DNA from: Ignavibacteriota bacterium
GTDB taxonomy: Bacteria; Bacteroidota; Ignavibacteria; Palsa-1295
NCBI GenBank assembly: GCA_963787835.1
Contig: CAWBEI010000002.1
Coordinates: 32,001-96,000 of the forward strand
Direction: 5' to 3'
DNA: 64,000 bases
In this document: positions 1 through 64,000 of the stretch, piece by piece
Layout: the number at the start of each line of letters is the position of its first letter
Numbering within the stretch: the stretch's first letter is position 1
Program-made: the position numbers and the translations under genes
The notes under the pieces: generated by a model
What the model was told of the DNA's origin: nothing
What the model saw: only the letters and a program-made list of their open reading frames with translations
The model's database searches: none

Positions 1-38
1 CAAGAAGCTCATGGCCATTCCAGCGGGAGCTTGAGAGC

Positions 39-335
39 ATGACCGATTTCGATTATCAGCAGCTTGATGAGCTGATTCATTCCCGCATTCGGCTTGCGAT
101 CATGGCCGTGCTCGTTTCCGTGGATGAGGCGGAGTTTACTTTCCTCCGCGAGAAAGTAGGTGCAACCGACGGAAACCTTAGCATCCATCTGAAAAAACTG
201 GAAGAGGCCGGATATATCTCTGTCACGAAGCAATTCGTGGAAAAAAAACCTGTATCGCGCTACAAACTTAGCAAGAAAGGCAGAAAAGCCTTCGAAACCT
301 ATATTGACAAGCTCGAAGCGATGGTTCAGCGCTGA
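39..335 (+). CDS. Winged-helix transcriptional regulator (ArsR/MarR-like, HTH_34 type)
   Basis: 98 aa; IHSRIRLAIM...FTFLREKVGATDGNLSIHLKKLEEAGYI pattern typical of this family. Confidence 0.85.
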   Translation: MTDFDYQQLDELIHSRIRLAIMAVLVSVDEAEFTFLREKVGATDGNLSIHLKKLEEAGYISVTKQFVEKKPVSRYKLSKKGRKAFETYIDKLEAMVQR

Positions 336-370
336 TCTATTTTACTTTCTAAATATACATCCTAAACATT

Positions 371-1054
371 ATGGATATTGCACATCAAATTTTTCGGGCC
401 ATTCACATCGGCGCCGGGATTACTGGATTTTTTGTCGCGCCCATCGCAATGTTCACCCAAAAAGGCGGGAAGCAGCATCGCCGCTGGGGAAAAATATACT
501 ATTGGGCCATGATCGTCACCACAGTTCTCTCGATCTTCCTTGCAGCCGCAAATAGCAACGCATTCCTCTTCGGTATCGGCGTATTCAGCTTTCAGATGAC
601 ATTCCAGGGAAGACGCGTGCTGCTTCGAAAACGTCCTGACCGAGGACAGCTCCCAACGCCGATCGATTGGATCATTTCTGTGCTTTCGTTTCTGGCTGGG
701 GTATCACTCATCGTCAATGGTGTGTGGAATCAGCATCTCCTTGCGGTCATTTTCGGAGCGATATTTACAGTGGTGATGGCTGCAGACCTACGAAAGCTTT
801 TTCGCCCACCGTTGGAAAAGGCCGCCTGGTTCTTTGGTCATATCAGAGGAATGACAGTTAGTTATATCACCGCGCTCACGGCGTTTAGCGTCTCCAACCT
901 AAATTTTCTTCCATTGCTGGTACGGTGGCTTTGGCCTACGATCATCATCGTTCCGATCCTTTCCATCGTGATCGCTAAATACAAACGCAAGTTCGCACGC
1001 GGAGCTGAACCAAAGGATGTCGCCCAGATCGAGCTTGCGATAGTAGCTGATTAA
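371..1054 (+). CDS. DUF2306-like integral membrane protein
   Basis: HIGAG...KGGKQHRRWGKIY motif, multiple hydrophobic helices, HIRGM..SYI..LTAF. Confidence 0.7.
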   Translation: MDIAHQIFRAIHIGAGITGFFVAPIAMFTQKGGKQHRRWGKIYYWAMIVTTVLSIFLAAANSNAFLFGIGVFSFQMTFQGRRVLLRKRPDRGQLPTPIDWIISVLSFLAGVSLIVNGVWNQHLLAVIFGAIFTVVMAADLRKLFRPPLEKAAWFFGHIRGMTVSYITALTAFSVSNLNFLPLLVRWLWPTIIIVPILSIVIAKYKRKFARGAEPKDVAQIELAIVAD

Positions 1055-1184
1055 ATTAGCACAAAACTTCGCTCCTCCGGCAACGTGGGATCGGCACGAT
1101 GGATCGGCAAAAACGAGAATTGAAAAATGTTGCAATAATTCTTAAAAAATTGGGTTTAATACGGTGTGCAAACTCTTTTAGCTT

Positions 1185-3203
1185 ATGGTTCATCAATTCA
1201 AACTCTCGTCAGGGATCATTGCTGCGTTCCTATTTAGTATTTTCTCGGTTGTAGCAGTTAGTAGCACGCAGGCACAGATCTCGAAGCCAGTCATTGAATA
1301 TAATTTCCCAATGGATGGCTCGAAGTATGTTCCAGGCAATACTCCGATCATTTTCCGGCCCTCCGTTCCTGTAAGTATTCTTGGTGCCGCAAAAAATCTT
1401 GTGGTGACCGGTACCCTGACAGGCCGGCACCAAGGATGTATGGTCCTTTCTGATGATAATAGAACCATCATCTTTACACCCACCGATCCATTTGAAAGCG
1501 GGGATCATGTGACTGTAACATTGGGAACGGGAATCCAGACGACCATTGGATCGGAGCTTAGTCCAATATCTTTTTCATTTGATGTTCAGGATAACGAACC
1601 AGTCGAGCAAAGTCCTTTTTTGAGTGATCCTTTACCTCCAGCCAAACCACAACATGCTTTCCAAACGGACTCGACATTGCCCGCCGATTTCCCTGTTCTG
1701 CCGGATAGCATTAATAACAATCCTTCACCGGGCTATCTATTCCTTTCAACGTTCAAATATATTGCACTCTCGCAGGATACAGGGACTTCCGGAGCTTATC
1801 GGATGGTACTGGATAAGAATGGCAGCCCCGTCTATTATCAACATGCGGCTGACTCGATCGATTTTGATTTTCAGCCGCAGCCAAACGGCCTTATGACCTA
1901 TTTCGAGCTGCCAAGAAATAAATGGTTTGCGATGGATTCTACTTACAAGATCGTGGATAGTTTCTGGACCCAACCGCCTTATACCACCGACCTTCACGAC
2001 CTGGAATTGCTAACGCATGGCCATGCACTGATGCTCTCTTACTATCCGATCAAGCCATACAACCTGGCGCCTTATGGCGGGAGCGACACAGCAACCTTTA
2101 TTGGCTGCGTTATCGAGGAAACCGACTCCCTAAAACAGCCGGTCTGGATCTGGCGCTCCTGGGATCCCGGCCATTTCCTCGACACCGACGCCACCGAGGA
2201 TCCTATCACGGAGAAGCCCTACAATGGTGTTCAAGCCAATTCCATCCAGGTCGATACAGATGGAAATATCCTGCTTTCCTCGCGTGAACTGGATGAAGCA
2301 ACAAAGATCAGCCGTAAGGATGGACATCTTATCTGGCGTCTGGGTGGGAAGCATAACCAGTTTACATTCATTAATGACACTATTCGCTTCTCACACCAAA
2401 ATGCTGTGCGCCGGATTGCGAATGGGCATATCACGCTCTTCGACAACGGGAATTTTAACCATATCGCCATATCCTACGACACCATATCATTCCCGGCCGA
2501 TACCCAGATCATCGTAAGCCCTCCGGACACGATCATTACCCCGGCTTATACCCAAATAGATACAAATATCAACCCGGCCTTCGCGCGCGCCTGCGAATAC
2601 AATGTCGATACGGCTACAATGACAGCAACGCTCGTATGGCATTACGATCATGATTCAACGATCGCAAGCCAGGCAATGGGGTATGTGCAGCGGCTTCCGG
2701 ATGGGAACACCCTCATTAGCTGGGGAATGTATAATGGAGCCGGGGGCGCTTTCGCTCATCCCGCCGTCACGGAGGTAACCCCTGACAAAAAGAAGACTTT
2801 CGAAATGTACGTCATCGACCCCACGGCGATCTATCGCGCATTTAAATTCCCTTCGCCGAATTACGACACAGGTTTTGTGGCTGGGGCTTCACCATATATA
2901 CTGTTGAACGATGGAGTTGTTGCGGAAAACTCGATATCGAACGCGCCATTCCTCGGCTCACCCTATCCCAATCCATCCAATGGAAGCTCGATGGTTGGCA
3001 TCAGCGCAACCCTTTCGGATCGGCTGGAACTCAGCCTGTACGATCCGTTGGGCCGCTTGGTACGTAACTATTTTTCCGGCTTTGTTACTTCTCCTTCGTT
3101 CTCGCTTGAATTACTTACCAACGATCTCCCCAATGGCGCCTACGACCTTGTGCTTCGTGGCGATGGCGGCACTGTAAACCGCCAGCTCGTCATTTTGCGA
3201 TAA
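1185..3203 (+). CDS. Arylsulfotransferase (ASST)-family protein with N-terminal Ig-like domain and T9SS C-terminal domain; catalytic His residues substituted
   Basis: Signal peptide; DLHD, SSR, IWRLGG, LFDNG motifs; PYPNP...YDPLGR CTD; HxN reads QAN and QH reads QN. Confidence 0.8.
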   Translation: MVHQFKLSSGIIAAFLFSIFSVVAVSSTQAQISKPVIEYNFPMDGSKYVPGNTPIIFRPSVPVSILGAAKNLVVTGTLTGRHQGCMVLSDDNRTIIFTPTDPFESGDHVTVTLGTGIQTTIGSELSPISFSFDVQDNEPVEQSPFLSDPLPPAKPQHAFQTDSTLPADFPVLPDSINNNPSPGYLFLSTFKYIALSQDTGTSGAYRMVLDKNGSPVYYQHAADSIDFDFQPQPNGLMTYFELPRNKWFAMDSTYKIVDSFWTQPPYTTDLHDLELLTHGHALMLSYYPIKPYNLAPYGGSDTATFIGCVIEETDSLKQPVWIWRSWDPGHFLDTDATEDPITEKPYNGVQANSIQVDTDGNILLSSRELDEATKISRKDGHLIWRLGGKHNQFTFINDTIRFSHQNAVRRIANGHITLFDNGNFNHIAISYDTISFPADTQIIVSPPDTIITPAYTQIDTNINPAFARACEYNVDTATMTATLVWHYDHDSTIASQAMGYVQRLPDGNTLISWGMYNGAGGAFAHPAVTEVTPDKKKTFEMYVIDPTAIYRAFKFPSPNYDTGFVAGASPYILLNDGVVAENSISNAPFLGSPYPNPSNGSSMVGISATLSDRLELSLYDPLGRLVRNYFSGFVTSPSFSLELLTNDLPNGAYDLVLRGDGGTVNRQLVILR

Positions 3204-3249
3204 TTCGTAGCCACCACTCTTGAACGGTTATATCATTGATTCATTGCTT

Positions 3250-5211
3250 ATGCTTCCTTTTTACAAATCTTATCGATTGCTGGTTTTCTTCCTTTTGATC
3301 CTGACTTCACCGATCTATACCAATGGCTCATTCGCACAATCTCGTGTATCTATTGAGTACCATTTCCCGATGGATGGGTCTAAGTATGTGCCGCCTGACT
3401 CCAAGATCATCATTCGGCCATCCGGAACCGTTGATGCTGGAAGCGCGACAGCCTCATCGATCATCGTTACAGGTTCGAGCTCCGGTGTGCATCCTGTCAC
3501 GGCGTTGGTATCCGATGACCATCGCACCATTATCTTTAGCCCGAGTTCTCCATTCGACTTAGGCGAAATGGTGAATGTTCAGTTGCAGAACAGCCTGAGA
3601 TTGACGGACGGGTCTTCCCTACCTCCAATCTCATTTTCGTTTGAAGTCTCTCCTACGGAGCCAGACTCGACCGATGAAGAAATTCCGTTCAATGCTCATC
3701 CGGGAAATTTAAGCCTTGATGCGCCTCTTTCCCTTCCCGCCGATTTCCCCAAAATAGAAGTGGTCGCAAAGAACGATCCAGCTCCGGGTGATATTTTTCT
3801 TACGACCTATAATTTCTTTAGCGGCGGAAGTTTGGGGGCCTATCGAATGATCCTTGATTCACTGGCAAATCCGGTCTATTATGCCAAACCGTCTCGTTTT
3901 CTTGACTGGGACTTTAAACTTCTGCCCAATAAACAATTCGCGTTCTGTCAAGGAGGCTACAGTTCCAATTACCTGATGGCTACCGGTTCCAAATACTACA
4001 TCATGGATTCCAATTATGTCGTTCGCGACAGTTTTGACTCCTACACTGCAAATACACCCTACACAACAGATTTTCACGACCTCGAACTGCTCCCGAACGG
4101 TCACGCGTTGATGCTCGGGCTTGCTCCTTTACCCGGTATCAATATGAGTAAATATGTGAAAAATGGAAAAACAAACGCAACTGTTATGGGAGCGGTCATT
4201 GAAGAGCTCGACTTAACAAAAACTCCCATCTGGATCTGGAGAACATGGGATCCCGGACATTTCCTCGACACCGACGCGACGAACGATAACTTTTTAGAAG
4301 ATACTGTGGATGCCGTTCATGCCAACGCCATCCAGGTCGATACCGATGGCAACGTCCTTCTTTCCTCTCGAAGTATGGACGAGATCACCAAGATCAATCG
4401 ATTCGACACTGGGTCGATCATCTGGAGATTTGGCGGCAAACACAATCAATTCACCTTCATCAATGACTCGATGCACTTCTCGCATCAACATGCTATTCGG
4501 CGCATCGCCAATGGGCATCTGACGCTTTACGATAATGGGAACTATGGACATATCGTAACACGGAACGACACCACGATCGACAGCTCGGTCTCACCACCGG
4601 ACACGAGCATTTCCCCTTTCCAGACGCCATTTGCCCGCGCGTGCGAATATGACCTAAATGTTGAGAATGAGACCGCTACGCTGGTCTGGCATTATGACCA
4701 CGATTCGGGCGTTGCGAGTCAGGCGATGGGATATGTTCAACGATTGGATAATGGGAACACGTTAATTAACTGGGGCTTGAATTTCAATGGCTCTGCCCTT
4801 GTCGATCAGCCAGCCGTGACCGAGGTTCGCCCCAACGGAACTATTGTCTATGAACTGCACGTCGACATTCCGTATCTTGTCTATCGGGCGGAAAAATTCG
4901 TTCTGCCTGCCTCCTCGAGCGCTGTGAATTCGACGACTCTGACTAATACCAGCCTCGTGCTCGGCGAGCCATTTCCGAACCCGGCCAATGGCAGTTCTCG
5001 CGTTGTGGTGAGCGCACCGGCTTCCGAGCAAGTTGCGCTTGAACTCTATGATCCCATTGGCCGCAAGGTCCGCGAATATTTTGCGGGACCGCTCGGAATG
5101 CCTATCAGCGCCCTCGAACTCGAAACTGGAGATCTGCCGAATGGCGCATACACGCTCGTTCTCCGTGGCGAGGACGCAACTGTTAGCCGGCAATTGGTCA
5201 TCCTGCGATAG
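3250..5211 (+). CDS. Arylsulfotransferase (ASST)-family protein with Ig-like and T9SS C-terminal domains
   Basis: Paralogue of the previous gene; intact DFHD, HANAI, SSR, HQH, YDNG motifs; PFPNP CTD; ATG at 3250 preferred over TTG at 3220. Confidence 0.82.
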   Translation: MLPFYKSYRLLVFFLLILTSPIYTNGSFAQSRVSIEYHFPMDGSKYVPPDSKIIIRPSGTVDAGSATASSIIVTGSSSGVHPVTALVSDDHRTIIFSPSSPFDLGEMVNVQLQNSLRLTDGSSLPPISFSFEVSPTEPDSTDEEIPFNAHPGNLSLDAPLSLPADFPKIEVVAKNDPAPGDIFLTTYNFFSGGSLGAYRMILDSLANPVYYAKPSRFLDWDFKLLPNKQFAFCQGGYSSNYLMATGSKYYIMDSNYVVRDSFDSYTANTPYTTDFHDLELLPNGHALMLGLAPLPGINMSKYVKNGKTNATVMGAVIEELDLTKTPIWIWRTWDPGHFLDTDATNDNFLEDTVDAVHANAIQVDTDGNVLLSSRSMDEITKINRFDTGSIIWRFGGKHNQFTFINDSMHFSHQHAIRRIANGHLTLYDNGNYGHIVTRNDTTIDSSVSPPDTSISPFQTPFARACEYDLNVENETATLVWHYDHDSGVASQAMGYVQRLDNGNTLINWGLNFNGSALVDQPAVTEVRPNGTIVYELHVDIPYLVYRAEKFVLPASSSAVNSTTLTNTSLVLGEPFPNPANGSSRVVVSAPASEQVALELYDPIGRKVREYFAGPLGMPISALELETGDLPNGAYTLVLRGEDATVSRQLVILR

Positions 5212-5239
5212 GTTTAAACCTACTTTTCCAGATTTGCAT

Positions 5240-5264
5240 AATGGGGAGTTCAGAACTCCCCATT
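5240..5264. terminator. Short hairpin AATGGGGAGTTC-A-GAACTCCCCATT, possible terminator
   Basis: Perfect inverted repeat just after the ASST2 stop; no long U tract. Confidence 0.4.
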
Positions 5265-5282
5265 TGCGTTTAGTCCGTGGAC

Positions 5283-5309
5283 GGTCGCAAACTAAAGTTT
5301 GCGCTACAT
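5283..5309. repeat. GTAG-type REP unit, identical to 50398-50424
   Basis: GGTCGCAAACTAAAGTTTGCGCTACAT occurs at both sites. Confidence 0.8.
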
Positions 5310-5336
5310 ATCATTATTCATATTTTCCCCCACTCC

Positions 5337-7775
5337 GTGGATCTATTTCAAAAATGTTACGACTTCACCCGCGCCGATGAAGTAAAAGAAGCTGGATATT
5401 ATCCCTATTTCAGAGCCATTGAAGAGAACGAAGGCCCGGTCGTCCAGATCGAAGGCCGCAAGGTCATTATGGCCGGCTCCAATAATTATCTCGGGCTGAC
5501 GGCCGATCCGCGCGTCAAGGAAGCGGCCATCAAAGCCATCGAGCGCTATGGGACGGGTTGCTCTGGTTCGCGTTACCTCACTGGGACGGTCCGTTTGCAC
5601 GAAGAACTCGAGCATGAGATGGCTGATTATTTCCAAAAAGAGGCATGCCTGCTATTCTCGACCGGATACCAGACTGCCCAAGGGGTTATCCCGACGCTCT
5701 GCCAGCGAGGCGAGTATGTTATCAGCGATAAAGACAACCATGCGTGCATCGTTGCTGGAAACCTGATGGCGAGAGGCATGTATGGCGAAGTGGTTCGGTA
5801 CAATCACAATGATATGGGTGATCTTGAACGCCGCATTTCCAAGCTCCCGGTCGATGCACCGAAGCTCATCGTAAGCGATGGCGTTTTTTCGACCTCCGGT
5901 GAAATTGTTGACTTGCCACGCATGGTCGAGCTTGCAAAAATGTACAATGCCCGGATCATGGTTGATGACGCACATGCGGTCGGCGTCATCGGTGAAGGCG
6001 GACGCGGCACGGCAAGCTATTTCAATCTCGTCAAAGAGACGGACATGACGATGGGAACATTTTCTAAGACGTTCGCAAGTCTTGGCGGTTTCGTCGTTGG
6101 CGAGGAGCGCGTCATCAACTACATCAAGCACCAGGCTTCCGCACTGATCTTTTCCGCCAGTCCGACACCAGCCTCCGTTGCTGCGGCGCTGATGTCACTC
6201 AAAATTCTTCGCGAAGAACCGGAGCGCATCCAGCATTTGATCGACAATGCCGATTACATGCGCCGCGAGTTCAAGGCGATGGGGTTCAAGGTTATCGAGT
6301 CAAAAACAGGGATCGTTCCTGTTATTGTTGGCGATGACATCAAGACGCTCGTCTTCTGGCGAAAGCTCTTCGATGCCGGTGTGTTCGTGAATGCGTTCGT
6401 TGTGCCGGGCGTGATGCAGGGTATGCAGATGATGCGTACCAGCTTCATGGCAACCCATGAAAAGCATCATCTGGACAGGATCTTAGAACTTTTTAAAGAA
6501 ATTGGAGAAGAATTGGGCGTTTTAGACGAGGACGAGGCACCGGAGTCTAAAATCTCCACTACGTCCAAACCGTCAGCTCCGTCCACAACGACAGTTCACA
6601 TTCGCAAAGTGGAGAACCGCAAGGACAAACTCCGTTTCGTCCGGCTTCCATGGAATCTTTATGAAAATGAAAAGAATTGGGTTCCACCACTCGAAATGGA
6701 TCGCATGCGGCTTATCGACGAAGTCAAAAATCCATTTTACAAGCATGCGACCCATCAACTGTTTCTGGCTGAAGATAATAGCGGCAAGGTCATCGGTCGA
6801 ATAGCGGCTATTATCAATCACCGGCATAACGAACTCTATGCCGCAGAGCAAGGCATGACGGGCTTTGTGGGATTTTTCGATTGTATTGACGATCAATCGG
6901 TAGCCAATGCCCTCTTTTTAGCGGCTGAGGATTTCCTCCGGTCGCACGGGATGAAGCATGTACGCGGGCCGGTCAGTCCATCCATTAATGATGAGGTTGG
7001 TTTGCTTGTGGAAGGATTCCAATACCCTCCTGCCGTGATGATGCCGTATCATCCTGCCTATTACAAAAAGCTTTGGGAAAATGCGGGGTATGGAAAAGTG
7101 CAAGATCTCCTTGCATGGCGTATCACAGAGACGAAATCGCTCTCGCCGAAGATCGAGCGCGTGACGAATATCTTGCGCGAGCGATCGAAGGTAAAGATCC
7201 GCTCGCTCGATATGAAAAAATACGATGCGGAGGTGAATCTGATTCGTGACCTCTATTCACGCGGATGGGAAGAGAATTGGGGAGCCGTTCCGCTGGACAA
7301 CGGAGAGATCACGATGCTGGCCGATGAACTGCGGCAGATCATCGATCCTGATTTTGTCCTGTTCGCGGAAGCCCCCGATGCAAATGGCAAAATGCAGACC
7401 ATCGGATTTTCGCTGTGCATTCCGGACATCAATCAGGCATTCCTTGCCGGAAAGCCGATCCCGAAGGGTGCGATGAATCTGCCTACGGCCATCTCAAATC
7501 TCATGACAAAAAAGAAAGCGATCGATAATCTCCGAATTGTATTGCTTGGCGTGATGCCCGAATATCGCGGGCGTGCTGTCGATGCGTTGCTCTATCGCGA
7601 GATCATGGAACGGGCCAAGAAAAAGGGAATCAAATTTGGCGAAGCATCGTGGGTTCTGGAAGATAACATGATGATGTCCCGCGCGGCCGAAGTGATGAAC
7701 GGCGAGCCCTACAAACGGTATCGCGTGTTCGAGAAACCGCTCTATCAGGGCGATGAGCGGGTCGGGCCAGTGTAA
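5337..7775 (+). CDS. Fusion: serine palmitoyltransferase-like alpha-oxoamine synthase plus bCerS-like GNAT N-acyltransferase
   Basis: N-half: [33 protein letters not shown] (PLP Lys). After an S/T/P-rich linker: [54 protein letters not shown] at 5337 is the likely start because the 5277 extension runs through a REP. Confidence 0.8.
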
Positions 7776-7782
7776 GGAACGG

Positions 7783-9138
7783 TTACCGAGAGATCACAAG
7801 CTTTTGCGTGGCTGTCGTGCCATCGGCTGTGAGTCGAACGAAATACGTTCCAGGCTCGAATGCGAGAGGATCGAGCGTCAGTACATTCTCACCGGGCAGT
7901 GCCGGACCATTCTGAAAAACGCGAATGGTTCGGCCTAATTCGTCCAGTATCGACACCTGCACGGGACCAGCAGTGCTCATCGTGTAGGTGATCTTTACTA
8001 CCGAGCCAGAAGCAGGGTTCCCAATTACTGTGAGGTCAAACCCAGCATTGACGTTCGGTAGTGTAACCAATGAAGGAGCAAAATCCGAAAGCTTCCGGAC
8101 CCATACTCCATTGGCATAAGTGCCGACTACCAGATTCGGGCCTGACGTATCCATGGAAATAATGTAACCGGCATCACCGTTAGAGGGTGGAAACCCGTCA
8201 TTGTTTGGAGCCCAGTTCACGCCATTATCGGATGAAACATAGACGCTGCTATCGGCCGCAACAAATAAATTTTGACCGTTCGATACAAAGCCAAGCACGT
8301 TATTCCAATTTTGAGCTTGATCATTTGCTTTAATCCAGCTTTGTCCTTCGTTTGTCGTGTAATAAACTTCTGAATGGATCAGGTCGGTATCAGGGATAAT
8401 AGCAAAAAGAGTTGACCCCTTGATCGCAAATTTAGCAACCGTCGTTCCATCGAAATAGCTCGTTGGTAACCCACTATCGATGGGAGACCATGATCCCCCT
8501 TCATTGGTCGAACGATAGGCGCCACCATCCCTTGTTCCAGCAAAAAAATTGGAGCCGGAAACTAGAAGCGAAACTACAGATGCAGGGCTGAAATCTCCAT
8601 CCGGCACTTCGCCGATGGTATCGGGCATCCAGTCAGCTCCCGGCCCAACTTGCTGAAACACACCTGAACCCGTGGCAGCGAAGATTGTGTCGCCGATCGT
8701 CGTCAACACCCCTATACTAAAACGTGATAGAATCGGGTTGGGAAAGTCGTTAATATTCATCTCCCACGTATGCCCAGCATCCGTACTGAAGTAAGATCCT
8801 CCAGAAGAATTAGAACCGACAACTAAATCCGTTCCCGCTGCAGCCATGGATGTAATAACCAAGGGCACCGTGTCGCCAAGAACAAAACTCCAGCTCTTGC
8901 CATGGTCGGTAGAGGTGAAAATCGAATCTGGTTCTTGGGAGCCTACCCCTGCAATCATGTTGTTCCCAAAGACTGCAAGACTCCCAATGAATGAATTCCC
9001 GATCCCGCTGGCCTGCGTCCATTGTTGTGCGCCGGCTGTGGGGAGAAAGATAACCAAACAAATCGCGCATAATACGATAACAAGCGATCCGCCTTCTTTC
9101 AGAAAAAGCAATATTGAGACAATAGAATTGTGTCTCAT
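7783..9138 (-). CDS. Secreted Asp-box (BNR) beta-propeller protein with T9SS C-terminal domain
   Basis: Repeated S-x-D/N-x-G-x-S/T-W motifs; signal peptide; DELGR...PGTYFVRL CTD. Confidence 0.75.
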   Translation of the reverse strand: MRHNSIVSILLFLKEGGSLVIVLCAICLVIFLPTAGAQQWTQASGIGNSFIGSLAVFGNNMIAGVGSQEPDSIFTSTDHGKSWSFVLGDTVPLVITSMAAAGTDLVVGSNSSGGSYFSTDAGHTWEMNINDFPNPILSRFSIGVLTTIGDTIFAATGSGVFQQVGPGADWMPDTIGEVPDGDFSPASVVSLLVSGSNFFAGTRDGGAYRSTNEGGSWSPIDSGLPTSYFDGTTVAKFAIKGSTLFAIIPDTDLIHSEVYYTTNEGQSWIKANDQAQNWNNVLGFVSNGQNLFVAADSSVYVSSDNGVNWAPNNDGFPPSNGDAGYIISMDTSGPNLVVGTYANGVWVRKLSDFAPSLVTLPNVNAGFDLTVIGNPASGSVVKITYTMSTAGPVQVSILDELGRTIRVFQNGPALPGENVLTLDPLAFEPGTYFVRLTADGTTATQKLVISR

Positions 9139-9260
9139 TCCCACATTTTTAGATTAATGACATATACCCCGACCCTCGTTCTCTGACCCCACAAAGAACG
9201 AACGGTCAGCTTCTGCTTAATTGAAACGAGGAAGAACCACAATGATTCCGAATCGCGAAA

Positions 9261-10679
9261 TTACCGGGTGATCACCAACTTCTCCGTAACTGACTCGCCA
9301 TTCGACGAAAGGCGGACGAAATACGAACCGGGAGCGAAGCTGAGCGGATCGAGCGTCAGTACGTTCTGACCCGACAACGCCATACCATTCTGAAGGACGC
9401 GAACGGTTCGGCCTAATTCATCCATCACCGACACCTGCGTGGGACCGGCATCGCTCATAGTATAGGTGATCGTTACTCCCGAACCGGAAGCCGGGTTCCC
9501 TGATATAGCAAGTTTCAGCCCGGCATCCGATCCCGCTATTGGAGTCACAGCAGAAAGCCCAAGATCCGATAGCTTCCGGATCCATACACCATTTTCAAAC
9601 GTACTGACCATCACATATCCGCCAGAGACCTGCACAGCATTCACATAAGGTCCGTTAGCGGTTGGAAGTCCGGCATTCCACTGCGTCCATGTTGTGCCGC
9701 TATTAGTGGACACATAGAAACCGCTGTCGGTAGCAGCGAATAGGTTCTGACCGAATGCTGCAAGCTGGGGGGTAACATTGGACCAGGTTTGCGGAGTAGA
9801 ATTCTTCAGCGTCCAACTCTGGCCGTTATTCGTGGTGAGATAGCAATCGTACGTGTTGTCCGTACTGTCATGAGCGAACAATGCATAAAGCGAGGAGCCC
9901 GAATTTGCGAACGCCCAAGCAGGCGCCCAGCCGTTGTTACTGTCTAAATACGATAAACCCGAATTTGCTGAGGACCACGATGCACCATTATTCGTCGAGA
10001 CATACATGCCGAAACCAGCAGATGCAGCGATCAAATTATTTCCGGATGACACTAATTTATTGACCCCAATCGGATAAACTACCCCTTGATAGGAGATCGT
10101 CATTCCAACGGTATCTGGTGTCCATGGTGCTCCGGGTGCCGTTTGTTGAAAAATGCCCGATCCGCCGCACGACATATAGATCTTCCCGTTGAACGAAATC
10201 AATGCCGCAGCAAACGCATTCGTATCCGGCCATCCTGTTGTATCGGCAAACCATGTTTGGCCCTGATCTCTGGAATAGCAGAGCACGGTTTTATTCCCGG
10301 TTGCCGGTGATAGGTTCGCAGAGCCGATCAGCGCATATCCGGCATTCGTTTGGAATGCGACAAGCGGAACACCGCCATTCGGAGCAAAGCTTGACCAGGT
10401 TTGGCCGTTATCCGATGAAAGGAAAAGAGAATCCGACGTAGCGCCCGTCTGATTGCTTGCGCATCTCGCATCGGCAAGAAGATTGTTCCCATACACCAGG
10501 AAACCTGCGACGTCATCGACATTATTATTCCCCAGCGAATTACTGAATCCTGTCACCTGCTTCCATTGTGCAAACGCGGCATGATTCGAGATGATCAGTA
10601 CAATGGCAAACGCTGCGAAACGAATTGCAACTCGTTTCGAGCGAGGGAAGAACGGAGACACCGTAAAAGTATTATTCAT
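9261..10679 (-). CDS. Secreted Asp-box beta-propeller protein with T9SS C-terminal domain
   Basis: SSDNGQTW, STNNGASW, TTNNGQSW repeats; paralogue of both neighbours. Confidence 0.75.
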   Translation of the reverse strand: MNNTFTVSPFFPRSKRVAIRFAAFAIVLIISNHAAFAQWKQVTGFSNSLGNNNVDDVAGFLVYGNNLLADARCASNQTGATSDSLFLSSDNGQTWSSFAPNGGVPLVAFQTNAGYALIGSANLSPATGNKTVLCYSRDQGQTWFADTTGWPDTNAFAAALISFNGKIYMSCGGSGIFQQTAPGAPWTPDTVGMTISYQGVVYPIGVNKLVSSGNNLIAASAGFGMYVSTNNGASWSSANSGLSYLDSNNGWAPAWAFANSGSSLYALFAHDSTDNTYDCYLTTNNGQSWTLKNSTPQTWSNVTPQLAAFGQNLFAATDSGFYVSTNSGTTWTQWNAGLPTANGPYVNAVQVSGGYVMVSTFENGVWIRKLSDLGLSAVTPIAGSDAGLKLAISGNPASGSGVTITYTMSDAGPTQVSVMDELGRTVRVLQNGMALSGQNVLTLDPLSFAPGSYFVRLSSNGESVTEKLVITR

Positions 10680-10719
10680 GAATATGGATTTGGTTAGTTG
10701 AGCAATTCTATTCTGGAAA

Positions 10720-12172
10720 TTATCTCGCGATCACGAGCTTTTGCATGGTGGCAGCGCCATCGGCGGTCAGGCGTACGAAGTACGTTCCGGGATCGAGCGT
10801 GCGGGAATCGAGCGTGACCATATTTTCCCCCGGCAACGATGTACCATTCTGGAACATTCGCACGCTTCGGCCCAATTCGTCCATCACGAGGATCTGTGCA
10901 TCACTGGCATCGGGAAGAGTATAGGTAACCTTTACTTCGGAACTCGAAGCAGGGTTTTGGGACAATGAAAGGCTCAGGCCATCCGCACGTGTTGGATTCG
11001 CGGACACGGATGAAATCCCAAAGGAGGAAAGGGATCGATACCACGCACCAGACGAATTGGTACCGATCACAATATTTCCACCGGAAACTATAACGGAATT
11101 TGGATAATCTCCCGGCGTAAATGCAAGACCTTGATCCTCCTGCGTCCATGTCGAACCGTTGTTGGATGAATAATAAAAACCGCTATCTGTAACGGCAAAT
11201 AAATTTTGATTGTATGCGGCAAGGCTATACAGCAATCCCCAATTTAAAATCAGATGAATTCTGCTTACTCCAATTCTGACCGTTATTTGTTGTAAGATAA
11301 ATATCGACGGTATCGAAGTCGGATCCACCAAATTGATCGGTGTCATGAGCGATCACTGCATATACGGACGAGCCATAAACAGCGAATTGATCCGCCTCAT
11401 ACCAATTATTGAATCCCGAGGAGGTGAAGGATGGCAATCCACTATTTTCAGACGTCCAGAGCATCCCCTGGTTCGTAGATACAAAGATTCCATCACCACT
11501 CCCCTCCAGCGTGGAAAGAAATAAATTATTTCCGGATGCTGCTAACCAACCGATCTCTGAGAAAAACGGGAATGTGTATCCCATCCCACTCGAATCCAGC
11601 GTCCAGATCCCGCCGGGGGTTGTTTGGCTAAAAACACCATACGAGTTCGACGCATAGGCTGTGTTTCCGATCTTAGCAAGCGAAAGGGCTTGGCCATTGG
11701 TACCTGTGAGGTTCCATCCCGTCGTATCGATCGCCCATGTCTGTCCATAATCTGTGGAAAAAGAGAGCACTGCGTCGGAAATATTATTGTCGGCAGGAGA
11801 GGGCTGTGCCTCTCCGATGAAATCATTTCCAACCACCACCAATGGCCGTTGCCCGTAGGGAGCAAAATCCGTCCATGTTTGCCCGTGATCCGTAGAAAGA
11901 AAGAGTGAATCGGGCGTCGCGCCAGGGTTGTTTAGCAGATCGTCGGCGCAAAACGCCGAGGCCAGCAGTGAATCGCCCCAAAGCGTGAAGCCGGCGACCT
12001 GATCGACGTTATCAGGCAAACTGGCATTGACATTCGAAAAACCTGTAGCCTGTTTCCATTGCGCGAAAGACACCTCTTCGAATGCAAACAGCAACGAGTA
12101 ACAGACGGCAATAGCAAAGGCCGCGCGAAACGAGATCGAACTCATGGACGAATGGAACGTAAGTTTTTTCAT
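10720..12172 (-). pseudogene. Third Asp-box/T9SS paralogue split by a 1-nt frameshift (pseudogene or sequencing error)
   Basis: ORF 11225..12172 has the signal peptide and Asp-boxes. ORF 10720..11346 has the last blade and the CTD. Removing one base near 11243-11249 joins them collinearly with 9261..10679. Confidence 0.75.
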
Positions 12173-12258
12173 GCGAAATGATTAAAGTATTTTTCTGATC
12201 ACAGGAGGCGCTTCGATAAGCGCACGTATTTTGATCAATAACCCTGAACTGCACCATG

Positions 12259-12266
12259 CAAATATA
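12259..12266 (-). promoter_or_regulatory. Bacteroidota-type -7 promoter element (TATATTTG)
   Basis: Matches TAnnTTTG, upstream of the 12172 start. Confidence 0.45.
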
Positions 12267-12319
12267 CGACAATCGGCCATCTCTGTCAATATTAAGAGAT
12301 TGGCTACCCCAAGCCGAGA

Positions 12320-13621
12320 TCATTTTTCATTTTGGATCTCGGCCTGTTGCACCGAAAGAAATGCCACCTCTGGGTAAATTTTTTTGATCGTGCTCTCCAG
12401 GTTTTGTTCGGCTGACATGGCCTGTATCTGCGTTTTGGCTAGCCCTGTAATGTTTGCCTGATCGGCTGGGCTGGTGAGGGTTGCCCCGTATCCCGATTTT
12501 ACGAGACTGGTGTTGTATGCACCAACGATAGTATTGAGCTTCGATTTATCGCTATTGAACGCAGAATTAAGAGAAGCAAGTGCAGCGTTGACATCTGAAA
12601 TTTCGTTCGTTATATATTGCAGGCGGATCGCACGGTCGCCCTTTGGATCGGAGTAACCACCCTCGCCTTGCGGAGCGCCCGACGCTTGCAATTGCTGCTG
12701 ATGAGCCTTTAATGCAGCTTGAAGCTTACCAGGAGCACTGGCGATAATGGAGTCGATGTGCGCAGCCGCTGCGGTAGTCGAAGGATTGAATTGCTGAAGA
12801 GCACTCATGGCCGCGGTGGATTGCTGCACCAAAAGCACGGTTGAGGAACTCGGTGCGGACGACGGGTTATCGTCCAGCGTCATCAAATCGTTGCCCGTAC
12901 TGCTACCCATGGTACTGGCCGCCTGACCGGTGGTATCCGGATGGGCGGCGGTGTTCGCACGCGAACGCGCGGCAATGGCGTTCCAATCCGTTCCATTCTT
13001 GTTTAATTGTTGCTGCATGTACGCATCTTGTTGTGCGGGAGTCATGTTTTTCATTTGCGTGGCAAACGAGGGATCGGACATCATTTTTTGCTGAAAATCC
13101 TGCCTGGTTTTTGTGACTCCTGCATCGGAATCAATAGCGGGATTCGAACTGGCAGGAATCGCCCCGCTTGATTGCATATACGCCAACTTTTGCTCCGGCG
13201 TCATTGCCATGAACTTTGCTTTGAACGCGGGGTCCTGCATTTGCTGTGCCATTGAAACTGCCCCGGTGTTCATTCCCGGAATATTTTTCTGAGCAATCGC
13301 AAGTTGTTCGCTCGTCGATTTCCCTTGTATTCCCGACAACGAAGCGGCGAGCTGTTTTGCAGAATCCACCTGCTGCTGCTGGGCTACATTCATCACCTTC
13401 CATTGCGATTCCGCCGAGTTCATATCGTTCTCGAACGAAGTGAACAGCGCATCGGCATTGCAAAAACTCGGGTTGCAAGTGCTTTTATCGTACGCCATCG
13501 CAACCGATGACGGGGGCTGAGGGATCTCCTTCAACATCGCGATCATATCGATCTTTGCGATCGATTGCCCGCGCGCGCAGAGTGGAACTAAAATAAACGC
13601 AATCGCAATGGTTTTTTTCAT
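12320..13621 (-). CDS. Secreted Gln/Ala/Met-rich helical hypothetical protein
   Basis: MKKTIAIAFILVPLCARG signal peptide; internal repeat DPAFKAKFMAMTPEQK / DPSFATQMKNMTPAQQ. Confidence 0.7.
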   Translation of the reverse strand: MKKTIAIAFILVPLCARGQSIAKIDMIAMLKEIPQPPSSVAMAYDKSTCNPSFCNADALFTSFENDMNSAESQWKVMNVAQQQQVDSAKQLAASLSGIQGKSTSEQLAIAQKNIPGMNTGAVSMAQQMQDPAFKAKFMAMTPEQKLAYMQSSGAIPASSNPAIDSDAGVTKTRQDFQQKMMSDPSFATQMKNMTPAQQDAYMQQQLNKNGTDWNAIAARSRANTAAHPDTTGQAASTMGSSTGNDLMTLDDNPSSAPSSSTVLLVQQSTAAMSALQQFNPSTTAAAAHIDSIIASAPGKLQAALKAHQQQLQASGAPQGEGGYSDPKGDRAIRLQYITNEISDVNAALASLNSAFNSDKSKLNTIVGAYNTSLVKSGYGATLTSPADQANITGLAKTQIQAMSAEQNLESTIKKIYPEVAFLSVQQAEIQNEK

Positions 13622-13638
13622 CTTCTCAATAAGGATCA

Positions 13639-14613
13639 TTATTCATTTACTGCAACTTTGTACCGTGTCTTGACGATCCACCAGCCTTGCGAGGGTGGAG
13701 CTGTGATCGGGCTCTCGAATGGTAACTTACTGACATCGGCATCGGCATTCCAGGATTCATAGGGGTTGGCGAGGCCGGGATACTGGCCGGCGACGGCGTT
13801 ATTGGCGACGAAGCGTATCTCATAGCTCGGAAGGTCCGGCAATTTCGTCTGAACCGCAATGTGGATGACGTCGTCGGACGTGTTGTACGTGATCACCGGG
13901 TTCTTGGCGTCCATATCCTGCCCATAGTCAAAACTGGTCAGCACAAAATTGGTTGGATCGCAAATGTAGGAATGCTGCTGCTGATCCCATTTTGACGGGG
14001 CATCGTCGATCACACCTTTGGCGGAATGTAGTCCATTCGTCTCCAGATGGAACGTAAATTTTATGGCCTGGGAGTTCAAAACATCTATCGAAGGGGCTAC
14101 GCCCGGTCCCTTGTAACAATGGGCGCCAACGGCTGCATCGCAGTAACAGACTAACTGCTTCGGCAAAATGTGGATCACGGAAGTGACGACCGTCTGCTGA
14201 CTGCCATCGGGCATCGTGACGGCGACAGAGATGGTAACAGGCCCATAAAAGTTACCACTCGGAGCGGTATAGATTGCGAACCCGGTCGCTTGTTGAACTA
14301 ATCTACCGTATGTCGAATTCCCATTTTGCACGCCATTGACCATCCATTTCGATACCGGGATCGTCACGGAAGGTGCCGCGTTTCCCTGCTCTATAACCAC
14401 CCCATTTTCCGTGGTTTGGGTTTCGGTGGTGACGATAAATTCAGCGGTCTGGCCAGCGAAGAGAATAAAGCTGTCGTTGCTGAGATTGACCGCCAACGAT
14501 GGGATCACGGTCGCCTGTGCATGCGCCTTACTTGGAACCATGCTCCCAAAGCATGTGAGCAGTGCCCATGCCGCGAAAAAACCGTGTGAATGATATTTAA
14601 TGCTTCGAAACAT
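13639..14613 (-). CDS. Secreted hypothetical protein, paralogue of 14680..15651
   Basis: Signal peptide; shared WMVNGxQNGNxTYGRL..YTAPSG..YGPVT and FDYGQDM motifs; ATG at 14613. Confidence 0.7.
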   Translation of the reverse strand: MFRSIKYHSHGFFAAWALLTCFGSMVPSKAHAQATVIPSLAVNLSNDSFILFAGQTAEFIVTTETQTTENGVVIEQGNAAPSVTIPVSKWMVNGVQNGNSTYGRLVQQATGFAIYTAPSGNFYGPVTISVAVTMPDGSQQTVVTSVIHILPKQLVCYCDAAVGAHCYKGPGVAPSIDVLNSQAIKFTFHLETNGLHSAKGVIDDAPSKWDQQQHSYICDPTNFVLTSFDYGQDMDAKNPVITYNTSDDVIHIAVQTKLPDLPSYEIRFVANNAVAGQYPGLANPYESWNADADVSKLPFESPITAPPSQGWWIVKTRYKVAVNE

Positions 14614-14631
14614 TCGCGTAGCAGTCGATTG

Positions 14632-14639
14632 CAAAAATA
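14632..14639 (-). promoter_or_regulatory. Bacteroidota-type -7 promoter element (TATTTTTG)
   Basis: TAnnTTTG match just upstream of ATG 14613. Confidence 0.45.
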
Positions 14640-14679
14640 CATACGAGGGGGTTCCTGCGATCTCGATCATACATCCAGG

Positions 14680-15651
14680 CTATTGCGCTACATTTACACC
14701 GTACTTCGATTTGATGACCCACCCCCCGCCGCCGGAGGCTGACTCCGTGCTAACTGGGCTGGTATAAGGTAAATTGCTAATATTCACCTGCGGAACCCAG
14801 GTTGTTTGCGTTGCCTTGATGACTTGCTCCGTATAAATGACTTTATCTGCTCCGGTGAATTTCACCGAATATCCCGGCAAGTCCTGCGCATGGGCGTCGA
14901 AGGAGAAATGGAGCATGTTATCGGCGCCATCGTATTCACACTTGGGGTTGCTCATTGCCATATCTTGACCATAATCGAAATCGCTGATCTCATAGGTAGG
15001 AGCACAAGAGGAATAATTTTTTATCGGCGAGCCTTCTAAGGGTGTAGGGCCATGGTCGAACACGGCATTACATTGATTCTGCGAAGATCGCTCCAGATGA
15101 AAATGGAACTCGACACCCTGGCTGTTCATGAAGCCGAGCATTCCAGGGCTCTCCAAGGCAGGACATTTACATCCAACGGTGTATGAACAATAATACCTAA
15201 GATTTTTCGGAACGATATAAGCGGTCGGCGCGAGCGAGGTTTCCTGGCTTCCGTCTGCTTTGATTACGGATGCGGATAAAGTAACAGGGCCATAATAGCC
15301 TCCACTCGGCGCGGTATAAACCGCATACCCCGTCGATTGTTGGATGAGTCTTCCGTAGGTAGCATTCCCATTTTGAATCCCATTGACCATCCATTGAGCA
15401 GCAGGAATCGTCATTTTTGAATCTTTGGTAATCGTTATATTATTCTCTGTCGTGATGCTTCTGTTTGTGAGGATCAGGTCCGCATTGTCGCCAGGAAAGA
15501 AAATAAAGCTACCCGGCGATGCCGTGTTAAGGAGTGCCAAAGAGGGATGCATGGTCGAATCCTGCGCGCGCAATGAAGATACACGCACCAGACCAATAGT
15601 GCATAAAGCGGCCAAGGCTATTGCAAATTGACAAAATCGATAGTGTCGCAT
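14680..15651 (-). CDS. Secreted hypothetical protein (Ig-like N-domain plus Cys-containing C-domain)
   Basis: Signal peptide; same motifs as the downstream paralogue. Confidence 0.7.
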   Translation of the reverse strand: MRHYRFCQFAIALAALCTIGLVRVSSLRAQDSTMHPSLALLNTASPGSFIFFPGDNADLILTNRSITTENNITITKDSKMTIPAAQWMVNGIQNGNATYGRLIQQSTGYAVYTAPSGGYYGPVTLSASVIKADGSQETSLAPTAYIVPKNLRYYCSYTVGCKCPALESPGMLGFMNSQGVEFHFHLERSSQNQCNAVFDHGPTPLEGSPIKNYSSCAPTYEISDFDYGQDMAMSNPKCEYDGADNMLHFSFDAHAQDLPGYSVKFTGADKVIYTEQVIKATQTTWVPQVNISNLPYTSPVSTESASGGGGWVIKSKYGVNVAQ

Positions 15652-15672
15652 TCGGCTTGTTTTATATCGATA

Positions 15673-15760
15673 CAAAGATACGCAATATTTTCCTGCAGCA
15701 CCGAGGATGTTTTATTTGATTCTTATTTCACTAGGTCTCGTCAATTAATGCTTATTTTTG
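15673..15760. promoter_or_regulatory. Divergent pair of Bacteroidota-type -7 elements
   Basis: TATCTTTG on the minus strand (15673-15680) and TATTTTTG on the plus strand (15753-15760), each just upstream of a start codon. Confidence 0.5.
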
Positions 15761-15792
15761 TATCGAGCTGTATTTATTTTTTAAAAACCACA

Positions 15793-16995
15793 ATGAAACA
15801 CACGTTTACTTCTTTAACACTCTTTGCCACATGCCTCCTCCTCTCGAGTTGCGGTGCGCTTAGCTCGATCCAGAATACCATGCAGAACACCGCGCTCGGA
15901 AAGGTCAACGATAAGGCCAGCCAGACCACCAGCAATGTAATGGACTCCGTACTCGGAAACGGCCAGCATGGAACGGCAGCCAATAACGGCGGTACTAACT
16001 CCGGCGGAACTTCTGCGCCTTCGGCAGTGGGCATGGCGGTGAACTCGCCACAATCCATTGCCGCGTACCAGAATTACGATTTCAAGCCAGGTGATACCAT
16101 TATTTTTTCCGACGATTTCACCGCCGATCAGGACGGAGAGTTCCCGGCGCACTGGAATCTCGATGCCGGTCAGGGTGTCGTCAACGCCGTGCAGGGTGCA
16201 CCGGCATTCTGCCTGACAGTTGGCAACTATGTCATGGTCGATCCCCGCATGACCACCGCAAATTACCTGACCGATCCTTTTACCGTGGAATTTGACTTCT
16301 TTGCCAATGGTGGTTATGACCCCATGATCCGATTTGTCGATGACAAAACGGAAAATCGCGATCTACACCTCGGCCATACGGTCACAACCAGTTATTTCCC
16401 GCATGACTTCTCCGGAAGTACCGTCGGATCGGACGCAGACTATTTCGGAAAGTGGCATCATGCTGCTGTGATCTACAAGAATGGCCAAATGAAAGCATAT
16501 TTGGATAACACGCGAGCGCTTGTCGTTCCGCAGTGCGGTTTCGTACCCGTAAGCCTTAAAGTTGGCGGGATCGGTGATATGGACAAACCGATCGTATTCA
16601 AAAATATGCGCATTGCTTCCGGTGGCAACGCGAACGCGATCGGGAATCTTCTCACGAACGGCAAGTTTGTCACACACGGCATCACGTTCGATATTGGCAA
16701 GGCAACGCTCCTGCCGCAAAGCATGGGCGTGCTCAACGATGTTGCGAAATTCCTGAAAGCGAATCCGAATATCAACATGGAGATCGATGGTCATACCGAT
16801 AATACCGGTTCTGCGTCGAAGAACATGACGCTTTCCCAACAGCGAGCCAATGCCGTTGAAGCGCAGCTTATCACCATGGGAATCGATGCTTCGCGGCTGA
16901 CAACGAAAGGCTTCGGCTCCACAGTACCGATCGCCAGCAACGATACACCCGAAGGCCAGGCCAATAACCGCAGAGTCGAGTTTATTAAGATGTAA
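15793..16995 (+). CDS. OmpA-family lipoprotein (N-terminal beta-sandwich, C-terminal peptidoglycan-binding domain)
   Basis: Lipobox LLLSSC; NYDFKPGD..FSDDF..GEFP; IDGHTDNTG..LSQQRA..NNRRVEF. Confidence 0.88.
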   Translation: MKHTFTSLTLFATCLLLSSCGALSSIQNTMQNTALGKVNDKASQTTSNVMDSVLGNGQHGTAANNGGTNSGGTSAPSAVGMAVNSPQSIAAYQNYDFKPGDTIIFSDDFTADQDGEFPAHWNLDAGQGVVNAVQGAPAFCLTVGNYVMVDPRMTTANYLTDPFTVEFDFFANGGYDPMIRFVDDKTENRDLHLGHTVTTSYFPHDFSGSTVGSDADYFGKWHHAAVIYKNGQMKAYLDNTRALVVPQCGFVPVSLKVGGIGDMDKPIVFKNMRIASGGNANAIGNLLTNGKFVTHGITFDIGKATLLPQSMGVLNDVAKFLKANPNINMEIDGHTDNTGSASKNMTLSQQRANAVEAQLITMGIDASRLTTKGFGSTVPIASNDTPEGQANNRRVEFIKM

Positions 16996-17016
16996 TGCAC
17001 TCGAATCCTGTTTTCC

Positions 17017-17045
17017 AAAAGGGTACGCCATGCGTACCCTTTTTT
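17017..17045 (+). terminator. Rho-independent terminator-like hairpin
   Basis: AAAAGGGTACGC-CAT-GCGTACCCTTTTTT after the OmpA gene. Confidence 0.65.
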
Positions 17046-17136
17046 GTTCGATGGATCCTTTTTCCCAAATCCGCTCCATCCTGTGAATGGTGGTTCACTT
17101 TTCCGAGACGCCACGAAATTCGGAATCGTACCCAAC

Positions 17137-17258
17137 CGTAGGGACGTGCTGCGCACGTCCGCCCCCCAAGGAATTAGAAGGGCTATTATGATGTATATTC
17201 AAACGTGAACGACCGCCAACCGGGAACGGACGTGCGTCCGCCGCGGCGGATCCCTACG
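17137..17258. repeat. Degenerate GTAG-type REP doublet
   Basis: CGTAGGGACGTGCTGCGCACGTCC ... GGACGTGCGTCC...TCCCTACG. Confidence 0.55.
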
Positions 17259-17310
17259 AACCTACCGACATGCGTTCCCCGGTCCGGGAATTATCATAAA
17301 TTGTTAGGGT

Positions 17311-18414
17311 ATGAAAAAAATTACTGTTGGCTGTTTGACGATCTTGCTTTGCACTGCCGCATCCCTGCGCACGCAACAGATCGCTGATGTTCCTACTTTC
17401 AAACCGGACCAACCGACAGGCGTACCACAAAATGTCAGTTCGGATGCAAGGGAGACTGCTGAGCAAGCCAATATCGATACTAAAGCAAACCTAATCACTG
17501 ACTTTTGGAAGGATGGTGTATCTTGTGGGAGTGGCACCGGCTTTGTCGCTAAAAAAGGTAAAGTTGAAAAGCCGCTCGCGGTCGATAGCTTACCAACCGG
17601 ATGTCAATTGCTTTTTAACGAAGCTAATGCGTATGATAATGACCTAATTTGGCAAATGGATTATGATACTTCAATGAAATTAGTCGTACAGTGTGCTAAT
17701 AGTAATTTCCCTGATGTTATTTCGGGATTTCAATTTATGAGTAATGCTGCTGACGGGCTTGGAAACTATGGTGCGGTTCGATCAAATTATTATGCATGGT
17801 TGAAGTCTGTATTATATCTAAACACCACTACACCCGAATATTTTTGCGCCTGTGTAGAGGCTATCGCAGGAGAAACACCCGTTCCTAATCATATTTATCC
17901 TGATACTGGATATGACTGGAATCTTGCTATCATCAATTGGCTTATTCAAAACACAAATTGCGATTCTTCTTTTCTGCGGAGGGACTTTGCAAATGGGCGC
18001 CAGAGTCAAATTTCTACATGGGAAAATAATCCATCATCTTACAAATTAGACACAACTCTACCACCACTCGATTCCATTGACCCTGGTCTTAACGCGTTAT
18101 TAAATAAGCACTTCCTTTATGCGAGTGTGAGTGAATCACAAGGGCTTGGAATTCTTTCCAATGCCACAGCTAACCCCAACCCTGTAAATGAAGGAACCGT
18201 AATTTCCTTCAGCATCAGCAAAGAGGCGTATGTGAAGATCGAGCTTTTCGATGTGCTGGGCAAACAGGCATCTTCTTATGGCTACGAGAGCCTGTTCGAG
18301 CCGGGGAATAAATCGGTTTCCTTCTCGCTCGCCGGGCTGCCTTCGGGTACGTATTACGCCCGCATCATCACGGCTTATGGCGTAGTGCAAACCGTGAAAT
18401 TGGTGAAGGAATAA
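17311..18414 (+). CDS. Secreted Cys-containing protein with T9SS C-terminal domain
   Basis: Signal peptide; NPNP..FDVLGK..LPSGTYY..KLVKE; related to 39959..40942. Confidence 0.75.
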   Translation: MKKITVGCLTILLCTAASLRTQQIADVPTFKPDQPTGVPQNVSSDARETAEQANIDTKANLITDFWKDGVSCGSGTGFVAKKGKVEKPLAVDSLPTGCQLLFNEANAYDNDLIWQMDYDTSMKLVVQCANSNFPDVISGFQFMSNAADGLGNYGAVRSNYYAWLKSVLYLNTTTPEYFCACVEAIAGETPVPNHIYPDTGYDWNLAIINWLIQNTNCDSSFLRRDFANGRQSQISTWENNPSSYKLDTTLPPLDSIDPGLNALLNKHFLYASVSESQGLGILSNATANPNPVNEGTVISFSISKEAYVKIELFDVLGKQASSYGYESLFEPGNKSVSFSLAGLPSGTYYARIITAYGVVQTVKLVKE

Positions 18415-18471
18415 ATCCCTTCACGCGACCTCATCCCTCCGGGGGAGAGGAGCATTTTTTGTTAAGTTCTG

Positions 18472-18499
18472 AAAGGGTACGCCAAACATACCCTTTTTT
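18472..18499 (+). terminator. Terminator-like hairpin related to 17017-17045
   Basis: AAAGGGTACGCC...TACCCTTTTTT. Confidence 0.45.
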
Positions 18500-18552
18500 G
18501 TTTTCTTTGCTCCGTGAATCTTTCACTTCCAAACTGCGGTTACCACGAGAGA

Positions 18553-19248
18553 ATGATCGCTCGAACTTACCCCCCTATTTTAACGGCGTTTTTGCTTCTC
18601 TTGCTCACGGCGCCGCTCCGTGCCCAGCAGAGCCCTGCCTCGGAAGACCATGTCCGTATCGCATTCGAGCAGCGCCTTAGCCAGTCCATCAAGCTCATGA
18701 CTTCGCGCGTGAACGCGGAGAATGCAGAACTCAACCGTCACATATCCGCAATGAACAAGATCGATCCACTGGCGATCCGTAATTTGGATTCGGCCCACGT
18801 TGCGGATAATGTCTCTCGCGTGCTCGATTTCATCGAGTATCTGAAGCATACACGCATCACAAGCGATACGCTGGCCAGGGATTATGAAGACTCCCTGTAT
18901 ATCCTTGCCGTGGAATTGCCGCCGAACATCGATTCAAAAGGCTTCCAGGATATGGACGCCTCGTTCCGCGAGGACCGCAGCGCGTTCAATGCATTCCTCG
19001 ACGCGATGAACAAGGTCTATTCCGATGTCCTCGATGTCCTTCTGTATTTGCAGCATACTTCCTACACGATCGAGAACGACAAATTCACGTTCACTGCGAA
19101 AAAAGATATGATCGAATACCAGAAACGCATGAAGATCTTTGATGCCGATGCGAAAGAACTAAAGCAAGCGAACGAGGAGATGCAAAAGGCGAACGCAAAG
19201 GCGAACGATCATACTAAAGATCCTGCTAGCGACCTGGAAGAGCACTAA
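18553..19248 (+). CDS. Secreted alpha-helical hypothetical protein
   Basis: Signal peptide ending in LRA-Q; charged coiled-coil-like sequence. Confidence 0.65.
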   Translation: MIARTYPPILTAFLLLLLTAPLRAQQSPASEDHVRIAFEQRLSQSIKLMTSRVNAENAELNRHISAMNKIDPLAIRNLDSAHVADNVSRVLDFIEYLKHTRITSDTLARDYEDSLYILAVELPPNIDSKGFQDMDASFREDRSAFNAFLDAMNKVYSDVLDVLLYLQHTSYTIENDKFTFTAKKDMIEYQKRMKIFDADAKELKQANEEMQKANAKANDHTKDPASDLEEH

Positions 19249-19261
19249 TTTCCCGACCACC

Positions 19262-20398
19262 ATGAGTGAGCGCACCACCATCCGCAAAATATCTTCAACC
19301 GCCGACAAGCGCACGTTCGTGCGCATGATGTGGGACATCTATCGCGACGATCCCCATTGGGTTCCACCACTGGAAATGGATCGGATGAAATTGATCGACG
19401 AGAAGAAAAATCCCTTCTACACTCATGCCGAAACAGGCTGGTGGCTTGCCGAGCAGAATGGCAAGCCAGTGGGACGCATTGCAGCGATCGTCAATCATAA
19501 TTACAATCAGGCACAGAACGAACAAGCTGCCTTCTTCGGATTTTTCGAGACGGTGAACGATGCTTCGGTTGCAAAGGAATTATTTCAAGCTGCGGAGTCG
19601 TGGGTTAAAGAGCGTGGAATGAATGTCGTGTATGGGCCGGCAAATCCATCCTCGAACGACGAATACGGCCTGCTCATCGAGGGCTTCGACCGCCCACCGG
19701 TGCTGCTGATGACGTATAACCCTCCATACTATGCATCGCTCATCGAGCAGAATGGATATACGAAAGCGCAGGACTTATATGCCTATCTGCTTTCGCAAGA
19801 CACCGCGCGTTCGGATAAACTTGTCCGCGTTACGAAGGCAATGGCGGAGCGGAACAAGATCACCGTCCGCGCGATGAATACCAAACAGTTTAACGATGAA
19901 GTGGAACGCATCAAAGTGATCTATAATGCAGCCTGGGAGAACGAAGGCTTCGTCCCATTCACGGATGCTGAAATGGATTTTCTCGCCGCTGACCTAAAGC
20001 AGATCTACGACCCAGAATTAGTGCTGTTCGCTGAAGTGGATGGGAAGACTGTCGGGTTTGCACTTTCGCTCCCAGACGTGAACCAGGCGTTCTACTCCGG
20101 GATGAAGATACCTCGTGGAATGGGAAATCTGCCGGTCGGAATTTGGAAATTGCTGACCAAGAAAAAAGCAATAAATACCATTCGGATTATTGTGCTCGGA
20201 GTATTGAAGGAATACCGCAACCGCGGTGTGGATGCGATGCTCTATGCAGAAACGATGAACGTGGCAAAGCGGAAAGGCTATCACTACGGCGAAGCATCCT
20301 GGGTGCAGGAAACCAACGTTCCGATGAACCGCGCCGCACAAATGATGAATGGGGAGAAGTATAAGACGTATCGTGTGTATAGGAAGAACCTTGTCTGA
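19262..20398 (+). CDS. Stand-alone bCerS-like GNAT N-acyltransferase
   Basis: [51 protein letters not shown]; aligns over its full length with the C-half of 5337..7775. Confidence 0.78.
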   Translation: MSERTTIRKISSTADKRTFVRMMWDIYRDDPHWVPPLEMDRMKLIDEKKNPFYTHAETGWWLAEQNGKPVGRIAAIVNHNYNQAQNEQAAFFGFFETVNDASVAKELFQAAESWVKERGMNVVYGPANPSSNDEYGLLIEGFDRPPVLLMTYNPPYYASLIEQNGYTKAQDLYAYLLSQDTARSDKLVRVTKAMAERNKITVRAMNTKQFNDEVERIKVIYNAAWENEGFVPFTDAEMDFLAADLKQIYDPELVLFAEVDGKTVGFALSLPDVNQAFYSGMKIPRGMGNLPVGIWKLLTKKKAINTIRIIVLGVLKEYRNRGVDAMLYAETMNVAKRKGYHYGEASWVQETNVPMNRAAQMMNGEKYKTYRVYRKNLV

Positions 20399-20544
20399 AC
20401 CTGGATTTATGGGATTATTGGGATAAATGAGATTGATTTCAAAAATCTAATTCTTTAATGTGCAGATGAATTTTGAAGCATTGTTAAAAATCCCAAAATA
20501 AAATCCCATTCATCCCAATAATCCCATAAATCCAGGTTCAGACA
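20392..20544. repeat. MITE-like element with 33-bp perfect terminal inverted repeats
   Basis: TGTCTGAACCTGGATTTATGGGATTATTGGGAT (20392-20424) and its exact reverse complement (20512-20544). Confidence 0.8.
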
Positions 20545-21266
20545 TGGACTATCGCTCCAAACTATACGAACGCTATGTAAGCACGTTCAAACAGGAGAAC
20601 GCTTCGCTTACATCTGCGGAGCTTGCACATTATTATCGGTGGTGCGATGCACGATACTTCCCTGTCCTTCGAAATCTCGAAAGAAATGCTTCCATTCTCG
20701 AATTAGGCTGCGGGCACGGACGCATTTTAAACTACCTTCGCACAAAAGGATTTACGAATGCAAAAGGCATCGATATTTCCGAAGAGCAGATCGCGCTCGC
20801 CCGTAAAGATAGTTTGAATGCAGAACGAGCTGACGTGTTCGAATATCTCAAAAGTCAACCATTGGCGAGTCTGGATTCCGTTATTGCTATCGACTTCGTC
20901 GAGCATTTTACGAAAGAAGAGCTATTACAATTATTCAAGATAGTACACTCGGCGATGAAACCGAACGGAGTGCTTCTGCTCCAGACCGTGAACGGAGAAG
21001 GATTATTCCCTCGTCAGATCATGTATGGAGACCTCACCCATTCTACGATCCTCTCCCCCGGCTCAATGGGCCAGCTCCTTAGCGCAGTAGGATTCCATGA
21101 CGTAAACTATTTCGAATGTGCTCCACTGCCACACGGCTTAAAAGGAATGTTGCGGTCGGTTGCCTGGAAAACGATTCGCGCCGGAGCCAATGCCATTCGA
21201 AAGATCGAATCCAACAAGACCCAATCCGTCTGGACGGAAAATTTTATTTGCTCCGCGATTGTGTAG
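20544..21266 (+). CDS. Class I SAM-dependent methyltransferase
   Basis: ILELGCGHG, GIDIS, DFVEH motifs. Confidence 0.85.
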   Translation: MDYRSKLYERYVSTFKQENASLTSAELAHYYRWCDARYFPVLRNLERNASILELGCGHGRILNYLRTKGFTNAKGIDISEEQIALARKDSLNAERADVFEYLKSQPLASLDSVIAIDFVEHFTKEELLQLFKIVHSAMKPNGVLLLQTVNGEGLFPRQIMYGDLTHSTILSPGSMGQLLSAVGFHDVNYFECAPLPHGLKGMLRSVAWKTIRAGANAIRKIESNKTQSVWTENFICSAIV

Positions 21267-21320
21267 CCGTACCCTTTAGGGTAGGAGTGATCGACACCGT
21301 ACCCTAAAGGGTACGGCTAC
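21263..21320. repeat. GTAG-type REP doublet
   Basis: GTAGCCGTACCCTTTAGGGTA ... TACCCTAAAGGGTACGGCTAC. Confidence 0.8.
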
Positions 21321-21362
21321 CATCGAACATAAAGGCGCGCTCAACTTGTTTGTGCCCTGAAC

Positions 21363-22334
21363 ATGACCATCCCTGAGCTTGCTGCACAAGTAAAAATTCG
21401 TGACCGCCGTGCCATTGCGCGCGCGATCACTCTTGTCGAGAATGACGCGCCGGAAATGCCGAACTTGCTCCGCAAACTTGCGCCGCAGATGGGCCATGCG
21501 TATCGCGTTGGCATTACTGGCCCTCCCGGCGCAGGGAAATCCACGCTGACGGCTGAACTGGCAAAGCTTCTTCGCTCTCAAAACAAGACGGTAGGCATTA
21601 TTGCCGTCGATCCTACCTCGCCATTCACAGGTGGCGCATTGTTGGGCGATAGAATCCGTATGCAGGAGATCGCGATGGATGATGGCGTGTTCGTTCGCTC
21701 GATGGCTACGCGCGGTTCCCTCGGCGGCCTTTCTGCCAAGGCAAAAGATGCCGCCGATGTGCTCGATGCAGCCGGTTTCGATTTTGTAATTTTCGAAACC
21801 GTTGGCGTCGGACAATCGGAACTGGATATAGCAAAAGCAGCAGATACGACTGTTGTTGTGCTTGTGCCGGAATCCGGCGATGCTGTGCAGGCCATGAAAT
21901 CCGGGCTGATGGAAATTGCAGATTTCTTTGTCGTCAATAAAAGCGATCGCGAAGGTTCCGAGCAAGCCGTCGCGGCGTTGAAAGCAATTCTGAGTTTTCG
22001 AATCACCCATGCCGATGATGAATGGATCCCGCCTGTTGTAAAAACAACTGCAAGCAAGAACGTTGGCATTGATGAAGTGCTTCGGGAGATCGAAAAGCAT
22101 CGTAATTATTTAGAGACCACAGGGCAGATCATCACGCGCCGCAAGTCCCGCGAACGGGAGCGAGTCCGAGAATTAGTGGAAGCAATGCTCCGCTTTGATT
22201 TCTGGAGCGAGAAGCGCCGCGAACAGCTCGAATCGGAGATCGATCATATTATCAGCCATGAGAAAACAGGCTTCGATGTTGCTACCGAATTGCTTGCTGA
22301 TGCTTCCGTAAATCTCAATACTTCTCTCCGATAA
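21363..22334 (+). CDS. meaB: Methylmalonyl-CoA mutase-associated GTPase MeaB
   Basis: GPPGAGKST, AVDPTSPFTGGALLGDRIRM, ETVGVGQSE, NKSD. Confidence 0.92.
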   Translation: MTIPELAAQVKIRDRRAIARAITLVENDAPEMPNLLRKLAPQMGHAYRVGITGPPGAGKSTLTAELAKLLRSQNKTVGIIAVDPTSPFTGGALLGDRIRMQEIAMDDGVFVRSMATRGSLGGLSAKAKDAADVLDAAGFDFVIFETVGVGQSELDIAKAADTTVVVLVPESGDAVQAMKSGLMEIADFFVVNKSDREGSEQAVAALKAILSFRITHADDEWIPPVVKTTASKNVGIDEVLREIEKHRNYLETTGQIITRRKSRERERVRELVEAMLRFDFWSEKRREQLESEIDHIISHEKTGFDVATELLADASVNLNTSLR

Positions 22335-22343
22335 TTCCCGGCC

Positions 22344-23744
22344 ATGAACTTTTATTTCATCGGAATCTGCGGCTCGGCGATGGGAAATGCCGCGCTGCTC
22401 ATGCGCGATCTGGGGCATGACATTTCTGGCTCGGACGATAATATCTATCCGCCGATGTCCCTGCTGCTTGCAGAGAAAGGTATTAATATCTTAGCCGGTT
22501 ACCACGCAAAAAATTTGGATGGATTTAATGGGACGGTTGTGATCGGCAATGCGATGTCGCGTGGGAATGAAGAAGTAGAAACAGTGCTCGAACGGCGAAT
22601 ACCATTTGTATCAATGGCGGAATTATTAGAGCATGAGGTTATTCAGGGGAAAACTTCGATCGTGGTATCTGGAACACATGGAAAATCGACAACGTCATCG
22701 CTTATGTCGTGGGTATTGCAATCGAGCGGACGTGAACCATCCTTCCTCATCGGCGGTGTTCCTGAAAATTTTGGGCAAGGTTACCAGGCTCGGCCTGAGA
22801 GCGAGTTTGTTGTGCTCGAAGGCGACGAATACGATACTGCCTTTTTCGACAAACGTTCGAAGTTCCTGCATTATCTCCCTACGACGCTTATCATTAATAA
22901 TATCGAGTTCGATCACGCCGATATATTTGCATCGCTGGATGAGATCAAACTTGCATTCAAACGCCTGACCCTTCTCGTGCCACGCAACGGCCTTATCATT
23001 GCAAATGCGGATGATGCGAATGTGGCGGAAGTTGTGCAAAACTCATATGCGCCTGTCGTTACGTTCGGCGTTTCTCCCAATGCCGATGTCCGAGCAGAGA
23101 ACATCCAATATACTGATCATTCCTCCATCTTCACTTACGTTAAAAAGGGTGAACCTGTCACTTCGTTAGAAATTCCGATGCTCGGCGAGTTCAATATTCG
23201 CAATGCATTGGCAGTAGCAGTAGCCGCACGGCATCATGGCATTTCATTCGAGGACATTCAGAAAGCATTCACCTCGTTCAAGAGTATCAAACGTCGTATG
23301 GAATTCAAGGGAGAATTCGGTGGCGTGAAAATATATGATGATTTTGCACACCATCCGACCGCTATCAAAGCAACGCTTCATGCACTTCGTCAGAAATATC
23401 CGAGAGAACGAGTGATCGCAATTTTCGAGCCACGCTCCAACACCACACGCCGAAATATCTTCCAGAAAGAGTTGGCGGAATGCTTCGACGATGCGAACGT
23501 CATATTTATTTCCCAGATCGCGCGATTGAATTTGCTCGCTCCCGAAGATCGGCTCAATCCGGCGCTCGTGATGGAGGATCTAAAAGCGATGGGTAAAGAA
23601 GCATATTACTTGCCGGATGCAGCTTCCATCGCAGAAGGCGTTGCACGGATCGCAAAAGCCGGCGATGTTGCCATTGTGATGAGTAATGGGAGCTTCGGCG
23701 GAATTCACGATCTGTTAAAACAGGAATTATTGTCTGAACCATGA
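22344..23744 (+). CDS. mpl: Murein peptide ligase
   Basis: IGICGSAMG, GTHGKSTT, EGDEYDTAFFDKRSKF, DDFAHHPT, MSNGSFGG. Confidence 0.92.
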   Translation: MNFYFIGICGSAMGNAALLMRDLGHDISGSDDNIYPPMSLLLAEKGINILAGYHAKNLDGFNGTVVIGNAMSRGNEEVETVLERRIPFVSMAELLEHEVIQGKTSIVVSGTHGKSTTSSLMSWVLQSSGREPSFLIGGVPENFGQGYQARPESEFVVLEGDEYDTAFFDKRSKFLHYLPTTLIINNIEFDHADIFASLDEIKLAFKRLTLLVPRNGLIIANADDANVAEVVQNSYAPVVTFGVSPNADVRAENIQYTDHSSIFTYVKKGEPVTSLEIPMLGEFNIRNALAVAVAARHHGISFEDIQKAFTSFKSIKRRMEFKGEFGGVKIYDDFAHHPTAIKATLHALRQKYPRERVIAIFEPRSNTTRRNIFQKELAECFDDANVIFISQIARLNLLAPEDRLNPALVMEDLKAMGKEAYYLPDAASIAEGVARIAKAGDVAIVMSNGSFGGIHDLLKQELLSEP

Positions 23745-23839
23745 TTTATGAGATTTTAAAGATCTTTCATCTGTTTGATATTTCATCCATTTACTCTTCA
23801 TCCATTTACTCTATAAAACTCATAAATCACGGTTCAGAC
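23732..23839. repeat. Second GTCTGAACC-family inverted-repeat element with an internal 15-bp tandem duplication
   Basis: GTCTGAACCATGATTTATGAG ... CTCATAAATCACGGTTCAGAC; TTCATCCATTTACTC twice at 23782-23811. Confidence 0.7.
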
Positions 23840-23847
23840 CAACATCA

Positions 23848-24558
23848 ATGAACATTAAGACGGAATCCATCATCCTTCAATCGGACGGCAGCGAGATGGG
23901 TGTTTATATCGCCCGCCCTGAATCGGAACGCGCACCCGGCCTCATTGTTTTTCAGGAAGCCTTTGGCGTTAACGATCACATTAAAGATGTCACCCGCCGG
24001 TTTGCCGACCAAGGGTATGTGGCCGCAGCGCCGGAGCTATTCCATCGCACGGCTCCGCTGGGATTCACTGGCAGTTACGCGGATTTCCCTTCGATCGCTC
24101 CGCATTTTCAAGCTATCACAACCGATGGTATTGCCAACGATGCGAGGGCTGTCTATGATTGGTTAGTGAACGATTCCCAAGTGGACAGCACGAATATCGG
24201 CTCTATCGGATTTTGTGTGGGCGGACGCTGTTCGTACATTGCGAATGCGACACTTCCCCTTCAGGCTGCGATTTCGTTTTACGGAGGCGGTATTGCTCCA
24301 GACTTGCTTGATCTCGCGCGCGATGAATCGGGTCCGATCTTGTTTTTCTGGGGCGGCCTCGATCAGCGCATCGGTCCGGAACACCGCAATGCCGTTGCCG
24401 ATGCAATGACCAAAGCGGGAAAGCCCTACATCCATGTAGAAATTTCGGATGCCCAGCATGCATTCTTTTGTGACGCACGGCCTGCTTACAATCCTATCTC
24501 TGCGAAGCACGCGTGGGCGTTGACCCTTTCCTTCTTAGACACCTATCTTAAAAGTTAA
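23848..24558 (+). CDS. Dienelactone hydrolase family protein
   Basis: QEAFGVN, GFCVGG nucleophile motif, HAF. Confidence 0.9.
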   Translation: MNIKTESIILQSDGSEMGVYIARPESERAPGLIVFQEAFGVNDHIKDVTRRFADQGYVAAAPELFHRTAPLGFTGSYADFPSIAPHFQAITTDGIANDARAVYDWLVNDSQVDSTNIGSIGFCVGGRCSYIANATLPLQAAISFYGGGIAPDLLDLARDESGPILFFWGGLDQRIGPEHRNAVADAMTKAGKPYIHVEISDAQHAFFCDARPAYNPISAKHAWALTLSFLDTYLKS

Positions 24559-24570
24559 CGTACTACCCTT

Positions 24571-25491
24571 ATGGTTACAACGTTCTCCTCCGATCAACTA
24601 AGAACGATCGGCCCGCGAACCCTTTCGGATGAGTTAGAAAAAGGGCACATTGTTGAATTCCCGGAAAGCCCCGTCCCACTTCCGAGCGAGACGGACATGA
24701 ACTTTCTTCGAAACGAAATGCCACGCCTGATCACGCTTAAGAATGTGAGTTATCATCCGGAAGCCGGAAAGATCGCGGGATTGAATGGAAGCTCTGAAAC
24801 CGTGGAACGCGTGACAAGTATTCTGAAGGTGCACAACGAGCTCGTCCAAAGCTTTCTGCGCCGTGCGATGCCGGAGCTTACCGCTAATTGGACGGTGGGA
24901 ACTTCAAGCTTTCGTCCACTTGAAGAAAAAGGCCGTCACCTGAGTGCGCACGCCTCGAACGAACTCGTCCATGTCGATGCGGGAGCCTACGGTGCAACGC
25001 AAGGCAACCGAATCCTTCGTTTCTTTATGAATATCAATCCTGCCAAAGATCGAGTGTGGATCACCAAAGGCGATTTTTCCGAGCTGTATCGCCGGTATGG
25101 AGACGCAGCAGGCATAGCGGCGCATGCGCCCCGCTCTCTTTCCAAAAATGTATTCAATCAACTCTACTCCGGTGTGTTAACCACCGCAGAAAAAGCAGGA
25201 ATTCCTCGCGCCAGACTGATCGATACTTCGCCCTACGATCGGCTTATGCGACGCTTTCATAACTACATGAAAGACACTCCCGCATTTCAGAAGACACCAG
25301 AAGGCCATCAGGAATTTCGCTTCAAGCCGTTCAGTGCCTGGATGGTCTTTACCGACGGCGTAAGCCATGCGTGTATCGAAGGCCAATTTGCGTTTATCGA
25401 TACGTTTATCATTCCCGTGGCAAATGCGGCGCACCCTGAACTTGCTCCGATCAATGTGCTCAAGTTCCCAGTCGGGGTAAGCCTCAATTGA
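24571..25491 (+). CDS. Kdo hydroxylase (KdoO)-family dioxygenase
   Basis: SFRP..HVDA..RILRFFMNINP..RVW..SPYDRLM..FTDGVSHACIEGQ, resembling KdoO. Confidence 0.72.
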   Translation: MVTTFSSDQLRTIGPRTLSDELEKGHIVEFPESPVPLPSETDMNFLRNEMPRLITLKNVSYHPEAGKIAGLNGSSETVERVTSILKVHNELVQSFLRRAMPELTANWTVGTSSFRPLEEKGRHLSAHASNELVHVDAGAYGATQGNRILRFFMNINPAKDRVWITKGDFSELYRRYGDAAGIAAHAPRSLSKNVFNQLYSGVLTTAEKAGIPRARLIDTSPYDRLMRRFHNYMKDTPAFQKTPEGHQEFRFKPFSAWMVFTDGVSHACIEGQFAFIDTFIIPVANAAHPELAPINVLKFPVGVSLN

Positions 25492-26540
25492 TTGTACCGG
25501 CTCCAAAGCGAATTCTTCTCGTGCGCCTTGGCGGTATTGGAGATGTGGTCTGCACATTGCCGGCGCTTGAGTCGTTGCGAGATGGCATTCCTGACGCATT
25601 TATCGGTTATGCCGTCGAAGAACCGGCTTTTCCTCTCGTGAAGGGACATCCGGCGTTGGATACCGTGCATTTGTTCCCACGCCGGCGATTAGTCCGTGAG
25701 TTGGAAAACCCACTTCGTTGGGGATCTATCTTTTCGGATATTCGTGCGTATCGGCGATCATTGCATAAGGAGCATTACGATGTCGCGCTTGACTTCCAAA
25801 GGAATCTCAAAGGAGGAGTTCACTCCCTTGTGAGCGGCGCGCGAATGCGTGTTGGATTTACTTCCCCAACCGCTCAGGAATTCAACCATTATTTCCATCA
25901 GATCAATATCGATCCAGCGCCTGCCGAGCATTGGGTAGATAAATTTCTCGCGCTTGCAAAATCCATCGGCGGAAAACCGGAAGCCGCTCGCTACCGCCTG
26001 CCCGAATCACTGGAAAGCCTTGCACGCATCGAGGCATTCCTCATCCAAAACGAGCTGACATCGTTCATTGCAATGCATCCAAGCTCCAGTGGTTTCGATC
26101 CCAACCGCTTGTGGGAACCCGCACGATTCGGAGCTTTGGCCCAAAGAATTGGCGAAGAATTTGGGATGAAAACCGTGGCTACATGGGGTCCCGGTGAACG
26201 CATGCTCGCGGAAAAGGTAGTTCACGAAAGCGGCGGACACGCGATACTCTCATTGGAAAGCCGTTCCTTGCTCGATCTGGCAGAACTCTATCGCCGTGCT
26301 CAAATCTATCTCGGCTGTGATACCGGCCCGATGCATCTCGCCACAGCCGTAGGCTTGCCAAGCGTCGTTCTGTTTGGTTCTGGAAACCCTTCGGCGTACG
26401 GCCCACGATCTCCCGGCAGCCGCATTGTTGCAAAGTTTGTGGATGGCAAACTTCGCCCAATGTCCGATCTCACCGTTGAAGACACCTTTACTGTTGCGTG
26501 CGAAGTTCTTCGTTCGCATCGCTCGGTAACAGTTACATAA
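25488..26540 (+). CDS. Glycosyltransferase family 9 (heptosyltransferase-like)
   Basis: RLGGIGDVV..LP; GCDTGPMHLA. Confidence 0.9.
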   Translation: MIVPAPKRILLVRLGGIGDVVCTLPALESLRDGIPDAFIGYAVEEPAFPLVKGHPALDTVHLFPRRRLVRELENPLRWGSIFSDIRAYRRSLHKEHYDVALDFQRNLKGGVHSLVSGARMRVGFTSPTAQEFNHYFHQINIDPAPAEHWVDKFLALAKSIGGKPEAARYRLPESLESLARIEAFLIQNELTSFIAMHPSSSGFDPNRLWEPARFGALAQRIGEEFGMKTVATWGPGERMLAEKVVHESGGHAILSLESRSLLDLAELYRRAQIYLGCDTGPMHLATAVGLPSVVLFGSGNPSAYGPRSPGSRIVAKFVDGKLRPMSDLTVEDTFTVACEVLRSHRSVTVT

Positions 26541-26600
26541 TCTGAATGGAATTGGCCATGCACCCGTAACGTTGAATGGGAAACATTTACATCACGTACG

Positions 26601-27416
26601 GTGCGAAAACATTCCGAGCTATCCAGTATTTCCCTCCCGCTTTCAACGACCGATCCTCTTTCCATTTCAGACATTCTTCGAACGCCCTTACCCGAAGCTG
26701 CAAGAATTGACCGTTTCTTAATACGCAGCGGGATACTCTTTACCCGGCATCTCGTTGTTCAAATCGAAGGTTTAGACACTATCGTAACGAGCAACGATCC
26801 ATTCATCCTCGTCGCGAATCATAGCCAGCGTTTAGAGGCGATCATGCTTCCAGCACTCGTTGCATTCCATCGCAAAGGTAATTTCATTGAATTTCTTTCA
26901 GACTGGAATTTCCACTTGATACCAGGAATAGGTTTCCTTTTTCGAAGAGCCCGGACCATCCCGGTGGGTATCAAACCCGCCAGACCTAAGTTCCTCAATT
27001 ATTTCAAACGGTTTATTGTACGCGGAGTGCATGGGTTCGCGTTTGCAAAAACACGCTTACAAGCGGGGGCAAGTATAGGAATATTTCCGGAAGGAACCGT
27101 CAACAGGAACCCACGTGAACTTTTACGCGGCCAGCTTGGCGCGGCCCGGCTTGCCATCGAGACCGGCGTGCCACTTATTCCTGTAGGGATACGCTTTCCG
27201 GAGCATCAACACGGGAATAAGATTCCCGATGTCGCGCCCTTGTCGATCCACATCGGCACTCCGATCTATCCGCCAAAAATCGAGAACCCGGAGCGTTCGG
27301 ATCTTCTTGCCTTGCATCACACGATGATGCAGCAGATCTCAATTTTGTCACACAAGCATTGGCATCCACAATCATCAAGGAGAACATCGTATGATAAACT
27401 CACGAATCAAGATTGA
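26601..27416 (+). CDS. Lysophospholipid acyltransferase (PlsC-like)
   Basis: NHSQRLE (HxxxxD variant) and FPEGT motifs. Confidence 0.82.
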   Translation: MRKHSELSSISLPLSTTDPLSISDILRTPLPEAARIDRFLIRSGILFTRHLVVQIEGLDTIVTSNDPFILVANHSQRLEAIMLPALVAFHRKGNFIEFLSDWNFHLIPGIGFLFRRARTIPVGIKPARPKFLNYFKRFIVRGVHGFAFAKTRLQAGASIGIFPEGTVNRNPRELLRGQLGAARLAIETGVPLIPVGIRFPEHQHGNKIPDVAPLSIHIGTPIYPPKIENPERSDLLALHHTMMQQISILSHKHWHPQSSRRTSYDKLTNQD

Positions 27417-28098
27417 CGCCATTCGCGCAGAGGACGAAGGAGCGCGCCAGGCCGCACTTACCGTATTGAGAGAAACTTACCGTAACGAAAAACATTGGAC
27501 ATCGGACGAACAAACCCTGTTCCATGAATCGGACTTGACCGATCCAAACGTTTCCTGGTTTGTTGCCTTTGCCGATTGCGAACCGGCAGGAGTGCTGCGC
27601 GTGCTCTACGATCCGCCGCTCGAGCTCTATATGAAGTATGGTTTCGAGCGCATCGGCTCGGAAGAATTGAATGTCGATGATTTCCTTGCCAACAACAAAA
27701 TTGCTGAGATCGGACGATTAGCTGTTGTGCCCAAATTCCGTACGAAGATCACGACCGTCGCGGCGCTCATTCGCCCTGCCATCAAAGATGCGGTTACTCG
27801 CGGGTATTCCCATTATATTACGGACATTTTCGAGAACGAACAGCATAATCCATATCTGTTTCACACCAGAATTCTTGGGTTCACACCGATTGCGACCCAT
27901 GCATCTGGTGAACTTTCCGCGCTCAATCGCCGCATTACGCTGATCCTCAATATCAAGGCCAGCTATCTGCGTCTGAAAAAGAACGGGAATTGGATCTACC
28001 GGTATATCACCGAGGGGTGGGATGCCAAGCTCCATGAGCAAATATCCAGCGATCTTCGCGAGACAGGCAGAGAAACGGCCGCTCTCGGAATTCGTTAG
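27391..28098 (+). CDS. GNAT-fold acyltransferase, FeeM/LuxI-like
   Basis: GVLRV...IAEIGRLAVVPKFR motif; overlaps the upstream gene. Confidence 0.6.
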   Translation: MINSRIKIDAIRAEDEGARQAALTVLRETYRNEKHWTSDEQTLFHESDLTDPNVSWFVAFADCEPAGVLRVLYDPPLELYMKYGFERIGSEELNVDDFLANNKIAEIGRLAVVPKFRTKITTVAALIRPAIKDAVTRGYSHYITDIFENEQHNPYLFHTRILGFTPIATHASGELSALNRRITLILNIKASYLRLKKNGNWIYRYITEGWDAKLHEQISSDLRETGRETAALGIR

Positions 28099-28141
28099 CA
28101 ACCCTTCACTGTTGCAATAGGCTCGTTAACCTAATTGCAAC

Positions 28142-29716
28142 ATGAACAAACCTACTACGCTCGGCGGGCTGAAGCTCGCCGGGTATGAGATCCTCCCCGT
28201 CAAGGAGGAAATGCGCCGCAATCTTATTCGGAAATTGCGGAATCGCGAACCATTATTTCCCGGAATTATTGGCTACGAAGACACCGTCATCCCGCAGCTT
28301 GTCAATGCCGTTCTCTCGAAGCATGATGTGATCTTTCTTGGATTGCGCGGTCAGGCAAAGACGCGAATTGCACGAATGCTTACGGAATTGCTCGATGAGT
28401 GGGTACCTATTGTCGAAAGCAGCGAAATAAATGATGATCCGTTTCATCCTATTTCATTTCATGCCACTCAAATGGTAAATGAAATGGGCGATGCAACGCC
28501 TATCGCGTGGATGCACCGCTCCGAACGCTACGGCGAAAAACTTGCCACTCCCGATGTAACGATTGCTGACATCATCGGTGACATCGACCCGCTCAAAGCC
28601 GCTCATCAGCGATTGCATTATTCGCATCAGGGGGCGATCCACTTCGGAATCATTCCACGCACCAATCGCGGCATATTCACCATCAACGAACTTCCCGATC
28701 TTCAGCCGCGCATTCAGGTCGGGCTGTTTAATCTGCTCGAAGAGCGAGATATTCAGATTCGCGGATTCAATATTCGCATTCCGCTCGATGTGATGATGGT
28801 CTTTACAGCCAATCCGGAGGATTATACCAATCGCGGAAATATTGTCACCCCGCTGAAAGATCGAATTGCATCTCAAATTCTTACGCACTACCCGATCTCG
28901 ATGGAAAATGCAATTGCCATCACCGAGCAGGAAGCGTGGACGGCTCGCTTCGGCGAAGAGGGCATTGTTGTGCCGAGATATTTCAAGGAAATTATCGAGC
29001 AAATCGCGTTCGAGGCTCGAAAATCGGAATTTATCGATCAAAAATCCGGCGTATCGGCGCGGCTTACGACAAGTGCAATGGAAGCGCTCATCTCGAATGC
29101 CGAGCGCCGCTCGATCATGAACGGCGATGAAATTATTTTGCCGCGCGTGACAGATCTGGCATTCGTCACAAGCGGCGTGACTGGCAAAGTGGAACTTGTC
29201 TTCGAGGGCGAGCAGGAAGGTATGGCAAAAGTGGCCCGCGCGCTTATTGGCAAAGCGGTGAAAGAGATATTCAAGAAATACTTCCCCGATCCGCTGCTAC
29301 GCGAACGGGCAAAAAATGCGCTCAATCGTTATGAAGAACGCTACGCCAAACAGCTCACGCCAACTGCTCCACAAAAAGAAGGCGAGTACGATGCTGTGCT
29401 AAATTGGTTCGCGCAGGGCAATATGATCTCCATCACGGACACGATGAAGTTCAATGATTATTTCAAAGAGCTTTCCCGCGTGCCGCGTTTGCGCGAACTA
29501 ACCACGCGCCATCTGAAAATTCAGGAGGCGAACCGGTTCGAACTTGCCAGCGCAATGGAATTCGTCCTCGATGGACTTCACCAAAATTCCAAACTCGCCA
29601 AAGAGGAAGAATTCGGTGTGCCCGAGATCACCTACCGAGATATGGTCGGGAGCATTTTTTCGCTGCCTAACGATGCGGGCGAGGAAGAAGATGGTGACGA
29701 GCCCGTACGCTTCTGA
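28142..29716 (+). CDS. Mg-chelatase ChlI-like AAA+ ATPase
   Basis: LGLRGQAKTR, INELPDL, ANPEDYTNRGNI.TPLKDR. Confidence 0.85.
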   Translation: MNKPTTLGGLKLAGYEILPVKEEMRRNLIRKLRNREPLFPGIIGYEDTVIPQLVNAVLSKHDVIFLGLRGQAKTRIARMLTELLDEWVPIVESSEINDDPFHPISFHATQMVNEMGDATPIAWMHRSERYGEKLATPDVTIADIIGDIDPLKAAHQRLHYSHQGAIHFGIIPRTNRGIFTINELPDLQPRIQVGLFNLLEERDIQIRGFNIRIPLDVMMVFTANPEDYTNRGNIVTPLKDRIASQILTHYPISMENAIAITEQEAWTARFGEEGIVVPRYFKEIIEQIAFEARKSEFIDQKSGVSARLTTSAMEALISNAERRSIMNGDEIILPRVTDLAFVTSGVTGKVELVFEGEQEGMAKVARALIGKAVKEIFKKYFPDPLLRERAKNALNRYEERYAKQLTPTAPQKEGEYDAVLNWFAQGNMISITDTMKFNDYFKELSRVPRLRELTTRHLKIQEANRFELASAMEFVLDGLHQNSKLAKEEEFGVPEITYRDMVGSIFSLPNDAGEEEDGDEPVRF

Positions 29717-29864
29717 TGTGAGGGCTGGGACTGACTAAGTGGCAATTCTGGGGTCATTTCGAGGGTGAGACAATAATTATAAAGATTTTTTTGTAACCCG
29801 AGCGACCTTGCGCGTTTTAACAATAGTGGGTCTTGGGCTCACTTCGGATAACTAAAGAACGATC

Positions 29865-32024
29865 ATGAAACGCATACTTATTCCAATTGCTGTTATTTAT
29901 GCACTTACATTTGCAATTTTGCCGATCGCCGGAGCCCAATGGGTAGAAATTAATGGTAAAGGAGGATGTTCTGCAACCTCGTTTGCCAGCAGTGGCTCAA
30001 GTATCTTTGCGGGCACAAATAACGGAGCTATCCTCTCAACTGATAATGGAGCAACATGGAATGTTCAGGATGCAGGATTGAAGGATAGCAATGTAACCGC
30101 AATGTTTGCGTTCGATACCACCGTCCTTGCCGGAACCGAAAGAGCAGACGACGAATCCACGAGCATCTATCGTTGGGATGCTGCTACTCAGACCTGGATA
30201 CTGACCGGCTTTGTGCCAACCTTCTACTCCCCGCTTTATGCATTTGCCTTGTTAGGGCCTTTCGTGTACGCAATCACGGATCGGGCACTTGCGATTTCAA
30301 CAGACCGGGGTAACTCATGGGAAATCAATGATACTTCATTCCAATCGCTGGGATTGCTTTCCATCGCACCATTATCCACACTCTTGTTTGCCGGAACCGA
30401 TAGTGGCGTCTATTCTTCTCTCGATTTCGGCGCAAGCTGGCAGAGAGCCAGCTCAGGCTTCCTTAATAGGGTGCCTGTCACAAGTCTTGCTGTACTGGGA
30501 AACGATCTTTTTGCTGGAACCGAAAATGGAATTTACCGCTCAGTGGATGAGGGGGTCACCTGGTCACAACTGAATTTCAGTGTTCCCTTATATAGTACAG
30601 TCATGTCTCTCTATGTGAGCGGCACAAATATTTATGCGAGCACCATAGATGGTGTTTTTCTTTCCACTGACAGCGGCATCACTTGGACAACACTGAATAC
30701 CGGACTAACAAATAGGAAGGTGCAGGCCATCGATCTAATCAGCAATACTCTTTTGGCGGGAACTCAGGGTGATGGAATATTCCGCTCTATCGATAGCGGT
30801 CAGCACTGGATCGCCAATAATACTGGACTGACCGGAACGTATGTTCGGAGTATCTACCATAGCGGTCGCGCTTTGTTTGCAGGTGAAGATGTGGAAGATA
30901 ATATGGATGATGGGGGCAGCCTTCGCTCGACTGACGAGGGAGAAAGCTGGAAATCTATCAGTCCCGATTCGGCGACTCAAGATATTACCTCATTCTCGGT
31001 TATCAATAATAATCTCTTTATGGGAACCGGTGATCAAGTCGGAAATGCAGATTTAGGGTTATATTTTTCGACCAACGATGGTTTAACCTGGGAGCTCCGA
31101 GATACAGGTTTAAGCTCCAACTACGCAATATTTTCTTACACTACGATGGGGAATAAGCTTTTTGCAGGAGCGAACGGGATGGGAATTTATCGTTCTTCCG
31201 ATACCGGCATCACCTGGTCGCCCATCGATTCTGGCCTCGCAAATTATGCAAGGGTTTTCAGCTTGGTGGTTAATGGGAATACACTATTTGCTGCAACCTA
31301 CAACGGAATTTATCGCTCCGATGATAGCGGAAATATCTGGGAACGAGCCGATAACGGCCTAACGGATACAGATATTTTTTGTTTGACCGTAGATGGTAAC
31401 GACATTTTTGCAGCGGATGTAAACTATCAAGGAGTTTTTCGTTCAACAAATAACGGAGCAAGCTGGGAACAAGTAAACAATGGTTTACCCTATAATACAT
31501 TTGCCTATTCATTCGCGGCGCAGGGATCGAATCTTTTTGTTGGAGTGGAAGGCGGGGTCTATTTAAGCACGGATTTCGGTGAAACCTGGATCGATGAGAA
31601 TCAAGGAATGCAATCTGGCGCGTTCTGTGGCAGCCTTGCTATTGACAGCACGTATCTCTTCACAACGGCCTATTCAGAAACAGGCCCGAATGTCTATGGT
31701 GGCGTCTGGCGCCGCCCGCTCTCAGAAATGATCGCTACTGCTGCTGTCACTCCCACACCGACAGCGCAGCGATCCATTACCGCATTCCCCAATCCCTGCA
31801 CTTCATCCTCGACAATCGCTTTTTCCTGTGCGGAAGCTGGCGCGGGGGAAGTTACCATCGTCAATCTGCTAGGTGCGGAGGTTGCGCGGATTTTCGAGGG
31901 TGAGTTGTCGGCTGGCGAGCATTCTTTTACCTGGGATGCAAGCGGTGTGGCGCCGGGAATGTATGAGTGTGTCGTCCTCGTAAATGGAGTTGTTCAGCGA
32001 ATTCCATTATCTCATTTAAAATAG
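29865..32024 (+). CDS. Large Asp-box repeat (double propeller-like) protein with T9SS C-terminal domain
   Basis: More than ten S-x-D-x-G-x-x-W repeats; AFPNP..NLLG..PGMY. Confidence 0.8.
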   Translation: MKRILIPIAVIYALTFAILPIAGAQWVEINGKGGCSATSFASSGSSIFAGTNNGAILSTDNGATWNVQDAGLKDSNVTAMFAFDTTVLAGTERADDESTSIYRWDAATQTWILTGFVPTFYSPLYAFALLGPFVYAITDRALAISTDRGNSWEINDTSFQSLGLLSIAPLSTLLFAGTDSGVYSSLDFGASWQRASSGFLNRVPVTSLAVLGNDLFAGTENGIYRSVDEGVTWSQLNFSVPLYSTVMSLYVSGTNIYASTIDGVFLSTDSGITWTTLNTGLTNRKVQAIDLISNTLLAGTQGDGIFRSIDSGQHWIANNTGLTGTYVRSIYHSGRALFAGEDVEDNMDDGGSLRSTDEGESWKSISPDSATQDITSFSVINNNLFMGTGDQVGNADLGLYFSTNDGLTWELRDTGLSSNYAIFSYTTMGNKLFAGANGMGIYRSSDTGITWSPIDSGLANYARVFSLVVNGNTLFAATYNGIYRSDDSGNIWERADNGLTDTDIFCLTVDGNDIFAADVNYQGVFRSTNNGASWEQVNNGLPYNTFAYSFAAQGSNLFVGVEGGVYLSTDFGETWIDENQGMQSGAFCGSLAIDSTYLFTTAYSETGPNVYGGVWRRPLSEMIATAAVTPTPTAQRSITAFPNPCTSSSTIAFSCAEAGAGEVTIVNLLGAEVARIFEGELSAGEHSFTWDASGVAPGMYECVVLVNGVVQRIPLSHLK

Positions 32025-32031
32025 AATTTTT

Positions 32032-32115
32032 TGTAGCGCCGGCGTCCTCGCCGGTCCCCCATCCCCAATCCCGTGCTAACGGGGATGGGGGACCGGCGAG
32101 GACGCCGGCGCTACA
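32032..32115. repeat. GTAG-type REP doublet with perfect 35-bp arms
   Basis: TGTAGCGCCGGCGTCCTCGCCGGTCCCCCATCCCC and its exact reverse complement. Confidence 0.85.
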
Positions 32116-32148
32116 TGAAGGATTGAAAAAATATTTTGGATTGTGGCG

Positions 32149-32156
32149 TATTTTTG
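32149..32156 (+). promoter_or_regulatory. Bacteroidota-type -7 promoter element
   Basis: CG-TATTTTTG-CAG just upstream of the maf ATG. Confidence 0.5.
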
Positions 32157-32163
32157 CAGTGAA

Positions 32164-32796
32164 ATGCTGCGCACACTTTTTCTTGCATCGGAATCGCCAC
32201 GGCGGGCTTCGCTTGTGAAATTACTTGGGGTGAAGCGGATTAGCATCCGCCCCGCGAACCTGCACGAGGTGATGGATGCGGTGCTAACTCCCCAAGAAAA
32301 CGTCGAGCGGCTGGCGCAGCATAAGGCTCGGAAAGTCGCTGCAGAATTGGATAATGTGCCCTCCCCTAACCCCTCCCGCAAGCGGGAGGGGAATAATAAT
32401 GGCGTGGTCCTCGGCGCAGATACCACGGTTTGGATCGGCGGTAACATGCTTGAAAAGCCCGTCGATGCTAAGGATGCTGAGAGAATGTTACTTGAACTAA
32501 GTGGGGCGACGCATACGGTCTATACCGGCGTTGCGCTTTTTGATACTGAGACAAAACGGGAGCATTCGTTCGTCGAAGCAACGGACGTAACCTTCCGCAA
32601 TCTTTCTATTGAAGAAATCCGGGAATATATTGCAACAGGTTCGCCAATGGATAAAGCCGGCGCCTACGGTATTCAGGAAGATTTCGGCGCAGTGTTCGTC
32701 AAGCGCATCGATGGCGATTACTATAATGTGGTGGGGTTGCCGATTTGCAGTTTGTATTTAGCGCTAAAAGATTTCGCACCAGCACTATGGCGATAG
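32164..32796 (+). CDS. maf: Maf family nucleotide pyrophosphatase with an in-frame palindromic insertion
   Basis: LASESPRR, GADT, LEKP, DKAGAYGIQ, NVVGLP. Confidence 0.92.
   Translation: MLRTLFLASESPRRASLVKLLGVKRISIRPANLHEVMDAVLTPQENVERLAQHKARKVAAELDNVPSPNPSRKREGNNNGVVLGADTTVWIGGNMLEKPVDAKDAERMLLELSGATHTVYTGVALFDTETKREHSFVEATDVTFRNLSIEEIREYIATGSPMDKAGAYGIQEDFGAVFVKRIDGDYYNVVGLPICSLYLALKDFAPALWR
32359..32393. repeat. Palindromic repeat inside maf
   Basis: CCCTCCCCTAACCCCTCCCGCAAGCGGGAGGGGAA, encoding PSPNPSRKREG. Confidence 0.7.
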
Positions 32797-33734
32797 TTGA
32801 TAGTGGAAAGTGGATAGTGGATAATAAAGGGAGCAATCAATCGCGACCCCGAAGTGCCTTATCCACTATCCACTTTTCACTATCCACTGAAACCTGGCTG
32901 TTGCTTTCGCCATGGCTCGTCACGCTCATCCTTTTTTGGGCTTACCCGCTCGTCTATGCACTCTATCTCTCCTTCACAAAATATTACACGCTGACGAACC
33001 GTACAGTGTGGATCGGTTTTGGTAACTATATAAAACTGGCGCACGATCCCGTTTTTTGGCAAGCGTTGTTGAATACCGGAATTTTCGTGATCGGCACGAT
33101 CCCCTTTACGATGATCTTCGCGCTTTTTTTTGCGGCGCTCCTTGTGCGCGTCGAGCGATTTCAGCATTTTTATCGCTCTGCGCTTTTTTTGCCGAGTGTG
33201 ACTTCATTGGTGGTTATAGCACTCATCTTTACGAATCTTTATGCATCAGGCGGCTATATTAATTCACTGTTAAAAATGGCTGGGTTTGGAGCGCCAGCGC
33301 GAGGCTGGCTGTTGCAGCCGGGACTTGCACTGCCGGCCATCATGGCGATGGATATCTGGATCTCCATCGGATATTATGCCGTGCTGTTCCTTGCCGCGAT
33401 GCAAGGGGTTTCGAAAGATTTTTACGAAGTAGCAGAACTCGAAGGAACCTCGAAATGGAAACAGTTCTTTACGGTCACGCTGCCGGTCATAAAACCCACG
33501 CTGTTATTTGCACTGGTATTGAATACGATAAAAAGTTTTCAGGTGTTCACCGAGATCTATGTGATGACGCGCGGCGGCCCGCTTGGGCGAACGACAACGC
33601 TTGTGTATCAGGTGTATTCCAACGCCTTTGAATCGGCAGATACGATGGGCTACGCCTGTGCAATAGCCTATGTGCTGTTTTTTATTATTGCAGTGTTCTC
33701 ACTATTTGAAGGTAGAATTCTTCGGCAAACCTAA
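32787..33734 (+). CDS. Carbohydrate ABC transporter permease
   Basis: GFGNY..DPVFW..NT; EAA loop YEVAELEG; MTRGGP. Confidence 0.88.
   Translation: MAIVDSGKWIVDNKGSNQSRPRSALSTIHFSLSTETWLLLSPWLVTLILFWAYPLVYALYLSFTKYYTLTNRTVWIGFGNYIKLAHDPVFWQALLNTGIFVIGTIPFTMIFALFFAALLVRVERFQHFYRSALFLPSVTSLVVIALIFTNLYASGGYINSLLKMAGFGAPARGWLLQPGLALPAIMAMDIWISIGYYAVLFLAAMQGVSKDFYEVAELEGTSKWKQFFTVTLPVIKPTLLFALVLNTIKSFQVFTEIYVMTRGGPLGRTTTLVYQVYSNAFESADTMGYACAIAYVLFFIIAVFSLFEGRILRQT
32792..32888. repeat. Inverted arrays of 7-bp tandem repeats (TAGTGGA / TCCACTA)
   Basis: GATAGTTGATAGTGGAAAGTGGATAGTGGATAA ... TTATCCACTATCCACTTTTCACTATCCACT. Confidence 0.75.
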
Positions 33735-33774
33735 CACTTTTCGCCAGCTAAATCCATCACTACACACCGCACTC

Positions 33775-35127
33775 ATGGCTGTTACACCTGTTGCAACCCA
33801 CTCGCCTCGCGTCATTGCCCCTCAAGCAGCCCCTCCTTCACCGGGCAAGGATCTGATCGAGATACGCGACGTTGGCATGACGTTCACCACGCCGAGCGGC
33901 AAACCGCTTCCGGTGCTCGAGCATATTAACGTCAGCGTGGCGGAGAACGAATTTCTCTGCATCTTAGGCGCGTCCGGTTCCGGCAAATCGACGATCCTTC
34001 GTATTATGACCGGATTGCTCAAGCCAACGATCGGAACCGTGACCGTCGAAGGCAGACCGCTCCGTGGAAATAATCCGCTCACGGCGATCGTATTCCAATC
34101 CTTCGCACTGCTGCCGTGGCTCACGGTCGAGGAGAATATCGGGCTTGGGCTGGATGCGCTGCATGCTCCGCACGAAACGATCATGGCGAAGTCAAAGCGC
34201 GCGATCGATCAGGTTGGTCTGGAGGGATTTGAAGAGGCGTATCCAAAGGAACTATCCGGTGGCATGAAACAACGCGTTGGGATCGCGCGCGCGCTCGTGG
34301 TCGATCCGAAGATCCTCTGTATGGATGAACCGTTCAGCGCGCTCGACGCCCTGACTGCCGAGAACTTACGTTCGGAGGTTCTGGATCTCTATCATGCGAA
34401 CGCCGGAACACTAAGTTCGGTGGTGATGGTCACGCATTCTATCGATGAAGCGGTGGAACTCGCGTCGAGAATTATTGTGCTCGATGCGCATCCGGGCCGC
34501 ATCAAGGCAGAGTTTGCGAATCCGCTCCCCTACCCTCGCGATATTCGGTCGCAGGAATATATCGATCTTTCGAGCCGCATCCACTCGCTTATTACGAATG
34601 CTGTGCTGCCGTTCACGGAAGCACAAACGGCGGTTTCGAAAACAGAGATCCTTCCCGCGGCTAATATCGAAGAAATTTTTGGATTGCTCGGAATTCTTGC
34701 GGCAGAAGGTGGCAGGCTGGGAGCCGGGGATCTCGCCGAAGCTGCAAGCAGACGCTTCGACGAAACACTGCAGATCATCAAAGCTGCCGAACTGCTTTCA
34801 CTTGTGGAATCACCGGGACAGGATGTGGTTATCACCCCGCTCGGCAAGGAGATCGTTGAGGCGGATGTTAACGAACAGAAGATCCTGCTGAACAAGCAGC
34901 TTCGCGGGCTTCGCACGTTCCAGCTTCTGCTCGATACGCTTCAGCAAAATGAAGGCGAGGTGCCTTACGAGGTCCTTATCGAAGATTACGCAACGCGGAT
35001 GCCTTACGAAGAGCCCGCGCAGTTGCTGGACACCGTTATCGACTGGGGCCGCTTTGCTGAACTCATTGGGTATCGATCCAAGGATGATGTGGTGTATCTC
35101 GATACCGGCGAGCTTACGAAGGAATAA
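33775..35127 (+). CDS. Nitrate/sulfonate-type ABC ATP-binding protein with C-terminal AAA-associated domain
   Basis: GASGSGKST, LSGGMKQRV, MDEPF, VTH; C-terminal IDWGRFAEL. Confidence 0.88.
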   Translation: MAVTPVATHSPRVIAPQAAPPSPGKDLIEIRDVGMTFTTPSGKPLPVLEHINVSVAENEFLCILGASGSGKSTILRIMTGLLKPTIGTVTVEGRPLRGNNPLTAIVFQSFALLPWLTVEENIGLGLDALHAPHETIMAKSKRAIDQVGLEGFEEAYPKELSGGMKQRVGIARALVVDPKILCMDEPFSALDALTAENLRSEVLDLYHANAGTLSSVVMVTHSIDEAVELASRIIVLDAHPGRIKAEFANPLPYPRDIRSQEYIDLSSRIHSLITNAVLPFTEAQTAVSKTEILPAANIEEIFGLLGILAAEGGRLGAGDLAEAASRRFDETLQIIKAAELLSLVESPGQDVVITPLGKEIVEADVNEQKILLNKQLRGLRTFQLLLDTLQQNEGEVPYEVLIEDYATRMPYEEPAQLLDTVIDWGRFAELIGYRSKDDVVYLDTGELTKE

Positions 35128-35165
35128 GTAAACCTGTGATTTGCGGTTAGGCTCTAATTCTTTCG

Positions 35166-35173
35166 TATTTTTG
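35166..35173 (+). promoter_or_regulatory. Bacteroidota-type -7 promoter element
   Basis: CG-TATTTTTG upstream of 35206. Confidence 0.45.
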
Positions 35174-35205
35174 AAGAGATATTAAAGCATTCTTAAGCAT
35201 TTGTT

Positions 35206-37077
35206 ATGAAACGATTATTCCTTAGTGCCGTCACGTTCGTATTATTTTCCGTCTCACTTGGTACGCTGCAAGCCCAGACGACCATCCTTCGCCCAGCCGT
35301 GGCATTCGTGAAGGCCGATCGCAGCATTCTTTATATTAAGCAGCCGGACTCTGCGGTGCAAGCCTTCGATCTGGCGGCTATCATTGATAGCGCGACGTTC
35401 AACCTGGCCGGGCTTGATTCTATCCGGCATATCGGGATCATCGGAATGTCAAGCGCCGGTGACCGGCTTATAATCGGAGCGGATGTCTATTATCTGGACC
35501 CTACCAGCGATGTGCATGTCTCGTTTGAGGGGTTGGTTTCCATTCCCTGGCCGGTTAGCACATTTTCCCTGACGAACACGCTCCATCGTTTGCTTCCTTC
35601 TCGCGGAAATGGAAGTTTTCGGCCGGTCGGGGTATTATCTGCCGATGGGAAGCAATGGTGGGCTACCATGTCAAGCGCTTCCGACGGCGACGATTCTCTC
35701 ACATTCTATCATGGGAATACCGATGGCACCGGCACGATCGATTCCACGACGTATCAATATGAAATGGTATCCGGGTTCCACATGTCCAATATAGCGCTCG
35801 ATACGAAAAATAACACGATGCTCGCCATGTCCTTCGATGGTTTGCAATCCCCCGATCAAGCCACGGATGCCCACGTCCGTTTCTATCAATGGACCCTCGG
35901 TAATGAGGTTGAAGGAACAGAATTTACGGGAGTCTATCGCAACATCAACACCCACTATTTGCTCCGTACCGATAGCCTGTTCGGCCTGACCATGATCCCT
36001 AATAATGATGGTACAACTGCTTTGATGGGATTGACGCCAGGTTATGACAACACTATTAGTCTCTATAGTTTTCCTTATCTTTCGAGCAATTTCGATATTT
36101 CAAGCCCCACCACACAGATCCCCAGGTCAATAATTCCGCAAAGCCAGAACTTTTTCGCGGGCAAGAATTGCGGCGCTTATACCGAGGACATTGCGGGTGA
36201 GGATAATTCCCAGTCCGGCAATGCCGGGGATGTCTCTGTAAATTCGATCGGTGGAGATACCATTCTGTTCATTACGCACGAATCTTCCTCCAGCTGCCTT
36301 GACCGCGATGCTAATTCGGCGATATGGTCATACAATCTTAATACCGGACAAGCTCAATTCATTTACAATGATTCTTCCGCTCAGGAATTACAGCCGGTGT
36401 GGGTGGTGACGCCATACACGGTGCCACATTATCCTGGGATCGCATGGCAGAATGTAGCGACAACCAATTTCGGGACGGTGGATACGGGAAAAACCTCATC
36501 TCTTACATTCACGGTCGTCGATAGCTCTCAAGAAACGCCCGTCGTGGTCGATTCCGCTAATATTACTGGCACTGCTACTTCGGAGTTCACGATCACCGAC
36601 GGAAAATCAATGGCAACATTACAGCCAGGCAAGACAGAATCGGTGACCGTATCTTTCGCACCAATCGCTCCGGCGGGATTGAAGAATGTTACGTTAACCG
36701 TCTATTTCGAGGGACAGAACAGCGGGGGACCGATACAAAGTACGATCACGGAACAATTGAGTGGCACGGCAAACATTCCCCTGAATGGCGTAAGAGAAGA
36801 TGCAGTTCTTTCCTCTTCCATGTCCATCGACCCGAATCCGTTCTCATCTGCAGCCTCAATCCAGTTGACTGCACCCGATGCTGGCGCGCTTGGGATCGTT
36901 GTACATGATGCGCTCGGGCGAACGGTTTATACTTCGGAGCTTCGTGAGACCGGCGCTGGACAAACCCAATCGTTCACATTCGATGCAAAGGCGCTCGGAC
37001 TTCCGAACGGTGTCTATTATGTGACGGCCTTCCTCGGCGAGCGGCAAGCTTCGCGCGCAGTAGTGTTTACAAGATAA
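35206..37077 (+). CDS. Secreted protein with choice-of-anchor D (ASPM-SPD-2-Hydin-like) and T9SS C-terminal domains
   Basis: Signal peptide; NFGTV..TLQPG..VSFAP..LSGT; DPNPF..DALGR..PNGVYY. Confidence 0.75.
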   Translation: MKRLFLSAVTFVLFSVSLGTLQAQTTILRPAVAFVKADRSILYIKQPDSAVQAFDLAAIIDSATFNLAGLDSIRHIGIIGMSSAGDRLIIGADVYYLDPTSDVHVSFEGLVSIPWPVSTFSLTNTLHRLLPSRGNGSFRPVGVLSADGKQWWATMSSASDGDDSLTFYHGNTDGTGTIDSTTYQYEMVSGFHMSNIALDTKNNTMLAMSFDGLQSPDQATDAHVRFYQWTLGNEVEGTEFTGVYRNINTHYLLRTDSLFGLTMIPNNDGTTALMGLTPGYDNTISLYSFPYLSSNFDISSPTTQIPRSIIPQSQNFFAGKNCGAYTEDIAGEDNSQSGNAGDVSVNSIGGDTILFITHESSSSCLDRDANSAIWSYNLNTGQAQFIYNDSSAQELQPVWVVTPYTVPHYPGIAWQNVATTNFGTVDTGKTSSLTFTVVDSSQETPVVVDSANITGTATSEFTITDGKSMATLQPGKTESVTVSFAPIAPAGLKNVTLTVYFEGQNSGGPIQSTITEQLSGTANIPLNGVREDAVLSSSMSIDPNPFSSAASIQLTAPDAGALGIVVHDALGRTVYTSELRETGAGQTQSFTFDAKALGLPNGVYYVTAFLGERQASRAVVFTR

Positions 37078-37081
37078 ATAT

Positions 37082-37372
37082 TCAACCCACTCTCCAGAGA
37101 ATATCGCGAACCAGTCCGGCGCCCACTTCGGACGCGATCTTTTCGAGGATCGAAGCTTTTTGCATCGTGAGTTCATAACGCCAGACTGCGTTCTTCACGC
37201 GAATGGTCAGAATTCCCTTTTCGAGCTTTTCGGGAACGGTTACGCTCGCTATTTTCTCTCCGACCATTCGCGGCCAATCGGTAAGCACGGAGTAACCGCG
37301 CGCCTTTTTATCGAGGCCGAATTCCTTCAGGACTTCGGAGATAACGTTTTGGAGTGAAAGCGGTTGTGGCAT
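37082..37372 (-). CDS. DUF721/DciA-family replicative helicase loader
   Basis: W..MVG..IA..T.P..L.IRV...W..EL pattern, downstream of recF; alternative TTG start at 37399. Confidence 0.8.
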   Translation of the reverse strand: MPQPLSLQNVISEVLKEFGLDKKARGYSVLTDWPRMVGEKIASVTVPEKLEKGILTIRVKNAVWRYELTMQKASILEKIASEVGAGLVRDILWRVG

Positions 37373-37395
37373 AGCGTCGAACGTATCGGCAAACG

Positions 37396-38538
37396 TCAAT
37401 GAACGGTGCCCGGTTCTATGGAAAGAATGCGATGATGCTCCGAGTGCTGTCCAAGCAACGTTTCAAATCGTTCGCGTTCCGTCGATGTGATGAACGTCTG
37501 CCCGAGATTTCCTGTCAGCGCAAGTTCCAGCAACATTCGGGCGCGGTCATGATCGAGTTCGCTGAAGACATCATCGAGCAGCAGCATCGGCGTTTCACCG
37601 GCGGCATCTTTTAGATATTCGAACTCCGCAAGTTTCATCGCGACGAGCAGCGTTTTATGCTGGCCTTGCGACGCATACAGCCGGGCCTCCTGATCGGGAT
37701 TGATAAAGAACATCAGTTCATCGCGATGCGGACCGAAGAGCGTAGTTCCTCGCCGGATCTCTTCGATCTCGCAACGTTTCGCCTGATCCACAAGGAAGGT
37801 TTCCAGGTTCCCACTCGGTTCATTCGATCCCATTGGCAGATAAAGCAGGGAAGGTTCCTCGCGGCTTTGGGAAAGCACACGGTACCACTGCAATAATTTC
37901 GGGCGAAATTCCTCGGTAAATCGTGTGCGCCGCTGCATGATACGAACGCCGTGCTTTGTGACAAGATCGGTCCACGGAGCAAGCAGCGGCTGGATCGCCG
38001 TAAGCGACTGTCGCCTCTGGCGCGCATCGGAAAGAATAGCGTTCCGCTGCTTTAATGCACGGCGATATTCCAGTTCATCTTCGAGATAAGCGCGGCTCGC
38101 TTGCGAAAGCACCATGTTCAGGAAGCGCCGCCGCTCTGCGGGTGGCCCGCCGGTGATGATCTTCTCATCCGGAGTCAGTACCACAACCGGCGCGCGGCCT
38201 ACAAGATCGGCGGAAGTGCGAATGCGTTCGCTGTTGGCGAGAATCGTTTTCTTTAGTCGTGCGCTCGCATCGATCTGCACCGACACATGATAGGCTACAT
38301 GATGGTCGCTAATGAAATGAGCATCGACGGCAAGCGCGGACTCCCCTTGCCGAATAAGAACGGCGTCGGACGCGGAAGTAAAACTTTTGGTGAGGGTTGC
38401 AAGCGAGATCGCTTCAAGAATGGAAGTCTTGCCTACGCCGTTCGGCCCGACCAACACATTGATCTTCGGCGCCAGATCGCGAACAAACGTATCGGCATGG
38501 CTGCGAACATTCTGAAGGCGAATTGAATCGGTGCGCAA
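37396..38538 (-). CDS. recF: DNA replication/repair protein RecF
   Basis: GPNGVGKTSILEAI, GPPAERRRFL, GPHRDEL, SQGQ, LLLDDVFSELD. Confidence 0.95.
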   Translation of the reverse strand: MRTDSIRLQNVRSHADTFVRDLAPKINVLVGPNGVGKTSILEAISLATLTKSFTSASDAVLIRQGESALAVDAHFISDHHVAYHVSVQIDASARLKKTILANSERIRTSADLVGRAPVVVLTPDEKIITGGPPAERRRFLNMVLSQASRAYLEDELEYRRALKQRNAILSDARQRRQSLTAIQPLLAPWTDLVTKHGVRIMQRRTRFTEEFRPKLLQWYRVLSQSREEPSLLYLPMGSNEPSGNLETFLVDQAKRCEIEEIRRGTTLFGPHRDELMFFINPDQEARLYASQGQHKTLLVAMKLAEFEYLKDAAGETPMLLLDDVFSELDHDRARMLLELALTGNLGQTFITSTERERFETLLGQHSEHHRILSIEPGTVH

Positions 38539-38563
38539 AACTTGTTTCTGCTTACATCGTTCA

Positions 38564-38645
38564 TGTCATTCCCGCAAAAGCGGGAATCCAGGTGGTGTCA
38601 ATGAGGTAATTCGGGCGATGGATTCCCGCTTTCGCGGGAATGACA
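38564..38645. repeat. GTCATTCCCGC-family palindromic repeat doublet
   Basis: TGTCATTCCCGCAAAAGCGGGAATCCA ... TGGATTCCCGCTTTCGCGGGAATGACA. Confidence 0.85.
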
Positions 38646-38673
38646 AGGAATAGGTCAAATAAGCCAAAAATGA

Positions 38674-39789
38674 TTACCCATTCAGCCGAACCGGCATCAC
38701 GAGCATCAACAGGTCTTCCTCGTTCGTGCTTGCCGGCTCGACGATCGCCGCGCGCGTCGGCGTGGAGAATTTGATGGTGATGTCTTCGGTATCGAGATGA
38801 TTGAGTGCATCCTCGATAAAGCGACCATTGAACCCGATCGTCAGTTCATCATCGGAATAATCGCAGGGGATCTGCTCGCGGGCTTCGTTACCGGCATCGT
38901 AATTCTCGGCGAGTACGGACATCTGATCTTTCGCAAGCTGGAAGCGAAGCTGCCTCGTGTTAGCATTCGCGAAGATAGAAACGCGCTTTACCGAGCGGAG
39001 CATGGCATCCTTCGAGATCACAAGCTGCTTGTCATTCTCGCGGGGAATAACAGCCTCATAATTCGGGTAGCGTTCGTCGATGAGGCGAGAAAGGATCGTT
39101 GTTGTGCCGGATTTAAATTCAACATGCGTTGGGCTGAACCGAAGCGTGATCGAGTCGGTATCCTCGAAGGATTTCGTAACAAGCCCAAGCGCTTTGGAGG
39201 GCACAATAATATCAAGCTCGGTTTCTGTTTTGAGCGCCGTGTTCGTAAAACGAACCAGACGATGACCATCCGTAGCTACAGCACGAGTGCTATCCGGAGA
39301 AAACTGGAACAGAACGCCCATCATGCTGGGGCGGAGATCATCCGTCGAAACCGCGAACAATGTTTTCGAGATAAGACGCTTGAGCGTACCGGCCTCGACG
39401 GTAATCGAGCCTTCCGGCTTGAAATCCGCAGCGGCATTCGGAAGCTGCGCCGTTTCATCGACGGCGATCTGATAATTACCTTGCGCCGTTTGCAGCGTGG
39501 CGCGGCGCGTGGTCTTATCGAGCGTGAAGGTCATCTCGCCATCGGAAAGCGCGCGGACGATCTCATAAAAAAGCTTTGCCGGTATGTTGGCCGTGCCATC
39601 CTTGACGCCACTGACCTCCATTGCGGCGTTCACCGTGATCTCGAGATCGGTACCGGTGAAGGTAAGTGCATCGCCTTTTAGCTCGACGAGCACCGTTTCA
39701 AGTTGTGGCAGAGTGGATTTCGTGGGGATAACTGCGATCACTTTCGACAGTGTATCCTGCAGGGGCTTGATTTGCGCGATGAATTTCAT
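38674..39789 (-). CDS. dnaN: DNA polymerase III beta sliding clamp
   Basis: GTDLE, VATDGHRL, YPNY..VIP, LVMPVRL. Confidence 0.97.
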   Translation of the reverse strand: MKFIAQIKPLQDTLSKVIAVIPTKSTLPQLETVLVELKGDALTFTGTDLEITVNAAMEVSGVKDGTANIPAKLFYEIVRALSDGEMTFTLDKTTRRATLQTAQGNYQIAVDETAQLPNAAADFKPEGSITVEAGTLKRLISKTLFAVSTDDLRPSMMGVLFQFSPDSTRAVATDGHRLVRFTNTALKTETELDIIVPSKALGLVTKSFEDTDSITLRFSPTHVEFKSGTTTILSRLIDERYPNYEAVIPRENDKQLVISKDAMLRSVKRVSIFANANTRQLRFQLAKDQMSVLAENYDAGNEAREQIPCDYSDDELTIGFNGRFIEDALNHLDTEDITIKFSTPTRAAIVEPASTNEEDLLMLVMPVRLNG

Positions 39790-39864
39790 AAATGGAATGG
39801 GAGCAATAATGTCCGATTACGCAGAACAACAGAAATTCACTGGTGGAATTCCCGATACCATTTA

Positions 39865-39894
39865 AAAACCCCACTCGGCCACGAGAGGGGTTTT
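39865..39894. terminator. Imperfect hairpin, possible terminator
   Basis: AAAACCCCACTCG...CGAGAGGGGTTTT downstream of the 39959..40942 gene. Confidence 0.4.
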
Positions 39895-39958
39895 AGCGGC
39901 GAAAGATTATGGGGATTTCCTTCACTCGCCTTTTGAATTTCGTATTTCGTAATTGAGA

Positions 39959-40942
39959 TTATTCCTTCGTAAGCTTTAGCGTTCGCACTTCATTGTTCGC
40001 CGTTGAGATACGAACGTAGTATGCACCCGGTGGTGCATTATCCATATTTAATGGGATAGTGCGGGAACCTTGCTCGAAGACCCCTTCATAACCAGCCCCG
40101 GCCAACTGCACACTGAGAATATTATAAATCCCAATCGTTACATACGCCTCACGCCCAATGGAAAGAGCGACGCTTGTGGAATTTTCAAATGGATTCTCAG
40201 TAATACTGGCGCTCATAATAATTTGCGGTGTGGGCGCGGCATAAGTTACGCCAGCTTCGCCATTAATTATGAGCACCGAATCCAAACCCAATTGCTGCAT
40301 AGTGGGAACTGTGGAATCAAACACGGCTTTCCCGCGTGCTGTATCTTTCCATATATTATACTGACCAATTAGCAATTGCCAATATTCAGTAGAGTCGCCC
40401 GAATAACCGGAAGCGCAGCGCGGATTATCCATAAGGTATTGAAGAACAGCTCTGGAATCACGATAATCACCAGTTTTAATATTGTTAGAATCTCTAAATG
40501 TACCGACCAAGTTTGCAACAAAAGAGCAGAACCAATCGTCGTCATTTCGTAGTGTCAGACAGTGAATGATAAAACTTCGATAATCGAGTAAACTATCCAT
40601 TGTGGTTAGCACAGTGGGATTGGCAGTACCAGACAATGCACCCGCCGTTTCTCCGGCTATAGCAATCGGGTAACAGTGCGGAATATACCAATAACGCATG
40701 GTGTCATATCCTTCCCGATATTGGAAGTCACTGATGAGGCCAGAAACAAATAAAGGAAAACCAACGCTGCAAGTATCTGTATCATCTTGTATCCCCATTG
40801 GCTTCTCGCCTTTCGGTTTCGAAGTAATATCACCTCCGCTGCCGCAAGTCCAAGTGGATGTTGAAAACAATTCCTGCGCGTTTACTCGATAACTGACGAA
40901 TAGAAGAATCAACAAAATGACGAACGAGGCTGTTTTCAGCAT
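39959..40942 (-). CDS. Secreted Cys-containing protein with T9SS C-terminal domain
   Basis: Signal peptide; ENPF..REAYV..PPGAYYVRI..KLTKE; related to 17311..18414. Confidence 0.75.
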   Translation of the reverse strand: MLKTASFVILLILLFVSYRVNAQELFSTSTWTCGSGGDITSKPKGEKPMGIQDDTDTCSVGFPLFVSGLISDFQYREGYDTMRYWYIPHCYPIAIAGETAGALSGTANPTVLTTMDSLLDYRSFIIHCLTLRNDDDWFCSFVANLVGTFRDSNNIKTGDYRDSRAVLQYLMDNPRCASGYSGDSTEYWQLLIGQYNIWKDTARGKAVFDSTVPTMQQLGLDSVLIINGEAGVTYAAPTPQIIMSASITENPFENSTSVALSIGREAYVTIGIYNILSVQLAGAGYEGVFEQGSRTIPLNMDNAPPGAYYVRISTANNEVRTLKLTKE

Positions 40943-41050
40943 TACTTTACCACTTTACGAATACTCTCGAATTCATAGACAATATCTGATTTAGAGAATT
41001 CACAACTCCCTAATATTCTTCGGGTAAAGGTGGTTCCAGCTCTTCCCTCC

Positions 41051-41124
41051 GGTGTACAACGGGTTTTAACCCGTTGCTCGTCCCCGCTCAGAATTATGCA
41101 CCGGGTTGAAACCCGGTGTACACC
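41051..41124. repeat. REP-like inverted doublet
   Basis: GGTGTACAACGGGTTTTAACCCGTTGC ... GCACCGGGTTGAAACCCGGTGTACACC. Confidence 0.75.
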
Positions 41125-41440
41125 TATCGAGAAAATTTCGGAAAAACTTGACAATGCCATTTTAATTGCGTAGATTGCGATTGCTTTGATGGGCACCTGT
41201 CCGGGGAAAAGATGAAAGATGAAGTATGAAAGATGAAATGGGGAGGCTGCAAGTTCATTGACAAATTGGTGAAATAGTTTTCTTTGCGGAGGAGATTTAT
41301 GAATTCCTAATGCAAAAAAAAATATTTGGAGACACGAACTGGCGAAAATGCTTCAAATTCGAGGGTGATCGGGAACTCGCAAGAAAAAGAAATGGCACCT
41401 ATTTCTGTAGAAAAAGCACGGGGACGATACCCGGGTGAAA

Positions 41441-42952
41441 TTACCGCCAGGTAATTTTTCTTCCGGCGGCTTTGGCTCGCTCCCAGATCCATCGGAGGAG
41501 TAGCGCCCATCCCTGGCTGATCGACATATCGGATTCGAGCAGGAAGTGCATATCGCGAATATCTTCGTCGGACATCGGAAGCTGCGCCGGAGCCGCAACG
41601 GGATCTCCGCCATTGCCGTCGCCGTGGTTAGGAGAACCGAGATACTCCGCAAGGAGCGCTCGCAAATGCTGATCCATGGCGCTCAATCGTTCACGAAGCG
41701 CGTCATCGGTTTCATACTGCTGAAGGAATTGGATGTGATCGTGAAGCACGGCCAGCTTTTTCGTCAGTTCGGGAGTCAGGAACTCTCTGGCTTCTTCTTC
41801 GAGCGCGAGGACGAGGGCTTCCAGATCGCCGATGGTTTCAGAAGTGGCTCGGAACCCTTCTAACTCGCTTAGGTCATCGATATTGACATAGACGTTTGAA
41901 AGCTGCTCCAGTTCATGGCCGAAGGGAACCCGACGCTGTGCGATCTGCGCTCGGACGCTGGCAAGCATTTGTTCGAGCACATGCCGCCGCGCCGCGCCTT
42001 CGGTGACCCGAAGCTGGTGCTCGATCTCATTCTTTTGGGACTGAAGATCGAGCAGCGTGCGGTCAGTGATCTTGCCGCGCGCGACCATATCGGCGATCTG
42101 GGCATCGCTGGCATGGACTTCGACATGCCCGATCTTGACGGAATTAATAATGATATGCTCATCCATGCTCGCGCGGATCACAGCTTCATCCAATTGCACG
42201 GCTCCATCGGTAATAACGAGGATCTCCGCGCCGGAAAGATGTTCCATTTCCTGAATATCCGAGAGCGCCTGAAGGAGCGCCTTTTGCAAAACCGTTCCCT
42301 CGCCCAAATGGGCGATACGCAATACATATCGCATCAGGGCATCGTAGCTGCCCTGATCGACCGCCGTGTGGAGATCGCCGACGTGATCGTCAAACGTTCT
42401 CAGGCTGATATGTCCAAGCTCTGCTTTATTGCGCTTGAGGAACATATACAGGATCGCTTTTGCAAGATGGATGCGATGGTGCGTCTGCATCGACCGGGAG
42501 GTATCGAAAAGGACATACACTTTTTGCTTGCGCGTATCGAAGGAAAAACTCGATCCGGTATCATCGACCGGCAAGATAACGCCGCTCTTTACGACCGGCA
42601 TCCACAGTTCCCGAAGCACGAGGCGTTCGAGGAATATCTCATCCGGCAGCAAAAATTGATTTGGATAGACACGGGAAACATCATGGTAACTTTTAATGAG
42701 ATCGGCAGCATACCGGTCGCCGGCAGGAAGGTAGCGATGCGGATCCTCGGGTTCCACGGAGGATGGATCCTGCCCATCCATGCCGGGAAGTTTCAGAACA
42801 GAAGAAAGTTTTTGAGAGAGCGCATTCGATTCATCTTCAAGAATGCGTGCAATTTCGAAGACAGCCGTAAAGTCCTTCGGCAGCTTCTCGTAAATATGCG
42901 AGAAGAAGCCGAACTCCTCCATAACCGAAAAAAATGCGCGCTCCGTGGACAT
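41441..42952 (-). CDS. vWA (MIDAS) domain protein, ViaA-like
   Basis: FDTSRSM (DxSxS), GEGT and ITDG MIDAS elements; near a RavA-like ATPase. Confidence 0.8.
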   Translation of the reverse strand: MSTERAFFSVMEEFGFFSHIYEKLPKDFTAVFEIARILEDESNALSQKLSSVLKLPGMDGQDPSSVEPEDPHRYLPAGDRYAADLIKSYHDVSRVYPNQFLLPDEIFLERLVLRELWMPVVKSGVILPVDDTGSSFSFDTRKQKVYVLFDTSRSMQTHHRIHLAKAILYMFLKRNKAELGHISLRTFDDHVGDLHTAVDQGSYDALMRYVLRIAHLGEGTVLQKALLQALSDIQEMEHLSGAEILVITDGAVQLDEAVIRASMDEHIIINSVKIGHVEVHASDAQIADMVARGKITDRTLLDLQSQKNEIEHQLRVTEGAARRHVLEQMLASVRAQIAQRRVPFGHELEQLSNVYVNIDDLSELEGFRATSETIGDLEALVLALEEEAREFLTPELTKKLAVLHDHIQFLQQYETDDALRERLSAMDQHLRALLAEYLGSPNHGDGNGGDPVAAPAQLPMSDEDIRDMHFLLESDMSISQGWALLLRWIWERAKAAGRKITWR

Positions 42953-44022
42953 TATGCTTGCTTTGGCGTCACTTCATAGAACTCATAGAGCCACCAGGTC
43001 GTGCTCGCGGTGGGATAGACACCTCCCCAGCGAACACTCGATCGGTCCTCGATCTCTCGATACGCGGTCATTGCAAGAAGGCCATTTTCGTCATAGGCAT
43101 TCACCGTTTCGGATTCAATATTTGGGCCAAGGGTATGAAGGCGGACAAGTCGTTGTTTTTCATCGAACTCCTGAAGCGTATCCGTTTCGCCATTGGAATC
43201 GAACAATGATTGTTTTATACAATTTCCATTCTCGTATGTTGATTCCCTCTGCTGAAGCGTTTTACCGGCTGCATCCAGTTCCGACCAGCAGACTTCGTTG
43301 CCAACATTGTCATATTCATAAAGTTCTCTCAGCCATCGGGAACCGGTGGTTTCGATCGTGCCAATTTCGAGAAGCTTTCCATCTGCATTATAGGTGCGAT
43401 ACTCACCCTTGTAATCCCCGGTAGCTGGATCTATCTCCACATGCTCGATCACCCGGCCCTTTTCATCGAATTGGTCTTTGTAGCGGGATTCCATCTCATC
43501 TGCGCTGGTGGTCACCACTTCGTCAGTTGTGCCAGTCCAGATATGAGTGGTCTTTTCCTGGCTGCCATCGGAGTAATCGACAACCGCCGAAGCGATCCTT
43601 CCAAATGCATCGTAGTGCCGAAGTTCTTCTTCATTATTCTGCTCAATCGGATCTTGAAGCGTTCTTCGAATAAGTCTGCGGTCGTCATCATACCAAAACT
43701 GCTCACGTTCAGTCAGCGTATCTCCGTCGAACGAGCGTTTGTCTATCAAATATCCAGCTTCGTTATAGATGGATTCGGTATGATGTACTTCCAGCACAGG
43801 CTCCGTTGGATCGATTACAACTCCAGAATACGGTCCGCGATAACCCCTCATGCGAGGTGTAAATTGGAACACAACATTCGCATCCTCGGCATCGGGAATA
43901 GGCGCGACTTCAAACTTTTCGCTGGGATTCGGCTCGTCTGCAGCCCACCGGGGAACGGTGAACTCGACGATCAGCCGAATTCTTGGAATACTCGATCTAT
44001 AATCCTCGATCTCGTCGATCAT
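42952..44022 (-). CDS. Acidic YD/RHS-like repeat protein
   Basis: Repeated Y(D/N)xxG motifs (YNEAG, YDAFG, FDEKG, YNADG, YDNVG, YDENG); no signal peptide. Confidence 0.65.
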   Translation of the reverse strand: MIDEIEDYRSSIPRIRLIVEFTVPRWAADEPNPSEKFEVAPIPDAEDANVVFQFTPRMRGYRGPYSGVVIDPTEPVLEVHHTESIYNEAGYLIDKRSFDGDTLTEREQFWYDDDRRLIRRTLQDPIEQNNEEELRHYDAFGRIASAVVDYSDGSQEKTTHIWTGTTDEVVTTSADEMESRYKDQFDEKGRVIEHVEIDPATGDYKGEYRTYNADGKLLEIGTIETTGSRWLRELYEYDNVGNEVCWSELDAAGKTLQQRESTYENGNCIKQSLFDSNGETDTLQEFDEKQRLVRLHTLGPNIESETVNAYDENGLLAMTAYREIEDRSSVRWGGVYPTASTTWWLYEFYEVTPKQA

Positions 44023-44088
44023 ATCATTTCAGAATAATTTTAGTTGTAAAGGATAATATTCTGAAAAGAAATTCCAGCGTGCTATTAT

Positions 44089-45270
44089 TTAATTGTTTGT
44101 AACATCGATGCACATGATTTCCGGCGTATTCCCGATCCGTATCGGAGGTCCCCACGTGCCCGAACCGCAGGAGACATACACATGCGTTTTACCTTTCAAC
44201 TTATATCCCCAACTTACCTCATATACTCGTCTGGTGATGTAGCTCCATGGCCAGATCTGTGCATGGTGCGTATGGCCGGAAAGCTGGAGATCGATACCAT
44301 TTTGCTCTGCTTCCTCAAGATGGAAAGGTGTGTGATCCATTAAGATGATCGGCTTCGATCTATCGAGCGGAGCTACCAGATCTTCCAATGATTTTCGTTC
44401 CATATATGCAAATTGTTTGGCTGCACGATCTTCACGACCCACCACATAGACCCCTGCAACTTCAATCGCAGCATCACGGATCATTTTTATTCCGTGCGCT
44501 TCCAAATAGGCACAGCTTATTTCCGCGTTGCCAATATATTCATGGTTACCCGTGATGGCAAACACACCATACTTGCTCTCGATCTTTTTGAGTTCGCTTC
44601 CCAGATCGAGCTGCATGACCGGATGAGGGTTCCCATCTACCTGATCGCCGAGCATAAGCACGATATCGGGCTTTATTGCATTGATCTTCCTCACCATTTG
44701 TCGCACCATGCTGCGCCCGATCATCGATCCCATGTGCATATCGGAAATAGCGGCGATCCGAAGCGGCAATCCATGTTTTTCGATCTTGATCGAAAGTGGT
44801 TTAACACGGATGCGTCTGGCGTTCAGAAATCCGAGAAACATTGAGGCAAAAATGACTACAGAGAGAATAGCCGTGATCCATTCTGTAGTTTCTGTTCCCT
44901 TAAGAATACTCAAAGAAAGCAAACCAAATATCAGCCTCAACAGATCGATGATAACGAACGCAAGGAAATACCATGAGAGCGCTCCAAGCCAGAAAGAACC
45001 CACCCACGTCAGCACATCACTGATAAAATTACTGGATCGATATTCAAGAAACTGTCCCGCAATAAAACTCAGCGATATGAAGAGAAATACTGGAAGCAAG
45101 ATAGGATGGAACCATGAGTCATTCGGCACCGCCTGATTCAGCCGAGCAAAGATATACCCATTGATCAGCGCATAGACCGTAAAGAAGATCGAAAAAAATG
45201 CAAGGAACGAGCGCCGGCGATCCTGTTTACGCTCGCGGGTTTCGAGAATCGAATTGTTAGGAGAGGGCAT
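44089..45270 (-). CDS. Membrane-anchored metallophosphoesterase (YkuE-like)
   Basis: SDMH, GDQVD, GNHE, H, SGHTH motifs; N-terminal TM helices; start taken at ATG 45270. Confidence 0.9.
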   Translation of the reverse strand: MPSPNNSILETRERKQDRRRSFLAFFSIFFTVYALINGYIFARLNQAVPNDSWFHPILLPVFLFISLSFIAGQFLEYRSSNFISDVLTWVGSFWLGALSWYFLAFVIIDLLRLIFGLLSLSILKGTETTEWITAILSVVIFASMFLGFLNARRIRVKPLSIKIEKHGLPLRIAAISDMHMGSMIGRSMVRQMVRKINAIKPDIVLMLGDQVDGNPHPVMQLDLGSELKKIESKYGVFAITGNHEYIGNAEISCAYLEAHGIKMIRDAAIEVAGVYVVGREDRAAKQFAYMERKSLEDLVAPLDRSKPIILMDHTPFHLEEAEQNGIDLQLSGHTHHAQIWPWSYITRRVYEVSWGYKLKGKTHVYVSCGSGTWGPPIRIGNTPEIMCIDVTNN

Positions 45271-45288
45271 CAGATCAAAATTAGGTGA

Positions 45289-45931
45289 AGTCCCGTCAGG
45301 GACGAAAGTGTTCCAGCCCAGCACGTGAGTGCTGGGATAATAATACAAGAATGCCCCAAAGTCCCGCCAGGGACGACAGAATTACCCGAGCGTGTATCTC
45401 TCATCATATTCAATATTATTCGCCTTCAAAAATGCGATATACTCTTCTTGAAAACTTCGTTTCCGATGATGTTCTTCCTGGCCTTCGATATATGCTGTAA
45501 CTTTTCCCACTTGTGAGGTACTCACGCTGAATGCACTATAGCCCTCTTGCCATTCGAAAGACTTGAGTTGTGGAAACGCCTCCGACAGCCATTTCGAAGA
45601 GTTAGCTTTTATAAGCTGAACGATCTTCGACAACGAGATCGTGGATGGTATCTCCATTAGAATATGACAATGATTCTCATGTCCACCTACAGCAATAGGC
45701 GTTGCCTTAGCATTTCGAATGATACCGGCTATGTAATCCCACAAACGAGCACGAATTTCGGGATTTAAGCAATGAACACGATTTTTTGTGCTGAAAATGA
45801 GGTGGATATAGTTGCGAACATAAGAATGAGCCATTTTTCTGTCGTCCCTGACGGGACTTGCTGAAATTTATTGTTTCTTTTTCCCAGGACTCACGTCCTG
45901 GGCTGAAAACACTATCGTCCCTGACGGGACT
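45289..45931. mobile_element. IS200-like/RAYT-like element: Y1 transposase between about 93-bp imperfect inverted repeat blocks
   Basis: Four copies of the GTCCCGTCAGGGAC palindrome plus a CAGCCCAG..CTGGG palindrome on each side, in inverted orientation. Confidence 0.8.
45382..45834 (-). CDS. tnpA: IS200/IS605-family HUH Y1 transposase
   Basis: HLIFSTKNR, HCH (HUH), KANSS, WQEGY, YIEGQ; no tnpB. Confidence 0.93.
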   Translation of the reverse strand: MAHSYVRNYIHLIFSTKNRVHCLNPEIRARLWDYIAGIIRNAKATPIAVGGHENHCHILMEIPSTISLSKIVQLIKANSSKWLSEAFPQLKSFEWQEGYSAFSVSTSQVGKVTAYIEGQEEHHRKRSFQEEYIAFLKANNIEYDERYTLG

Positions 45932-45962
45932 GGGGGTGCACGATGTTTACTTGGAAACCAAG

Positions 45963-47321
45963 TTAGAAATGCTCAACGTGGTCGGCAAACACGGTTTTGA
46001 TCTGTTGCTCCAAATGGGTTTTCAATATCTTCAAGTCCTCGGTTGAAGGATGAATGCTTTGAAGGAAACCCTCGGCAAGCCTGCGTTTATGCGAGGCAGA
46101 TGGATCGGTGACCCCAAGCGTCTCTTTTGCCCACGCAACAATGGATCGCTTGGTGGGAACCCCTTCGAGTTCCGTGAGCGGCTTTGACATCATCGAGGGA
46201 TCGTTCTTCAAACGCGAAAGCACATCGTCAAGCGTGAGCAAAGCTGATAGCTGGTCGAATGCTCCTGAAACCTGATAGAGTTGAAGCAGCGTGTCATACG
46301 ACCGTTGAAATAAAGTCTTCTCCTCTGGAATTCCTGAGGTGCATAGCAACAAATGTAACTTAGGAATATCCGCTTTCTCTGCATAGACACGTCCGTGAAG
46401 AAATGCAATGGCTCGAAGCACGTCCAGCGATTTTGCCTGCGTACGTGGCGAGATATAAAAATCTTTCGTTCGCAGATGCGCCTCGTGTGGCCGTTCATGC
46501 AACAGCCGGTTCCGCTGAACCTCGTAATGCCGAACGACAAGATTCATAAAATAGACGAGGTCCGGCGTAATCTGAATATGGTATTCCGGCACCTCGCCTC
46601 TGACAATATGCGAGGCGTAATCGAGATCCTCATAACGGAGCTTCTTAGGCGGCTCTATGGCATTGCCAAGATTTTTCAGATATTGTTGGGAGATCTTATA
46701 TTGATAAAAGGCATCCTTATCCGGATGGATAAGCGCCTTGAAAAGAAACCGGTCGAGCAAGGCTTCCGTAATCTCGGAGAGCCGGAGATAATTCGTGGCA
46801 GCGATGACGGTGTGAACATTGGAATGCACGCGCTGCACGCCGCGAATAAGCTCGCGTTCATTTAATAAGGAAAGCAGCGCGCGGAGCGTGTAATCGTTCG
46901 CATCGAAGATCTCGTCAATAAATCCGAACTCACTTTCGACAAGGGAACCTTCCGTATTATGGATGAGCCTGCCTTGCTTAAGTTCATCCAAAAGCAATCC
47001 ACCAAAATAGGTATCCGGCTGTTGCTCTTTGCTGGCCTGCACTTTGAAGATGCGGGCGCCTTCGAACATCCGGAACACTTGCTCGGCGAGCAGGGTCTTG
47101 CCAACGCCGGTCCGGCTTTCGAGCAGGATGTGCTCGCCAGTGAGCATGGCAAGAAAAATTTGCTCGACCACTTCTTCGCGATTGACGACGCGCTCCTGCA
47201 CGAATTCTATCGCGTCATTCACTCCGGCGATGATCGCCGAAGTATCGCGCGCGTTGCCATTACGCGCAGACCGGTTGGTCAGCGCGCTCACTAAAATGCT
47301 TTTCGATATTGTCTCTGCCAT
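45963..47321 (-). CDS. MoxR-family AAA+ ATPase, RavA-like
   Basis: EHILLESRTGVGKT, FIDEIF, LLSLLNER, AATN, ALLDRF, ISPR. Confidence 0.82.
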   Translation of the reverse strand: MAETISKSILVSALTNRSARNGNARDTSAIIAGVNDAIEFVQERVVNREEVVEQIFLAMLTGEHILLESRTGVGKTLLAEQVFRMFEGARIFKVQASKEQQPDTYFGGLLLDELKQGRLIHNTEGSLVESEFGFIDEIFDANDYTLRALLSLLNERELIRGVQRVHSNVHTVIAATNYLRLSEITEALLDRFLFKALIHPDKDAFYQYKISQQYLKNLGNAIEPPKKLRYEDLDYASHIVRGEVPEYHIQITPDLVYFMNLVVRHYEVQRNRLLHERPHEAHLRTKDFYISPRTQAKSLDVLRAIAFLHGRVYAEKADIPKLHLLLCTSGIPEEKTLFQRSYDTLLQLYQVSGAFDQLSALLTLDDVLSRLKNDPSMMSKPLTELEGVPTKRSIVAWAKETLGVTDPSASHKRRLAEGFLQSIHPSTEDLKILKTHLEQQIKTVFADHVEHF

Positions 47322-47461
47322 AAGGGATACGATGCTCAACCGAATAATAGCTCTTTATAGGAATGCCGAGAATGGGTGAGAAAGTTGCGCCGCGCCGGAC
47401 ATTCCTGTCACAAACCAAAAAATGTAGTGGACGAAAGTTCATATTTCATCGTTTACAGCGC

Positions 47462-47965
47462 ATGCTTGATCTTATAGAAACCTATTACGGATACAATTCC
47501 TGGGCCACGGACATACTGCTCACTTCATGCGAGGAGCTTCCTCTCGAAGAATACTATGAACTCGGTTGCAGCGGGCATGGCTCGATCGGCGACACCCTTT
47601 CGCACCTTGTTCTCGTCCAGGAAGGGTGGGTTACCTGGTTCGAGGGTGGAGTGGAAATGAAGGATGCCGTCACAGTGATGACAGGCGAAAAGCTACTCAC
47701 GCTTAACGATGTAAGAGAGCGATGGGAGATTGTAAATGATCGGACCAATCGATTTGTCGCAGGTCTTACCGATGAAGCCCTCAGAGAAATTCGCACCTTC
47801 ACTCGTTCAAACGGAAAGAAGGAATCGAAGCCGCTCTGGATGTTTATGCTACACACCGCTAACCATGGTTCGCATACACGAGCCCAAGTTGTTGCAGCGA
47901 TCCGGCGATCCGGGCATGCGCCTCAGAATATAGATCTCTTGAATTACATGTTGAACGTGGGATAA
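47462..47965 (+). CDS. DinB family protein
   Basis: YNSWA, SIGDTLSH, HTANHGSHTRAQ. Confidence 0.85.
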   Translation: MLDLIETYYGYNSWATDILLTSCEELPLEEYYELGCSGHGSIGDTLSHLVLVQEGWVTWFEGGVEMKDAVTVMTGEKLLTLNDVRERWEIVNDRTNRFVAGLTDEALREIRTFTRSNGKKESKPLWMFMLHTANHGSHTRAQVVAAIRRSGHAPQNIDLLNYMLNVG

Positions 47966-48242
47966 TGCGAGAAGATCGAATAACCCAGGCCAAACGGAAT
48001 ATGGCCGAACAACAAGAGGTTCTTCGTGACATGGGTCCCTACATGACACTTGGTATCCAGCTTGTCCTCACGATCCTCGTTTTTTTGGGATCGGGTATTG
48101 GCTGGATCAACATTTCAAGACCGGCTCTCTCTGGACAGCTATTTTCACAGGTTTTGGGGCGTTCGCGAGTCTAACCTATTTTATTGTCACCATAATTCAG
48201 CTTCAAAAAAAGGAAGACGCCAGAACCAAAAAAAGTGAATGA
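47965..48242 (+). pseudogene. AtpZ/AtpI-family protein with a frameshift in a T7 run
   Basis: Adding one T at 48080-48086 gives ..LGIQLVLTILVFFGIGYWLDQHFKT..TKKSE*, containing the GYWLD signature. Confidence 0.75.
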
Positions 48243-48390
48243 GTTGACGTTCATTTTTGAAACGAAATCAGAGTTAAAAGCATTTGGTGCGCGCGCCTGG
48301 GTAATGATGCCATAAAAGGGCATCCAGCATCTCTTTCTTGAAGCTAAAAAAGTAACAAAAAAGTGACTTTGCCGTATTTAGGCACACCAA

Positions 48391-48933
48391 TTGCATACTG
48401 GTTTGCAAACTGGTATCGCACAAGTACCAAATCACGCGAAGGAACACGCATTGAGCATTGACCCAAAATCCCAATTGACGACAAACGCCGCAGGTGCTCA
48501 GGCCGTATTGCCTGCTCCAAGGAATGTTGCCGACCTCCTGCTTAGTCAGGAAGCAAGCCGGTATTTTATCCAGCGGTATTTCCTTATGACTGGTGGTTTA
48601 TTGTTCGTTGGCTCCGTTCTCATGTATTCTTTTGCAAGCCCGGCTTTTATGAAGGGATGCTATTTCGGGATGGCGCTTCCGATCATTACGAGCTTTATTA
48701 GTTTTCTGGTTACGGAATGGGCGTTCGAGCAGCCAACCATGATGTTCATGATGGTTGCGATCATGAGCATGATCCTCCGAATGTTTAACCTGCTCCTTGC
48801 GTTTTGCGTCGGTTTCATTATTCTCAAAATGAATCCGGCGGGAGTGATCATCGGGTTGCTGGTAACCTATTTTTCCTATCTCACGATCGAGATCGCGTAC
48901 ATGCACAATAAAGGAAAAATTCTCGGACAGTAA
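48391..48933 (+). CDS. ATP synthase protein I-like 4-TM protein (start uncertain)
   Basis: Four hydrophobic helices; stop overlaps the atpB start (TAATG). Confidence 0.6.
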   Translation: MHTGLQTGIAQVPNHAKEHALSIDPKSQLTTNAAGAQAVLPAPRNVADLLLSQEASRYFIQRYFLMTGGLLFVGSVLMYSFASPAFMKGCYFGMALPIITSFISFLVTEWAFEQPTMMFMMVAIMSMILRMFNLLLAFCVGFIILKMNPAGVIIGLLVTYFSYLTIEIAYMHNKGKILGQ

Positions 48934-50069
48934 TGGCAGCAGACACCACCCTCGCCCAGACCCCCGCCACCGCTGCTCCTCAAGAAGCGGTAAAGGAGAA
49001 CTTTTTTAGTGAAGGATTCCGCGAGCTTGGCAATCACCATACGGTAAATTTCATGCCGATCGGTGAACTTCCTTTGCCCTACATTTTCTTCGATCAAGGA
49101 TCGCTTCATGTCTATGCAAGCGCGGAATCGATGAAAGAAAGCGGCGTGTACACCACAAACTTAGACCCAAAACTTGATTCTCTAAGGATTAGCCGCAGCC
49201 AACCTGATTCCAAGACCATAGAAACCTCACCATTAGCGGAAAAGGGATCGGCTGTTCGAGCTGTTGATGGGAAACCTGTCGGGCTCGATCTTTCTATCAC
49301 TTCGAATCTCTTTTTCTTAGGCTTTGCCGCTTTGATGCTCGTGATCGTTCTTCGCATTGCGGGGTCGAAAGCAAAAAAATCCCTGGTGCCGAGCGGGATC
49401 AGAAATCTGGTGGAAGTGCTGATCGTGTTCGTGCGTGATGATATCGTCATGCCCAACGTAGCGGAGCCGTATGGCTCAGCGCTTCTGCCCTATTTTTTGA
49501 CGGTCTTTTTCTTCATTTTATTTGCAAATCTTACAGGGCTTCTGCCCTGGGCACACACCCCAACCAGTTCTATCGAGGTAACCGCCGCGCTTGCGATATG
49601 TACCTTCGTTGTTACACAATTCGTCGGATTGTGGACGATGGGCGTTAAAACATTCCTGCTGCACTTAACGGCCGGCCTTCACGAAATGGATCTGCCGGTC
49701 GCCATGAAGGCGCTTCTGTTACTCATTATGGTTCCAATCGAGCTCATGGGGATCTTCACAAAGCCGTTCGCGCTGTGTGTTCGTCTGTTCGCCAATATGA
49801 GCGGAGGGCATATTATCATCATTTCGCTGATCTGTCTTGCCTTCCTATTCCATTCTGTTATCGTCGGCGCATTAGTGACGGTGCCATTCGGATTATTCGT
49901 TTATTTCCTTGAGCTTTTTGTTGCAACGTTGCAGGCGTATATTTTTACGATACTTTCCGCGCTGTTTATTGGCATGATGGTGCACTCCGATCATGAAGAA
50001 CATGTTAAAGACCATGACATGACTCATGCACACGATGCCAGCCATTCGATCGTAACCGCGCACATATAA
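48933..50069 (+). CDS. atpB: F0F1 ATP synthase subunit a
   Basis: KPFALCVRLFANMSGGH, ELFVATLQAYIF. Confidence 0.96.
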   Translation: MAADTTLAQTPATAAPQEAVKENFFSEGFRELGNHHTVNFMPIGELPLPYIFFDQGSLHVYASAESMKESGVYTTNLDPKLDSLRISRSQPDSKTIETSPLAEKGSAVRAVDGKPVGLDLSITSNLFFLGFAALMLVIVLRIAGSKAKKSLVPSGIRNLVEVLIVFVRDDIVMPNVAEPYGSALLPYFLTVFFFILFANLTGLLPWAHTPTSSIEVTAALAICTFVVTQFVGLWTMGVKTFLLHLTAGLHEMDLPVAMKALLLLIMVPIELMGIFTKPFALCVRLFANMSGGHIIIISLICLAFLFHSVIVGALVTVPFGLFVYFLELFVATLQAYIFTILSALFIGMMVHSDHEEHVKDHDMTHAHDASHSIVTAHI

Positions 50070-50118
50070 TTTTTTTAACAACGCATTTCATCACGTAATC
50101 AGAAAAACAAACTAAGAC

Positions 50119-50346
50119 ATGAACCCATCAGGATTAGCATTTTTGGGAGCAGGAGTTGGCGCAGGTATCGCAGTGCTTGGCGCAGGACAGGGCATCGGCA
50201 AGCTCGTAGCTTCCGCGATCGAATCGCAGGCGCGTCAGCCAGAGATGGCCAGCGGACTCCGCACCACGATGATCATCGGTGCAGCGCTTATCGAAGGTAT
50301 CGCCCTCTTCGCGCTCGTTATCTGCATTATTCTCGCCACCAAGTAA
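50119..50346 (+). CDS. atpE: F0F1 ATP synthase subunit c
   Basis: ARQPE loop; ALIEG carboxylate. Confidence 0.96.
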   Translation: MNPSGLAFLGAGVGAGIAVLGAGQGIGKLVASAIESQARQPEMASGLRTTMIIGAALIEGIALFALVICIILATK

Positions 50347-50363
50347 CGCGTAATGTAGCGCAC

Positions 50364-50423
50364 TGTAGCACAAATTTTAGTTTGTGATCCCGATGGGGGT
50401 CGCAAACTAAAGTTTGCGCTACA
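50364..50423. repeat. GTAG-type REP doublet between atpE and atpF
   Basis: TGTAGCACAAATTTTAGTTTGTGA ... TCGCAAACTAAAGTTTGCGCTACA. Confidence 0.8.
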
Positions 50424-50443
50424 TGCGATACAAATGAATAATT

Positions 50444-50938
50444 ATGCTTTCAATCAATCCCGGTTTGATGATCTGGACGTTCATCATCTTTCTGTTGCTT
50501 CTCGTTATTTTAGCGAAAGTAGCATGGAAGCCACTGCTCGCTTCTCTTAAAACACGAGAGAATGCTATTGCCGATTCGCTATCTCGCGCCGAGCAGGCTC
50601 GCTCCGATGCCGAACGTTTGATCGCCGAAAACAAGCAGGAACGCGTAAAGGCGGAAGAGGAAGTCCAAAAAGCCCTGCGCGAAGGCCGCATCTATGCCGA
50701 ACAAATGCGGCACGATCTGGTCGAGAAGGCCAAGGAAGAAGCCGAGAGAATGCTCACGCAAGCACGCGGCGAGATTGAACGCGATACCCAGCGGGCATTG
50801 CGCCAGCTACGGGAGGAAGTAGCCGATCTTGCTGTTATGGCAACATCGAAACTGCTCGACGAAAACATGAACGAAGAGCGGCATCGTAAAATGGTGGATA
50901 AAATGATCGCCGAAATATCGACGGTCCCCCAATCTTAG
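50444..50938 (+). CDS. atpF: F0F1 ATP synthase subunit b
   Basis: N-terminal TM helix, AWKP..RE..I, coiled coil; operon position. Confidence 0.93.
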   Translation: MLSINPGLMIWTFIIFLLLLVILAKVAWKPLLASLKTRENAIADSLSRAEQARSDAERLIAENKQERVKAEEEVQKALREGRIYAEQMRHDLVEKAKEEAERMLTQARGEIERDTQRALRQLREEVADLAVMATSKLLDENMNEERHRKMVDKMIAEISTVPQS

Positions 50939-50947
50939 GAGCATACT

Positions 50948-51502
50948 ATGAACCGAAGAGTTGCAGCCCGTTATGCTATTGCGTTAATGGATCTTGGTGA
51001 AGAGCTTAATGTGCTCGAACAGGTCGCGGAGGATCTCCGCGACATTGAACGCACCGTTCATGCCTCGCGCGAACTCGAACTTGTGCTGTTAAGTCCGGTC
51101 ATTACTCCCGGACAGAAGTTAACTATTCTTACAGAGATCTTTGGTCGCAGTTGCGGCGAGATGACCATGAAGTTCATCACGCTGCTGGTGCGCAAGGGCC
51201 GATCGGAATATCTGGTCGCCACGGCTCAGGAATTCCTTCAGATGCTCGACGCAAAGAATAATATCACGGACGCTCGCATCGAAAGCGCTGTCAGGCTTTC
51301 GGAAGAGGAGCAGCGTCAGCTCATCGCAAAGCTCGAACGCATGACCGGCAAGAGTGTACGTCCTGAATTTAACCTTGACCCCACGCTTCGCGGGGGTTTT
51401 GTCGCTCGTATTGGCGATGAGATGATCGATGCAAGTCTGAAGCGGCAGCTCGAACTTCTGCGAGAACAATTTTCGCAAGGCGGTTCGCCTGTTTTGAACT
51501 GA
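50948..51502 (+). CDS. atpH: F0F1 ATP synthase subunit delta
   Basis: VAARYA.AL, DP.L.GGF..IDAS. Confidence 0.93.
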   Translation: MNRRVAARYAIALMDLGEELNVLEQVAEDLRDIERTVHASRELELVLLSPVITPGQKLTILTEIFGRSCGEMTMKFITLLVRKGRSEYLVATAQEFLQMLDAKNNITDARIESAVRLSEEEQRQLIAKLERMTGKSVRPEFNLDPTLRGGFVARIGDEMIDASLKRQLELLREQFSQGGSPVLN

Positions 51503-51530
51503 GCAAACTTTGTTCATTGAAAATCAGAGG

Positions 51531-52355
51531 ATGGTACGGAAGGTAGCTACGCTGGCGATGCTGCTCATCTCCAGTTCGCTGATGGCCCAGCCATCGACTC
51601 CAACGCCGAATGAGCCTCGCATGCATCTGAGTACTGTGCCAACACAGGCATTTCATCCAACTTGTAATCTCGATTCTAATTCGGTTGCTTTTTATTTTTT
51701 TCCGGCCAATCTCGGCGCAAGATGGACCATGCGAACCATCTCGCAGATCCTGGATATCAACAGTAACGTATTGAGGGCCGATACCACCTTTAGTTTCGAA
51801 CGGATCATCTCCGACTCCAACCGCACGCTTCAGGGCTTGCCCATCTTACAGTGTGAATCGTCGATGCCATATCATGCTGGCGGAGAGGATACCGTAAAAC
51901 GGCAGATCGTAGAATATTATGTGGATGATTCGGTGGTCATGACGGTCTTTAATCATTCGAGCATGAGCGCATTGAATCATACGTTGCTCGTGAATCCACT
52001 CCGAATGGGAAATTCGTGGAAAGATGACGAGGACGATACCATTCGCACTAGCGTTATCGCGACCGAAGAACCCGTTTCCACACCGCTTGGAGATTTCTCA
52101 AAATCGTTAGTCGTTCAGACTCCGGCGCGGTTTGGAGAAATGTCGAAATATTTTGTAAAAGGCATTGGGATCGTTAAGATCGTTTTTAGAGGAATTCGCC
52201 CGCAGCAGGATGGAACCTTCGTTGTCACATCGGAACTCGTCGCGCTGGATCGTGGCGATCCCAAACGAAGCATTAAGTATCGGTTTCAGGCTGGGAATGC
52301 TCGGAAATCCTCTGCCCATAAGTTGAAAAAGAAGAAATCAGCAGTAACACAGTAA
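51531..52355 (+). CDS. Secreted beta-rich hypothetical protein inserted in the atp operon
   Basis: Signal peptide; FFP..G..W and TPLGDF..YFVKGIGIVK motifs. Confidence 0.65.
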   Translation: MVRKVATLAMLLISSSLMAQPSTPTPNEPRMHLSTVPTQAFHPTCNLDSNSVAFYFFPANLGARWTMRTISQILDINSNVLRADTTFSFERIISDSNRTLQGLPILQCESSMPYHAGGEDTVKRQIVEYYVDDSVVMTVFNHSSMSALNHTLLVNPLRMGNSWKDDEDDTIRTSVIATEEPVSTPLGDFSKSLVVQTPARFGEMSKYFVKGIGIVKIVFRGIRPQQDGTFVVTSELVALDRGDPKRSIKYRFQAGNARKSSAHKLKKKKSAVTQ

Positions 52356-52365
52356 GAAATAAATT

Positions 52366-53907
52366 ATGTCATCAGTACGTCCGGATGAAGTAAGTGCGAT
52401 CCTGCGTCAGCAGTTATCGGGATTCGAAAAAGAAGTCGATATTTATGAAGTCGGCACCGTCCTTATGGTCGGTGATGGCGTCGCTCGTGTCTATGGCCTT
52501 ACCAAGGTTATGGCGAGCGAGCTGCTCGAATTCCCTAATGGTGTGTATGGGATGGCGCTCAACCTCGAAGAGGATAATGTGGGTGCTGTTCTTTTTGGCG
52601 ATGAAACCCTCGTCAAAGAGGGCGATACAGTTCGCCGAACGGGTCGTATTGCATCCATGCCCGTAACCGATGACATGCTTGGGCGCGTCATCAATCCACT
52701 TGGCATTCCGATCGATGGAGGAGCGGAAATTAAAAGTGATAAGTATCTTCCCATCGAGCGTAAGGCGCTTGGTGTTATGCAACGCCAGCCGGTTAAAGAA
52801 CCACTTCAGACTGGGATTAAAGCTATCGACGGCATGATCCCTATTGGCCGTGGCCAGCGCGAGCTCATCATTGGCGACCGTCAAACTGGAAAGACCGCTG
52901 TCGCCATCGATACGATCATCAATCAGCGTTCTACGCATACACCAGAAGCGGCAGCTCGTGGCGTCCAACCCGTTTATTGTATCTACGTTGCTATTGGTCA
53001 AAAGGCATCGACGGTTGCTTCCGTCCGCACGAAGCTTGAAGAGCACGGCGCGATGGGTTTCACAACGATCATCGCTGCTACGGCATCCGATCCCGCGCCT
53101 CTCCAATTTATCGCTCCGTATTCTGGCGCAACGCTTGGCGAGCATTTCCGCGATACCGGACGTCATGCGCTTGTGGTGTTCGATGATCTTTCGAAGCAAG
53201 CTGCCGCATACCGCGAAGTTTCGCTTCTACTGCGCCGCCCACCGGGACGCGAAGCTTATCCTGGCGATGTATTTTATCTTCACTCACGCCTGCTCGAACG
53301 TGCCTCGAAGCTTTCTGCCGATCTCGGTGGCGGCTCGCTTACGGCGCTTCCGATCATCGAAACGCAGGCGGGTGACGTATCAGCTTACATCCCAACGAAC
53401 GTTATTTCGATCACGGATGGCCAGATCTATCTGGAACCCAATCTTTTTAACGCTGGCGTTCGGCCCGCCATCAACGTAGGAATTTCCGTTTCACGCGTGG
53501 GTGGTAATGCTCAGATCAAGGCGATGAAAAAAGTCGCTGGAACGCTCCGACTCGATCTTGCACAGTATCGCGAGCTCGAAGCCTTTGCAAAGTTTGGCTC
53601 GGATCTCGATAAAGCTACCCAACAGATGCTCCGACGCGGTCAACGCCTCGTAGAACTGCTAAAGCAAGGCCAATACCAACCTATGCCTGTTGAAGAGCAG
53701 GTGGTGGTGGTTTACGCAGGTACGAACGGTTATATCGATGCGATTTCCGTTGAGAACGTGCGCCGCTTCGAGATTGGACTTCTTGAAGCCATGCGCCTGC
53801 GCCATGCTGACCTGTTGGCCGCCATTGCAGATAAAAAAGAGCTGACTCCGGAAATCGTCCAACAACTCAAAAAAGTTATTGGCGATTACGCTACAAACTT
53901 TAAATAA
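52366..53907 (+). CDS. atpA: F0F1 ATP synthase subunit alpha
   Basis: [32 protein letters not shown]. Confidence 0.98.
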
Positions 53908-53989
53908 TTGATGATACGGTGAAGCGTTGCTTGCACCCTATTGCTTTTTACGCTACTTTTGACGTGCTCGGGTGTTTCTTGTAAGGTAA

Positions 53990-55165
53990 TTGAATACTTC
54001 TAATTACCGATCCCAGCTCCCCCCAGCACTGATAAGAGCGTTCGTTCTTTGGCAGATGATCTTTGTGTGCGTGATCGCGGGCTTATCCCCTGCGTACTCG
54101 CAGCAACCTGATACCACCCATGCGCATGTGCCGCTTCGTGCTGATACAGCGCGTCAAGTAATCTTTCCTACAACGGGCACGGGAATGTTCCTTCCGAAAC
54201 CTCAGCGAACCATCGATCTGGCACTTACCGGAGGAGCTGGATATTACCGTGAAGGCGCGATCTCAGAATTTCAGCCATCTGCTAATGCTGATTTCTTCGC
54301 ACGAACGAGCGATCTCGATTTTTCCGTAGGGGCTCATTGGGGATTTTCCGATCCTTCCACGAAAGCGCTTACGCTTGGGCTTCGATTTCCGATCAAGGAG
54401 TCAGAGGATATGTCCTCAGGTTTTTATGCTGATGCCGATCTCATGTTCATCGACAACGGCGAAGATTCCGGATCGTTTTCGACCGGCCTTCGCGCTGCAC
54501 TTGCTGCCAGAACCGGAGCACTGGAATTGCGTGTCGTCGGAGAGATCCAACGATTTCCGTTTGGCGGTGACCAATTTCAGGCGTGGGGTGGAATCGAGTT
54601 GGGCTTCGTAATGAATCTTCTTCGTGAAGAAATTTCGGAACCAACTCCAAAAGATTCTCTTCGTCAGGCGTTGCGCTATATCGCAACTTCGGATGAATTA
54701 GAACAATTAGACAAAGCACAAACGAGCACGGAGATAGATCAATGGCTCGACCGGTTTTGGCAAGCAAGGAATGTGACGGGGTCTCCTCGAAACGATGCAC
54801 GGGCAGAATACATGCAGCGGGTTCGCACCGCGAATGAGAAATATGGTACGCCCCGCACGATGGGAGTCTCGACAGATCGAGGCCGCGTCCTGCTTCTATA
54901 TGGCAAACCTGACCGAATAGAAACCGCCAACTCGGTAAACGGACCAGATCGAAGGTTTGAATTATGGATCGATGAAAACCGTGTGCAGGGACATCAGATA
55001 GCGTTCTTCCTTTTCGTTTCGTCGCAATTCAGTGCCGCGAAAGGAATTTACGAAGGCCACGGAGATTATCGAGAGATCTATTCGAATGTTGGAGGAGAGC
55101 CTTCGGATGGTTTACCATCTGATCTTCCAGCCTCGATGCAGAATTATATTGAAGGATTTAGATAG
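53990..55165 (+). CDS. GWxTD-domain protein with N-terminal beta-barrel-like region
   Basis: FW..R..P.N..R.EY..RV..AN..Y..GVSTDRGRV...YGKPD; TACTTTTG promoter-like site at 53954-53961; start uncertain. Confidence 0.72.
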   Translation: MNTSNYRSQLPPALIRAFVLWQMIFVCVIAGLSPAYSQQPDTTHAHVPLRADTARQVIFPTTGTGMFLPKPQRTIDLALTGGAGYYREGAISEFQPSANADFFARTSDLDFSVGAHWGFSDPSTKALTLGLRFPIKESEDMSSGFYADADLMFIDNGEDSGSFSTGLRAALAARTGALELRVVGEIQRFPFGGDQFQAWGGIELGFVMNLLREEISEPTPKDSLRQALRYIATSDELEQLDKAQTSTEIDQWLDRFWQARNVTGSPRNDARAEYMQRVRTANEKYGTPRTMGVSTDRGRVLLLYGKPDRIETANSVNGPDRRFELWIDENRVQGHQIAFFLFVSSQFSAAKGIYEGHGDYREIYSNVGGEPSDGLPSDLPASMQNYIEGFR

Positions 55166-55175
55166 CAAATTTTAA

Positions 55176-56075
55176 ATGGCTACATTACGTGAGATAAGAC
55201 GCCGCATTGCTGGCGTACGTTCGACAGCTAAGATCACGCAGGCGATGAAAATGGTCGCCGCCGCAAAACTGCGGCGTGCGCAGGATGCGATAGGCGCTGC
55301 GCGCCCATACGCAAAAGCTCTCGAAGGACTGCTAAAAGATCTTCTGCAATCGGCAACACTCGAATCTGCTCAATCGCCGCTTCTCATTGGCCGCCCTCAG
55401 GATGAAAAAGAGCGCGTAGTGCTCGTTGTAGTAACCAGCGATCGCGGACTTGCTGGAGCATTCAACTCCAATCTGCTTAAATTTACGGAAGCGCGCATTC
55501 GCGATCAATTCGCTGAGCACAAGGCATCAGGCAGGCTTTCGATCGTCCCTTTAGGACGGAAAGCTACCGAATATTTCACGAAGCGCGGATATTCCATAGC
55601 AGGGAAATATCCCGGCATTTTCTCGAAGCTCGAATTTGACATTGCTCGCACGATCACGCTTTTTGTCACGAGCCTTTATAATCGGGCCGAAGCCGATCGC
55701 GTGGAAATTATATTCAACGAATTTCGCTCCGTTGTTTCGCAAAAGCCCATTGCCGAGCGGCTTTTACCCGTGCTTGATCCCTCCGGCTTCGTAGAAGGAA
55801 AAAAGACCGAGCGCGATTATATTTACGAGCCAGATCCTATTTCCATCCTAAACGTACTTGTTCCACGCCATCTCGAAACCATGCTCTGGCGCTCGATGCT
55901 GGAATCCAACGCAGCCGAACAAGGCGCGCGCATGACGGCAATGGATTCTGCCACGCGCAATGCGAAGGACCTCGCAGCGGCGCTGCAATTATCCTTCAAT
56001 AAGGCGCGTCAGGCAGCGATCACGAAAGAAATTTTGGAGATCGTTGGCGGTGCGGAAGCGTTGGCGAAGGGATAG
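55176..56075 (+). CDS. atpG: F0F1 ATP synthase subunit gamma
   Basis: KITQAMKMVAAAK, SDRGLAG, ARMTAM, RQAAITKEI. Confidence 0.97.
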   Translation: MATLREIRRRIAGVRSTAKITQAMKMVAAAKLRRAQDAIGAARPYAKALEGLLKDLLQSATLESAQSPLLIGRPQDEKERVVLVVVTSDRGLAGAFNSNLLKFTEARIRDQFAEHKASGRLSIVPLGRKATEYFTKRGYSIAGKYPGIFSKLEFDIARTITLFVTSLYNRAEADRVEIIFNEFRSVVSQKPIAERLLPVLDPSGFVEGKKTERDYIYEPDPISILNVLVPRHLETMLWRSMLESNAAEQGARMTAMDSATRNAKDLAAALQLSFNKARQAAITKEILEIVGGAEALAKG

Positions 56076-56115
56076 TCAGAACCTGGATTACGCGGATTAA
56101 AACGGATTACGCGGA
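56075..56115. repeat. Partial GTCWGAACC-family repeat
   Basis: GTCAGAACCTGGATT, then GGATTACGCGGA twice. Confidence 0.5.
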
Positions 56116-56121
56116 CGATTT

Positions 56122-56808
56122 TTGGATTATTCAAATCTTGAAGTAGTCGAAAAACGGATTGCAGGTGCTTGTGAGCGCGCTGGTAGAATGCGTCATTCAG
56201 TTCTAATTCTTCCCGTCTCCAAAACTCAACCTACTGATGCGATCCGCGCGTTTTACGACCTTGGGTTCCGCGATTTCGGGGAAAGTCGCGTGCAGGAACT
56301 TCTAAAAAAGCGTGATGAACTACCCTCCGATATTCGCTGGCATTTCATCGGCCACCTTCAATCGAATAAAGCGAAATATATTGCGCCATTCGTCCACACC
56401 GTCCATTCCATCCACAATCTAGGAATCGCACGAGAGCTTTCTAAAAGAGCGGAAGAATCGGGCCGAACCATAAAAGTATTGATAGAAATAAATATCAGTG
56501 TCGAAGAACAAAAGCAAGGTGCAGCACCCGACAACACCGAATCGATGGCGCTTGAAATTGTAAAGACCTGCCCAAACCTATTACTTTCTGGTCTCATGGG
56601 CATGGCTTCGGAAGAAGATGATGTCGAGAGAACCCGTCCGCAATTCCACCTGCTTCGCGAACTGCGAGAGGAAATTCAGGAACGACATCCAGAGTTAACA
56701 AGCTTTACCGAGCTATCCATGGGCATGTCGAACGATTTTGAAATAGCCATTGAAGAAGGCGCGACGATCGTCCGCATTGGGAGTGCATTGTTTGGGGAAC
56801 GGGAATAA
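56122..56808 (+). CDS. yggS: PLP homeostasis protein YggS
   Basis: VSKT, FGE, WHFIGHLQSNK, LSMGMSNDF, VRIGSALFG. Confidence 0.93.
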   Translation: MDYSNLEVVEKRIAGACERAGRMRHSVLILPVSKTQPTDAIRAFYDLGFRDFGESRVQELLKKRDELPSDIRWHFIGHLQSNKAKYIAPFVHTVHSIHNLGIARELSKRAEESGRTIKVLIEINISVEEQKQGAAPDNTESMALEIVKTCPNLLLSGLMGMASEEDDVERTRPQFHLLRELREEIQERHPELTSFTELSMGMSNDFEIAIEEGATIVRIGSALFGERE

Positions 56809-57761
56809 TGGCAAAGACTCGGGCACCAAGAAATCGTACGCTTCCACTCGATGAAAGAGAGCGTGAGCACCACAGATCAAAGCTATTGCATCTTGCTGCA
56901 TCTGCCAATATCGAAACAATTCTGAATCGAACAATTCACGGTGATATTCATAAAGTTGCTAAATTTTTGCCTCCATCATTCGTTGATCTTCTGATCCTCG
57001 ACCCTCCTTATAATCTTAGTAAGACGTTTCACTCAAATTCATTTTCACAAAAGTCGATCAGTGATTATAGCCAATGGTTTGAAGAGTGGTTTGTTGCGCT
57101 GGTTCCTCTCTTGAAGCCTGATGCCTCGCTCTACGTATGCTCAGATTGGCAAACTTCAACAGCGATCCACAGCGTGCTCGAAAAGCATACACACGTTCGC
57201 AACCGCATAACCTGGGGCCGAGAAAAAGGACGCGGCGCCAAGGCTAACTGGAAGAATAGCATGGAGGATATTTGGTTTTGTACGATGTCGGATAAATATT
57301 ATTTTGATGTCGATGCTGTAAAAATTCGCCGCAAAGTAATCGCACCATATAAAACGAACGGACTGCCGAAAGACTGGACGGAATCCGACACAGGCAATAC
57401 TCGCATTACCCATCCCAGTAATTTTTGGGATGATATTACGGTTCCCTTTTGGTCCATGCCAGAAAATACTGACCATCCTACTCAAAAACCGGAAAAGTTG
57501 ATTGCAAAATTAATTCTGGCAAGTTCTGCCCCGGGAGCCATTGTGCTCGATCCCTCCTGCGGATCGGGCACCACTTCTGTCGTGGCTAAAAAACTTGGGC
57601 GGCATTTTGTCGGTGTGGAAATGGATGAAATGTACGCCTGCTTGACTGAGAAACGATTGCAGCTTGCAAACAACGATACACGGATCCAGGGCTTTTCCGA
57701 TGGTGTATTCTGGGAGCGGAATTCTATCCCGGCGCGACAAAAATTATCTGAAAATTCATGA
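56808..57761 (+). CDS. Orphan N4/N6 DNA methyltransferase (beta group)
   Basis: DPPY before HPTQKP and DPSCGSGT. Confidence 0.9.
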   Translation: MAKTRAPRNRTLPLDEREREHHRSKLLHLAASANIETILNRTIHGDIHKVAKFLPPSFVDLLILDPPYNLSKTFHSNSFSQKSISDYSQWFEEWFVALVPLLKPDASLYVCSDWQTSTAIHSVLEKHTHVRNRITWGREKGRGAKANWKNSMEDIWFCTMSDKYYFDVDAVKIRRKVIAPYKTNGLPKDWTESDTGNTRITHPSNFWDDITVPFWSMPENTDHPTQKPEKLIAKLILASSAPGAIVLDPSCGSGTTSVVAKKLGRHFVGVEMDEMYACLTEKRLQLANNDTRIQGFSDGVFWERNSIPARQKLSENS

Positions 57762-57819
57762 GAATCGCAATCGGCACCTAATTTGTTCTGTTTAATAGAC
57801 TGTACTCACAACCACGAAC

Positions 57820-58317
57820 ATGCCTGACCGATTAAGCGCCCTCGACCTCAAGAAAAAAGAATTCCAGCACGTTTGGCGCGGTGACGACGCGAATGAAGTA
57901 CGCGCCTTCCTCGACCGCGCCGCTGCGGAAGTAGAACAGCTCACTATCGAGAAACGCGATGCAGAGGATCGCCTCGTCAATGCGTTAGAACGGCTCGAAT
58001 ATTACGTCTCTCTCGAGCAGACGATCGAAAAAACCCTTGCCGCGTCGCAGCAGACCGTCGTTAAGATGGAGGAACAAGCAAGAAAGGAATCTGAACTAAT
58101 CCTTCGAGAAGCACGCCAGGAACGAGACCGGAGCGTTAACGAGGCGCGCTTGGAATTAGAACGACTCCAAGCCGATATTGCTCGCGCGCGAAGCGAGTTC
58201 CTTGCCACCGTCGCAAGAATGCGCTCGACTATCGTAGGATTCGAATCCTTCATGCAGGCGCTCGAACAGGAAGCATTGCCGAGTACCGCCGCCGCAACTG
58301 ATGCGGCGAGGCGATAA
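57820..58317 (+). CDS. DivIVA domain protein
   Basis: LSALDL..KEF..RG....EV.AFL plus coiled coil. Confidence 0.82.
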   Translation: MPDRLSALDLKKKEFQHVWRGDDANEVRAFLDRAAAEVEQLTIEKRDAEDRLVNALERLEYYVSLEQTIEKTLAASQQTVVKMEEQARKESELILREARQERDRSVNEARLELERLQADIARARSEFLATVARMRSTIVGFESFMQALEQEALPSTAAATDAARR

Positions 58318-58322
58318 GCACT

Positions 58323-59255
58323 GTGACGCCCACTCGAATTAGCGTCATCATCATCACCAGGAATCGCGCGGCCTATCTGAAGGAATGCGTCGATTCGATC
58401 TTGATGCAGGATCATCCCGATTTCGAAATTCTCATTGGTGATAATGGCTCGACGGATGGTACAATAGAGTATCTTCAAGAACTTTCCCGAAATGAGCCGC
58501 GTGTAATAGCACGTTTCAATGGCAAAAATCTTGGTTCCTGTCTTGGGCGAAATTTATTGCTTCAGCAAGCGAAGGGCGAACTTTGGTTCATCATCGATGA
58601 CGATGCAACGTTCCAATTCAAAGACGATCTGCGAAAAGCTGCTTTAGAATTCGAGAAACACCCCAATGCCGGTGCGATAGGATTCACCGTTGTAAACGCG
58701 AACGATCCAAAAACGCTGAACTTATGGATGTATCAAGCGAAGCCCGAATTAGCGAGAAATAAAGAATTTCGTTCCGCGCAATTTGCAAGCTGCGCTGTTT
58801 GTTTTCGGCGCGAGGCAATGGAAGCAGCAAAATTCGCTCCGGGAGAGTATTTCGTAAACTCGTTCTTTTATAGCTGGGACGAATTCCCTATTGCGTGGCG
58901 GTTGCTTGAAACAGGATGGGAATGCTGGTACTCCCCCGCTGTCGCCATTCGCCACTATGGTTCTGCGACAATAGATACGCCAACCGCACACCGCGTGAAT
59001 CTCGATGCAAAAAGCGTGGGACAGTTTGCCGGACTTATCCTTCCATTTCCGTATGGATGGCGGAAGTACGTCATTCATCTCAGCCTCTGGATGTTGAAGC
59101 GCGCTTGGCGAACAAATACGATAAGCGCCTGTCTCTCTGGATTTTTGCAGGGCATCCCGGCGTTCTTCTCCGAACAACGAAAGCATCTTAAGGTTAGACC
59201 CCAGACAGCGAAGGCATTTATTGCCTTGGTCGAAGCAGAAAAGAGAGTTTCATAG
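58323..59255 (+). CDS. Glycosyltransferase family 2
   Basis: SVIII, DNGSTDGT, IDDD. Confidence 0.88.
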   Translation: MTPTRISVIIITRNRAAYLKECVDSILMQDHPDFEILIGDNGSTDGTIEYLQELSRNEPRVIARFNGKNLGSCLGRNLLLQQAKGELWFIIDDDATFQFKDDLRKAALEFEKHPNAGAIGFTVVNANDPKTLNLWMYQAKPELARNKEFRSAQFASCAVCFRREAMEAAKFAPGEYFVNSFFYSWDEFPIAWRLLETGWECWYSPAVAIRHYGSATIDTPTAHRVNLDAKSVGQFAGLILPFPYGWRKYVIHLSLWMLKRAWRTNTISACLSGFLQGIPAFFSEQRKHLKVRPQTAKAFIALVEAEKRVS

Positions 59256-59283
59256 AAAATCTTCGATTAAGCCTTTCAAGGAA

Positions 59284-59387
59284 CGTCATTGCGAGGAACC
59301 CCGGAGGGGTGACGAAGCAATCTGTTGAGATTCAGCCGAATCCCAACAGATTGCTTCGCCTCTCCTTCGTCGAAGCTCGCAATGACG
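59284..59387. repeat. GTCATTGCGAG-family palindromic repeat
   Basis: CGTCATTGCGAG..CGAAGCAATCTGTTG ... CAACAGATTGCTTCG..CTCGCAATGACG. Confidence 0.8.
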
Positions 59388-59403
59388 ACCACTAAAATTT
59401 TTA

Positions 59404-62400
59404 ATGCATAAATACGAGCCATTACCAGCAACCTTCTCTCCTGATGAGCGAGAACATCGCATTTTGGAGAGATGGAAGGAGAAAAATATATTTCGCCGCT
59501 CCGTTGAGGAGCGCGATGCGGAGCGTGTTTTTTCTTTTTATGAAGGGCCCCCCACGGTTAACGGCACACCGGGCATTCACCACGTTTTTTCGCGTACTAT
59601 TAAGGATGCCATCTGCCGTTACAAAACGATGTCTGGATTTCGCGTGGAGCGTAAGGCCGGATGGGATACGCACGGCCTTCCCGTCGAGATTGCGATCGAG
59701 AAAGAGCTTGGATTTCGCCATAAGAACGAGATCGTCGAGTATGGTGTCGGCAAATTCAATGAGAAGTGCAAAGAGCTTGTCTATAGCAACATCAGCCGCG
59801 ATGCCGGCTGGCGCGAACTGACCGAGCGCATGGGATATTGGGTCAATATGGATGACCCTTACATCACCTGCACGAACGATTATATCGAATCCGTCTGGTG
59901 GGCGATAAAGAAGTTCCATGATGCGGGACTGATCTATAAAGGCTTCAAAATTCAGCCCTATTGCCCCCGCTGCGAGACGGCGCTTTCGTCGCATGAAGTA
60001 TCGCTTGGATACGATACCGCGAAAGATCCAAGCGTGTATGTAAAATTCAGACGAAAGAATGTTCCGGAAGAGGAATTCTTCCTCGCATGGACCACTACGC
60101 CTTGGACGCTGCTTTCGAATGTAGCACTCGCCGTGCATCCCGATGTAGAGTACGTCACGGTAATCAATACGCGAAAAGACAAGATCGAACGCCTAATTCT
60201 CGCTGAAGCATTGATCGGCAAGCTCGAAGGAGAGACGGAGATTGTTGCTCGTACACTTGGAAAAGATTTGGGAGGGCAGCACTATGAACCGCTGTTCGAT
60301 TATCTATCCAAATCCTCCTACCCGGTTTTTGATAGGCAAAAACTGGAGAACGCATACAAGATTGTTGTCGACACCTATGTTTCCACCGAAGATGGAACTG
60401 GAATTGTTCACCAAGCTCCCGCTTTTGGTGAGGACGATTATCGCGTATCGCAACGTGAAGGTCTGCCGCTTGCCATCACCGTTTCGAGTAATGGAGAGAT
60501 AAATCTGGATTCTCCATACAAAGGAAAGTTTTTCAAAGATGCCGATCCTGAAATAACGGCGGAGTTAAAAGAAAAAGGCTTGCTATATCGTCGCGAGACG
60601 ATCGAGCATACCTACCCCTTTTGCTGGCGATGTGATACAGCACTGCTCTATTATGCGCGTGATTCGTGGTATATCCGCGTGACGGAATACAAGCAGAAAC
60701 TGATCGAGCAAAACCAAACTATAAACTGGCAACCACCGGAAATTCGAGATGGCCGGTTTGGCAATTGGCTGGAAGAACTAAAAGACTGGGGATTTTCCCG
60801 TGAGCGTTTTTGGGGAACTCCGCTGCCGATCTGGGTGTGCGAAAAATGCAACGTACAAAAGTGTGTTGGCTCGTTCGAGGAATTCGCAAATGGGAAGGAT
60901 AAGAATTTCGATCCGCACAAACCACATGTTGATGAACTCACATTCGTCTGCTCCTGTGGCGGAACAATGAAGCGCACTCCCGAAGTGATCGATGTTTGGT
61001 TCGATTCCGGTTCAGTGCCATTCGCGCAACACCATTTTATGGGTGAGACTACGAAGCCCATCAATTATCCTGCCGATTACATTTCGGAGGGTATCGACCA
61101 AACACGCGGATGGTTTTACACCATGCATGCGATCAACACATTCCTGTTTGGCGAGCGCGCGTATAAGAATGTGATCGTCAACGACATGCTGCTCGATAAA
61201 AAGGGTCAGAAAATGTCGAAGTCGAAGGGAAATATCGTTGATCCTTTTTCCGTGATGACAAAATATGGTGCCGATGCCACGCGCTGGTATCTGCTCTCTG
61301 CTGCCGTGCCGTGGAAACCGCGCGCCTTCAATGAAGACGATCTCGGCGAACTGGAACGCAAGCTCTTTGGCACACTCACGAATACGTATGGATTTTTCGC
61401 ACTCTATGCGAACATCGACAACTATTCTTACGATGCGAAAAAAATAATTCAGGTGCAAAAACGCGCCGAAGTTGACCGCTGGATCTTATCCAAGCTGAAT
61501 TCGCTCATTAAAGAATGCCGCGAAGAACTTGACGCTTACGACCTCACAAAACCGGCACGTGCTATCCAGGAATTTGTGATGGAGCAGCTTTCGAATTGGT
61601 ACATTCGCCGCAATCGCCGCCGTTTCTGGAAAGGAGAACAAGGCGAGGACAAACAAGCAGCCTACGATACGCTTTACGAATGCCTGTTAACTATTTCGAA
61701 GCTGATGGCTCCGCTCGCGCCATTCTTTTCGGATTGGATGTATCAGGCGCTTTCCGGTTCTGGAGATTCGGTACATCTTACTCTGTATCCAGAAGTGAAC
61801 GATATCGCGATTGACGCTCCGCTTGAACGTAGAATGGAATCAGCACAGATCGTCTCATCGCTGGTGCGGCAAATGCGGGAGCGCGCGAAGCTGCGCGTTC
61901 GCCAACCCCTTTCGCGCATTCTTATTCCCGTTGCGCGGCGAAATGAGATAGATGAACTGCGAAAAGTCGAAGACGTGATCCGCGAGGAAGTGAACGTCAA
62001 GCGCGTGGAATATGTCGAAGCCGGTGACAGCGATGTCATAAAACTAAAAGCGAAAGCGAATTTCAAATCGCTTGGCTCGAAACTTGGTGGTATGATGAAA
62101 GCTGTAGCGGCGCGAGTACAGAAGTTATCGCAGGATGAAATCCGTGCATACCAAACCGTAGGCAGTCTGGCATTCGAGATCGATGGGGCTAACGTCATTC
62201 TCGAACATGGCGACATCGAAATTATTGCGGAGGATGTCGAAGGATGGCTTGTTTCAAGCGAAGGTGCGGTAACGGTCGCGCTCGATACTGCAATGACTCC
62301 TGAACTCTTACACGAAGGCATGGCTCGCGAATTCGTGAACCGCGTTCAAAATCTCCGCAAAGATTCTGGATATGATGTAACGGATCGCATCGAGATCTTC

Positions 62401-62574
62401 GTAACATCGGAGTCGCCGGAACTGATGGATGCCGTGCAGAAATTTGCTGGATTTATTCAGCAGGAAACGCTCGCGAATGGGATTTCCCGGAATGCTCTTG
62501 AGGACGGGAGCCCATCCACGGATCTGGACATTCTTGGGTACGCGGTGAACGTTCAAATAGCCAGAACCAGCTAA
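59404..62574 (+). CDS. ileS: Isoleucine--tRNA ligase (type 2)
   Basis: GPPTVNG.PGIHH, GWDTHGLP, WTTTPWTL, EGIDQTRGWF, KMSKS, type-2 C-terminal extension. Confidence 0.97.
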   Translation: MHKYEPLPATFSPDEREHRILERWKEKNIFRRSVEERDAERVFSFYEGPPTVNGTPGIHHVFSRTIKDAICRYKTMSGFRVERKAGWDTHGLPVEIAIEKELGFRHKNEIVEYGVGKFNEKCKELVYSNISRDAGWRELTERMGYWVNMDDPYITCTNDYIESVWWAIKKFHDAGLIYKGFKIQPYCPRCETALSSHEVSLGYDTAKDPSVYVKFRRKNVPEEEFFLAWTTTPWTLLSNVALAVHPDVEYVTVINTRKDKIERLILAEALIGKLEGETEIVARTLGKDLGGQHYEPLFDYLSKSSYPVFDRQKLENAYKIVVDTYVSTEDGTGIVHQAPAFGEDDYRVSQREGLPLAITVSSNGEINLDSPYKGKFFKDADPEITAELKEKGLLYRRETIEHTYPFCWRCDTALLYYARDSWYIRVTEYKQKLIEQNQTINWQPPEIRDGRFGNWLEELKDWGFSRERFWGTPLPIWVCEKCNVQKCVGSFEEFANGKDKNFDPHKPHVDELTFVCSCGGTMKRTPEVIDVWFDSGSVPFAQHHFMGETTKPINYPADYISEGIDQTRGWFYTMHAINTFLFGERAYKNVIVNDMLLDKKGQKMSKSKGNIVDPFSVMTKYGADATRWYLLSAAVPWKPRAFNEDDLGELERKLFGTLTNTYGFFALYANIDNYSYDAKKIIQVQKRAEVDRWILSKLNSLIKECREELDAYDLTKPARAIQEFVMEQLSNWYIRRNRRRFWKGEQGEDKQAAYDTLYECLLTISKLMAPLAPFFSDWMYQALSGSGDSVHLTLYPEVNDIAIDAPLERRMESAQIVSSLVRQMRERAKLRVRQPLSRILIPVARRNEIDELRKVEDVIREEVNVKRVEYVEAGDSDVIKLKAKANFKSLGSKLGGMMKAVAARVQKLSQDEIRAYQTVGSLAFEIDGANVILEHGDIEIIAEDVEGWLVSSEGAVTVALDTAMTPELLHEGMAREFVNRVQNLRKDSGYDVTDRIEIFVTSESPELMDAVQKFAGFIQQETLANGISRNALEDGSPSTDLDILGYAVNVQIARTS

Positions 62575-62752
62575 AATGGTCGAATTTGCTTATTATTTTG
62601 AGGAATAGATAATTCTTTGAATATTGAGCATTAGACGGATTCTTTCGGGCAACGGGTTGTTTTGACACATCTGTATTAAAAAATCCCCTGATCACAGCGG
62701 TAAAACGGCTAAATACAGGGTGTTTTTAAGCTTAGGAGGTCAAAAGTAACCT

Positions 62753-63667
62753 ATGGCAATAGCGAAAAAGTCTAGCTCGGCCAAGCGATCGGCACCACCC
62801 ACCTCGCGTGCTAAATCCTCGGCCAAAAAGGTGCAACCTGGCGCAACCCGCACGGTTGCAAAAAATGCTCCTGCAAAGGGAGCCAAACAGGGCACAAAGT
62901 CCATCGCACGCAAAGCAAAAACGCCTCGCATTGCAGCAAAGAACACTCAGTCGAAAAAAGCTATCACATCGAAGCCACGCATAATCTCTAAGCCAGAATC
63001 TGGAAAAGCCGCTGTAGCACCTACACAAAAAAGCGATACAAAAACAATTGCGACGCAGGTCGTTCAAGCACCTCCCATTGCTAAACTCCCTGCGCAACAA
63101 CACTCAACTATGTCGAACACTATAAAGAACAAGATGGAAGTAGCACCCGGCGGAGGAATCGTCCAGCCGGCAACACGTACGATACCCGAAATGCGTTTGC
63201 TTGCGGATGACGCAGAAATTCTCGCGTCTGCCTCGGAGCGTTACGGGCGTAAAGATCTCGAAGCATTTCGAAAATTGATCCTTGAACAGGTGCAGGAAGC
63301 CCGCGAAGAATTTGAAATTCTCAGCCAGAATATCCTGGATACCTCCGGGGAGTTCGAAGCCGATAATCAGACCTACTCCTTACACACCGCCGAACAAGGC
63401 ACGGATGCGATCGAGCGAGAGAAAACTTTCCTTCATGCCCAGCGCACCAGTGATTTTATTAAAAAGCTCGATGCTGCGCTCGAGCGCATCGACCGTGGTA
63501 CCTATGGTATTTGCGTTGTTTGCGGAGGGTTGATCGAAAAGGAGCGCCTTCAGGCAGTGCCCATTACGCAAAAACATGTGGATTGCAAAAATCGGACACA
63601 AGTTCGCAAGCCCGGAAACGGCAACAGCGGATTTCGTGACGAGGAACCACCCCCGAATGTCGATTAA
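62753..63667 (+). CDS. TraR/DksA family regulator with Lys/Ala-rich N-terminal extension
   Basis: ALERI..GTYGICVVCG..I.KERL.AVP; lies between ileS and lspA. Confidence 0.88.
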   Translation: MAIAKKSSSAKRSAPPTSRAKSSAKKVQPGATRTVAKNAPAKGAKQGTKSIARKAKTPRIAAKNTQSKKAITSKPRIISKPESGKAAVAPTQKSDTKTIATQVVQAPPIAKLPAQQHSTMSNTIKNKMEVAPGGGIVQPATRTIPEMRLLADDAEILASASERYGRKDLEAFRKLILEQVQEAREEFEILSQNILDTSGEFEADNQTYSLHTAEQGTDAIEREKTFLHAQRTSDFIKKLDAALERIDRGTYGICVVCGGLIEKERLQAVPITQKHVDCKNRTQVRKPGNGNSGFRDEEPPPNVD

Positions 63668-63713
63668 GACTGCCCGAACTGACGTTCGCTTCGCCTAATT
63701 TTAGCCTCTGCGC

Positions 63714-64000
63714 ATGGCTGTACTCTGGATAACTTTTATTGTCGTTTTGATCGATCAGGCTACCAAGCTGATGGTCAAGGGTTCCCCGTGGCATTGGCTC
63801 CCTTTTTCGGGCATGCCCTATGGGCACTCCATTCCTTTTCTCGATGATATCGTTCGGATCACCTACATTGAGAATCCTGGAATTGCCTTCGGGATCACGA
63901 TCCCCGGCTTTAAAGTATTCTTCGCAGTGTTCTCTATCGTCGCATCCGTTGCGATCCTGATCTATCTGAAGCGCAATCTTCATCGATTACGATTGGGCGA
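63714..64000 (+). CDS. lspA: Signal peptidase II (partial, runs off the window)
   Basis: Manual translation: MAVLWITFIVVLIDQATKLMVK...YIENPGIAFG. Confidence 0.88.
   Translation, partial: MAVLWITFIVVLIDQATKLMVKGSPWHWLPFSGMPYGHSIPFLDDIVRITYIENPGIAFGITIPGFKVFFAVFSIVASVAILIYLKRNLHRLRLG

What the first reader, a model, noticed from the sequence alone, without database searches (positions are those of the whole stretch)
1185..5211. Tandem T9SS arylsulfotransferases, one an apparent pseudo-enzyme
Seen: copy 2 has intact HD, HAN, SSR and HQH motifs. Copy 1 has Gln (CAA, 2232-2234) and Asn (AAT, 2400-2402) at the HxN and QH histidines, yet keeps its full length, signal peptide and CTD. Known: in E. 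coli PAPS-independent ASST, the QH histidine is the sulfurylated nucleophile and the HxN histidine is also catalytic. Inference: two separate hits at catalytic residues suggest conversion to a non-catalytic binder of sulfated ligands, or a regulatory partner, rather than decay.
Basis: partly seen in the sequence, partly recalled or inferred. Interest (0 to 1): 0.7.

Follow-up and report, generated by a model that had tools for sequence, protein, structure and literature searches.

The report
Disarmed sulfotransferase kept beside active copy
A soil bacterium carries, next to a normal-looking sulfate-transferring enzyme gene, an old duplicate that has lost the two histidines needed for the reaction yet shows signs of still being kept intact by selection, so it likely now binds sulfated molecules instead of modifying them.

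Summary
Observation confirmed. Copy 1 (1185-3203) has Gln and Asn at the equivalents of E. coli ASST His356 (acid/base) and His436 (sulfo-carrier), plus a third change, D347N; copy 2 is intact. Short-read contigs match both codons, and one JGI protein 93% identical has the same residues. No other homologue shares them: His in 252 of 252 and 255 of 256 aligned sequences. So this is a lineage-restricted loss, not a widespread pseudo-enzyme subfamily. It does not look like simple decay. Only 4 of 78 highly conserved columns changed, three in the two His motifs. The sulfate-holding His, Asn and Arg remain. Differences between the two His-less proteins avoid conserved columns (1 versus 7.2 expected, p about 0.002; propeller alone p 0.026 at best). 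The tandem pair is an old duplication (about 51% identical). His-to-Asn is the laboratory change in E. coli structure 4P05, which holds intact substrate. Best reading: a catalytically dead, likely T9SS-exported binder of sulfate esters (0.5). Rivals: early decay (0.22), partner of copy 2 (0.15), altered chemistry (0.1). Function is untested.

The parts
1185..3203 (+). Copy 1: 672-aa ASST-family protein lacking two catalytic histidines (likely signal peptide, Ig-like domain, beta-propeller, T9SS-type C-terminal domain)
1284..1580 (+). Copy 1 Big_5 Ig-like domain (aa 34-132); holds 18 of the 46 differences to P0121 (counted over aa 32-135)
1995..1997 (+). H271 (CAC), kept; equivalent of E. coli His252
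2220..2234 (+). Remodelled motif Y346-N347-G348-V349-Q350 (closest His-bearing relatives: F-D-A-x-H); Q350 (CAA, 2232-2234) replaces the equivalent of E. coli His356
2238..2240 (+). N352 (AAT), kept; equivalent of E. coli Asn358
2283..2285 (+). R367 (CGT), kept; equivalent of E. coli Arg374
2400..2402 (+). N406 (AAT) in place of the sulfo-carrier histidine (E. coli His436)
2964..3194 (+). Copy 1 T9SS type A sorting domain (aa 594-670)
   Evidence: above the TIGR04183 cut-off, below the Pfam cut-off
3250..5211 (+). Copy 2: 653-aa ASST-family protein with all three histidines (H276, H357 at 4318-4320, H414 at 4489-4491); predicted active; separate old clade

Best explanation
Copy 1 is an arylsulfate sulfotransferase paralogue that has lost both reaction histidines but kept its sulfate-holding residues, and it likely survives as a non-catalytic, probably T9SS-exported protein that binds a sulfate ester without transferring it. 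Shown: the substitutions, their absence from other homologues, the intact frame and domains, and differences between the two known His-less proteins that avoid conserved columns. Inferred from characterised ASSTs: without the carrier His no covalent sulfo-enzyme can form, so ping-pong transfer is off. Inferred: an old duplication left two ASST lineages at this locus; in this lineage copy 2 (and three more His-intact paralogues elsewhere in the genome) kept the chemistry, which freed copy 1 to lose the nucleophile and the acid/base and to remodel residues 346-350 at the pocket. Untested: the ligand, and whether binding serves capture for the neighbouring enzyme, adhesion or sequestration.
For: (1) The lost residues are the chemistry pair: His436 is the sulfated residue in E. 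coli ASST (PMC13426309), its equivalent H401Q abolishes activity in the Salmonella enzyme (bioRxiv 10.64898/2026.10.08.757629), and the HxN histidine is modelled as acid/base (bioRxiv 10.64898/2026.10.08.757636). (2) The other sulfate contacts named for those enzymes are kept: H271, N352, R367. (3) Of 78 columns at least 90% conserved in 176 homologues, copy 1 differs at 4 (E107D, D347N, H350Q, H406N) and P0121 at 3; the chance that 2 or more of 3 (or of 4) hits fall on the five E. coli-mapped residues is 0.010 (0.019). Of 9 changes shared by both proteins at columns invariant in the sister clade, 4 lie within residues 346-350 (permutation p 1e-4, a window chosen after seeing the data). (4) The 46 differences between P0001 and P0121 arose after the His loss and avoid conserved columns: 1 observed against 8.7 expected at 80% conservation or more (p 0.001); 1 against 7.2 when stratified by domain (p 0.002) and 1 against 7.6 by 40-residue window (p 0.0008). 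4 of 46 need two base changes (neutral simulation p 0.009). (5) No rate speed-up in the propeller: about 0.22 changes per column from the clade root against about 0.25-0.47 for His-bearing sisters, with the five motif columns left out. (6) PDB 4P05 is titled as the E. coli H436N mutant with 4-nitrophenyl sulfate in the active site. (7) The predicted fold is intact (mean pLDDT 84.7); the best structural matches are Cpz4 (9KF4, 9KF6) and E. coli ASST. (8) SprA and PorU are present in the genome.
Against: Only two records carry the change, and no DNA was obtained for P0121, so there is no dN/dS. Within the propeller alone the signal is modest: p 0.026 at the 80% threshold, 0.12-0.30 at the other three thresholds, and none against sister-clade invariant columns (4 observed, 4.6 expected). 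A neutral simulation without indels leaves the frame free of stops in 16% of runs. The differences are uneven (10 of 46 in residues 107-126), and neighbours on a contig of the same length range from 99.4% to 88.3% identity, so recombination may shape the comparison. Constraint could reflect the cost of misfolding rather than a function. D347 is replaced in several distant His-bearing proteins (127 of 141 keep Asp), so it need not be catalytic. Each of the three motif changes is a single base change. Nothing here shows expression or binding, and GldM was not found with TIGR03517 (control also silent).
Confidence: 0.5

Rival explanations
1. Copy 1 is a redundant paralogue in early decay. Catalytic residues went first because copy 2 covers the activity, and the remaining constraint only reflects selection against a misfolded secreted protein or too little time.
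For: The change is confined to 2 records. Relatives hold 1 or 2 ASST genes at this site, so copies come and go. Broken or single-hit copies occur in the genus and family: a stop in the first gene of G006, His-to-Arg at the carrier site in a G009 tandem copy, and Arg for the first His in a G025 fragment. The propeller-only signal is weak. P(no stop) under neutrality is 0.16.
Against: Hits are focused on the two His motifs with no loss at structural Gly, Trp or Pro columns; the depletion at conserved columns holds after stratifying; there is no rate acceleration; the two His-less proteins are 7% apart with both frames whole, while a neighbouring kinase on a same-length contig differs by 0.6%.
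Confidence: 0.22
2. Copy 1 acts through protein contact, as an allosteric, scaffolding or chaperone partner of copy 2 or of another exported protein, and its pocket no longer matters.
For: The genes are adjacent on one strand, 46 bases apart, with no terminator-like site between them. E. coli ASST is a homodimer. An unrelated protein, P0302, fuses a His-less ASST domain in front of an intact one. Such roles are listed for pseudoenzymes (PMC10211241).
Against: The Desulfitobacterium and Salmonella ASSTs are monomers. Copy-2-type genes stand alone at this locus in G009, G010 and G011, so they need no such partner there. Pocket residues H271, N352, R367, Q405, Y550 and R551 are all kept. No close relative of copy 2 was found for the organism of P0121.
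Confidence: 0.15
3. Copy 1 is still an enzyme with changed chemistry, for example using the new Tyr346 or the remaining His271 as nucleophile or base for direct transfer or hydrolysis.
For: Tyr at 346 occurs in only 1 of 250 other aligned homologues. The changes cluster at 346-350. Older work proposed a tyrosine nucleophile for some ASSTs, and migrated catalytic residues are known in apparent pseudoenzymes.
Against: The carrier His is described as conserved across characterised ASSTs and its replacement abolishes activity.
Confidence: 0.1
4. The Gln and Asn codons are sequencing or assembly errors.
For: Each is one base from a His codon, and the genome appears to be a metagenome assembly.
Against: Short-read contigs match with 0 differences, and a protein 7% different from another source has the same residues.
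Confidence: 0.01

Closest known systems
E. coli CFT073 ASST/AssT (PDB 3ELQ, 3ETS, 3ETT) and its H436N mutant (4P04, 4P05)
   Same: Beta-propeller ASST fold; motif order His252, His356-x-Asn358, Arg374, Gln-His436. Copy 1 naturally has Asn at the His436 position, as in the mutant whose PDB title lists intact substrate in the site.
   Different: 13% identity in the structural alignment. Copy 1 also lacks the His356 equivalent and has a Big_5 domain and a T9SS-type tail; the E. coli mutant is a laboratory construct.
Streptomyces Cpz4 sulfotransferase (PDB 9KF4, 9KF6)
   Same: Closest solved structure by sequence (E 1e-24 for copy 2; 1e-59 for the family profile) and by fold; same D-x-x-H-x-N and QH motifs as copy 2.
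   Different: Cpz4 keeps all histidines and works in caprazamycin synthesis; no such cluster lies near this locus (neighbours: winged-helix regulator, membrane protein, serine palmitoyltransferase-like fusion).
Salmonella St_ASST_5 and Desulfitobacterium Dh_ASST_6 (bioRxiv 10.64898/2026.10.08.757629 and .757636)
   Same: Three-histidine site; give the mutagenesis and mechanism used here to call copy 1 inactive.
   Different: Both are active. [quoted passage not shown]
Substrate-trapping pseudoenzymes such as the pseudophosphatase STYX (review PMC10211241)
   Same: Loss of the nucleophile with a retained fold, and ligand binding as the proposed role.
   Different: Other folds and mostly eukaryotic signalling; binding is shown there and only inferred here.

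Membership tests
PAPS-independent arylsulfate sulfotransferase fold family (PF05935/PF14269) | ASST beta-propeller domain | tested here: met
   Both copies pass both Pfam cut-offs; Foldseek top ten are Cpz4 and E. coli ASST
Active ASST (EC 2.8.2.22) | Sulfo-carrier His (E. coli His436) | tested here: not met
   Copy 1 has N406; copy 2 has H414
Active ASST (EC 2.8.2.22) | HxN histidine (E. coli His356) | tested here: not met
   Copy 1 has Q350; copy 2 has H357
Active ASST (EC 2.8.2.22) | Sulfate-coordinating His252, Asn358 and Arg374 equivalents | tested here: met
   H271, N352, R367 in copy 1; all present in copy 2. The Thr501 equivalent was not mapped.
Active ASST (EC 2.8.2.22) | Ping-pong sulfo transfer from an aryl sulfate | not testable with these tools
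   Needs an assay, for both copies
Pseudoenzyme | Enzyme fold with catalytic residues missing | tested here: met
Pseudoenzyme | Kept under purifying selection after the loss | tested here: inconclusive
   Protein-level tests favour it (p about 0.001-0.002 for the whole protein; 0.026 at best for the propeller alone); one pair only, no dN/dS
Pseudoenzyme | A demonstrated non-catalytic function | not testable with these tools
   No binding, interaction or expression data
T9SS cargo | Type A C-terminal sorting domain | tested here: met
   TIGR04183 above cut-off in both copies; Pfam PF18962 below cut-off
T9SS cargo | T9SS machinery in the genome | tested here: inconclusive
   SprA and PorU pass their cut-offs; GldM not found with TIGR03517 and the control was silent; other components not searched
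T9SS cargo | Sec signal peptide | tested here: inconclusive
   Hydrophobic N-terminal helix 9-28 ending near A30-Q31; no predictor run

The most novel reading that the evidence does not exclude
Copy 1 is a natural substrate-trap form of ASST: the first sulfate-ester-binding protein derived from this enzyme family, with nucleophile and acid/base removed and the pocket lip rebuilt, displayed by T9SS on a soil Kapabacteria-lineage cell. It would hold the physiological sulfated ligand of this large, uncharacterised T9SS ASST subfamily and could be used to fish it out.
Probability: 0.35. Interest if true: 0.62.

Novelty: new variant of a known kind. Interest (0 to 1): 0.42.

Why it matters
Natural donors and acceptors of most bacterial ASSTs are unknown (stated in bioRxiv 10.64898/2026.10.08.757629). 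A naturally disarmed copy that keeps the sulfate pocket, next to a His-intact paralogue of the same subfamily, is a ready pair for asking what these exported enzymes handle in soil, and it catches a pseudoenzyme soon after its birth. The limits are that it is known from two records, no function is shown, and pseudoenzymes are a known kind of thing. Seven full-text searches listed no paper on a natural inactive ASST or on T9SS-tailed ASSTs; most subscription papers are outside that library.

Tried and rejected
Sequencing error: rejected. Recent tandem duplication: rejected; pS is about 0.79 between the copies and the AU test gives p 5e-6. A widespread His-less subfamily: not found. A scan of the GTDB genomes for FS[H/Y]Q-x-(12)-[F/Y]DNGN with a codon not starting with C at the carrier site gave 7 stretches, 0 of 7 ASSTs; the pattern fits 108 of 176 His-bearing homologues, misses Gln, Arg, Pro and Leu, and the window's own genome may be left out. 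A search of short proteins gave 21 hits, none with the Q/N motifs. The metagenome scan returned 1 locus, a His-bearing relative at 62%, and not the DNA of P0121. dN/dS against other species is useless because synonymous sites are saturated. No RNA holder was listed. Complex prediction for copy 1 with copy 2 was not available, so nothing was folded. The promoter and terminator scan was within chance (10 found against 5.8 +/- 2.4; 1 against 4.9). The original E. coli structure paper was not held and a search for 'H436N' found 0 papers, so the mutant is cited from PDB titles only. Earlier scan notes: nothing relevant. Rows left out of the 176-sequence count: fragments under 430 aa from loci (among them a G025 fragment with Arg at the first His) and duplicates.
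Full report
Observation. The window holds two intact same-strand ORFs, copy 1 at 1185-3203 (672 aa) and copy 2 at 3250-5211 (653 aa), 52% identical. Each has an N-terminal hydrophobic helix, a Big_5 domain, an ASST domain and a C-terminal T9SS-type domain. Copy 1 reads Y-N-G-V-Q-A-N at 346-352 and F-S-H-Q-N at 402-406, with CAA at 2232-2234 and AAT at 2400-2402; copy 2 has His at both places. A profile of 78 homologues aligns H271, Q350, N352, R367 and N406 with His252, His356, Asn358, Arg374 and His436 of E. coli ASST (the first stretches score weakly alone, but motif order and spacing agree). The AlphaFold model (mean pLDDT 84.7, pTM 0.77) matches Cpz4 and E. coli ASST best.

It is not an error. 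Contigs from short-read runs lie on the region with no differences; one spans both codons and one the first. These 4 runs are one study and may include the source sample, so the stronger control is P0121, a JGI protein identical at 626 of 672 residues that carries the same Y346, N347, G348, Q350 and N406.

How rare it is. Among 256 other aligned homologues, position 350 is His in 252 of 252 with a residue, position 406 in 255 of 256 (one Arg, in a four-gene tandem of G009), and position 347 is Asp in 247 of 250. Among 137 more distant cluster representatives (141 domains), His is kept in 139 and 140 of 141, and Asp347 in 127 of 141. These sets were picked by likeness and are kin, so the counts describe rather than test. 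All 12 closest clusters (58-68% identity) keep both His. A motif scan of the GTDB genomes found no further ASST with a non-His carrier codon, within the pattern's limits. The His-less form is therefore known from two records.

History. The locus between a winged-helix regulator gene and a serine palmitoyltransferase-like fusion gene is syntenic in G002, G006, G014, G009 and G010 and in metagenome locus L062, and on the regulator side in G011 and G013; it holds one or two ASST genes. The tree splits them into a copy-2 clade and a second clade of 16 that contains copy 1 and P0121 as a pair (100/100) on a stem of 0.26 with tips of 0.038 and 0.039. The data reject copies 1 and 2 as one clade (AU p 5e-6), and synonymous sites between them are saturated. 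Of the genomes seen, only G000 holds one gene from each clade at this site, and it has three more His-intact paralogues elsewhere. Redundancy freeing copy 1 is an inference from this. A protein of the same-genus genome G013 is named Candidatus Kapabacteria by NCBI, and the runs are soil metagenomes.

Decay or retention. (a) At 78 columns that are at least 90% conserved, copy 1 differs at four and P0121 at three: D347N, H350Q and H406N. Two of these are the chemistry histidines; the chance of two or more hits among the five E. coli-mapped residues is 0.010-0.019. Of nine shared changes at columns invariant in the sister clade, four lie in 346-350 (p 1e-4, window chosen after the fact). (b) The 46 differences between the two His-less proteins postdate the loss. 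Twelve lie in 378 propeller residues and 34 in the other 294 (Fisher p 2e-5). They avoid conserved columns: 1 against 8.7 expected overall, 1 against 7.2 stratified by domain (p 0.002), 1 against 7.6 by 40-residue window (p 0.0008). In the propeller alone the test gives p 0.026 at the 80% threshold, 0.12-0.30 at the others, and nothing against sister-invariant columns. (c) A neutral simulation to 46 amino-acid differences leaves no stop in 16% of 3000 runs (indels not modelled) and gives four or more two-base changes in 0.9%. (d) The lineage is not faster than its His-bearing sisters in the propeller. (e) Proteins on a JGI contig of the same length (5977 bases, taken to be the same contig) are 99.4% and 88.3% identical to the window's neighbours, so the organism is close but mosaic, and recombination may account for the cluster of differences at 107-126. 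On balance, constraint after the loss is likely, but it rests on one pair without DNA.

Mechanism. In characterised ASSTs the donor's sulfo group moves to the QH histidine and then to an acceptor (PMC13426309, passages; PMC12809581, one passage). Replacing that His with Gln abolishes activity in the Salmonella enzyme (bioRxiv .757629, passages and section 27). The HxN histidine is modelled as proton donor and acceptor (bioRxiv .757636, abstract, part of the introduction and passages). Copy 1 lacks both, so I put canonical activity at under 10%. It keeps H271, N352 and R367, the other named sulfate contacts, and Q405, D420, N421, Y550 and R551. PDB titles show an E. coli H436N mutant with intact 4-nitrophenyl sulfate in the site (4P05; the paper itself was not read). 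In the Salmonella enzyme a loop 6-16 residues before the HxN His is proposed to recognise natural substrates; by spacing alone, copy 1's changes at 341-348 lie in or next to that loop. The simplest reading is a non-catalytic binder of a sulfate ester with a reshaped pocket lip. Export by T9SS is inferred from the tail and from SprA and PorU in the genome; GldM was not found. The ligand is unknown.

Rivals. Early decay (0.22) fits the narrow distribution and the broken or single-hit copies seen in relatives. Altered chemistry (0.1) rests on the new Tyr346 (1 of 250 other homologues).

Known or new. Copy 2 is an ordinary new member of the ASST family, of a T9SS-tailed subfamily with at least 1012 matches in one search. 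Copy 1 has the family fold but fails two defining features of an active ASST. Pseudoenzymes are a known kind (PMC10211241, abstract and passages). One preprint notes very few His-less ASST sequences in its clade 2 without assigning a role in the passages read; its supplements and the cited phylogeny were not seen. Seven literature searches (listings only) showed no report of a natural inactive ASST. Verdict: a real, lineage-restricted ASST pseudoenzyme, likely retained, function untested; new variant of a known kind; interest 0.42.

Noticed in passing
P0302 (1308 aa): Two ASST domains in one T9SS-tailed protein: the first lacks all three histidines, the second is intact; an independent dead-plus-intact arrangement.
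   Followed up: partly
L046:7423-9222 (G009); L022:3324-4241 (G025); P0089; P0319: Single catalytic-His losses in other family members: carrier His to Arg in a four-gene tandem, first His to Arg or Pro, HxN His to Trp. Not checked for error or selection.
   Followed up: no
G000 whole genome: Five ASST genes but no match to the formylglycine sulfatase family PF00884 (genome 98% complete; the family rang in 10 of 14 controls). These exported ASSTs might handle sulfate esters in place of sulfatases; untested.
   Followed up: no
G000:C2:1710208-1712079: A third ASST paralogue lies about 200 bases downstream of the T9SS translocon gene sprA on the same strand.
   Followed up: no
window 5277-7775: Serine palmitoyltransferase-like PLP domain (below the NF047600 cut-off) fused to a C-terminal GNAT-like region; 83-93% identical and syntenic in five relatives.
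   Followed up: no
window 7783-12172, minus strand: Run of BNR/Asp-box propeller proteins with T9SS tails; one appears split into ORFs 11225-12172 and 10720-11346. The array varies in number among relatives.
   Followed up: no
L032:7851-9887 (G006); L061 (G006): The first ASST gene at the syntenic locus of G006 is interrupted by a stop, and another G006 paralogue is in pieces; decay or assembly error.
   Followed up: no
genus and family genomes: T9SS-tailed ASST genes are expanded in this lineage, 0-8 matches per genome in the genus (13 of 15 genomes with a match), often in tandem arrays, with varied residues around the HxN motif.
   Followed up: partly

Follow-up and report, generated by a model that had tools for sequence, protein, structure and literature searches.

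The fusion gene and its reading frame

Within the window, the 64,000-nucleotide stretch of Ignavibacteriota DNA analyzed here, positions 5337..7775 of the forward strand hold a spt-cerS fusion open reading frame (ORF) of 812 amino acids, assigned from its translation, its conserved start and its homologues. The frame opens with GTG at 5337, a start codon found as GTG in 19 of 20 related loci and as TTG in the remaining one, and its translation contains no internal stop, in agreement with the preliminary description of one uninterrupted ORF joining an alpha-oxoamine synthase (AOS) half to a GNAT half. Specifically, residues 1-396 (5337..6524, forward strand) form a predicted Spt-type AOS domain, identified by PDB and NCBIfam scores and by trees, and residues 421-803 (6597..7745, forward strand) form a predicted tandem-GNAT N-acyltransferase domain of the bCerS/YghO family, identified by its alignment to YghO, its modeled fold and its conserved positions. 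Pfam recovers the first half as Aminotran_1_2 (residues 43-384, E 7e-53), and its GNAT match is weak (E 8e-4). The motifs singled out earlier, NHACI among them, are found in the translation. No transmembrane segment is predicted in the fusion (maximum hydropathy 1.41), and a structural model of the monomer reaches a pTM of 0.55 with a disordered linker.

This flexible linker (residues 397-420; 6525..6596, forward strand) is delimited by its pLDDT, its rate of amino-acid change, its variable length and compensating indels. Its 24 residues are of low complexity and include 5 S, 5 T, 3 P and 2 K, as expected from its earlier characterization as S/T/P/K-rich; they are predicted to be disordered (pLDDT <50), and linker length ranges from 19 to 94 amino acids within the clade. 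In 12 pairwise comparisons within the genus, pN was 0.02-0.07 for the Spt domain, 0.05-0.16 for the CerS domain and 0.36-0.67 for the linker, with pS at about 0.63-0.77 and thus near saturation. The low pN of both domains indicates that both are maintained under strong purifying selection while the sequence of the linker drifts and its frame is kept. The length and variability of the linker, furthermore, suggest tethering and proximity of the two domains rather than a rigid tunnel between them.

The gene is real and intact. Near-full-length versions of both halves occur together in at least 95 proteins among the 120 matches listed of 392, a count to which the window's own record and a single distant fusion of independent origin contribute, and the same architecture recurs in 47 of the 48 sampled genomes of two families. 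A merger of two adjacent genes through an assembly or frame error is conceivable in principle, given that relatives carry both genes side by side and in frame and that the evidence across the linker consists of contigs rather than raw reads, but the conservation of the fusion refutes this reading, which retains a negligible probability. In particular, run X5, an independent peat metagenome, yields a single contig that covers the ORF from one end to the other; it shows 240 differences and one +1/-1 compensating indel pair located in the linker. The question whether a stop interrupts the linker is thereby answered at the level of contigs, with the frame kept throughout.

Databases mostly label the fusion proteins 8-amino-7-oxononanoate synthase or bioF, and one NCBI record carries the title bifunctional aminotransferase/GNAT. 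Scans for promoters (4 versus 2.2±1.4) and terminators (4 versus 3.1±2.3) returned chance levels, and RNA run X6 contributed a single contig of 187 bases, which is not evidence of expression. Neighboring genes were considered as members of the same system and set aside: in the window these are arylsulfotransferase-like proteins and BNR proteins, which carry sorting tails at the C-terminus and vary between relatives, and a cytidylyltransferase that lies beside the fusion in some loci, a candidate sphingolipid head-group gene, is KdsB.

Identity and likely substrates of the two halves

Several lines of comparison place the N-terminal half on the side of serine palmitoyltransferases (SPTs), as first proposed. 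Its best PDB match is the SPT of S. multivorum (3A2B/8GUH, 369 bits), ahead of ThAOS of the BioF/Kbl type (260 bits), Sphingomonas SPTs (about 251), Kbl (at most 232) and the cysteate fatty acyltransferase (CFAT) 28EH (212); the top Foldseek match is likewise S. multivorum SPT, with 44% identity in the structural alignment, and identity to E. coli Spt is 34%. Among NCBIfam models, SerpalmtaseCFB (NF047600) ranks first with 477 bits, under its cut-off of 640. None of 61 sampled genomes of the phylum reaches this cut-off, so the model does not cover the lineage. In trees of the AOS domain (86 rows in a quick version, 27 of these in a careful version for support), the N-half groups with verified-type SPTs (88/92) and apart from the CFAT and Kbl clades (both 100/100). 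An assignment as BioF or Kbl was rejected: the scores of both models (362 and 350 bits) lie under their cut-offs, and the two roles are filled by other genes. The genome encodes exactly three AOS genes, namely the fusion, a Kbl (G000:C2:1111349; 670 bits, above cut-off) and a BioF-like gene (G000:C4:220149) within a bioB-F-D-A-type operon whose genes were assigned from sequence.

The active site points in the same direction and retains the His/Asp/His cofactor triad of a fold-type I AOS domain. With residue roles mapped through the alignment from excerpts of PMC10196870, the predicted PLP lysine is K244 in the motif GTFSK (6066..6068, forward strand), the equivalent of S. multivorum K244, and the predicted PLP-stacking and substrate-anchoring histidine is H135 (5739..5741, forward strand; H138 in S. 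multivorum). Besides these two, the SPT serine- and PLP-site residues S185, D210, A212, H213, T241 and S243 are kept, as are F272, S273, A274, N49, G77 and S78; in S. multivorum numbering, the kept set reads N52, G80, S81, H138, S185, D210, A212, H213, T241, S243, K244, F272, S273 and A274. The differences, in the same numbering, are F83>Y, N85>T, F114>Y, N117>A, S140>C, M186>T, E187>S and M271>I, of which F83>Y, N85>T, N117>A, S140>C, M186>T and E187>S are class-specific and lie near the cofactor and the acyl site. Relative to S. multivorum and Bacteroides-type SPTs (NF047600), its closest counterparts in sequence and fold, the fusion thus shares GTFSK and the serine-site residues and differs in scoring below 640, in the class-specific substitutions and in its C-terminal GNAT domain.

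Because its motifs depart from the usual form, the PLP domain had been suspected of using an amino acid other than serine. This suspicion is not borne out. The variant motifs also occur in most unfused orthologues across the class and are therefore not a feature of the fusion, and the residue set of CFATs, taken from excerpts of PMC13692747, is absent, with K280, A82, F113, F245 and A249 replaced in the fusion by A274, S78, T109, M239 and S243. Since the motifs are class-wide and the lysine of the cysteate enzyme is missing, L-serine is the likely substrate. According to the same excerpts, first-shell residues alone do not set specificity in CFAT enzymes, so that serine is likely rather than proven. 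An assignment as a CFAT (CapB or SulA) was discarded, as the fusion lacks the trans-subunit Lys280/281, A82 of the G81-A82 pair, F113 of the F113-G-Y115 stretch, F245 and A249 and scores 212 bits. The likeness to CFATs (CapB/COCFAT 28EH, SulA 7U7H) lies in the fold and in three traits, Y111, C137 and the lack of Asn at 114 (in CFATs Tyr115, Cys141 and no Asn117), whereas Lys280, Ala82, Phe113, Phe245 and Ala249 are missing and the two form separate clades.

These three traits may reflect a shift in specificity. It is, however, improbable that the domain takes alanine or glycine (yielding 1-deoxy bases), homoserine or cysteate and makes an unusual aminolipid instead of a serine-derived ceramide. 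Such a role would fit the substitutions that the whole class shows around the active site, three of which CFAT shares, and the acceptance of Ala, Gly and homoserine by S. multivorum SPT (excerpts of PMC10196870). It is opposed by the SPT-type residues that stand in place of the CFAT set, which is kept in the same alignment by two CFAT-type sequences (one of them confirmed, with 715 bits to 28EH), by the higher score to SPT than to CFAT, and by the occurrence of Tyr at position 111 in E. coli and Sphingomonas Spt as well.

The C-terminal half, previously ascribed to the bCerS family, is upheld as such by sequence and fold. An alignment with YghO of E. coli BL21 extends over all of residues 421-803 (35% identity, E 3e-75), a match that surpasses the filter of E 1e-30 and 50% coverage given in excerpts of PMC11334938. 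YghO is encoded in the E. coli spt-acp-cerR locus and named, in the portion of PMC9386255 consulted, as the orthologue of Caulobacter CC_1154; full-length homologues of the C-half also adjoin spt in records from Sphingomonas, Streptomyces, Rubrobacter and Aureispira. The model of this half (pLDDT 95.7) shows a tandem GNAT fold. Its nearest solved folds are MAB_4324 (7Q3A), MshD and similar tandem GNATs, including clostridial glucosamine N-acetyltransferase, at TM scores of 0.51-0.63; these enzymes are 10-15% identical to it and use small acyl donors. A PDB search by sequence gave no real relative (best E 0.04), matches in the ESM Atlas were unnamed GNAT clusters only, and neither sequence nor fold searches with the C-half found a bCerS structure in the PDB, which makes the fusion protein a candidate structural target.

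That the fused GNAT is non-catalytic, serving for instance as a product sensor or as a membrane anchor of Spt while ceramide synthase activity resides in the free paralogue, is highly improbable. Its evolution at about twice the rate of the Spt domain and the retention of a free cerS in 46 of the 48 fused-family genomes would agree with such a regulatory role, but of 48 positions that the family conserves (a threshold of at least 90% applied to 37 single-copy CerS sequences), 41 pass the same threshold in the 21 fused domains tested. Five of the seven exceptions are partial and mostly conservative changes, two are common to the free paralogue, and the C-terminal acyl-CoA-binding GNAT motifs (R733, G738, E769, W772 and N777) are intact.

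Distribution, origin and the second CerS

Pathway genes are nearly ubiquitous in the class, with a Spt-like match in 246 and a cerS-like match in 243 of 251 genomes. The fusion is present in all 27 genomes of the window's family, where one copy is truncated because its contig ends there, and in 20 of the 21 genomes sampled from a second family, in which four fusions were confirmed by cutting out the loci and the one genome without it is 88% complete. Outside these two families (203 genomes, 26 families), no fusion was found (0 of 103 among the matches listed, of 199 matched genomes); five long open frames there (G074, G051, G073, G102, G037) were cut out and are not fusions. The names of close records (Ignavibacteriota, Ca. 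Kapaibacterium/Kapabacteria, Ignavibacteria, Chlorobi and Bacteroidetes MAGs) support the FCB-type lineage that had been guessed at the outset.

Relatives within the class also corroborate that the two genes are normally separate, being adjacent there but unfused. Among 28 unfused members whose loci were cut out, cerS lies directly downstream of spt on the same strand in 23, and a divergent cerR-like gene is found near spt in 22. The spacing between spt and cerS is 8-325 bases and often in frame, so a small mutation would suffice for fusion. Fused Spt domains from the two families fall into a single clade (100/100 in the careful tree, 100 in a larger quick tree), and the CerS domains of the fusions do likewise (96/97 in the careful tree, 31 of 76 rows). 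A single fusion event from an adjacent spt-cerS pair, as reconstructed from these trees, explains the fusions of both families.

Further proteins with an AOS half followed by CerS appear among the best 150 of 30149 matches in a representative search (P0158, P0159, P0186, P0170 and P0187, of which P0170 and P0187 carry an N-terminal PilZ), and another is P0119. A single origin of the present clade with P0119, P0158 and P0159 is rejected (AU p 5e-6), and by this test Spt-CerS fusions arose independently in other lineages.

A free-standing cerS paralogue also lies in the window (19262..20398, forward strand; 378 amino acids), assigned by homology and tree and 51% identical to the fused domain. 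Two cerS matches occur in 26 of the 27 genomes that represent the window's family and 20 of 21 of the second, compared with one match in 195, none in 8 and two in 0 of the other 203 genomes (fused domain as query, E 1e-75; the genomes are kin and not independent). More distant CerS paralogues of 25-29% identity are present in some unfused genomes. In the window's family, the free CerS is sister to the fused domains (100/99), and in the second family it branches with the single-copy CerS of other families; monophyly of the two is rejected (AU p 1e-5, for a grouping chosen after seeing the quick tree). As judged from these trees, the free CerS of the two families differ in origin. That a free CerS of different origin is kept beside the fused one in both families suggests that some CerS function is not taken over by the fused domain, and the free enzyme would likely carry out a related but non-redundant acylation. 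We tentatively consider a division of work, possible though doubtful, in which the tethered CerS would capture nascent 3-ketosphinganine in de novo synthesis and the free CerS would run a second route, such as the salvage of free sphingoid bases or the use of a different acyl chain. If true, this split would settle the acylate-first order and provide a bacterial counterpart of the specialization of eukaryotic CerS isoforms.

Proposed mechanism and step order

The available data are compatible with a model, which we regard as probable, in which a single chain carries out both condensation and N-acylation before CerR acts. Specifically, the PLP-dependent Spt domain would join L-serine and a long-chain acyl thioester to give 3-ketosphinganine, which the tethered bCerS-family GNAT would N-acylate to 3-keto-dihydroceramide, and a separately encoded CerR-like reductase (G000:C5:73581-74558 in the window's genome) would reduce the latter. 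Because the Spt family works as a homodimer, we predict an assembly in which flexible tethers attach two CerS domains to a dimeric Spt core, presumably on the cytoplasmic side of the inner membrane. Instead of forming a rigid tunnel, the tether would keep the hydrophobic keto base locally concentrated around CerS. Acyl-CoA or a housekeeping acyl-ACP is the likely acyl donor, since the genome holds a single ACP and no specialized AcpR was found in it. The domain architecture, the family of each half, the intact active-site residues, the selection on both domains and the gene context are established, and the substrates, the order of steps, the dimer geometry, the membrane location and the channeling are the parts of this mechanism that we infer. 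Against it stand the score of the N-half below the curated SPT cut-off, the class-specific substitutions and the free CerS, which could do the chemistry.

Known pathways provide the closest comparisons. Both halves are homologous over their full length to Spt and bCerS (CerS, aca; CC_1154, YghO) of Caulobacter crescentus and E. coli BL21, and a CerR-like gene is present as well, whereas the fusion has Spt and CerS in one chain, no AcpR/AasR nearby, an unlinked cerR and a second, free CerS. Both Spt and bCerS are cytoplasmic in Caulobacter (excerpts of PMC11087976), which is compatible with a single chain. In Rhodobacteria, cerS reportedly lies in a different operon from spt (PMC11324152, in part), unlike the fusion, in which the two are joined. 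The AasR-ACP-Spt fusions and the PKS/AOS SgaAB of Pseudomonas fluorescens (PMC12134224, in part) likewise link a Spt-like domain covalently to other steps of long-chain-base synthesis, but they fuse upstream acyl-supply domains, whereas the present fusion adds the downstream N-acyltransferase. The cerR-like gene itself is found in 46 of 48 fused-family genomes, unlinked to the fusion and orthologous to the gene beside spt in unfused relatives; LpxC is also present in the window's genome.

The order of the last two steps is disputed between PMC11087976 on one side and PMC11324152 and PMC9386255 on the other, as far as the consulted parts of these papers go. The CerR-like protein starts directly with its Rossmann motif and has no evident signal peptide, and reduction could therefore be cytoplasmic and come first. 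In such a eukaryote-like order, 3-ketosphinganine would leave Spt, a cytoplasmic CerR would reduce it and the fused CerS would acylate sphinganine, with the fusion being a fixed operon that lost a stop codon and couples expression only. Besides the missing signal peptide, this order would accommodate the short and often in-frame spacing of the unfused genes, the unconserved linker of 19-94 amino acids, the reduce-first model in print in PMC11324152 and PMC9386255 and one Streptomyces record (H56) annotated as an SDR/AOS bifunctional protein. We nevertheless consider it unlikely. Spt-CerS fusions have recurred independently, no Spt joined to a CerR-like domain was found among the best 150 of the 30149 representative matches, and oxidized ceramide accumulates in a Caulobacter cerR deletion (excerpts of PMC11087976). 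Such repeated, independent joining of Spt to CerS is Rosetta-stone evidence that one step directly follows the other.

The literature agrees with the earlier impression that no fusion of this type has been characterized. Full-text searches returned no description of a Spt-bCerS fusion, with the reservation that the supplement of the founding paper, Stankeviciute et al. 2022, could list fused proteins; passages with "fusion" or "fused" in the text portions available of PMC6148460, PMC11324152, PMC11334938, PMC10411912, PMC12134224 and PMC9386255, supplements aside, mention none, and a search for Prosthecochloris and ceramide found nothing. The protein unites two known enzymes of consecutive steps in a conserved fusion that appears to be undescribed.

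These findings correct the annotation of proteins labeled 8-amino-7-oxononanoate synthase or bioF, which are better read as Spt-CerS fusions, in a class in which the pathway genes are so widespread. The disputed step order becomes testable in one pot with a single soluble protein and no reductase, and the near-universal second, free CerS of the fused families points to a division of labor.

Surroundings of the fusion gene

Directly upstream of the fusion gene, window 1185-5211 holds a tandem pair of genes whose arylsulfotransferase-like products contain Ig domains and each carry a secretion-sorting tail at the C-terminus; only some relatives possess this pair. A short element also located upstream of the fusion, at about 5283-5313, is matched on both strands by several unrelated contigs from the sequencing runs X1, X2 and X5, and is probably a small repeated intergenic sequence. 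On the minus strand, successive BNR/VPS10-like beta-propeller genes (7783-12172) encode proteins that bear sorting tails; the third of these genes is apparently split into ORFs at 11225-12172 and 10720-11346. Elsewhere in the window, adjoining genes for a PlsC-type acyltransferase and a FeeM-type N-acyl amino acid synthase (26601-28098) lie 7 kb from the free, unfused cerS and represent a possible aminolipid (ornithine/glycine-lipid-like) pair.

Gene order and lipid enzymes in other loci

In relatives with unfused genes, a class IV aminotransferase (IlvE-like) is often encoded 3' of cerS (loci L041, L043-L046, L049 and L054). This enzyme could supply branched-chain acyl primers; a search of the window's genome at E 1e-8 returned no match to it. 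The divergent layout of the window's class recurs in a cerR/spt/cerS trio on an Aureispira anguillae plasmid (L144:2747-6576), and the plasmid genes are nested within this class in both the tree of Spt and fusion N-halves and that of CerS, which together indicate a probable horizontal transfer onto the plasmid. Records from Streptomyces (L146:3944-7226) and Rubrobacter (L147:3908-7275) contain tightly packed spt-cerS-cerR genes whose ends overlap or nearly abut, an arrangement that departs from the separate-operon rule for cerS stated in PMC11324152. Two other families of the phylum encode cysteate fatty acyltransferase-type (sulfonolipid) enzymes (L136 and L137), and the best scores of these families against the SPT model are low; sulfonolipids may take the place of ceramides in these lineages.

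Other domain fusions of alpha-oxoamine synthases and acyltransferases

The best 150 of 30149 representative protein matches include two three-domain proteins with the order PilZ-AOS-CerS (P0170 and P0187; 919 and 933 aa). The label Ca. Dadabacteria is attached to one member of their clusters. In the alignment, their AOS domain is missing the SPT G-S-R motif, and its substrate may thus differ. The same 150 matches include a 784-aa protein with two CerS-family domains in tandem and no AOS (P0161). A separate family, and thereby a second, unrelated type of acyltransferase-AOS fusion, is formed by P0184, P0185, P0195, P0208, P0274 and P0179 (790-1022 aa), in which a FemAB-like tandem GNAT is N-terminal to the Spt-like domain; one of these proteins carries a C-terminal PilZ domain. 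Finally, the database record H56 from Streptomyces sp. NBC_00158 is annotated as a bifunctional SDR oxidoreductase/PLP-dependent AOS protein. As such, it is a possible Spt-reductase fusion, which bears on the question of whether acylation or reduction comes first in ceramide synthesis.
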